In this document: positions 1 through 32,574 of the stretch, piece after piece | Layout of the letters: every line of letters begins with the position of its first letter | How positions within the stretch are numbered: position 1 is the first letter of the stretch | IMG/VR virus record: IMGVR_UViG_3300027980_000078 | Coordinates: 1 to 32,574 of that record | Length of the DNA stretch: 32,574 nucleotides | Reading direction: 5' to 3' (one strand) | DNA from: a virus | Taxonomy: Duplodnaviria; Caudoviricetes | Notes under the pieces: model-generated | What the model was told of the DNA's origin: nothing | Seen by the model: only the letters and a program-made list of their open reading frames with translations | Database searches by the model: none | Translations under genes and position numbers: made by a program

Positions 1-689
1 GACAATAAGGTAGAAAATATATCATCTTTAATAAGAGATATTTCTTCTTCTATTTTCTTTTTCTCTTCCATTAAGTTAAACAACCTTTCATCTATATTGT
101 CTTCAACTATATACTCCTCATACTCATACTCATAAATTTCAATTATCGTATTTTTTATCTTATTAATCATCCTTCTAATATCCGACATTGTGTATTGGAA
201 GTCAAATAATTTATATTGCCCAGTAAAAACAATATCTCCATCCATCTCTACGGTTTCTAGGTGGTAAAAAAATACTTCAGGAACTCTATCGTACATTAAA
301 AAATACACTACTGAATAAAACAAACATTGCTCCTCCTTGTCTATTCTTTCTCTTGTATATGGTATCTTTCCTGTTTTGTATTCATAAATAATATTATCAC
401 CTAAAGAAACGCCATCGAAATAAGAGAGCAGTTGTGTTGCGACCTTATTTGTTTGTATTTTAGCTCTGGCTTCAAATTCTATACTAACTGGTATTTTAAC
501 ATTATTTATAATAAACGTTGGTATTTCATCCGAGTCTTCTTCCAACATAGTCATAAATCTCTTGCCGAAGCTCTGGGGTCTAGTAGCTTTATATTCTACA
601 CCTAAATTGTATTTTTTGTAATATGATTTTTTGCTTTTATTCCACAAAGAATATTGCTGAAAACTAAAATGTGGTCTATTTGTCTTCAT
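1..689 (-). CDS. PD-(D/E)XK (RecB/Cas4-like) exonuclease, runs off the window edge
   Basis: Not in the ORF track; hand translation from ATG at 689: MKTNRPHFSFQQYSLWNKSK...SYFDGVSLGDNIIYEYKTGK...EQCLFY. D...ExK and QxxxY motifs; adjacent to ERF gene. Confidence 0.75.
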   Translation of the reverse strand, partial: MKTNRPHFSFQQYSLWNKSKKSYYKKYNLGVEYKATRPQSFGKRFMTMLEEDSDEIPTFIINNVKIPVSIEFEARAKIQTNKVATQLLSYFDGVSLGDNIIYEYKTGKIPYTRERIDKEEQCLFYSVVYFLMYDRVPEVFFYHLETVEMDGDIVFTGQYKLFDFQYTMSDIRRMINKIKNTIIEIYEYEYEEYIVEDNIDERLFNLMEEKKKIEEEISLIKDDIFSTLL

Positions 690-1287
690 CGGTCATGTTT
701 TTTATTAATACCTCAATCTTTTCTATTTCTTCTGGTTCCATTTTCATTTTGTTATTCTCATAATATTTTTCTAATTGGTTTTTTCTTCTTCCCATCTCCA
801 TTAGCTTTTCTACCTTTTCAATATAGTTAACCTTTTTAACTGGCTTAAATGAACTTTCTTCTTTTGGTTTAACTACATCTACATCGTCGCCAGTAATTAT
901 CTTAAATAGAACTAATAGAGTGTATCTTCTAAAATAAGTAATTGCTGAGCCTAGAGCCTGATAAGAATTTTGACCAGGCAAAACAACGTTATCTGGAATA
1001 ACTAATTCACAAACTCTATTATCAGATAAGTTGTCTTTATCACAAACAACTGTTTTTATTATATTTCTCCCATCTACAACCTTCGTTTCGTGATAATATA
1101 TTAATCCATTGCTATCTAAAAGGGGGTTTAGTTTTTCAACAATAGTTTCAAGCTCAACATACCTAAACTTAAAACCTGCTGTATCTTTTTTTAATACAGG
1201 AAGAGCGTTAGAGATGCTGTCTATCTTTAATGTTATTGATTCTTGGTTTTTATTATTAGAGACTGCGTTATTAGAGAATGCGCTCAT
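676..1287 (-). CDS. erf: ERF-family ssDNA annealing protein
   Basis: FKFRYVELETI...QALGSAITYFRRYTLLVLFKIITGDDVD matches the ERF GSAxTYxRRYxL...DxD signature. Confidence 0.9.
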   Translation of the reverse strand: MSAFSNNAVSNNKNQESITLKIDSISNALPVLKKDTAGFKFRYVELETIVEKLNPLLDSNGLIYYHETKVVDGRNIIKTVVCDKDNLSDNRVCELVIPDNVVLPGQNSYQALGSAITYFRRYTLLVLFKIITGDDVDVVKPKEESSFKPVKKVNYIEKVEKLMEMGRRKNQLEKYYENNKMKMEPEEIEKIEVLIKNMTDEDK

Positions 1288-1469
1288 AATTGTCTGGTTT
1301 TTATTAGTTCTTTTTTTCTTGTTACAAGATAAGAATACAATTTGTTACGAGCAACAACTAATGGGCTATTTGGCTCAACATTTTCTGCAAATTCTCTTTG
1401 TGTCTTTTTAAGAAAAAATATTTTCTCATTGACCTCAATTCTAGCGTTTATTAATTCAAGTTTATTCAT
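1284..1469 (-). CDS. Hypothetical protein
   Basis: 61 aa, abuts the peptidase gene and overlaps erf by 4 nt. Confidence 0.65.
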   Translation of the reverse strand: MNKLELINARIEVNEKIFFLKKTQREFAENVEPNSPLVVARNKLYSYLVTRKKELIKTRQL

Positions 1470-2837
1470 TTACCTATCTAAAGAAGCCATATTATCATCT
1501 ACGTAAAATTGACAAGAAAAACAATAAAACATATCTATCGTATCGTCATATTGCAAAGAGCATCCGCAAGATACGTGATAATAATTTTCTGTTTTCTTAC
1601 CCTCTCTTATAACATCCCATTGAGTTGTTGCCTTTGTGTATTCTTTTTTAGTAACTTTTTCAGCTATTTTCTTTCGCCCATCTATTTCTTTTTGAAGTAA
1701 TATTTTAGAATACAACTCTGGTGATACCCATCCAAATCCAGAGACAAGAATACTTTTGTCGTTTGTTCTTTTATGGCTTGTAGCTTCATTTTTAGCAATG
1801 GTTTTTTGATTTTGTTTTGAGTTGTTTTTAGTATTAACACTTTTTGAAGCCTCTTTGTTTGTATGAGTTGTTTTTCTACCCCATTGGGATTCTGGGTACC
1901 ACGTCTTGTGGTTGTAATACGGAGTGGTTGGTTTCTCTCTTTTGATAGGGTATCGAATACCATCTGACCACAAACTATTTATAACGTCTTGAAAAAACAT
2001 ATAGGTCAAGATAACCTCATCTACAACTATATATTCATTATCCCTATGTGGTCGATAATAACCGCAACTTGTATTAAACCCACATACATCTATTTTATTT
2101 GAATAGGCTAGTTTATATACATCTGTTAAACCACCATTTACAGGGTTTTTTTGGTATTTTTCTAATAATGGTTTTAATAGGTTTTCAAAATTATCGTCGT
2201 ACATTTTTAGCCCAGATATTTTATTAGTTATATCATTATATCCCTTTCTATCGGCTTGTAAAACAAAAGAAACATCATCAAAAAAATCTTTGTTAGCTTT
2301 ACCGCTTCCAATACAACCAACCTCCTCATCTTTAAAAAAAGCTACTTTTATTTTTTTGTTGTTTTTTAATGCTTCTAGGGCGCAGAAAATACCAACCTTA
2401 TCGTCACCTCCAATTCCAGTCATTTCTACTCTTGTATGGTCGAAAGCAAACATCTTTCCTTTTAGGTTGTATACTTTATACTGTTCGCTTGGCTTTATCT
2501 TATGTACCGTATCGGTATGAGCTATAATACATGGGTATGTTTTAGCCTCTCCTTTTATAGCGTAATAATTACCATAATCATCTACGTAAGCCTCTGCTCC
2601 ATATTGATATATCTTTTTATGAATAAAATCTAGCATGTCCTTTTGATTATAGCTTTTAGATTGAATTTTCATTATCTCCCTAATTCTTGATGTCAGCTCT
2701 CTTTTTTTATCTTCTCCTATTACAAGCTTAGGTGTCTTTGTATGAAAGATTGGTGAGTTTGTTCCATCTAATCGCTTCTTAGATATAGCATTTCCTGAAG
2801 AGGACGACACTACTTTTAATTGTTTTTTGTTTTCCAT
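1470..2837 (-). CDS. M20/M28-clan zinc peptidase with basic linker and C-terminal Cys cluster
   Basis: AHTDTVH, GGDDKVG, DEEVGCIGS, QADR, YYRPHRDNE metal/catalytic motifs; C-terminal CGC...CFSC. Confidence 0.85.
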   Translation of the reverse strand: MENKKQLKVVSSSSGNAISKKRLDGTNSPIFHTKTPKLVIGEDKKRELTSRIREIMKIQSKSYNQKDMLDFIHKKIYQYGAEAYVDDYGNYYAIKGEAKTYPCIIAHTDTVHKIKPSEQYKVYNLKGKMFAFDHTRVEMTGIGGDDKVGIFCALEALKNNKKIKVAFFKDEEVGCIGSGKANKDFFDDVSFVLQADRKGYNDITNKISGLKMYDDNFENLLKPLLEKYQKNPVNGGLTDVYKLAYSNKIDVCGFNTSCGYYRPHRDNEYIVVDEVILTYMFFQDVINSLWSDGIRYPIKREKPTTPYYNHKTWYPESQWGRKTTHTNKEASKSVNTKNNSKQNQKTIAKNEATSHKRTNDKSILVSGFGWVSPELYSKILLQKEIDGRKKIAEKVTKKEYTKATTQWDVIREGKKTENYYHVSCGCSLQYDDTIDMFYCFSCQFYVDDNMASLDR

Positions 2838-2842
2838 TATTT

Positions 2843-4522
2843 CTATATTAAATTTTGATATGTTTTTATTTTACCTTCTGTACTACTCATTCTATACAAT
2901 GTTTTGTACTTTTTTATATCCTCTTGCGTAAACGTAGGACTAGGCTCATAAGCAAATAGCTTTAACTTATTCTCTGGGAGTTTTACGGAGTAATGGAAAG
3001 AGTCAAGGTATGGGTATTTAATTTCCCTACTTACAATATTAAACAGCCTTAATTCTTGCATAGAAGCAACTTTTTTTCCGTTTAACATCCAACTAGAAGA
3101 TGTCCCCCTAACCTGATGGCTTCTATATAGGTAGTTGTTTTTAATAGCCCACTCTTTAAAAACTTCTCTACTCGCTTGTGAGCCATATATCCTATCCATA
3201 ACATTAAATTTCTTTCCCTTGTATTTCGGATTCTCACTTTTTATATTTTCCCATAACAAGGCTCTTCCGATGATTAAGTCTTTTTTCTCAGAATAAAGGA
3301 TTAATAACTTAGTATTCTTAACAAGCATATCTAAAAAAGGTGCGCAAGTATCATATCGTAAACAACTACTACCTAGTGAGTCTACGTTTTTTGAAGAATC
3401 ATAACGACGATAATTATAATACTTTATAATATCACTTCCTGATACAATTTTTAACTCGTGTTCAGGGGGAGCTGCCATCTTATGTAAAATAACCTCTTTA
3501 ATCTTTTCATATCCTTTTGGGTCACTATCATAATTCCTAGCAACTCCAAGAACCCTCATAAGCAAATCAACTCCTTTCCCTGGTCTTATAGAGTGGGTTT
3601 TCGCTCCTATATTATAATCAATAAGCTTAGTATCGTGGTTGTAAGTAAATTTATGTGGTAAAAATGAGGGTATTTTTTTGTTTCCTATTAATCGGTCTAC
3701 TTCATCGTTGCTATGAATTTTCTGGCTTGTCGTTGATATTATTGAGTTAAACTGTTCTATTGCTGAGTGTTTTACAATATATTTAAGGACTTTTCTTGAA
3801 TATATCGCTGCTTGAGTATCTATCGTTGTATATTCATAATCACTAATTATAAAATTATTCGAATAATTATCATTACTAAAAGCCCTGCGCCTAGCATAAA
3901 AATTTCCGCCTTTAACAAACACTACATCCTTTTGGTCGGTTTCTTCAAAAGCATTTTTTCTTAACGCCTTTATAGAAAACAATAGTTTTTTGTACATTTC
4001 TTCTCTTTTAGGCTCTTTGTCCATTTTAGCAACCAACCTAGAAACATTGAATAGGTTTTTCTTTTTAAAACGAAACATCACTCCCTCGTCTTTTAAATAG
4101 CTAATTAGCTTCCCTGTATTCTTGCTTGTTCTCGACGCATAAGGAGAGATTTTAAAATAATATGGGTTATCTCTAACAGGCTCAATTATTGGTATATCCC
4201 CAAAAAATAAACATCCGTTATTAACTCTAATGGTTCTTGTTATACCAGAATCATACCTATTATAATCTAAATTATTCTCACGAAGATTTGTAATATAATA
4301 AAGATAGTTTTTTATAAGACTCTTCCTTTTAAGGGCTTCTGAAATAAGATCAGGCTCTTTAATTTCTACAACACCATCTTCCTTTCTAAGACTTATCTTT
4401 ATTTTTTCGATATCTGTAACTTCAGGAATATCTATAAAAGAGGTACACGAAAATTCTTCTAATCGTATAAGTTCTTCTGAGAGGTTTAAATTAGTTCCTA
4501 TACGTCTTCTTATTGTTGGCAT
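2843..4522 (-). CDS. Large phage protein with C-terminal SC(L/M)R...GRALLW...MDRIY...YPYLD domain
   Basis: 559 aa; recalled as a recurrent phage domain of unknown function. Confidence 0.7.
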   Translation of the reverse strand: MPTIRRRIGTNLNLSEELIRLEEFSCTSFIDIPEVTDIEKIKISLRKEDGVVEIKEPDLISEALKRKSLIKNYLYYITNLRENNLDYNRYDSGITRTIRVNNGCLFFGDIPIIEPVRDNPYYFKISPYASRTSKNTGKLISYLKDEGVMFRFKKKNLFNVSRLVAKMDKEPKREEMYKKLLFSIKALRKNAFEETDQKDVVFVKGGNFYARRRAFSNDNYSNNFIISDYEYTTIDTQAAIYSRKVLKYIVKHSAIEQFNSIISTTSQKIHSNDEVDRLIGNKKIPSFLPHKFTYNHDTKLIDYNIGAKTHSIRPGKGVDLLMRVLGVARNYDSDPKGYEKIKEVILHKMAAPPEHELKIVSGSDIIKYYNYRRYDSSKNVDSLGSSCLRYDTCAPFLDMLVKNTKLLILYSEKKDLIIGRALLWENIKSENPKYKGKKFNVMDRIYGSQASREVFKEWAIKNNYLYRSHQVRGTSSSWMLNGKKVASMQELRLFNIVSREIKYPYLDSFHYSVKLPENKLKLFAYEPSPTFTQEDIKKYKTLYRMSSTEGKIKTYQNLI

Positions 4523-4550
4523 CTTTCCTTTTGTTTTTTATTCAACTATA

Positions 4551-4581
4551 CAAACCTATATAAATATTATTGTAGGGCGAA
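4551..4581 (-). promoter_or_regulatory. Bacteroidetes-type sigmaA promoter for the leftward operon
   Basis: Minus strand TTCG-N19-TAGGTTTG (consensus TTTG-N19-21-TAnnTTTG), about 30 nt upstream of ATG at 4522. Confidence 0.55.
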
Positions 4582-4615
4582 GAAGTTGTGAGTTTTTTTG
4601 TCAGGCTTTTGAGGA

Positions 4616-4680
4616 GTTTTTTAACGAGATGCCCCCTCCCTTTTTTCTCCTGTTTTTTAACGAGATAGACCCCCTCTTTT
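4616..4680. repeat. Two direct repeats GTTTTTTAACGAGAT...CCCCCTC
   Basis: 15-bp identical cores at 4616-4630 and 4652-4666, each followed by CCCCCTC and a T run. Confidence 0.8.
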
Positions 4681-4756
4681 ATCATTGAATCAAAAACCAA
4701 CTCTAGAGATAGAGCATATATGGGCTTGGTTGCAAATGTCAGAAGGGCATCTAAAT

Positions 4757-4792
4757 AAAAAAGCCCCGCCAAAGAAGAACAGAAGCGGGGCT
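4757..4792 (-). terminator. Intrinsic terminator-like hairpin
   Basis: AGCCCCGC (4762-4769) / GCGGGGCT (4785-4792), 15-nt loop, followed by a U run on the minus strand. Confidence 0.5.
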
Positions 4793-5111
4793 GGACAAAA
4801 AACCAACTAGCACCAAATTTAAAAATAGGGGAGAAAATAATAATTTCAGTTACTTTTTTCAATACCTTAATATTTAACCGCAAATTAGTAAAGCCCCAAA
4901 ATAACCAATAATTTATATGTATATTTTTGACAGGTAGATGTAGATGCCCACCGATATATCAGGAAATTATCAGGCATTTTGTCAGTTTTTTTACATAACT
5001 CACCCAAAAATAAAAACAACAAAATAACAGCTAAAAAACCAACTAACTCCCTAATATATAGTAAGTTACTTATTTAGAACGAATATAAATTAAAAAAAAT
5101 TTTAGTAATTA

Positions 5112-5142
5112 TTTGGTATATTACAATAGTTTACTATCTTTG
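5112..5142 (+). promoter_or_regulatory. Bacteroidetes-type sigmaA promoter
   Basis: TTTG (5112-5115)-N19-TATCTTTG (5135-5142), consensus match with A-rich upstream tract. Confidence 0.75.
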
Positions 5143-5200
5143 TATTGTTGTTAGTCGTTAAAGACGCAACAAATTAAAGTTCAATTTAAAACCTATTAAA

Positions 5201-5830
5201 ATGAAAAATGCAAAAAATCTAGACGCAAACACAAAAGAGTCTAAAGTACAAAAAGCAAAAGCTGTAAAAGAAAACAGCAAAAAAGAAACTCCAGAAAAGG
5301 AGCAAAAGCCAAAAGGGCAGAAAGTTTTTAACTTTACAATCCCTACAAGCTGGTCGAAAGAGTTGGCTATATTTAAGGAGGTCGTTTCTGAGTATAGAGG
5401 GCGCAAAGTAGACTTTAAAACCCTATTTGCAAAAGCAAAAGAGTTAAGGAACAACCCGAAATATGACCTAAAACCATGGAGCGAATTATCGGCAAATACT
5501 GGCCGTAACTTCGAGAATAGGTTGAGCCGATTCTTAGGTGGTACAATAGAACGTGGGTTCTATAAGCAATCAAAACAAGCGCAGTATTTCAATATCCAAG
5601 TATGGACAGGTCAAACTTGCTCGTTCTCAACACCAATAGACCCCACGGTAAACCTAAGCCCACAGGTTAAGGCAGAAGGGCAATCAATTACAATACCAAA
5701 GAGAAAACTACAACGTGTAGCTGAGGTAATTACAAAAGAGTCCGTAAATCCTGAGTTTCTTCAAAGACTCCAAAACCCAAAAACTGAGGAGAAAAAAGAG
5801 GAAACCACAACCGAACAAACTCCAGCGTAA
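5201..5830 (+). CDS. Basic hypothetical protein, candidate immediate-early gene
   Basis: 209 aa, Lys/Glu-rich termini, own promoter and downstream hairpin. Confidence 0.8.
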   Translation: MKNAKNLDANTKESKVQKAKAVKENSKKETPEKEQKPKGQKVFNFTIPTSWSKELAIFKEVVSEYRGRKVDFKTLFAKAKELRNNPKYDLKPWSELSANTGRNFENRLSRFLGGTIERGFYKQSKQAQYFNIQVWTGQTCSFSTPIDPTVNLSPQVKAEGQSITIPKRKLQRVAEVITKESVNPEFLQRLQNPKTEEKKEETTTEQTPA

Positions 5831-5846
5831 ATAGAAACAAGTAACC

Positions 5847-5874
5847 GCCCCTGGCACAACTCGTCAGGGGCTTT
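5847..5874 (+). terminator. GC-rich hairpin (weak terminator or processing stem)
   Basis: GCCCCTGGC/GTCAGGGGC stem, only TTT afterwards. Confidence 0.5.
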
Positions 5875-5888
5875 AAAACCCAAATATT

Positions 5889-6017
5889 ATGAAAAACTCA
5901 ATTTTAACCAAGAAAGAAAAAGTATACCTAGCCTTAATAGCGTTTAACGCTTCCTTATTAGCGACTTCTTTAATAGTCTTTACAATCGATATAGTTGCCA
6001 ATATTATAACGGCTTAA
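5889..6017 (+). CDS. 42-aa single-pass membrane peptide
   Basis: Hand translation MKNSILTKKEKVYLALIAFNASLLATSLIVFTIDIVANIITA; lies between two hairpins. Confidence 0.65.
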   Translation: MKNSILTKKEKVYLALIAFNASLLATSLIVFTIDIVANIITA

Positions 6018-6036
6018 AACAACTCAAATACAATAT

Positions 6037-6066
6037 ATCCCTGTCTTTAATTAGACGGGGATTTTT
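6037..6066 (+). terminator. Intrinsic terminator
   Basis: ATCCCTGTCT/AGACGGGGAT stem followed by T run. Confidence 0.8.
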
Positions 6067-6177
6067 ATGTTAAAAAATAGGGAGGGGGGGGGTCGGGCTA
6101 TACTCCTGCAAATGCCCCATTTTTGAATCATAGGCACGAATCGCCCATTTCGGGGAGACATTCCATTGTTATATTAA

Positions 6178-6497
6178 TTGTAACAGGTTTGTAACAGATT
6201 TGTAACAGGTTAGTGAGTAGTGTTTACGGTGGTTTATCTATATATTGTTACTTTGTTACATTTTTTAAATAATAAATAGATAGAAACTCTCTTTGTGGGA
6301 GTTATAGCGGAGGTTACGATTTGGGTGTAACATGTAACAAAAAGTTACGTGGTTGTTTTTTAGGGAGTTGCGTGTTACAAACCTGTTTTTTTGTTACAAA
6401 TTTTGGTTATGTTTTTGTGTTGTCCAGCACGGTTGCGTGGGATAATGGCCACTTTTCCTGTTGTTCTTGTGGTTTTTTGTGGGAATAAGGTGTAACA
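6178..6497. repeat. GTAAC/GTTAC iteron-like array, candidate replication origin
   Basis: Three tandem 11-mers TTGTAACAG(G/A)T at 6178-6210; about 12 GTAAC/GTTAC copies in both orientations; perfect 15-bp inverted repeat 6182-6196 / 6373-6387. Confidence 0.75.
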
Positions 6498-6652
6498 TTA
6501 GCATTTGCTGTTATTTTCTTGTGTTATCATCGCTGTTTAACTTTCATCCATCGCTGTCAATGTTCTCTTTTGTGAGTTATTTTTTGATATGCCCATATAA
6601 TCTTATCGAGTTCTTTTTTTCCATTGGCGGTAGAAAAAAGATACATTAGGAT

Positions 6653-6683
6653 TTTGAAGTAAAGAAGGGAATTTGTAGGTTTG
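6653..6683 (+). promoter_or_regulatory. Bacteroidetes-type sigmaA promoter for the rightward operon
   Basis: TTTG (6653-6656)-N19-TAGGTTTG (6676-6683). Confidence 0.7.
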
Positions 6684-6711
6684 AAGGTATTATAATAATA
6701 AAATATATATT

Positions 6712-6924
6712 ATGCCATTTAAGTCAAAGATAAATATTGAAGATTTTAAAGATGTACCTCGTCGGTCTGAAGCAAGTAGGGATAAGTCAAAGGAGGTACA
6801 GTTAAATATCAATATACCAATTAATAAGGTAAAGAAGTTACGTGTTTTTTGTGTTGAGAACGATATTTCTTATAAAGGAGCTGTTAATCGATTAATTGAC
6901 ATATTGTTAAAGGACAATTCTTAA
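6712..6924 (+). CDS. Ribbon-helix-helix DNA-binding protein (ParG/CopG-like)
   Basis: VQLNINIP strand followed by KVKKLRVFCVENDISYKGAVNRLIDILL helices. Confidence 0.7.
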   Translation: MPFKSKINIEDFKDVPRRSEASRDKSKEVQLNINIPINKVKKLRVFCVENDISYKGAVNRLIDILLKDNS

Positions 6925-6934
6925 TAATTTCTAT

Positions 6935-7192
6935 ATGATAAGATATAGTATTTCAGAAATAAGAATAAAGGAAGTTAAAAGCCTATCTGGTAGTAAAGCA
7001 AAGAAAGAATATACTATTTTTGCTACTATGAAGGTTCGTTTTCTATGGTTTTTAATAGATGTTCGTAGGGTTCGTTTGGACTGGAATTTTTCTTTTCCTA
7101 GAGAGGGCTGGTTATTTGAGCCTTATGCAACAAAAAACCTAGAACAGGCTAAGTCAGTTTATAAATTTGTCTGTTCTCAGTACTTAAAATAA
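6935..7192 (+). CDS. Hypothetical protein
   Basis: 85 aa in operon context. Confidence 0.65.
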   Translation: MIRYSISEIRIKEVKSLSGSKAKKEYTIFATMKVRFLWFLIDVRRVRLDWNFSFPREGWLFEPYATKNLEQAKSVYKFVCSQYLK

Positions 7193-7219
7193 TTAAACAT
7201 TAACTTAATTCTAAATATT

Positions 7220-7720
7220 ATGAAAAATCCAATTAATTCTTTTATTCTCTGCGCTTTTTTATCTGTTTTTATTTTGATTTTTACAATAGAAAGCTGCACA
7301 CAAGACTCGAACATCCAAGAGAGTGAGGTAGCAATAGACTTGCTTCTATCTAAGGATAGTAATAGCAATTTAGATGAGCTAGAAAACATATATCAATCTT
7401 TAAGGGATATACCTAGCAATAGTGTTATTGTTACCGATAATCCTTTATGGCGTTATTATGAGCAAAACAAGATATTATCTTATTATTCTGAGATAAAGGA
7501 TATTGCCGAAAAAAATGGAATAAGCCTTTACGGTATATACTGGAACCAAAAACTAAATAGACATATTGGTATTGGAAATAAGTTAGAAGACTGTAATCCG
7601 AGTCATACCGACTGTTCTGTTCCTCATGGCGAAGGATGTTACCGTTCTTTCGCTTATAATATAGGAGGAAATTTAACGGTAATATGTTGTTACGTAGACC
7701 CAAATCCGTGCAAGGATTAA
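7220..7720 (+). CDS. Predicted lipoprotein with Cys-rich C-terminus
   Basis: Hydrophobic signal ending IES-C followed by an acidic stretch; six Cys in the last ~43 aa. Confidence 0.65.
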   Translation: MKNPINSFILCAFLSVFILIFTIESCTQDSNIQESEVAIDLLLSKDSNSNLDELENIYQSLRDIPSNSVIVTDNPLWRYYEQNKILSYYSEIKDIAEKNGISLYGIYWNQKLNRHIGIGNKLEDCNPSHTDCSVPHGEGCYRSFAYNIGGNLTVICCYVDPNPCKD

Positions 7721-7774
7721 ATACGATTAGCCTTAGCAGGGATTTTTATTATAAACCATTAAATTTTAAATATT

Positions 7775-8404
7775 ATGAGCAAAACAAAGATTTCGATTCA
7801 TCGGGCTTTAACGGAGCTAAAGGTTATTGATGACAGGATAAGAAAAAAGATTGAGGCATTTTCTCCTGTTGGAATATACAAAAAAGACAAAAAGGTAAAC
7901 GAGGTGCATACCGTAGATGAGTTTAACAAACAGGTTAAATCTTCTTATGAGTCTATTGACGCTTTAATAGATAGGAAGTTTATGTTAAAGTCTCTTATTG
8001 CTGTATCTAATTCAATAACTAAGGTAGTTATATTAGGTAATGAAGTTACGGTAACTGAAGCGATTGTTATAAAAGACATAATTGAGCAAAAGAGGTTTCT
8101 TAGAAATCATATTTCAAAAGCCTATAACCACTCTTTATCTAATATAGAGCAAATAAACACCAAAGTTGATAAAAACGCATTAAGTCTAGGTGAGGCAGCT
8201 GTTGGTGGCGACAAAGACAACCTCAAAAAAAATGAGGTTGAGGCAATTATGGAAACATATATTGAAAACAATAAGGTTAGATTAGCAGACCCCTTAGATG
8301 TTGTTAATGAGATAAGTAAGATAGATAAGAAAATAAACGACTTCGCAGACAATATTGATTCTGTTTTATCTGAATCTAACGCAACAACGTTCATTGAATT
8401 ATAA
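7775..8404 (+). CDS. Helical/coiled-coil protein, tentatively DIP1984-like
   Basis: N-terminal ISIHRALTELKVIDDRI, central VTVTEAI, C-terminal DPL...IDSVLSESNATTFIEL; family call from memory. Confidence 0.7.
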   Translation: MSKTKISIHRALTELKVIDDRIRKKIEAFSPVGIYKKDKKVNEVHTVDEFNKQVKSSYESIDALIDRKFMLKSLIAVSNSITKVVILGNEVTVTEAIVIKDIIEQKRFLRNHISKAYNHSLSNIEQINTKVDKNALSLGEAAVGGDKDNLKKNEVEAIMETYIENNKVRLADPLDVVNEISKIDKKINDFADNIDSVLSESNATTFIEL

Positions 8405-8515
8405 CAATATTATATCGGAGTGCGTGAAGGCTCTAAATGTAATTCCTTTCTTATTAGGTTAAATAAGACTTTAAATAAATCAATACTGTAAATATTGAAT
8501 TAGACTTTTGCTAAA

Positions 8516-8587
8516 CGAGGTGTCACTAGTTCGATTCTAGTACGCTCCTTATATATTGGAGCGTTAGCTCAGTAGGTAGAGCATTCG
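8516..8587 (+). ncRNA. Circularly permuted tRNA-like domain (T arm, loop-closed acceptor stem, D arm), YrlA-like topology
   Basis: ACTAG-TTCGATT-CTAGT T arm; ACGCTCC-ttatatatt-GGAGCGT acceptor hairpin; TA-GCTC-AGTAGGTA-GAGC-A D arm; TTCG/CGAG anticodon-stem equivalent. Confidence 0.85.
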
Positions 8588-8601
8588 GTGCCTATAATTA
8601 C

Positions 8602-8687
8602 TTCAAAGCTAAACGCTTAATGATTAAAGTTTATTTATTAAATGTTAAAGGTATTTTTTATTAAAGCTGAAAGACTAAAGAAAAAGG
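8602..8687 (+). repeat. Phased 7-nt degenerate repeat, consensus NTTAAAG
   Basis: TTCAAAG CTAAACG CTTAATG ATTAAAG TTTATTT ATTAAAT GTTAAAG [GTATTTTTT] ATTAAAG CTGAAAG ACTAAAG AAAAAGG. Confidence 0.75.
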
Positions 8688-8771
8688 TTTATAAAATCCT
8701 GGATAAAAGTTAAGGGTAATTACTCCCGTGAGTTTGTACCAGGCTGCGCACTCTGATTAAATTAATAGATT

Positions 8772-9032
8772 ATGATAAAAATAGATGATATACGAAAGAC
8801 GATTACTGGTAAATCTAAATATGCTAGAAAAGTAAAGGACAGGGAATTTAGATACCGTGTGTTAAATACTCCTTTATTTGGAGATATAACAATAGACGAG
8901 ACAGAGTCTGAATTTGATTTTTGGAAGAAAATATATAATAAAGCATATATTGAGGGATTAGAGGATGGGAAGAATTTACGGTCTGAACAAATACGAAACT
9001 TAATATTTCCAAACATTAAAGATATAGGATGA
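8772..9032 (+). CDS. Hypothetical protein
   Basis: 86 aa; AYIEGLEDGK motif common in small phage proteins. Confidence 0.65.
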   Translation: MIKIDDIRKTITGKSKYARKVKDREFRYRVLNTPLFGDITIDETESEFDFWKKIYNKAYIEGLEDGKNLRSEQIRNLIFPNIKDIG

Positions 9033-9265
9033 TGGCTATTAAAATGAAAATGTACGTATTAATAAAAACTCGCCACAAGAAGTTTGGTGGAAGCAAACCA
9101 ACTCCTCTGGGAAAAGTATCTAAAGGACTAATTGACCCAGAGCCACCAGTATTAGGGCGAGAATTTCAGTGCGGTTCTTTTATAACAAGGCGTGTTGTTA
9201 AGGAACTTGACTCAAATGGGTATTTTGAAACAACTCATTCTGTATACAAACTAGAGGAAATATAG
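9029..9265 (+). CDS. Hypothetical protein
   Basis: 78 aa, ATGA overlap with the upstream ORF. Confidence 0.65.
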   Translation: MMAIKMKMYVLIKTRHKKFGGSKPTPLGKVSKGLIDPEPPVLGREFQCGSFITRRVVKELDSNGYFETTHSVYKLEEI

Positions 9266-9282
9266 TATAAAATTATTGTAGT

Positions 9283-9441
9283 ATGACAAGCTATAAAGGC
9301 AAGGTAATGAATCACGGTTTTTACTGTGAGAGTTACACCGATTGGACTACTGGGTGTTCTACACAATGCGAATCGTGTAAAGACCAGGTGATTGAACGAC
9401 AAGCAGAAACTGAGAAAATTATTGAATCATTAAAATTGTAG
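9283..9441 (+). CDS. 52-aa Cys-containing protein
   Basis: Hand translation MTSYKGKVMNHGFYCESYTDWTTGCSTQCESCKDQV... Confidence 0.55.
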   Translation: MTSYKGKVMNHGFYCESYTDWTTGCSTQCESCKDQVIERQAETEKIIESLKL

Positions 9442-9444
9442 GTA

Positions 9445-9561
9445 ATGAAAACATTGTCAATATGCCACGACGCAGAAGTATTTGCAGAAGGAAATGTAAC
9501 AAGGTACTATGTTTGCATTGAGTGTGGTCAGCCTTGCTCTACCTACAACTCAACTACTTAG
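9445..9561 (+). CDS. 38-aa zinc-ribbon-like peptide
   Basis: Hand translation MKTLSICHDAEVFAEGNVTRYYVCIECGQPCSTYNSTT. Confidence 0.55.
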   Translation: MKTLSICHDAEVFAEGNVTRYYVCIECGQPCSTYNSTT

Positions 9562-9575
9562 AAAAATTATAGAAT

Positions 9576-9764
9576 ATGAAACAATGGAGAGTTAAAACTG
9601 GTTTTGAATGTGATGGATGTGGGTCTGATGCAATTGAAGTAAACACTACCGACGAATCACAAAATATGGTCTACGATGGGGATGAGGCAAAATGCACCGA
9701 ATGTGGACTAAAAGGCGGTGTTTGTATTGCCGAAGAACCGCACGCAATAATTCAATGGGATTAA
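9576..9764 (+). CDS. Small zinc-ribbon protein
   Basis: CDGC...CTEC. Confidence 0.7.
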   Translation: MKQWRVKTGFECDGCGSDAIEVNTTDESQNMVYDGDEAKCTECGLKGGVCIAEEPHAIIQWD

Positions 9765-9779
9765 TTTAAACTGCAGGAT

Positions 9780-9965
9780 ATGAGTTACGACCTAACCAAA
9801 CTAAAAAGATCACAATGTAAGAAGTGCGGAGGAATCCAAAGACCTAAACCACACTACGAACCAACTGGCACTTTGAAAATATGTAGATGTAAAAACAACT
9901 ATTGGTATGGCAATAGATTAATTAACGAAAGAACAAAAGGAACGATTAATCGTTTTGAAGTATGA
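9780..9965 (+). CDS. Small Cys-containing protein
   Basis: CKKC...CRC. Confidence 0.6.
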   Translation: MSYDLTKLKRSQCKKCGGIQRPKPHYEPTGTLKICRCKNNYWYGNRLINERTKGTINRFEV

Positions 9966-10099
9966 AAATAGGAGAAATGAAAACTTATGAAGTCAGTGGG
10001 TTTAGCCCAGAACTTAGTTTAATGAAAAAGATAAATGAACTAGTTAAAGAGGTAAATAAGTTAAACCAGGAGGTTAAGGGATTAAAAAACACTTTATAA
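9962..10099 (+). CDS. 45-aa coiled-coil peptide
   Basis: Hand translation MKIGEMKTYEVSGFSPELSLMKKINELVKEVNKLNQEVKGLKNTL; ATGA overlap. Confidence 0.5.
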   Translation: MKIGEMKTYEVSGFSPELSLMKKINELVKEVNKLNQEVKGLKNTL

Positions 10100-10101
10100 T
10101 T

Positions 10102-10566
10102 ATGAAAATCAATAAAGAGAATATATCAACAGGAAATTTTGAAGTAGAAAATGTAACCACTCACACAGGAGATTTTTATAGGGTGAAACAACCTCAAGGA
10201 GTTTCTATATGTAATGTAACTACTCGGAATTGGATGATTGCTCAGGCCAATGCATATTTTATTGCCGAAGCCTTCAACGAATTTACCGAATCAGGAATGA
10301 CGCCTAAAGAACTTAATAGAGCGTATAATATAGCTGAAAAAGGACGAGTAAAATATACTGAAAGCTGGCAAACGGCTTTGGATGAACTACATGAAGCAAA
10401 AAGAAAAATCGAACAACTCCAACAGCAAAGGGATGAATTAGAAAAACTAATAAAACATCACACCCACCATATTATAGATGAAAACGGAAATAAATGGCAA
10501 GTATTAGAATTATCAGATGTAGAATTAGCCCTAAACACCCAACAAGAAGAAAAGAAAGATGAATAG
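10102..10566 (+). CDS. Hypothetical protein with C-terminal coiled coil
   Basis: AQANAYFIAEAFN...GMTPKEL resembles the common phage ANAxLIAxA motif. Confidence 0.7.
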   Translation: MKINKENISTGNFEVENVTTHTGDFYRVKQPQGVSICNVTTRNWMIAQANAYFIAEAFNEFTESGMTPKELNRAYNIAEKGRVKYTESWQTALDELHEAKRKIEQLQQQRDELEKLIKHHTHHIIDENGNKWQVLELSDVELALNTQQEEKKDE

Positions 10567-10792
10567 TAAAATATACAGATGTGGATGGTGCGGGACACCC
10601 ACAGATAAAAACGGATATACTCTTAGCGATAATGCTTTTAAGAAAGCCGTGAATATAATTGAAACCTATGGGGATTATCGAACCCATAAAACACACGGAG
10701 ACTGCTGTATTCGCCAACAAACTCAAATGAGGATAACAAAGGATATGGCTACTGACGCAGGCGAACCATCATTAGAAGGACAATTAATTTAA
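10559..10792 (+). CDS. Small putative zinc-binding protein
   Basis: CGWCG...HGDCC. Confidence 0.65.
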   Translation: MNSKIYRCGWCGTPTDKNGYTLSDNAFKKAVNIIETYGDYRTHKTHGDCCIRQQTQMRITKDMATDAGEPSLEGQLI

Positions 10793-10812
10793 TCAAAAAA
10801 AGATGAACAGTC

Positions 10813-11001
10813 ATGAAACAATTACAAGAGCAATTATGCATAAGCGGTGTTAGAACACGTTTATTTGAATGTATTTACTACAACCATACAGGAAACGTAA
10901 AGCAAAGATGTGAGATAAAAGCAAGAACAATTGATGAAGCTCAAACGCATTTTAAGTTCTTTTACCCAAAGAAATTACTATGGAAAATAAACGCACTTTA
11001 A
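10813..11001 (+). CDS. Hypothetical protein with cassette-like boundaries
   Basis: 62 aa; imperfect inverted repeat at 10844-10863 / 10999-11018. Confidence 0.6.
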   Translation: MKQLQEQLCISGVRTRLFECIYYNHTGNVKQRCEIKARTIDEAQTHFKFFYPKKLLWKINAL

Positions 11002-11046
11002 ATGGGTGCTAACCCCGCACCCCACAAAACATAAAAGAATAAGATT

Positions 11047-11277
11047 ATGAAAATAACTAAAAACAAAAATGGAGGATTAACTATTGATGGATTAGGAAGA
11101 ACTATAATCCATTTAGTTGAAGGAGTAGATGGGTCAGCCGAAAACTTTAGTGTAGAATTTCCAGAGACTGAACTTACTGGTGTCAATTATCCAAATAACG
11201 AACTTACTGGGTTTACAGTTTATTATCATAAAGATGAAGAAACTCGAAATAAAGCCGTAAATACTATATGGGAATAA
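11047..11277 (+). CDS. Hypothetical protein
   Basis: 76 aa in operon context. Confidence 0.65.
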   Translation: MKITKNKNGGLTIDGLGRTIIHLVEGVDGSAENFSVEFPETELTGVNYPNNELTGFTVYYHKDEETRNKAVNTIWE

Positions 11278-11308
11278 AAAACACTAATAATATTAAATAA
11301 TCTTATAT

Positions 11309-11656
11309 ATGTCAGAAGATAGGTTATCTCAAGAATGTTATTTATCCTTTCATAATAAATATCCTCAATATCGTGGATTATTGTTTCATGTTCCGAACGG
11401 AGGAGCAAGAGATGCTAGAGAAGGAGCTAAATTTAAGTCAATGGGAGTTTTTCGTGGTGTTTGTGATTATATACTATTATGGAATAAAAAAATATATTTA
11501 ATAGAGCTTAAAACAGAGGAGGGTAGACAGAGCAAAGACCAACTATACTGGCAAAACTTAGTTGAGAAACATGGTTTTGAGTATTCTATAATAAAGGATA
11601 GCACTCAATTTATTAAATACATAGAGTCTATTATATTAGAAGCCGATGGAGAATAA
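11309..11656 (+). CDS. VRR-NUC domain nuclease
   Basis: LFHVPNGG...GVFRGVCDYILL...IELKTEEGRQSKDQ. Confidence 0.9.
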   Translation: MSEDRLSQECYLSFHNKYPQYRGLLFHVPNGGARDAREGAKFKSMGVFRGVCDYILLWNKKIYLIELKTEEGRQSKDQLYWQNLVEKHGFEYSIIKDSTQFIKYIESIILEADGE

Positions 11657-11951
11657 AAAAAACAACGTTGAAATAGATATAAACAAAGCAATATCTGTTT
11701 GTTTAAAAAACAACACGAAATGCTACCCAATCGTACTTTCTAAGGGCTTAGGATTTAAAATAGAGGTATCAATAAAGGATAAAATATATACCTTTGATAA
11801 AAGGCTTAAAAACAACAAAGAGGCTATCATTGCTCAAGAAAAGACTTATATTTTTTACGCAAAAAAATATATTAAAGCAGAAGAAGAAAAAGAATTGCAA
11901 AAAACCGAACCCCCACTAACCTCCAAAAACAACAGTAAAAAGAAAGGCTAG
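11646..11951 (+). CDS. Hypothetical protein
   Basis: 101 aa; last plus-strand gene, overlaps the convergent late gene by 36 nt. Confidence 0.65.
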   Translation: MENKKNNVEIDINKAISVCLKNNTKCYPIVLSKGLGFKIEVSIKDKIYTFDKRLKNNKEAIIAQEKTYIFYAKKYIKAEEEKELQKTEPPLTSKNNSKKKG

Positions 11952-12365
11952 AACAGCACCTATTCCAAGACCCTTAAAGAAGTTACCATTCTTTTTTTTA
12001 ATTTTTGACTTATAAAAAACCCTATCTAATTCATTTTTTTCTTCTAAAATACTGTTCTTATCTTTTTCCTCTTTTATAATTCTATGTAATGATGGGATAG
12101 AAACATCCCTGTATTCCCTGTTTTTTTCAGCTCTAAGAGCATTTTCCTTAATTAAGCTATCTACTAGCGAAGACTGCTCTAAAAACAGCTTACGATACTC
12201 AGAACCCTCCCTAAGCTGATTTCCTATTGCGACAGTAGCTTTTTTATCTAAAGTTGTTTTTTCTGTTATAGAATCTATCAACACTATCTGCGATACGCTT
12301 TGCGTTGTTAATGTAAGAAGAATCAACATCGATAAAAATAATAGTCTCTTTCCAACGAATTTCAT
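11916..12365 (-). CDS. Lysis-module protein (signal peptide, coiled coil, C-terminal hydrophobic segment), spanin-like
   Basis: Downstream of endolysin; 122-nt overlap with the upstream membrane gene. Confidence 0.55.
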   Translation of the reverse strand: MKFVGKRLLFLSMLILLTLTTQSVSQIVLIDSITEKTTLDKKATVAIGNQLREGSEYRKLFLEQSSLVDSLIKENALRAEKNREYRDVSIPSLHRIIKEEKDKNSILEEKNELDRVFYKSKIKKKNGNFFKGLGIGAVLAFLFTVVFGG

Positions 12366-12654
12366 TTTTTCTGTTTCTATTTAATGACTCTAAAGAGTTT
12401 ACCAAAGTGTCTAGTTCATATATATATTTTTCTGACTCGGCTAATATATTCTCATGGCTCTTTATTATAGAGTCTTTGGATTTTAATATTGAGTCAAGTG
12501 TCTGGTTTTTATTCTTATAATATTTTGATGTAAGACCTATACCACCCCCAATACTTCCTAAAAAAACAACAATCATTAGAGCGATTAACAACCATTGAAT
12601 TTGCTTTGATTTGTTTATTTTAGTTATATCGTCCATCTTATTACCTCCGTACAT
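12244..12654 (-). CDS. Inner-membrane spanin-like protein
   Basis: N-terminal TM (WLLIALMIVVFLGSIGGGIGL) then coiled coil; follows endolysin. Confidence 0.55.
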   Translation of the reverse strand: MYGGNKMDDITKINKSKQIQWLLIALMIVVFLGSIGGGIGLTSKYYKNKNQTLDSILKSKDSIIKSHENILAESEKYIYELDTLVNSLESLNRNRKNEIRWKETIIFIDVDSSYINNAKRIADSVDRFYNRKNNFR

Positions 12655-13205
12655 TTAGTTAAGTCTACAACTCGTATAGAGTTAGGTTCTGTATTATATT
12701 CTAACGTGTCCATGTGAAGCCATCCTTTAGTTATAGATATATCTTCAAGCCTTCTTAATCCAAGAGAATAAAATTCTTTAGCATTTTCCCTAACTATATT
12801 CATAAATATAATCTGATTTCCTTTCGGGTCTATTGCCTGTCCTTTTCCTTCAATAGAATTGCCTTTTTTACCAGTTAGTCTATGAGCAGATTTAGAACTT
12901 CCGATAGAGGTTCTATCTGTTCTTATTCCAGACCACTTTGAGCAAGAAGAGGATTTCTCTATTGACCTTACTATTTTCATAAGAGGCCACTCTAGTTTAT
13001 ATTTTTGATAATACCACCACCAGTTGTTAATTCGTATGCCTTTACCATATTTATCTCTTAGTAGTTGAGCTATTTCAAATAATCTATGGTCTATAAGGTT
13101 TATACCACCTCCGTTTGTATAAAAATAAGTGTAAGGGTCTACAAACTCATCTAAATAGAAATTTTCAGAAACCTTGATTCTTTTCATTATATCGTTTTTT
13201 AACAT
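12624..13205 (-). CDS. Endolysin, peptidase M15-like (LAS fold)
   Basis: SENFYLDEFV, INNW, SGIR, SAH...GQAID, WLHMD. Confidence 0.8.
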   Translation of the reverse strand: MLKNDIMKRIKVSENFYLDEFVDPYTYFYTNGGGINLIDHRLFEIAQLLRDKYGKGIRINNWWWYYQKYKLEWPLMKIVRSIEKSSSCSKWSGIRTDRTSIGSSKSAHRLTGKKGNSIEGKGQAIDPKGNQIIFMNIVRENAKEFYSLGLRRLEDISITKGWLHMDTLEYNTEPNSIRVVDLTKCTEVIRWTI

Positions 13206-13208
13206 TAT

Positions 13209-13646
13209 TTATTGTGTTTTTAAAGACAATAACATAGTTTCAATTTGTTTGAGCCGAACTTCGTGTTTTATCTGACCCTCTGTTAATTCTTTAAATAAAT
13301 CACTTCTTAAATTTAACTCAGCTGTATTTGAGTTGATTTGTTTAATTAGTGGTTCAATTTTAGTGTCGAAATGTTCTTTTGTAAATCTAGGCTCTTCTAT
13401 GAATTTATTTATTTTGTCAAAAGACTCTTTTGTGTATCTATTTTCAATTTCATTACCTATTTTTATATTTGAAACTTCCTGTTTAACTACGTTTGTTGTA
13501 TTAAAAATCCACATAATAGCAGCGATAGAAAGAGCAGATGCTGCTTTTGAAGCACCTTCTAAAAGTTTACTTGCATCTCCCTTTTTGGGGTTGAGTGCTT
13601 TTATAGCCTCTAGCAGCTCTTGATTTTCCTTATTCATATCCTGCAA
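13209..13646 (-). CDS. Single-TM coiled-coil protein (holin-associated)
   Basis: Hydrophobic AASALSIAAIMWIF; lies between holin-like gene and endolysin. Confidence 0.55.
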   Translation of the reverse strand: MQDMNKENQELLEAIKALNPKKGDASKLLEGASKAASALSIAAIMWIFNTTNVVKQEVSNIKIGNEIENRYTKESFDKINKFIEEPRFTKEHFDTKIEPLIKQINSNTAELNLRSDLFKELTEGQIKHEVRLKQIETMLLSLKTQ

Positions 13647-13649
13647 TTA

Positions 13650-13913
13650 TTATTCTACTTTTTTAGTTGTTTTTTCTTTTTCATCATAATAATAACCTTT
13701 ATTGGATTGAACTATATCACGACCCTTTCTGGCAATAACTAGACCGCTAAAACCACCAGCAAAAGTACCTCCAACCAACTGAGCTAAAGCAAGGACTGTT
13801 GCCGAATCGTATTTCCATCTCATTCCAAAATACATAATTGTTAACGCTTGTAAAGTACATGCTAATATACCAATTAATAATATTTGTACTGATATTGACA
13901 TTATAGCTTTCAT
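13650..13913 (-). CDS. Holin-like protein
   Basis: 87 aa, two hydrophobic segments and a charged C-terminus. Confidence 0.6.
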   Translation of the reverse strand: MKAIMSISVQILLIGILACTLQALTIMYFGMRWKYDSATVLALAQLVGGTFAGGFSGLVIARKGRDIVQSNKGYYYDEKEKTTKKVE

Positions 13914-14446
13914 ATCTTTCCTATTATTGATATCATTGTATCGGTTCGTGTTTTCTTATTGTCTTCTCGTAATATCCCCTCTGCCTGAAATATATTATAA
14001 TTAACACCTACTCCGAGATATTCCGTTACCATGTATTGTATCTCGAAGTTCAACCCCACCATTAGGGTAGAATTAGAGTACTTTTTATAGTGGTAGGGAT
14101 TGGTGTAATCGTAGTTCGGGTCTTTGCGGTAAATCGTGAAGGTTTCCACTCCTGCGTAACAGTCTAACACCGATATTTTACGCTTGTAAGCCAACTCTAA
14201 CCAAGTGGCTTTAGTATAATCAATAGCAGGGTGTATCTCTACCCTGTGAGCTACCCTATAACCGTTGTTACCTTTCTCCTTTTCCCACCCTATGGATAGT
14301 TCAGCGTTGTAAGTAGTGCCTATATCGTTGGGTTTACCTGCGTATGGACCAGATACCGCCATTTTCATATCCTGTGAGTACTGGATAAAATAGGTTTGCG
14401 AGAAGCCTATAAATGGTATTAAAAAAAATAATATTCTCATAAACAT
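13910..14446 (-). CDS. Secreted protein, probable outer-membrane beta-barrel
   Basis: Bacteroidetes-type signal peptide (MRILFFLIPFIGFS-Q), alternating strands (YNAELSIGW, VGLNFEIQYMV, LGVGVNYNI, DTMISIIGKI). Confidence 0.6.
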   Translation of the reverse strand: MFMRILFFLIPFIGFSQTYFIQYSQDMKMAVSGPYAGKPNDIGTTYNAELSIGWEKEKGNNGYRVAHRVEIHPAIDYTKATWLELAYKRKISVLDCYAGVETFTIYRKDPNYDYTNPYHYKKYSNSTLMVGLNFEIQYMVTEYLGVGVNYNIFQAEGILREDNKKTRTDTMISIIGKI

Positions 14447-14452
14447 ATAAAT

Positions 14453-15334
14453 TTATTCTTTCCTAAAAGTCATCTGAACAATCATTCGTCTTGATTGTCC
14501 TTTATGAACCCATCCAACACTATCTCCAGCATTTATAACAACGTCTTCAAAACCACTTGTTATTACTTGCCTTCCATAAGAATATGAGCCTTTCGGTATA
14601 TACTTAGAGTCTAACAATATAGATGCTCCTGTAACGCTATTTATAGTTCCTGGGTTCTTATAATGCTTCCCTATTCCTAAATATATTTGAGCAGAACCAG
14701 ACCTTATATATGGGTCTGGCAAAACAACATCAACCCTAACTAACCTACAATCCCAGGGAGCTACAAATCCATCGTAAACTTTTACAGAAGATGTGTTTCC
14801 ATGCTGAAATACAGATAGTAAATCAGAATATCCAGAATCTCCATATACTCTATCGTACCAATTTGTAAAAGTTGTTCCTGTGTTTACTTGTCCGTCGCTA
14901 TTTATTTCTAAAGCATCTCCACCGCCTCCTCCTCCACCAGAAAGAGCTGCTATTGCTTGAGCAATACGAAGTGGATTCCATCTTTTAATATCGGTAGATA
15001 CTCCAGCTTCCGCATCAACCTGAGAGACAACTTCTACTTGATTGTTGTAAGCAGTCTCAATTTCTTCGTCTGTTTGGTCTGAGGTAGCACCACTTTCTAT
15101 ACCATCTAGTTTTGTTTTATCTGCGCTAGATAAATATTTATTTGTAGAACCCTCTGTTATTTGGTCTGAGTTATAGTCTCCGCTAGAAGCTACTATATTT
15201 CCATTACGTCCGAATACAGAAAAAACAGAGTTTTCTAAATCAGCTGTTGATTTTACTTGTAATGATACTATTTCTTGTGTATTACCGTTACCAATATATT
15301 CTCCATTACTTTTTTGTTGTTGAGTTAAGTACAT
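14453..15334 (-). CDS. Tail fibre protein
   Basis: VFSVFGRNG, DQITEGSTNKY, DKTKLDGIESGATSDQT fibre motifs, poly-Gly hinge, C-terminal beta-rich domain; start uncertain. Confidence 0.75.
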   Translation of the reverse strand: MYLTQQQKSNGEYIGNGNTQEIVSLQVKSTADLENSVFSVFGRNGNIVASSGDYNSDQITEGSTNKYLSSADKTKLDGIESGATSDQTDEEIETAYNNQVEVVSQVDAEAGVSTDIKRWNPLRIAQAIAALSGGGGGGGDALEINSDGQVNTGTTFTNWYDRVYGDSGYSDLLSVFQHGNTSSVKVYDGFVAPWDCRLVRVDVVLPDPYIRSGSAQIYLGIGKHYKNPGTINSVTGASILLDSKYIPKGSYSYGRQVITSGFEDVVINAGDSVGWVHKGQSRRMIVQMTFRKE

Positions 15335-15656
15335 TTACAGTACCTCCAACGTATGTTTTTGTTCTTCCGTCTGACAATAAAATCTCTATATCATAATAAT
15401 ATATACCAGGTGGCCAGTCCAAAACATCTATTTGGTCTATTTCTAATTTACCTCCTTCGGCGTCAGATAACGTTAAACCACTTCCAATAGTTAGCTCGGT
15501 CTGTATATCACCGTTTTGACTATCTCTTCTAAATTGACATGTTGCGGTTGCTCCAGTTAAATCAATATACGTCTCTGATGTTTCACCGTAAAAAGAAAAA
15601 ACAACTTTCTCAAATGTATCTCCATTTATTCTATCTTCTAAGTCTTTTCGCACCAT
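15306..15656 (-). CDS. BppU N-terminal-like baseplate/fibre adaptor
   Basis: GDTF...IDLTGAT...G.YYYDIEI...TYVGG pattern. Confidence 0.7.
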   Translation of the reverse strand: MVRKDLEDRINGDTFEKVVFSFYGETSETYIDLTGATATCQFRRDSQNGDIQTELTIGSGLTLSDAEGGKLEIDQIDVLDWPPGIYYYDIEILLSDGRTKTYVGGTVNVLNSTTKK

Positions 15657-15658
15657 AA

Positions 15659-17917
15659 TTAATCTCTTATTTTATACTTAAATGTTATCCAGCCTCTATT
15701 ATAAGAAGAGCTGTTAAATTGAGTTTCGTCAAACTCTCCATCATCTTGTCTCGTTAACACAAAGTTAGTACTATTTATTGTTATTCCCTGATCTATAACT
15801 TCGGTGTCTGTAATAGAGCCTAATTGTGATGATTTGAAATCATACAAAGCAACTGGAACATCGTCTCTTATTATAACCTGAACATCCCTAATAGTAGGCC
15901 ACTCATTTGAATTAAGTCCATGAGCTACGTTTTTAGTTTTTGTATCATCCATAGTCCAATCTCCAATTTCAATCTCTTTATATGTATATCTTGGAGACGT
16001 AGTATCTGGTATAATATTATCAAATAAAATTAAATCTGACGGAAGGGCTGTTGCTCCATTTGTTTCAGAGACTTGCATCCCACTAACTCCAATATTGTTA
16101 TAAACAACAAAGCCTGTCATTTTATCTGTTTGAGTTAGGTAATATCCAATAGCATTACCAGAGCCACTAATAGAGCCCATTATATTATTCCTACCAACTT
16201 TAACATTATTAATACTTCCAGTAGTAACTACTGCGTTTATATATGAAGAGAAAAGGTAAAATCTACCAGTTACTTGATATATATCGTTACCATAAATATT
16301 TATATTATCCAAAGAGTCACTGCTTATAGTAGTGTACAGCGCAACAAGTCTGTTATGACTTAATCCCATTTCTGAGTGTGCCTCTACGTTGTTCATACTA
16401 TATACAGTATTGTTTCTAATCGTAATATTTTTTAATGGTTGAAACAATCCATATACAATAGGCCACTCGGTATCGTAAATAACCTCATTTTGAATAACTA
16501 TATTTTCTGGCCATTCTCCGTTATCTACGGATTGATAAATCCAAGAAGCATAGCTTTTTAATCCTCTATAAGTGTTTCCGTCTATAAGAACATCTTGTTG
16601 ATTAAGGAGTCTAATTACCGCTTGAGTTCTATTAGCATCGACTATACCGCTAAAATCAAAGTTGTTGTTATATATATGCCAAGTCTGACCAGAAATATAG
16701 CTTCCTTTATCATCTATAATAGCTGTATTATCAGTTCCTTGAACATTATATACAGAGTTATTTCCGCATTTTAAAGTTCCTCCAGAAATATATACAAAGT
16801 TACCAGCTAAGGTAGTTTCAGCCCCATCCAACAAGTTGTAGTGTATATTTAAGAGTCCTGTACACTGTGCTTGAAACATTCTAGCAGAATTAGACTTGTC
16901 TGTAACGTTTTGGTTAATTCCTTCTACTGAATTTGAATAAGCATTTATATTTGTAAAAGTAACCTGTGAACCACTAGACAAAGCCCGAACAAACCATCTA
17001 GGAGGAGTTGTTGAAGTGTTTTTGTAGACGTTCAATTCTTTTATAACACTATCTGAGGTATTGCTATCTCCAAAAATTAAAACGCAATTAGTAAGACTGT
17101 TTACGCTTAATGATATTTCGCTGCCAGCGATATCATCAGATAACTCCAATAGATAATTGTTTAATTCGTCTGCAACTCCATCAAATTCTGTCTTATTTAT
17201 AATTATTTTTTCAAAATCACTATCTTGTTTAAAAAACGAAGCATAGGTACTTGGTGTAAATAAAAAATGCTCGCCATAGAAATAAGTACACGTACTTGTA
17301 AATACATCAAACGCCGAATTAGTAATAATAGTACACCTATCCCCACGAACCCTTAATTGTCCTGAAATATTAATAGTATTAGAAATATAATATGACTTAT
17401 TAAGCATACTTACCGATACATTATTAGAAGCTGCGTAGTCAAACATTTTTTGGAGAGAAGATTTATCGTCTGTTACACCATCTCCAGCCGCCCCGAACAT
17501 TATCGGGTTTACAATATTTGCCCTTAATAAAAAATACTCCCCAGCAGTTGTATGAATAATATCAGCCCCATTATCAGCCCCAGGATTAGAACTAACTCTT
17601 TGATATATAGCTCCACCGTCGGAAGAATCATTAGTATATGAGTATGTTTTTACAAAAGAATCAACAGAAACAGTATTTAAAGGCATAGCCCTCAAATCAG
17701 ACAAAGTATTAAATATTCCTTCTGGTGTAATAGTAACAGATAGATTATAAGCATCTATTTTTCTAGTTTGACCAGAAGAAGAATCATATATAGGTATATA
17801 GTCTCCCTGTGATATACCAGTAATTTTTTCTACTAAATCATTTATTTCTTTAGAGTTCTCTACTAAAGACCTAATTGCTGATGTGTTATCTTTTACTTGT
17901 TGTTGATACGAACTCAT
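15659..17917 (-). CDS. Tail spike with pectate-lyase-like beta-helix (putative depolymerase)
   Basis: MFGAAGDGVTDDKSSLQ motif followed by Asn-rich beta-helix repeats. Confidence 0.8.
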   Translation of the reverse strand: MSSYQQQVKDNTSAIRSLVENSKEINDLVEKITGISQGDYIPIYDSSSGQTRKIDAYNLSVTITPEGIFNTLSDLRAMPLNTVSVDSFVKTYSYTNDSSDGGAIYQRVSSNPGADNGADIIHTTAGEYFLLRANIVNPIMFGAAGDGVTDDKSSLQKMFDYAASNNVSVSMLNKSYYISNTINISGQLRVRGDRCTIITNSAFDVFTSTCTYFYGEHFLFTPSTYASFFKQDSDFEKIIINKTEFDGVADELNNYLLELSDDIAGSEISLSVNSLTNCVLIFGDSNTSDSVIKELNVYKNTSTTPPRWFVRALSSGSQVTFTNINAYSNSVEGINQNVTDKSNSARMFQAQCTGLLNIHYNLLDGAETTLAGNFVYISGGTLKCGNNSVYNVQGTDNTAIIDDKGSYISGQTWHIYNNNFDFSGIVDANRTQAVIRLLNQQDVLIDGNTYRGLKSYASWIYQSVDNGEWPENIVIQNEVIYDTEWPIVYGLFQPLKNITIRNNTVYSMNNVEAHSEMGLSHNRLVALYTTISSDSLDNINIYGNDIYQVTGRFYLFSSYINAVVTTGSINNVKVGRNNIMGSISGSGNAIGYYLTQTDKMTGFVVYNNIGVSGMQVSETNGATALPSDLILFDNIIPDTTSPRYTYKEIEIGDWTMDDTKTKNVAHGLNSNEWPTIRDVQVIIRDDVPVALYDFKSSQLGSITDTEVIDQGITINSTNFVLTRQDDGEFDETQFNSSSYNRGWITFKYKIRD

Positions 17918-17920
17918 CTT

Positions 17921-19990
17921 TTATATTTTTAAATAACTTCCATTAACTATAATAAGACCTTCGGTAAATGCCTGGTCGCTTGTACTAGAAAGAGTCGTTA
18001 ATGCGTTTCTGTTTGTAATATACTCATTTGTCTTAAGAAGATTTACAGTTAACTTAGATAGATTTGTGTTCTCTACCTCCTCAATCTCAAAATTACCATC
18101 TTTAATATACCCCTCTTGATTTACAAAAAGATATTCACAAGATAAGGCTATCATAACTTTATATAGCATATCTCTAGTCATATAGTCAAAGACAAATGTA
18201 TTTCCATCTGTTAGTATAGAGGAGACTAACTGAACAGAGCTATCTCCTACGTTGTTTTCTGACTCATCTTTTATATATGGCTTTATATTCGTAAATGGAA
18301 CACGAATAAAATGTTTTATTCCGTAATCATAAAATATATCCCTATTGTTTGTATTATAATACTCAATAAGAAGACAGTCCTCTTGTAGTGTTTCCACATA
18401 AATATTTTCTGACTGAAGAATCCTTTGGTCATAATTTGAATCAGAAAAATCAATATATAAATCATGAATACCTATCCCATGAGAAGCAAAGGAAATAGTA
18501 ACATGATATACCTCGTAGTTCAATAAATCATATAAACTCTTTATTTGAACTTCCTGAAGTATTCCTGAAAAATTATAATTTATAACAATAACTCGCTTCT
18601 GTATTGTAGAATCATATACAATATCAACTATCTCATATATTCCATGCCCCATAACTCTAACGTATTGACCGACTATTCCATATTCTGGAATATTCCCATT
18701 GAATGAGTGAGTACCTATAACTAAGTCTGCTTCGTTATATATATTTCCTGTTGTAAAATATAAACCAGCATAACCAGTTCCGTAGTCATATAACCAGGCG
18801 TCGTGAGAGCCATATCTAGATAAATTAGAAGACTGTTGCTCTATTGTCAATTCTGTTTCTGATGTACTACCATCGCTTTCAAGCGTTCTTATAAAAGCAG
18901 ATATATTGTCATAATTAGATTTAAACTGTATTGTTATCTGATCGGTTAAATTATAAAGTATTTTTTCACAACTATATACATTTTGAATAGACCTCAAATA
19001 GTTAAATGAATGAGAATTTTTATCATTCTTCATTACATCGTTATCATCTGTGGCTTCTGGTTCTACGAAAGTTACTGAATTGGCTTTTGATATATATACG
19101 ATAGGAGTCCTTAACCCACTTTCACTTACTGTAATATCTTTTGATATTTTACAGCCAAACTGATCTCTTACATATACCGTATAGTTTCCGTCTGATAATC
19201 CTTCAAACTGACTTCCAGACTGCCATATTGAATCATCTAAACTATACTCTAATACAAGGGCTGGGTTTTCTGGTGGGTTGTAACTAGCGTCTGAGCCTCC
19301 GTATGGGTCAAAAAGAACATTAATAACAGTTCCGTTTATAGATGGATACGATTGAAACGTTAATGAGTTTTCTGATAAAGAAGCAAAGAAAAGCTTATTT
19401 GCTAATGGTGTTGGGTACTGAATATTAACAGACCCCTTTCTCATATAAACAACTATGGGTATTCCCCTTTGAAGGTCTACATCAAAATTTGTAGCATTTA
19501 CCGTTACCCACGAGCCATTATTTATTTTATACTCATCTGTTGTCTCTGTCGTTTCTATTGAATACCTTATAAAAGAGCATGGTGTTGGTTGAGAAACCGC
19601 CGCACCAGCTGTTACTAGTTCGTATGTTTCTTCGGTATCATTTGCGATAGTAACGGTAACAGCTCCGTTTGCATCTTCGTAGCTACCAAACTTCCATATA
19701 TTATCGCCAAGAAACTCAATAACAACCTCATTAGATGTTATTGTTATATCATATAATCCAAAAGAATTAAAATCATTAGCAAAAAACTTAGCAAACTCTA
19801 TTGCTGAGGCTTCGCCTGGTATAGCTGTCGGTGTTGGTATTCCTATATTACCTGTCTTAGCTCTAGTACCACTAATAAAAGTTTCTTTTTCTTCTACTGG
19901 GTTTGTATCGTCGTATAGTGTTCTTGTAAAACCAACAGCTTCATCTGCAGAAATATCAGAATCAAATAAGAATGTTATTTTTGAAGCCAT
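17921..19990 (-). CDS. Minor tail/baseplate protein
   Basis: 689 aa; Ig/SprB-like segment YSLD...WQSG..FEGLSDGNYTVYVRD..GC; tail module position. Confidence 0.7.
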   Translation of the reverse strand: MASKITFLFDSDISADEAVGFTRTLYDDTNPVEEKETFISGTRAKTGNIGIPTPTAIPGEASAIEFAKFFANDFNSFGLYDITITSNEVVIEFLGDNIWKFGSYEDANGAVTVTIANDTEETYELVTAGAAVSQPTPCSFIRYSIETTETTDEYKINNGSWVTVNATNFDVDLQRGIPIVVYMRKGSVNIQYPTPLANKLFFASLSENSLTFQSYPSINGTVINVLFDPYGGSDASYNPPENPALVLEYSLDDSIWQSGSQFEGLSDGNYTVYVRDQFGCKISKDITVSESGLRTPIVYISKANSVTFVEPEATDDNDVMKNDKNSHSFNYLRSIQNVYSCEKILYNLTDQITIQFKSNYDNISAFIRTLESDGSTSETELTIEQQSSNLSRYGSHDAWLYDYGTGYAGLYFTTGNIYNEADLVIGTHSFNGNIPEYGIVGQYVRVMGHGIYEIVDIVYDSTIQKRVIVINYNFSGILQEVQIKSLYDLLNYEVYHVTISFASHGIGIHDLYIDFSDSNYDQRILQSENIYVETLQEDCLLIEYYNTNNRDIFYDYGIKHFIRVPFTNIKPYIKDESENNVGDSSVQLVSSILTDGNTFVFDYMTRDMLYKVMIALSCEYLFVNQEGYIKDGNFEIEEVENTNLSKLTVNLLKTNEYITNRNALTTLSSTSDQAFTEGLIIVNGSYLKI

Positions 19991-19991
19991 A

Positions 19992-22163
19992 TTAAATATT
20001 TATAATTTTTTCATTTGCTCTTATAAACTCAAACTTGCCTGAGTTTTTTGGTTTTAAACTCATTAGATATCCCCTTTCTATTTCTCCAGTTTCGGCATTA
20101 GTCCATTCCATTTTAAAATAAGTATTTGGCACTTTTTCCCAAGAACCATTAATTAATTTTGGAGTTGTGTTTAATATTTCTTTCATAAGACTACTATCTA
20201 CTGGGTGTTGAAAAGATACAATTTCAGGAAGAAATCTAGCCCTTTCTAAAGAATTAACATCTACATCCTGCTCTTCAAGCAACTCTGCTGATTCTCCAAT
20301 AAAGTGCATTCCAAGAGTTGAGTTAGCTACTGAGCCTATGTTTTTTATTTTTTTTGTTAAGTCAATAGAGTTTTCTAAGCAAGAACGTAAAACAAACCCA
20401 TGTCTTAACAACATTCTAAGCGGAGTGAAAAGCATACTTTTAAATGTTCCTGGGCTTAATATACCGCTAGGTAGATGTTGTAGCCTATCGCTCCATATTT
20501 TCTGAGCGTACCTAATACCACTTGTTCGTTTCAAATCTACAAACCAATTATGAGAATCGCCAGATGTATCTTCATTTGGATAAGCAGACTGTGGTTTTCT
20601 TCTAATTATTTCAAGACCGTATTCGTCTGCCCTAATATCAGATAACTTGTTATATTTTTCATTAGACTTTCTAATAGGTGTTACAAAGCTTGTTTTTGTA
20701 TTTGGCTCATCAAGACCTATTTCGTTCTCATAATCCCCTCCTTTATTATATCCTATCTCTATCCCACTATATAGTAAGTTTTTTTCAACCTTTACCTCTG
20801 TGTTTACTGGTATTGGAAGTCTTACTACTGTTTCGTCTTGATAAAAATAACTTAGCTTTTCAACACGAAGCCTTTGCTCAAATCCAACAAACTCAACCCC
20901 GACTCCAGTACAAAAAACAGCATGTAAAGATTCTAATGTTTTCTTTAGAGAAAGCTGCATAGATTTATATTTCTCTGAATTTGGATTAAACATTCTTATC
21001 CAAAAACCACACGTTAAGGCTACTAAACCAAACTCTCCATCTTGAACATAACCAGCCTCTAGATTTCCAAATAATTTAGAATAAAATGCATTATTCCTAC
21101 CTGTGATTATTTGCATTAATCTCTCTAATGCTCTTACAACAAAAGAACATCTAACGCCAACGGAAGGCTCAAAAAACTCAACAGTATTAACTTGAAGAGT
21201 GTGCTTTTCACAGTCGATAAATAAATTTGTAGCAGCTTGATTTCTAAATAAGAAAACTAGCCCCTCATCATATTCTAAGTTGTCTTCAAAAACTCCAGAA
21301 AATTCATTTACAACATTACTTGACGTCGCTGTATATACTGTTGTTTCGTCTACAAGGTTGTACGTATCTACTCCGTCATACTTATACTTTCTAATAATAA
21401 CATCAACATCTCCTATATTGAATTTTCTAAAAACTATATGATAATTTACTTCTATATCAACATTCTCACCAGCAGCAACACTATCTACAAAAAACATATA
21501 GGTTGGTAAATCTCCACCAACAGCACCATCTTCTCCAGGAAATTCATATAAATCAACTGATGAGTGCCTAGCTGGACCTTGAGCTACAATTTCAGTTGGT
21601 ATTGTAATTCTTCTATCGTTTGTATATAGTGTATTTGGGTTTCTAACTATACTTTCTCCAGACGCAATAATATCTCTTCCGTCTATCGTCATCGTATTAA
21701 AGAAGCCAACACCAATATCTTTGCCATCAATACTATCTGATCTCTCTAGTTCAAACTCATCTGTTTCATGTGATTTTATTAACTCCTCAAGCTGATTAGA
21801 GTTGAAGTTTATAGATAGCTTTCCATCTTTAATTTTCATTGTTTTATAATCAGCTAGTCCTATATATTTTAACTGAGGCTTTATTACTCCATCAATATTT
21901 TCTAATTCATATTTGGTTAAGTATAAATTAGCATTAACACCACCTACCTCATAGTTGTAATATATATAGTCTTTTGCTTCTCCAACAAAAGATAGTGCAT
22001 TTGTAAATTGAGTAAATACGCCGTGATAGTTTTTATTTCTAACAACCTCAAGCTCATCATCTCTCCATCCTATTGGCTCTATACTTAGCTCTAAAGAAGG
22101 AGATGTGTCGGATTTTAAAGAAAACCCAATAAAGTCACTTTGATATAGATTTACATCGGCCAT
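19992..22163 (-). CDS. Tail tip/hub protein
   Basis: 723 aa directly after tape measure; EPIGW...RNKNYHGVF N-terminus recalled from Bacteroidetes siphoviruses. Confidence 0.7.
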   Translation of the reverse strand: MADVNLYQSDFIGFSLKSDTSPSLELSIEPIGWRDDELEVVRNKNYHGVFTQFTNALSFVGEAKDYIYYNYEVGGVNANLYLTKYELENIDGVIKPQLKYIGLADYKTMKIKDGKLSINFNSNQLEELIKSHETDEFELERSDSIDGKDIGVGFFNTMTIDGRDIIASGESIVRNPNTLYTNDRRITIPTEIVAQGPARHSSVDLYEFPGEDGAVGGDLPTYMFFVDSVAAGENVDIEVNYHIVFRKFNIGDVDVIIRKYKYDGVDTYNLVDETTVYTATSSNVVNEFSGVFEDNLEYDEGLVFLFRNQAATNLFIDCEKHTLQVNTVEFFEPSVGVRCSFVVRALERLMQIITGRNNAFYSKLFGNLEAGYVQDGEFGLVALTCGFWIRMFNPNSEKYKSMQLSLKKTLESLHAVFCTGVGVEFVGFEQRLRVEKLSYFYQDETVVRLPIPVNTEVKVEKNLLYSGIEIGYNKGGDYENEIGLDEPNTKTSFVTPIRKSNEKYNKLSDIRADEYGLEIIRRKPQSAYPNEDTSGDSHNWFVDLKRTSGIRYAQKIWSDRLQHLPSGILSPGTFKSMLFTPLRMLLRHGFVLRSCLENSIDLTKKIKNIGSVANSTLGMHFIGESAELLEEQDVDVNSLERARFLPEIVSFQHPVDSSLMKEILNTTPKLINGSWEKVPNTYFKMEWTNAETGEIERGYLMSLKPKNSGKFEFIRANEKIINI

Positions 22164-25100
22164 TAATTCCAGTAAGACATTTCATCCCGATAAGGATTGT
22201 ATTCATTTAATATTGATATTTTGTTATTTATTTTGGATTTTTTAAACCCATTATAAATAGACCCCTCAACTTTATCTAATAGAGATGTATAATCATTATT
22301 AGACAACTGTTTTCCATCCGTATATAGGTTAACCAACATAGACCTTCTAGCCATATCTTCAAAATTCTTATAAATAGTGTCTCCTTTTTTAAGTGGTACG
22401 ACTGCGTTTTCTTTTTCGGTAGTTAAAATTTTACCACCTCTTTCTATATATTCTTGAGCACCGCCATCGTTTATAAGACCTAACGTGTCTTTCAAAAGAT
22501 TATCTACTCCTTCTGCAAATTGAGGTATTGGTTGTAATGCGATTGTAGCTAGTTCAATAGCAGCTAAAGTTCCTACAATTTTTGCCAAAATCAAATTTGT
22601 TGGTGGTGGTGTTGCTAAAGCAAATGATACAGCTAAAGCTCCATTTATTGCTGCTTGAGCTAACGCTGCTGCTTTTTCTATCTTAGCCTGCTTTTGTCTT
22701 TCTTTCTTTCTTTTTTCCTCAAGCTGCTTTATTCTAGCTTCTTTGTTTCTTTCTAAAGCTGCTCTTTCCGCTTCGTCGTTTTGAGCCAACTCTATTAACC
22801 TGTCATATTTTTCTTCTTCTTTAGCTATCTCAGCATCTATCTCAGCTATTCTCCTATCGAAAATAACAGAGGCTAAATCAGAAATTGCAGATATAGCTTT
22901 TATCGCTTCTTTAGCCCAATTTTGCCAAGCACCCTCGCCAGTATATAGGTTGTCTTCTAAAGAATCATAAGTTTCTATGGTATTCTCAAGACTTTTTATT
23001 AAAGCATCAAAAGCTGCTCTTTCTGAATCTGTGTTAGCTAATGCTTTTTTTGCTTTTAATAAGGCTATCTGTCTTGATATTTCTTTATTAAAAAACTTGA
23101 TTCTGATTCTCTCTAACTCCCTAAGTGCTTCAACTTCATTGGAGCTTCCTTCGGCAGTCGCTTCTATTACGTCTTGTTGATTTCTTAACGCCTCATCTCT
23201 TTCTTTGTCTAATATTATTTTTCTTAATGCAAAGTCTTTTTCAATATTTCTAAGCTGCTCAACTCTAGCAAATTCATTTACTGTATTTATATCTGATTGA
23301 TATTTTTGCTCACTTAACAAATATTCCTCATCAGCCTTATCTTTAGCTGCTTTAACCGCAATTAAATATTGCTCGTGTTGCTTTTTATATCTCTCAGAAC
23401 CTTCATCGAACCTAGATAAAACAGCTCTCCATTTGGCAATTTCTTTTTCTTCGGCATCGGCAATCGCATTGTCTCTGTCTTGTTTTTCATAAAATGCTAC
23501 AAGTGCTAATGAGTTAATAGTTGATGTTAAAAGCTCTTCTCTTTGTCTTCCCCCAGAATGTTCTACCTCACTTAATTGTTTGTTTATCTTTATTCTTTCT
23601 TTTAGCTGAGCTATTAATAATCTATTTGTCTCTGTAAATTCAACCGCATACTTAATAGCTCTTTCGCTTCCACTAGAACCACCAATATCTAAGGGTGTAA
23701 CAGATACCCCAGACTCTACCAACTCTCTTAATTGTGCTACTAGCTCAATCTGTTTAAAGTATCTTCTTTCAACATAACTTAAGCTTCCTATAATTTTTTG
23801 ATATGTTTCTTCTGAGGTATCTCCTAATTTCTCAACAGCATCTATTGTATTTACAACAACTCCTAATCCACTAGCACTAAATGCAGCCTGAAGAGAGCTT
23901 AATAGGTCTGCGTCATTCCCTCCTGCCTCTATAAAGTCTTTTTTGGCGTTTTCAAGTATTTTTGTTTCTTCTTCTATTCTAGCACTAGCCTGAAGCTTCA
24001 TAACCTCCCCTATTGCTTTTTCTAACTTGTAATACTCATCTCTTAATCCAGATAGTATAGTTTCTTGTTTTTTGTATTCTTTTGAACCCTGTTTACCCTC
24101 TTCCGTAAGTTGTCCCATGGCTTTTCTGGCTTTTTGCATACGAGAGTTGATGTCGTCTAAAGAACCAGAAAACTTTTTATTAGCCTGAACTACTTCTTCG
24201 GCTGCCTTTTTTAATTCAGCCGTTACTTCTTTTGAGTATAGCCCAGAAATTCTAGTTGCTTTTTGCTGAGAACTTTCAAATAACTGAGTTAAAACTTCTA
24301 AATATTTCTCTGCGAAAGCTAGTAAACCACCTATTGTCTTAGATAGAACACTATCTCCTTCTGATATTGCTCTTACTAATTGCTGCCACTGTCCTTCCAA
24401 TTTTCCTATCGCAACAGATAGATTTTCAACACTTTCTAAACTTTCAATACCATAAGCTTTTTCAAGCTCATCTGCAAACTTGGGAAGAACCTCAGCAGAA
24501 AGAACCTCTCCTTTTTTCATCATCTTGTCCAGTTGAGGTATAGTAACTCCCATTGCTTGAGCCATAATACCCATAGCCCCAGGAAGACGCTCACCCAACT
24601 GTCTACGCAGTTCTTCTGTTGTAACCTTTCCTTTAGAAAGCATTTGCTCTAGTGCTAAATAAACACCAGTTAATTCATCGGTTCGTAAACCAAGAACGGC
24701 ACTAGCTTTTGTTACGGATTCAAATATGTTTTTAGTTTCTAAGAGAGTAAGTCCAGATTGTCTTGCTGCAGTTCTAAACTTCAACCACCTTTGAGTCGTT
24801 GAAATTAAAGAAGCCCCATACTTATCGTTTAGCTCTGTTAAAAATTGCCAAGACCTTCCTGTTTCAAACAAAGACTGGCTTGTTTGTTCTAGAGCATAGT
24901 TTAAAGACTGAAACTGTATTGTAAGGTTTACAATGCTTCTAATAGTTTGGACAATAATAGCAGCAAGACCTCCATATCCTAAAGCACCAGCCAAAGACCT
25001 TATTCCAGTAAATAATTGTTTTGTGCTTCTTGTCGCCTTAACAATACTTCTTGTGTTTTTTGTTTGAGCAGTAGTTGATTTCTCTATTGCTGGAGTAAGG

Positions 25101-25372
25101 GTATTAACGGCTGTTGTATTGCTTTTTACCGCAACCGTATTTCCTTTTAATTGTGTAGTGTTTTTTGATAAAGCAGAATTAAGGGTTTTTATCTTACCAT
25201 CTATATTTGATATAGCATTTCTTAGCCCTTGAATTTGAGTTTTTAAAGCATTAAAGGATTTGCCATCTGCTTTTGAAACCTTGCCTATAACAGTGTTTAG
25301 TTCAGATAATTCATTAATTAATTTGCGTACTTCTTGTACTGCTTCCTCTGTGCTAATATGGGCTTTTCCCAT
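22163..25372 (-). CDS. Tape measure protein
   Basis: ALEQMLSKGKVTTEELRRQLGERLPGA tape-measure motif, long coiled coils, C-terminal IPQFAEG. Confidence 0.95.
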   Translation of the reverse strand: MGKAHISTEEAVQEVRKLINELSELNTVIGKVSKADGKSFNALKTQIQGLRNAISNIDGKIKTLNSALSKNTTQLKGNTVAVKSNTTAVNTLTPAIEKSTTAQTKNTRSIVKATRSTKQLFTGIRSLAGALGYGGLAAIIVQTIRSIVNLTIQFQSLNYALEQTSQSLFETGRSWQFLTELNDKYGASLISTTQRWLKFRTAARQSGLTLLETKNIFESVTKASAVLGLRTDELTGVYLALEQMLSKGKVTTEELRRQLGERLPGAMGIMAQAMGVTIPQLDKMMKKGEVLSAEVLPKFADELEKAYGIESLESVENLSVAIGKLEGQWQQLVRAISEGDSVLSKTIGGLLAFAEKYLEVLTQLFESSQQKATRISGLYSKEVTAELKKAAEEVVQANKKFSGSLDDINSRMQKARKAMGQLTEEGKQGSKEYKKQETILSGLRDEYYKLEKAIGEVMKLQASARIEEETKILENAKKDFIEAGGNDADLLSSLQAAFSASGLGVVVNTIDAVEKLGDTSEETYQKIIGSLSYVERRYFKQIELVAQLRELVESGVSVTPLDIGGSSGSERAIKYAVEFTETNRLLIAQLKERIKINKQLSEVEHSGGRQREELLTSTINSLALVAFYEKQDRDNAIADAEEKEIAKWRAVLSRFDEGSERYKKQHEQYLIAVKAAKDKADEEYLLSEQKYQSDINTVNEFARVEQLRNIEKDFALRKIILDKERDEALRNQQDVIEATAEGSSNEVEALRELERIRIKFFNKEISRQIALLKAKKALANTDSERAAFDALIKSLENTIETYDSLEDNLYTGEGAWQNWAKEAIKAISAISDLASVIFDRRIAEIDAEIAKEEEKYDRLIELAQNDEAERAALERNKEARIKQLEEKRKKERQKQAKIEKAAALAQAAINGALAVSFALATPPPTNLILAKIVGTLAAIELATIALQPIPQFAEGVDNLLKDTLGLINDGGAQEYIERGGKILTTEKENAVVPLKKGDTIYKNFEDMARRSMLVNLYTDGKQLSNNDYTSLLDKVEGSIYNGFKKSKINNKISILNEYNPYRDEMSYWN

Positions 25373-26015
25373 TTTTCTGTCTTATTTCAAATTGTTCTTT
25401 ATCTAGTTTTTCGTAGTTATTCCATGTTATAACTGAGCATTTCTTAACATTTATAGAGTACCCTAACTCAAGGTTTTTAGAGAGTATTAATGCCTTCTTA
25501 TCTAGCTTTGTTAGTATAGTTATTGGCTCGTCATCATTATTGTTGTTATCTAGCTCTACATTATATTTTTTTTCAAATCTAATCGTTTTTATGTTAAGCT
25601 TGTTTTTTAAACCAGAAATATTGCTCTTTATCCTTGTAATTTGTGGGCTTATATCTATGTCACTACTAAACTTTATACCTATATCATTTAATAAAGATAG
25701 ATGTTCTACATATCCATATTCTTCATATAAATTGAATATTTTTTGAGCAATATCAACCTTTCCAGCTAGGTATATTATTTCAGCCTCTAGCTTTGTTTTT
25801 TTTAATTCTGCTTTATCGAAAATAACTTTTTCATACTCTGAGAATATATTTTCAAATGCTAATTTTAATTTTCTCTTATGTTTAAAGCCTAGAATCTCTA
25901 GCTCAGCATTTGTTTTTTTTTCAAAGTCCTCTATTAAGTATGTAAGTTTTTTTGTAGCTAAAAGAAGGGTAAAGTTATATATTGGGATAGTTGAGCAGCT
26001 TTGGTAGTATGTCAT
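25353..26015 (-). CDS. Probable tail assembly chaperone
   Basis: Immediately upstream of tape measure; helical; call from position only. Confidence 0.5.
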   Translation of the reverse strand: MTYYQSCSTIPIYNFTLLLATKKLTYLIEDFEKKTNAELEILGFKHKRKLKLAFENIFSEYEKVIFDKAELKKTKLEAEIIYLAGKVDIAQKIFNLYEEYGYVEHLSLLNDIGIKFSSDIDISPQITRIKSNISGLKNKLNIKTIRFEKKYNVELDNNNNDDEPITILTKLDKKALILSKNLELGYSINVKKCSVITWNNYEKLDKEQFEIRQKNGKSPY

Positions 26016-26491
26016 AACCTTATTTCAATATCGATATTTTCATTAAATTCTTTAGAGACTATGTTGCTAACTCTAGCTAAGGTTGTTTCTATCGATGTTA
26101 TTTCGTCTTGTGAAAATTCTAAAATACCCTCTCCATAACCTCCGAAGTGTTTTCCCTCGCCCTCTATAAGTTTTTTTGTCAGGGCTTTATCTTTATTGTC
26201 TAAAAGAAGGGTATTTGTCTCAAATTTAGTAAATAAATTAGAATACCACCCACCAGAATCTCTTAAAGTAACATGAGAAACTCTAGTAAATGCGCTTTTC
26301 TTTTTCTTTTTTATTGTAGAGGGGGCGTATTTCCCTAGAGACTTACCACGTCCATCTATTCCCTTTTGATAAAATCTTTGCTTTACACTAAATAACAATC
26401 TAGACTGCTCTTTTCTAAATTGTTCATTTATTTCTTTTTGAAGTACGCTATCAAAATTACGTAGCTTCATTATAAAAGCATTTAATTTCAT
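26012..26491 (-). CDS. Neck/tail-completion (virion morphogenesis) protein
   Basis: YAPSTIKKK...VTLRDSG motif. Confidence 0.7.
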   Translation of the reverse strand: MKLNAFIMKLRNFDSVLQKEINEQFRKEQSRLLFSVKQRFYQKGIDGRGKSLGKYAPSTIKKKKKSAFTRVSHVTLRDSGGWYSNLFTKFETNTLLLDNKDKALTKKLIEGEGKHFGGYGEGILEFSQDEITSIETTLARVSNIVSKEFNENIDIEIRL

Positions 26492-26499
26492 AAATAAAT

Positions 26500-26533
26500 A
26501 GGAAAATTACCGCCCTAAAAAATGGGCGGTAAT
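26500..26533 (-). terminator. Intrinsic terminator after major tail gene
   Basis: ATTACCGCCC (26506-26515) / GGGCGGTAAT (26524-26533), U-rich on the minus strand. Confidence 0.8.
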
Positions 26534-26539
26534 AATAAA

Positions 26540-27469
26540 CTATACTACCGTAGCACTTACTTCTTCACCTCTATACAAAACCCCTGCAAGGCTTGTGACA
26601 TCTACATTTAAAGAGTTGTCCCATACGTCAGTAACAACAACTTCTCCAGCTGCAAGAGCTGGAATTGTAATTGTATAATTACCAGGAGTATCTTCAACAA
26701 CCCCACTTATTACAACAGTAGAGCCATCAACCTTTACAATGAAATTAGCTAAAAGCAATCCTTCAACAGGAGTTGAGTTGTCTGAAGCCAAAACAACAGA
26801 AACTTTAACTGTTGTATCTAAATCTGCTGGCGCAGCCGTATAAGCAAAAACAACACCATTTACAGTAGGAACTTCTTGAGGTGTAAAATCAAGTTGTTCT
26901 ATATGTAAAATACCATAATTTTTATCCCATTGTAGCCTATCTAGGAATTGTACTAATAAAGATTTAGACTCTGCATCCCCACCAGAAACCTTACGCTTTG
27001 TAAGTTCTGGGGTAACGTGCCCAGCTGTAAATCCTTTAAAATTCCCATCAGATGTTTTAGCAAGAAGCCAGTTTCCTTCATCGTCACCAATAATAAAGTC
27101 ATAACTTTTAAAAGACTCTATTTTAGCAAGTTCTCTGTAAAATTCATGCCCTTCCTCAAACATTAGTTTGTATTCGGGCAGACCTTTTAAGTTTAGTCGT
27201 TTAACCCCTCCAGTTCCAGTTGAATAAGTATCTTCTGCAGATAAATCTTCAAAAGCACTCGCATCAATAAGAGGGATAATAGTTCCCTTTTGAATTAATG
27301 GCTGAAGAAAGCTAATATCAAAGTCATCTGTAGCTTGAATTACAGTTCCTTTGTTTAAAGCTAATAGGTGAGCAGGCTCTCCAAATAGAGATAAACAACC
27401 AAGTTTACCAGTATTAGCTGAGCCAGCACCGCTACAAGCCTTTTTGTCTGCTATTGTTTGAATGCTCAT
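26540..27469 (-). CDS. Major tail tube protein with C-terminal Ig-like domain
   Basis: 309 aa, position, downstream terminator, beta-rich C-terminus (EDTPGNYTITIP). Confidence 0.75.
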   Translation of the reverse strand: MSIQTIADKKACSGAGSANTGKLGCLSLFGEPAHLLALNKGTVIQATDDFDISFLQPLIQKGTIIPLIDASAFEDLSAEDTYSTGTGGVKRLNLKGLPEYKLMFEEGHEFYRELAKIESFKSYDFIIGDDEGNWLLAKTSDGNFKGFTAGHVTPELTKRKVSGGDAESKSLLVQFLDRLQWDKNYGILHIEQLDFTPQEVPTVNGVVFAYTAAPADLDTTVKVSVVLASDNSTPVEGLLLANFIVKVDGSTVVISGVVEDTPGNYTITIPALAAGEVVVTDVWDNSLNVDVTSLAGVLYRGEEVSATVV

Positions 27470-27606
27470 TTTTCTATAATTTTTAAGTTAAGTAAATATT
27501 CGTATGCCTTTTCGGATTCAGTTTCATAACTATCTCCTGGCTTATATGTCTGTTTCTGAGTAATAAACTCTTTTATAAATTTCCCTTTGTATTTCTTTTT
27601 TGCCAT
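27466..27606 (-). CDS. 46-aa structural-module protein
   Basis: Hand translation MAKKKYKGKFIKEFITQKQTYKPGDSYETESEKAYEYLLNLKIIEK; ATGA overlap with the tail gene. Confidence 0.65.
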   Translation of the reverse strand: MAKKKYKGKFIKEFITQKQTYKPGDSYETESEKAYEYLLNLKIIEK

Positions 27607-27609
27607 GTT

Positions 27610-28128
27610 CTATATTTTTAATTTCTTATAACAGCTTGAGTTTAGTGAAAAATCAAAACTTACTCTTAGCGCATCCCAAATAAAAGAACCTGCGTTTTGT
27701 TCTCCTTCTTCGGAATCACTATAATTTGGATGTTTTTGAATAATAAAATCCTCTTCAAAGTTAACTATGTTTGACCTCCTAAACAGGAGTCTAAAGTTGT
27801 TAAAAAGCGGAATTAAAATTTTACCAAATGTAACTTTTAACCTTTCATAATTTTGCATAGAAGAATTTGTGCTAACAGCTAATATAAAAACAGCACCATC
27901 AACAACAACTTTAGTTTTTTGATGATTTTCACTATATGGATATAATAACCATATTAAAGGATATGGCTCTTCTCTATTGGATAAAAAAGCATTTAATTCC
28001 TTTTTATCACCATATCCAAATACAACAGAATGATACGTCTCTCCAGAGAGGCTTTTCATTTTTGGTAGGTCTTCAAACATAGTTTCAAGCCTATCTTCAA
28101 CAACTATTGTATCATATACTATACTCAT
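27610..28128 (-). CDS. Tail terminator-like protein
   Basis: YPLIWL motif, size and position before the tail tube gene. Confidence 0.6.
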   Translation of the reverse strand: MSIVYDTIVVEDRLETMFEDLPKMKSLSGETYHSVVFGYGDKKELNAFLSNREEPYPLIWLLYPYSENHQKTKVVVDGAVFILAVSTNSSMQNYERLKVTFGKILIPLFNNFRLLFRRSNIVNFEEDFIIQKHPNYSDSEEGEQNAGSFIWDALRVSFDFSLNSSCYKKLKI

Positions 28129-28802
28129 TATATACCAAACCTATTTATATTGCTCCATGTTCGTGGAGTAAAATTAGAATAAGTGTCTTCTGCAATTAAA
28201 TTAGAATCATTTATAAATTTATATAAAGAAACATTAGAACCTCCTTCTGTAAAATAATCTACTCCTAGACCATATTTACTTATAAAAGCCTTTGTTGTTT
28301 CAGAGCTTCCCTGCACAAACTCTACAAATTTATTCCACGCTTTAGCAACCTTAAAAGACGGCGTAACTACTTCTGCGTTTTTAGGGTTATTGATAAAATG
28401 CCCAGAATCACCCCTAGTAATATAATCATTGCTTTCATAATGAAAATAAACGTATGGTGTAATTATGCTTCTATCGTAATTCCCTTCATCAAAAGATTTC
28501 CACCTAATCCCTCTCCAAACTACATTCTGAGAGGTAATCGGGTCGGTGTATGACTTTCCGTTTAATAAATCATTCCATTTTGAGTCCGTACCATCTTTCA
28601 ACCCATTTTGTTTGTTGCTATCAAGTACGGACTTAAATTCATAAAATAATAAACTTCCAAGCGACTTAAACAAACACTCCCTTGAATAGTCATTGATAAA
28701 ATCAATGATATTACCACTTACCTCTGTTACGTTGTCCGAAACATTTGGTTTAGCATGAGGAATATAAAACTCCCCTTTAAAAAAAGTGTTGTTTATAATC
28801 AT
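28128..28802 (-). CDS. Head-tail connector/adaptor
   Basis: Follows capsid genes; WNDLLNGKSY...WRG...YVYFHY. Confidence 0.6.
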   Translation of the reverse strand: MIINNTFFKGEFYIPHAKPNVSDNVTEVSGNIIDFINDYSRECLFKSLGSLLFYEFKSVLDSNKQNGLKDGTDSKWNDLLNGKSYTDPITSQNVVWRGIRWKSFDEGNYDRSIITPYVYFHYESNDYITRGDSGHFINNPKNAEVVTPSFKVAKAWNKFVEFVQGSSETTKAFISKYGLGVDYFTEGGSNVSLYKFINDSNLIAEDTYSNFTPRTWSNINRFGI

Positions 28803-28806
28803 TTTT

Positions 28807-29016
28807 CTAGTCTTTTGCCTTCTTTGGTTTGTAGTCTACAACATCTTTTAGGATTTTCACAAACTCTTTGCCTTTTTTAGCAAGAGACTCAGCAGTACTT
28901 CGATGCATAACATCTTTTTCTCCTTTAGTATGTGTTCCAATATCCTTTAGATATTCTACCTCTACAAAACCAATTTCTTTTTTTGGTGCTTCCTTCTTTT
29001 TTGCTTCTTCAGCCAT
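28807..29016 (-). CDS. Small capsid-associated protein
   Basis: 69 aa directly after the major capsid gene. Confidence 0.65.
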   Translation of the reverse strand: MAEEAKKKEAPKKEIGFVEVEYLKDIGTHTKGEKDVMHRSTAESLAKKGKEFVKILKDVVDYKPKKAKD

Positions 29017-29041
29017 GTTATTAAGTTTTTAAATTAAAATA

Positions 29042-30280
29042 CTATACTGCGGTAATAGCAGCTTGAACAACAGAAATATCATCATAGATAAGAGCTGCTT
29101 GGTCTAGATTTTTTACAAATGCAAAATAACGAGACTCACCTACCATCGTGAATTTATTGGTAATCAACTGATCATTAATCCAACCTATTCTAATGCTAAA
29201 TGGTACGTAGTTTATAACATTATAAACTGACATATCAGCTACAAATATTTTACCAGCTGGAATTTTAATCCATGGTACAATCCTAACTCCACCAATTCGT
29301 ACTTCGTTGAAGAGACCAGCTTGTGGGTATAATGGAAGTCCGTTGTCATCCTTAGCACCTACAAGGTTAATAAAGAAGTCAACTGGATTTATCATAACAA
29401 CATTTGGCTGATAATGTCCCTGATCGGTAAAAGCTTGAGTTGTGTAAATATCAGTAATACAAGCATTAACAACATCCATAAAGTTAGATGTTCCTGCTGG
29501 GAAAACATCCGCCATACTTCCTGCAACAAAAGCACGACCATATTCGGTAGCACCTGTTGGGCTAGAGCCAGTTCCATCTGCGAAATAAACAGCATTTACT
29601 TTATGTAAATTGTGTTGTTTAAGCAAATAGTCTTTTGCTGTTGCTTCCATACGAACAATATCCGTAGCAGCCTCTTCTGTTAGGATTTCATAAGCAGCAG
29701 CCTTAACAGGGTTTGCAAACCTATTTTCCCATTTAAAGTCAATTTGAGGTTTAGCTGCTCCTTCAGCAACAAAAGCATAACCACCTTCTTTCGGCAACAT
29801 TTCTGTATAAGAATATAGTTGCGTCCCAGTAGAGCTAATAGTAGCTAAAGAAAGTAAACTATCATCATTTCTAAGGTTAAAACCCCCTAGATTTGTATGC
29901 CAATTTACATCTGGAGTTCCTACTTCAGTCCCACTAGCTGTCGTTACATCTGCAACTGCTTTAGGGATAAACTCAATACTACCAGACCCTTTTTGATATA
30001 GGTCTTTAATCTCTCCTTCTTTTTCAGTAAGGAACGACTTAAATTGAGCAACCACACCTTCAACTTGCTTCTTTTTGTTGGCTTCTATAAAAGCCTCAAT
30101 AGCATTTCCGCTTTTTTCAATTTCCAGAGAAATTGCTTTAAGCTCTTCTTTTGTTGCACCTTTCGCTTGTAATTCAGCTAAGGTGTTTTGAGCTTCTTCA
30201 AACTTGGTGTTTAAGTCTTTAAACTTAGCTTCCAAAGCTTCTGTAAATTTTTCCATTTTGAAAATTCTATAATTAAACAT
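29042..30280 (-). CDS. Major capsid protein, HK97 fold with N-terminal coiled-coil scaffold domain (start probably ATG at 30256)
   Basis: FVAEGAAKPQ, DGTGSSPTG, VMINPVDF, KDDNGLPLYP, IPAGKIFVADMS. Confidence 0.95.
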   Translation of the reverse strand: MFNYRIFKMEKFTEALEAKFKDLNTKFEEAQNTLAELQAKGATKEELKAISLEIEKSGNAIEAFIEANKKKQVEGVVAQFKSFLTEKEGEIKDLYQKGSGSIEFIPKAVADVTTASGTEVGTPDVNWHTNLGGFNLRNDDSLLSLATISSTGTQLYSYTEMLPKEGGYAFVAEGAAKPQIDFKWENRFANPVKAAAYEILTEEAATDIVRMEATAKDYLLKQHNLHKVNAVYFADGTGSSPTGATEYGRAFVAGSMADVFPAGTSNFMDVVNACITDIYTTQAFTDQGHYQPNVVMINPVDFFINLVGAKDDNGLPLYPQAGLFNEVRIGGVRIVPWIKIPAGKIFVADMSVYNVINYVPFSIRIGWINDQLITNKFTMVGESRYFAFVKNLDQAALIYDDISVVQAAITAV

Positions 30281-30289
30281 TAATTTATT

Positions 30290-30341
30290 GAGAGTGTAAT
30301 ATACGGCTCTCTTTTTTTACAGAGTGATTGCTCGGCTCTGT
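30290..30341 (-). promoter_or_regulatory. Two tandem hairpins with a CC/A internal loop in the capsid leader
   Basis: Minus strand ACAGAG-CC-GA-GCAA-TC-A-CTCTGT and GAGAG-CC-GTA-TAT-TAC-A-CTCTC. Confidence 0.65.
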
Positions 30342-31117
30342 TATTCTTCTATTTCAAGCCATTTTAAAATAGCTTTATCTTTTTCACTATAAGTGAAATC
30401 TTTATTTTTATTATTTAATGTTGGAGTAAACCTGTTGCTCCCAAGAACAACAGCACTACCTTCAATAACTTTAGCCTCTGTAACAACCCAAAAGTATTTT
30501 TCATTAGCTAAATCTTCTTTATTTGCTATTCTTTCATAGTATTTATCCCATACCTTCTTTTCCTCTTCATAGTCCTCTTCTTCTGAATTAATAGCTAATA
30601 GTATTTTAACGTATTGCATGCCAACAGAATGATTATCTACATTTAGATTTTTGTATTGATTATACATATACGAGTTTCTTTCTTCCTTTATTGTAGCATC
30701 AAAAACTAAAGCCTCAGTAGAACCTTCCATATCAAATCCTAAAGACTTCCACGTAAGTTTACTTGCCTTAACAGACAAATCCTCTTTGTCTGCTATAATT
30801 TTATCAAATTTCATTTGATGTTCTTGTAGAAACTTTATGTTTCTATTTTCACTCAAAGACTTATCCCATATACCATTTACATGTAAATCTTTGTGCGAGT
30901 CTACAACATTTGTTGTATTAATTATCGCTCTAACTTTTATAGAGCCATCCTCATTTTGTTCTGCTTTATTAGCTATTGTTGAGGTTAGAACAGTTGTTGT
31001 TAATCCTATCGGGTCAGAGAACTTTATTGCAGACTTTTTAGAATATATAATATCCTGTTTATTTTCTACAAGAAACTTTAATAGTTCATTCCCTTTAAGT
31101 TCTGTTGGTATTTTCAT
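30341..31117 (-). CDS. HK97-type prohead protease
   Basis: DSHKD, LQEHQM (His), NHSVGM (Ser), EGSAVVLGSNRFTP; lies between portal and capsid. Confidence 0.85.
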   Translation of the reverse strand: MKIPTELKGNELLKFLVENKQDIIYSKKSAIKFSDPIGLTTTVLTSTIANKAEQNEDGSIKVRAIINTTNVVDSHKDLHVNGIWDKSLSENRNIKFLQEHQMKFDKIIADKEDLSVKASKLTWKSLGFDMEGSTEALVFDATIKEERNSYMYNQYKNLNVDNHSVGMQYVKILLAINSEEEDYEEEKKVWDKYYERIANKEDLANEKYFWVVTEAKVIEGSAVVLGSNRFTPTLNNKNKDFTYSEKDKAILKWLEIEE

Positions 31118-31119
31118 CT

Positions 31120-31257
31120 TTACCCTGTTTTTATAATAGTCCTTTCTTCTTTTAACGCAGAAAGTTTGTTTTTTAATGATTTCTTTAGGCTAGGGTCTAA
31201 ATTTGGTCTAGACAATGTTTCTTCTATGTTTTTGATTATCTCCTTCTTTGTTCCCAT
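31120..31257 (-). CDS. 45-aa basic protein
   Basis: Hand translation MGTKKEIIKNIEETLSRPNLDPSLKKSLKNKLSALKEERTIIKTG; ends 2 nt before the protease start. Confidence 0.6.
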   Translation of the reverse strand: MGTKKEIIKNIEETLSRPNLDPSLKKSLKNKLSALKEERTIIKTG

Positions 31258-31360
31258 TGCTTGTGTTTTTTACCTCTTACTTCTATAATATGAGTTACGT
31301 ATATAGGAAGACCAACTATATTGACTCCTGTTTGATAACTAACTTTTTTTATGCCTTTTT

Positions 31361-32572
31361 TCATTGTGTTAGTTGAGAAACTAATTCTGTTATTTTTTCT
31401 TCTTGCTCTTCAGTTAAATTGTTTTCTTCGCCTTGTTGACCAATAAGCTGAGTTAGTTCATTTAACTTGATTCCTTTTTCAAATCCAAGAAGCTCTAATG
31501 CTATTTCATCTGGCAAACCAGCCGACCTAAGAATACTTAACGCCTCTCCTCGTGTTTTTTGAACTTCATATTTTGTTTTCTCAAACTCAATCATTACTGG
31601 CATGTGAGAAAAACTACTCCTAAACTCATATCCGTCCTCCAATAAGCCATTTGACAAACTAGCCATAATACTATTAGCCGTAGACTGCATATCGTTTTGA
31701 ATATACGAAACTAGACTTTGATTGGCATTTTTGTAAGTTGATTTTTCGCCTGATATCGAATAAACATCATTAGGAAGATGTAGTCCTGTAAAAATTATAG
31801 ACGCATCCGTTTTGATTCCCTCATCATGACCTAAGTCTCTCATAATTAAATGTAGTGATTGCCATTTTAATGATGCGTTTGTTATAATTCCTCTTTTTCT
31901 CGTATTGGCTAATCCGTAATTATTAGCCCATCGCTCTTCAATTTTTTCTTTTTCGTCTGGTTTTAATGGAAATCCGTCTTTCGCTCCTGAAATTAGCTCT
32001 TTGCCATTAGACCTTATAATAATGCTTTTCGCTATAATACTATCTTGTGTATTAAAGAGAGTTTTTTTCATTCCGTCAATCCTACTAGCAGTATTAAATG
32101 GGTTTTTTGGGTCTACGTTATTTGGTAAGTCGTAGAAAAATATCAGGTCTTTTAAGTTTATTTTTATGTTTTCGTTGTCTTTGTCATAAACAACAACAGT
32201 GTTTAATAGTTCGTTTGTTCTAGATGCGTTGAGTAAATTTCCTTTTTTTATAGAATCAGGAAATTCAATTAAATTATAGTTTAAGACATATAAAGAATTT
32301 GGTTTCGTTCTTCCGTATGTTCTTTTTTTGTATATAACACCAACTCCATTCGCTATTGTTGTGAAGATTAAACTCTCTAGTAAGTCTGGGAGGGTTTGTG
32401 ACCAGTTTGGTTTTTTTAACAAAGCATAAGCTTCGTGATTATTAAAAACCTTCTTGTTAGATGAGTTTATTACATCTATTTGTGTTTGGGAGAATAGTTT
32501 TGCTATAAATAAAAGGGCTGGAGTAAGGATTGGGTGGGATAAACTTAATGATAAGTTGCTTGAGTTTTTTGA
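31361..32572 (-). CDS. Portal protein, 5' end outside window
   Basis: LLKKPNWSQT, SRIDG, STYKNANQS portal motifs; frame stays open from 32422 to the window edge. Confidence 0.9.
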   Translation of the reverse strand, partial: SKNSSNLSLSLSHPILTPALLFIAKLFSQTQIDVINSSNKKVFNNHEAYALLKKPNWSQTLPDLLESLIFTTIANGVGVIYKKRTYGRTKPNSLYVLNYNLIEFPDSIKKGNLLNASRTNELLNTVVVYDKDNENIKINLKDLIFFYDLPNNVDPKNPFNTASRIDGMKKTLFNTQDSIIAKSIIIRSNGKELISGAKDGFPLKPDEKEKIEERWANNYGLANTRKRGIITNASLKWQSLHLIMRDLGHDEGIKTDASIIFTGLHLPNDVYSISGEKSTYKNANQSLVSYIQNDMQSTANSIMASLSNGLLEDGYEFRSSFSHMPVMIEFEKTKYEVQKTRGEALSILRSAGLPDEIALELLGFEKGIKLNELTQLIGQQGEENNLTEEQEEKITELVSQLTQ

Positions 32573-32574
32573 CC

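Follow-up and report, generated by a model that had tools for sequence, protein, structure and literature searches.

The locus described here borders on several known systems. DIP1984 (DUF6847, PF20935; profile NF038048), with 3KDQ as its solved structure, has the same fold as the protein of this locus over the whole chain. That protein belongs to PHROG_1491, is about 55 residues longer than members of the short DIP1984 family and, unlike them, is mostly phage borne. YrlA (RF02553) and its partner Ro60 (Rsr) likewise pair a protein gene with an RNA permuted in T-acceptor-D order; this order, the position of the Ro60 gene beside the Y RNA, and the phage cases are described in PMC4201824. In contrast to Ro60-YrlA, the present system has no TROVE protein, its RNA is three times longer and contains pseudoknots and a repeat tract, and the tRNA-like elbow is optional. 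Two-piece tmRNA shares pseudoknots and a permuted tRNA-like domain with this RNA. GOLLD, ROOL, and OLE often lie near tRNA arrays. They too are large structured phage or bacterial RNAs (PMC12286853), but the RNA studied here is less large, comes with a constant partner gene, includes a presumably single-stranded repeat tract, and gives no Rfam match.

The 86-nt RAGATH-27 model (RF03100) represents the 5' end of the RNA family considered here, namely, the 5' strand of closing helix P1, a CGAAA motif, and hairpin P5. Its Rfam structure consists of one hairpin, and the closing helix, repeat tract, 3' domain, and tRNA-like cargo are absent from it. RAGATH-27 is probably described in the supplement of PMC5737381, the main text of which does not contain the name. 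The openly readable literature on DIP1984, 3KDQ/DUF6847, T5.085, PHROG 1491, RAGATH-27, and YrlA in phages yielded no description of a gene-RNA module.

The window, i.e., the whole stretch of DNA that was analyzed, comprises 32,574 nt (positions 1 to 32,574 of IMG/VR record IMGVR_UViG_3300027980_000078; Duplodnaviria, Caudoviricetes), and its record is a tailed-phage fragment that is 31% complete. The portal, head, and tape-measure genes are located on the minus strand beyond 22 kb, and the 209-aa gene and its RNA sit in a plus-strand series of small, closely spaced genes. An initial annotation of the sequence had drawn attention to an unusually long gap behind this gene. Indeed, 367 nt separate the gene (ORF 7775-8404) from the next ORF (start at 8772), and the surrounding run has short gaps. 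The same window holds 880 nt upstream of the operon with short ORFs only (5831-6711) and a 559-aa ORF without a family match adjoining an M20/M28 peptidase (2843-4522). The features of the locus are as follows.

7775..8404, plus strand: gene for a helical protein of 209 aa, PHROG_1491, a long form of the DIP1984/DUF6847 fold and homolog of T5.085 (assigned by profile and fold)
8414..8757, plus strand: structured noncoding RNA of 344 nt, counted from one end of its closing helix to the other
8414..8424, plus strand: 5' strand of closing helix P1, pairing with 8747-8757 and followed by a conserved YGAA motif (8425-8428)
8428..8433, plus strand: 5' strand of P2, which pairs at long range with 8730-8735 and crosses P4, forming a pseudoknot
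8439..8444, plus strand: 5' strand of P3, whose partner strand 8718-8723 lies in the P6 loop, forming a pseudoknot
8445..8468, plus strand: PK1, pairing 8445-8447 with loop 8456-8458 of hairpin P5 (8449-8455/8462-8468)
8480..8498, plus strand: anticodon stem-loop mimic with 6 bp and a 7-nt loop, GUA (Tyr) at 8488-8490
8518..8593, plus strand: circularly permuted tRNA elbow module (assigned by pattern and a partial YrlA match), with a T-arm (8525-8541), a loop-closed 7-bp acceptor-like stem (8542-8548/8558-8564; CCA not encoded), a D-arm (8567-8582), and a weak closing stem (8518-8524/8587-8593)
8605..8690, plus strand: heptamer tract, consensus AAAGNYY, with seven units (8605-8653), a 9-nt spacer (8654-8662), and four units (8663-8690)
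8694..8746, plus strand: 3' domain with an AAAUCC motif, P4 (8698-8702/8739-8743), P6 (8714-8716/8725-8727), and GGCUG (8742-8746)
8747..8757, plus strand: 3' strand of closing helix P1

The 209-aa protein matches the PHROG_1491 profile over its full length (residues 3 to 209; E value of 1.9e-49), and its predicted model is a long all-helical hairpin (pLDDT of 85). The best solved-structure match in VIA is 3KDQ (3kdq_A; Z of 12.0, rmsd of 4.4, 151 aligned residues), the sole chain with a Z of at least 8 among 48,161 and followed by a match at 7.7, with the caveat that Z values below approximately 13 can be common among helical proteins. 3KDQ is also the top Foldseek match (E value of 3.7e-3), and the ESM atlas likewise points to a DIP1984-like fold. 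The resemblance suggested in the initial annotation is thus borne out by fold; by sequence, the protein stays below the family threshold (NF038048, 14.5 bits versus a cutoff of 70), PF20935 matches only 2 of 72 family members, weakly, and Pfam and PDB sequence searches returned nothing useful. Neither family nor structure searches found a nuclease family or fold or a catalytic fold in the protein, and its other helical structure matches lie at background Z. The PHROG_1491 label "tail fiber" was rejected, as the model is a helical hairpin and not a fiber fold and the gene is surrounded by small genes of early type, with the virion genes encoded on the other strand. The T5 homolog, T5.085 (gene 085), is classed as "unknown/other" in the source data of PMC11879866. 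Relatives were found in 725 of 50,697 phage records, including T5-like, Bacillus, Clostridioides, Pseudomonas, Vibrio, and Lactococcus phages, and on chromosomes of Lysinibacillus and its kin. At E values up to 1e-10, the family comprises 2,826 clusters at 50% identity. One member, P0108 (474 aa), has three stretches that match the family profile and is possibly a tandem fusion of the domain.

The initial annotation had proposed a protein oligomer, of which a predicted homodimer stands. When four copies were modeled, the self-association score was 0.47 versus 0.00 for the best control, passing a mark that was reached by most solved pairs (20 of 30) but by a single one of 23 lone chains, with the proviso that a solved complex of this kind exists and the pass may reflect likeness to it. 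Contact agreement between runs was 87%, with a pLDDT of at least 79. The only confident interface in this model is that of a symmetric homodimer, and no assembly above the dimer was predicted with confidence. A conserved basic patch comprises R10, K16, R21, R67, K68, K72, and K100, and positions R21, K16, K72, and K100 are basic in 92 to 100% of 72 sequences.

The RNA elements named in the initial annotation were all found where expected: the 11-bp closing helix with one G-U pair, starting 9 nt past the stop codon; the 3' stem of CCTGG with CCAGG; and, in order, the hairpin at 8449-8468, the anticodon-like hairpin, the T-arm, the acceptor stem, and the D-arm. The 367-nt gap folds at -89.6 kcal/mol (z of -3.3), and 0 of 100 shuffled sequences folded as well. 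Three pseudoknot-forming pairings, P2, P3, and PK1, had been overlooked. In their presence, the nested minimum-energy fold represents only part of the structure, and the single-sequence fold was rejected as a model, since it is nested, lacks the pseudoknots, and assigns arbitrary partners to the tract. No promoter or terminator scored above chance at the edges of the RNA in the window.

A full-length Rfam match, which according to the initial annotation would remove the novelty of the RNA, was found neither in the window nor in 20 other loci. The window gave no match at gathering score, including to RAGATH-27, which reaches that score in 1 of 20 loci (L130; 81.4 bits versus 76.1) and in this clade accounts for the first 86 nt from the 5' end. 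The region modeled there corresponds to 8445-8468 plus the 5' strand of P1 in the window. Judged by synteny and motif rather than by score, the window RNA and RAGATH-27 belong to the same family. YrlA matches the window partially (8517-8586), and membership was rejected: the T-acceptor-D domain is present, but the score (29.5 bits versus a cutoff of 69) and the length (344 nt versus 80 to 130 nt) do not fit. A tmRNA was also rejected, as ARAGORN called none in the window or the loci and a stop-free 60-codon frame occurs in just 10 of 79 RNAs, with no conserved frame. ARAGORN called no tRNA in the window either, and without a cloverleaf a canonical tRNA gene was dismissed. RNase P RNA was set aside as well: no covariance-model match was obtained in the window, even at an E value of 10, or at gathering score in the 20 loci.

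The RNA accompanies the gene throughout the family. In all seven annotated phage regions examined, an unannotated gap of 360 to 640 nt lies 3' of the gene. In a first locus set, the 3' core was present in 142 of 151 loci; among the controls, it occurred in 1 of 38 upstream sequences and in 8 of 410 shuffled ones. The final set holds 373 loci, or 152 after dereplication, and its anchors are sequence motifs only, with no pairing criterion. Both anchors occur in 140 of the 152 loci; 11 of the remaining 12 match a covariance model of the 3' domain (E value below 1e-3), and the 12th is truncated by the contig end. The 3' domain therefore lies 3' of the gene in 151 of 152 loci, and the closed RNA proposed behind this protein is conserved behind nearly every homolog. 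The window itself scores 66.9 bits against the model, of which it is part. The reverse search, with a pattern for the RNA 3' end, returned 120 viral loci; the gene is located upstream in 74 of the 80 matches with at least 700 nt of upstream flank. Five of the six others resemble chance matches, and one (L162) is a real RNA. RNA length ranges from 240 to 473 nt in the final set (median, 342 nt), and the chromosomal Lysinibacillus and Sporosarcina copies are minimal. The gene and the downstream RNA are, on this sequence evidence, one inherited unit, and the RNA is probably the partner of the protein. Two loci deviate in layout: in L162, a long endonuclease-like ORF (7-1419) lies directly upstream of the tract, and in L466, two ORFs are inserted between the gene and the RNA (1843-2732).

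Downstream sequences of the homologs were aligned and tested for covariation, as the initial annotation had suggested, and the closing helix, the 3' stem, and two pseudoknot pairings covary. The inner six P1 pairs hold in 114 of 140 RNAs, versus 14.6 on average and 25 at most in chimeras, and in a set of 79 RNAs, cognate-versus-chimera tests and mutual information give z values of 19.9 for P2, 18.8 for P3, 8.8 for P4a, 5.6 for the weaker PK1, and 5.0 for P6, with controls at 1.9 and -0.2; the chimera and shuffle statistics behind all these figures take no account of phylogeny. The 79-RNA set was anchored by P1 and P4 complementarity, which makes it circular for those two helices; P2, P3, P4a, PK1, and P6 played no part in the anchoring. 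The window falls outside the strict motif-anchored set, its motif reading UGAAG. RNAalifold on 50 sequences recovered P4 and P6, and double changes at a single base pair reach 27 of 50. P1 contains 111 G-U versus 14 A-C combinations, indicating that the element acts as RNA on this strand. It is almost certainly a real structured RNA on this strand. P2 and P3 connect the 5' end with the inside of the 3' stem, so that the ends form a single knotted core and the middle becomes one big loop, which holds the variable region and the heptamer tract. Near-invariant YGAAA, AAAUCC, and GGCUG motifs converge at the P1/P2/P4 junction.

The phased heptamers and the AAAG-rich tract that the initial annotation expected behind similar genes are a family-wide feature. 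Lag-7 identity in the window is 0.64, compared to 0.33 in 5,000 shuffles, none of which was as high. Across the family, autocorrelation peaks at lags 7, 14, and 21 (+0.24, +0.23, and +0.21), and the variable region is flat. The tract parses well in 99 of 114 RNAs. Exactly 7 units, a spacer of 8 to 13 nt, and 4 or 5 further units are found in 67 of these 99, and 82 have 7 or 8 units plus 4 or 5. Unit scores lie between 4.8 and 6.9 at ranks 1 to 7 (6.4 at rank 7) and drop to -1.7 at rank 8. In single-sequence folds, pairing probability is only slightly lower in the tract than elsewhere (0.56 versus 0.61; lower in 56 of 79 RNAs), and the tract is presumed to be single stranded. A protein assembly of fixed size might be expected to select for such a tract, counted in units but loose in sequence.

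The region between P5 and the tract is free in sequence and carries tRNA-like cargo in part of the family. The mimics seen in the initial annotation are real, but they are optional. In the window, the cargo consists of the Tyr(GUA) loop and the permuted elbow. By pattern, 26 of 114 RNAs have a permuted T-acceptor-D module, one of which (L164) is false by acceptor score; 6 have a tRNA-like insert in canonical order, 11 have a T-arm only, 2 have a D-like arm only, and 69 have no elbow. At least 6 of the 7 acceptor pairs form in 22 of the 26 permuted modules, and 4 of the 26 encode NCCA (L009, L015, L023, and L310). These four are inserts with a 7-bp acceptor stem, and L023 additionally carries a D-arm and a Leu(UAG) anticodon arm (approximately 3250-3360), so that its RNA contains an almost complete permuted tRNA. 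In Mycobacterium smegmatis YrlA, an acceptor stem of 7 bp helps to determine cleavage by RNase P (PMC4201824); by analogy, the permuted module of the window could undergo RNase P-type processing. Anticodon stem-loops number 25 in 23 of 78 regions; 100 shuffles gave 3.5 ± 1.8, and the opposite strand gave 4. A larger set has 27 strict anticodon loops in 25 of 114 RNAs, mostly Ser (11) and Leu (5).

T5 allows the locus to be examined in a well-known phage. In L301, a record of T5 length, the prediction places the RNA on the minus strand at 1092-1442, and the stop codon of the gene ends at 1454. This stretch is present in 20 of 24 listed T5 RNA runs, and in all four that were examined it is assembled as contigs. 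In run X8, an adapter-joined contig ends at 1451, 3 nt past the stop codon, with a depth of 1,020 versus 328 for the gene contig, and a separate contig spans 1086-1420. Run X9, from another study, has an adapter end at 1101 and a break at 1064-1101. By contrast, runs X1 and X5 show one continuous contig without a boundary, and a contig runs through the gene and the RNA. The discrete transcript of about 345 nt posited in the initial annotation is therefore matched by contig ends in two runs and not in the other two. Discrete T5 RNA ends in 2 of 4 runs are a hint, in that contigs cannot show ends, strand, or level and the signal rests on these four runs. No joint inside the T5 RNA, as a sign of a circle, was seen in the contigs, which neither shows nor excludes a circle.

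In PMC11879866, knockdown of T5.085 is called "Not Fit," as for its neighbors, in keeping with what an accessory gene would give in a laboratory host. T5-like RNAs (T5 itself as L155, region 2772-2790; L295 to L306) carry a tRNA-Lys-like hairpin. In 9 of 10 contigs, position 33 of its loop is an A, and the T5 loop fails the anticodon-loop rule used here. According to PMC11464382, mutant T5-123 carries a deletion of 29191-32442 and is PARIS sensitive. The T5 module is located at 43.1 to 44.1 kb, outside this deletion, and is retained; the Lys-like hairpin is thus not a sufficient decoy for AriB. In L149, from a Salmonella phage, the loop is canonical, with a Lys(CUU) anticodon. A different RNA, the 719-nt stable T5 "rnaX," starts 1.5 kb downstream (L155, 4578-5026), and this part gives no Rfam match.

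The reading that we favor, tentatively and at slightly less than even confidence, is a protein-RNA scaffold in which a counted tract is combined with displayed tRNA mimics, probably as decoys. The RNA would probably be cut from the operon transcript just past the stop codon. As the comparison across the family shows, the closing helix and the three crossing pairings join the RNA ends into a compact core, and the large loop carries the variable region and the tract. Dimers of the protein likely bind the heptamers through the conserved basic patch, and it is conceivable, if doubtful, that the 11 to 12 heptamers serve about six dimers. The variable region would act as an exchangeable site that accepts elbows, anticodon loops, or an entire permuted tRNA, and the displayed mimics could perhaps soak up anticodon nucleases or other tRNA-binding defense or stress factors. 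With similar reserve, the system might represent a new RNP class, present in thousands of phage and bacterial lineages (T5 among them), in which a protein ring or cage of fixed size counts 11 to 12 heptamers on a double-pseudoknot RNA and displays tRNA mimics. Equally speculative is that its exchangeable cargo (elbow, anticodon loop, or permuted chargeable tRNA) would counter tRNA-targeting immunity or supply translation. The two-way linkage, the covariation, the sharp-edged tract, the predicted homodimer, the basic residues, the enrichment of anticodon loops, the permuted elbows, the "Not Fit" call of T5.085, and the contig ends in two T5 runs are all consistent with the scaffold favored here. 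The decoy function is harder to reconcile with the 69 of 114 RNAs without an elbow, strict anticodon loops in just 25 of 114, the A at position 33 of the T5 loop, and the PARIS sensitivity of T5-123. The Ser/Leu bias could not be tied to a known nuclease, which also counts against decoys. More than half of the family lacks a recognizable mimic, so that the core must have an activity of its own, the weak point of a decoy function; likewise, the chromosomal copies being minimal, whatever the conserved core does cannot depend on tRNA mimicry. Since tRNA genes are often near the loci, tRNA-like pieces could also be passive pickups.

Two other explanations appear rather improbable, each about half as credible as the scaffold. 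One is a tether resembling Ro60-Y RNA, in which the elbow holds repair or decay enzymes (RtcB, Pnkp, Rnl1, or PNPase) at damaged tRNA. The T-acceptor-D order agrees with YrlA, tRNA genes begin 6 to 12 nt past the closing helix in four loci (L002, L008, L138, and L139), and, as a raw count with no background rate subtracted, 5 of 34 loci (L004, L063, L070, L134, and L142) have an RtcB, Rnl1, or Pnkp-like gene at most 2.5 kb away. The neighbor check proposed with the initial annotation (rtcB, Ro60/TROVE, and PNK) thus found repair genes at some loci and TROVE at none. The scan covered the four longest flanking ORFs per locus (128 proteins), among which 29 of the 34 loci had no such repair neighbor; the 31%-complete record of the window contains no TROVE or RtcB, with no Ro60 gene within 4 kb, and most RNAs lack the elbow that would hold the enzymes. 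The other explanation is an RNA-held effector similar to a type III toxin-antitoxin system, in which the free protein is harmful or membrane active and the tract keeps it inactive. In a variant of comparable standing, loss of the RNA or cleavage of its tRNA-like part frees the protein, so that the RNA would sense tRNA damage. Obligate linkage and a counted tract would be expected here, minimal chromosomal copies without a mimic are accounted for, and short chromosomal DIP1984 genes also have a conserved downstream element. The protein, however, has no catalytic fold, and its top structural match is an uncharacterized protein. Type III antitoxins are upstream arrays of pseudoknots of about 35 nt, a layout that differs from the present one. 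Knockdown of T5.085 also gave no fitness call in PMC11879866.

A cis-acting 3' element on the mRNA, bound by the protein to control its own or downstream messages, is improbable to a greater degree. The element always lies directly downstream on the same strand, has no promoter or terminator above chance in the window, and in T5 shares one contig with the gene; the closing helix that joins the ends, the tRNA cargo, the adapter end 3 nt past the T5 stop codon, and the displacement in L466 fit a released RNA better. Still less credence is given to a catalytic RNA, with the pseudoknotted core as a ribozyme and the protein as its cofactor. The near-invariant nucleotides cluster at the P1/P2/P4 junction of a double pseudoknot, and the order P1-P2-P4-P2'-P4'-P1' appears to resemble the topology of RNase P RNA. 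The region inside P4, however, spans just 36 to 45 nt or so, and no ribozyme or RNase P model matched the window (E value of 10) or the 20 other loci at gathering score. A DNA-level element (origin or iterons) or chance remains of tRNA arrays is highly improbable: the repeats are A rich and 20 of 40 loci have a tRNA gene at a distance of up to 2.5 kb (one being the insert itself), but the excess of G-U over A-C and the long-range covariation argue for RNA, and a 7-nt period is unfit for the DNA helix.

The gene and RNA appear to constitute a widespread protein-RNA module, previously undescribed as far as the literature shows, for which the mechanism above is a proposal. The protein family is labeled "tail fiber" in many RefSeq records, and the RNA is unannotated even in T5; no system was found that matches a counted, presumably single-stranded tract on a knotted RNA with swappable tRNA parts. 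For 3KDQ, an orphan of structural genomics, the module suggests a ligand that can be tested, and it accounts for RAGATH-27 as a fragment of a larger RNA. If display holds true, it would provide an RNA-protein route in the phage-host conflict over tRNA and a natural RNA-display scaffold.

Short DIP1984 (NF038048) genes on Bacillota chromosomes (L278 to L288) have a conserved element of their own 200 to 250 nt past the stop codon. It has a GAGYRC/GYRCUG pair that covaries by eye, ends in GAGGGYGGG, and shows a 7-nt phase, if a weak one. None of 13 short-family loci matches the 3' model of the long RNA, and RNAalifold on 10 short-family sequences gave one weakly supported stem. Some loci of the long family have noteworthy surroundings. 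L134 has a Pnkp-phosphatase-ligase fusion directly upstream (199-2412) and a DUF2828/DUF7788 gene downstream (3887-5416), and L141 carries a RAGATH-36 RNA 1 kb upstream of the gene (1428-1560). In L017 and L024, the gene and RNA lie beside RING fingers, Got1/Sft2, and AP2-HNH, resembling neighbors in large eukaryotic DNA viruses, and a 425-kb contig filed under a Pacearchaeota assembly also carries the family (L016/L082).
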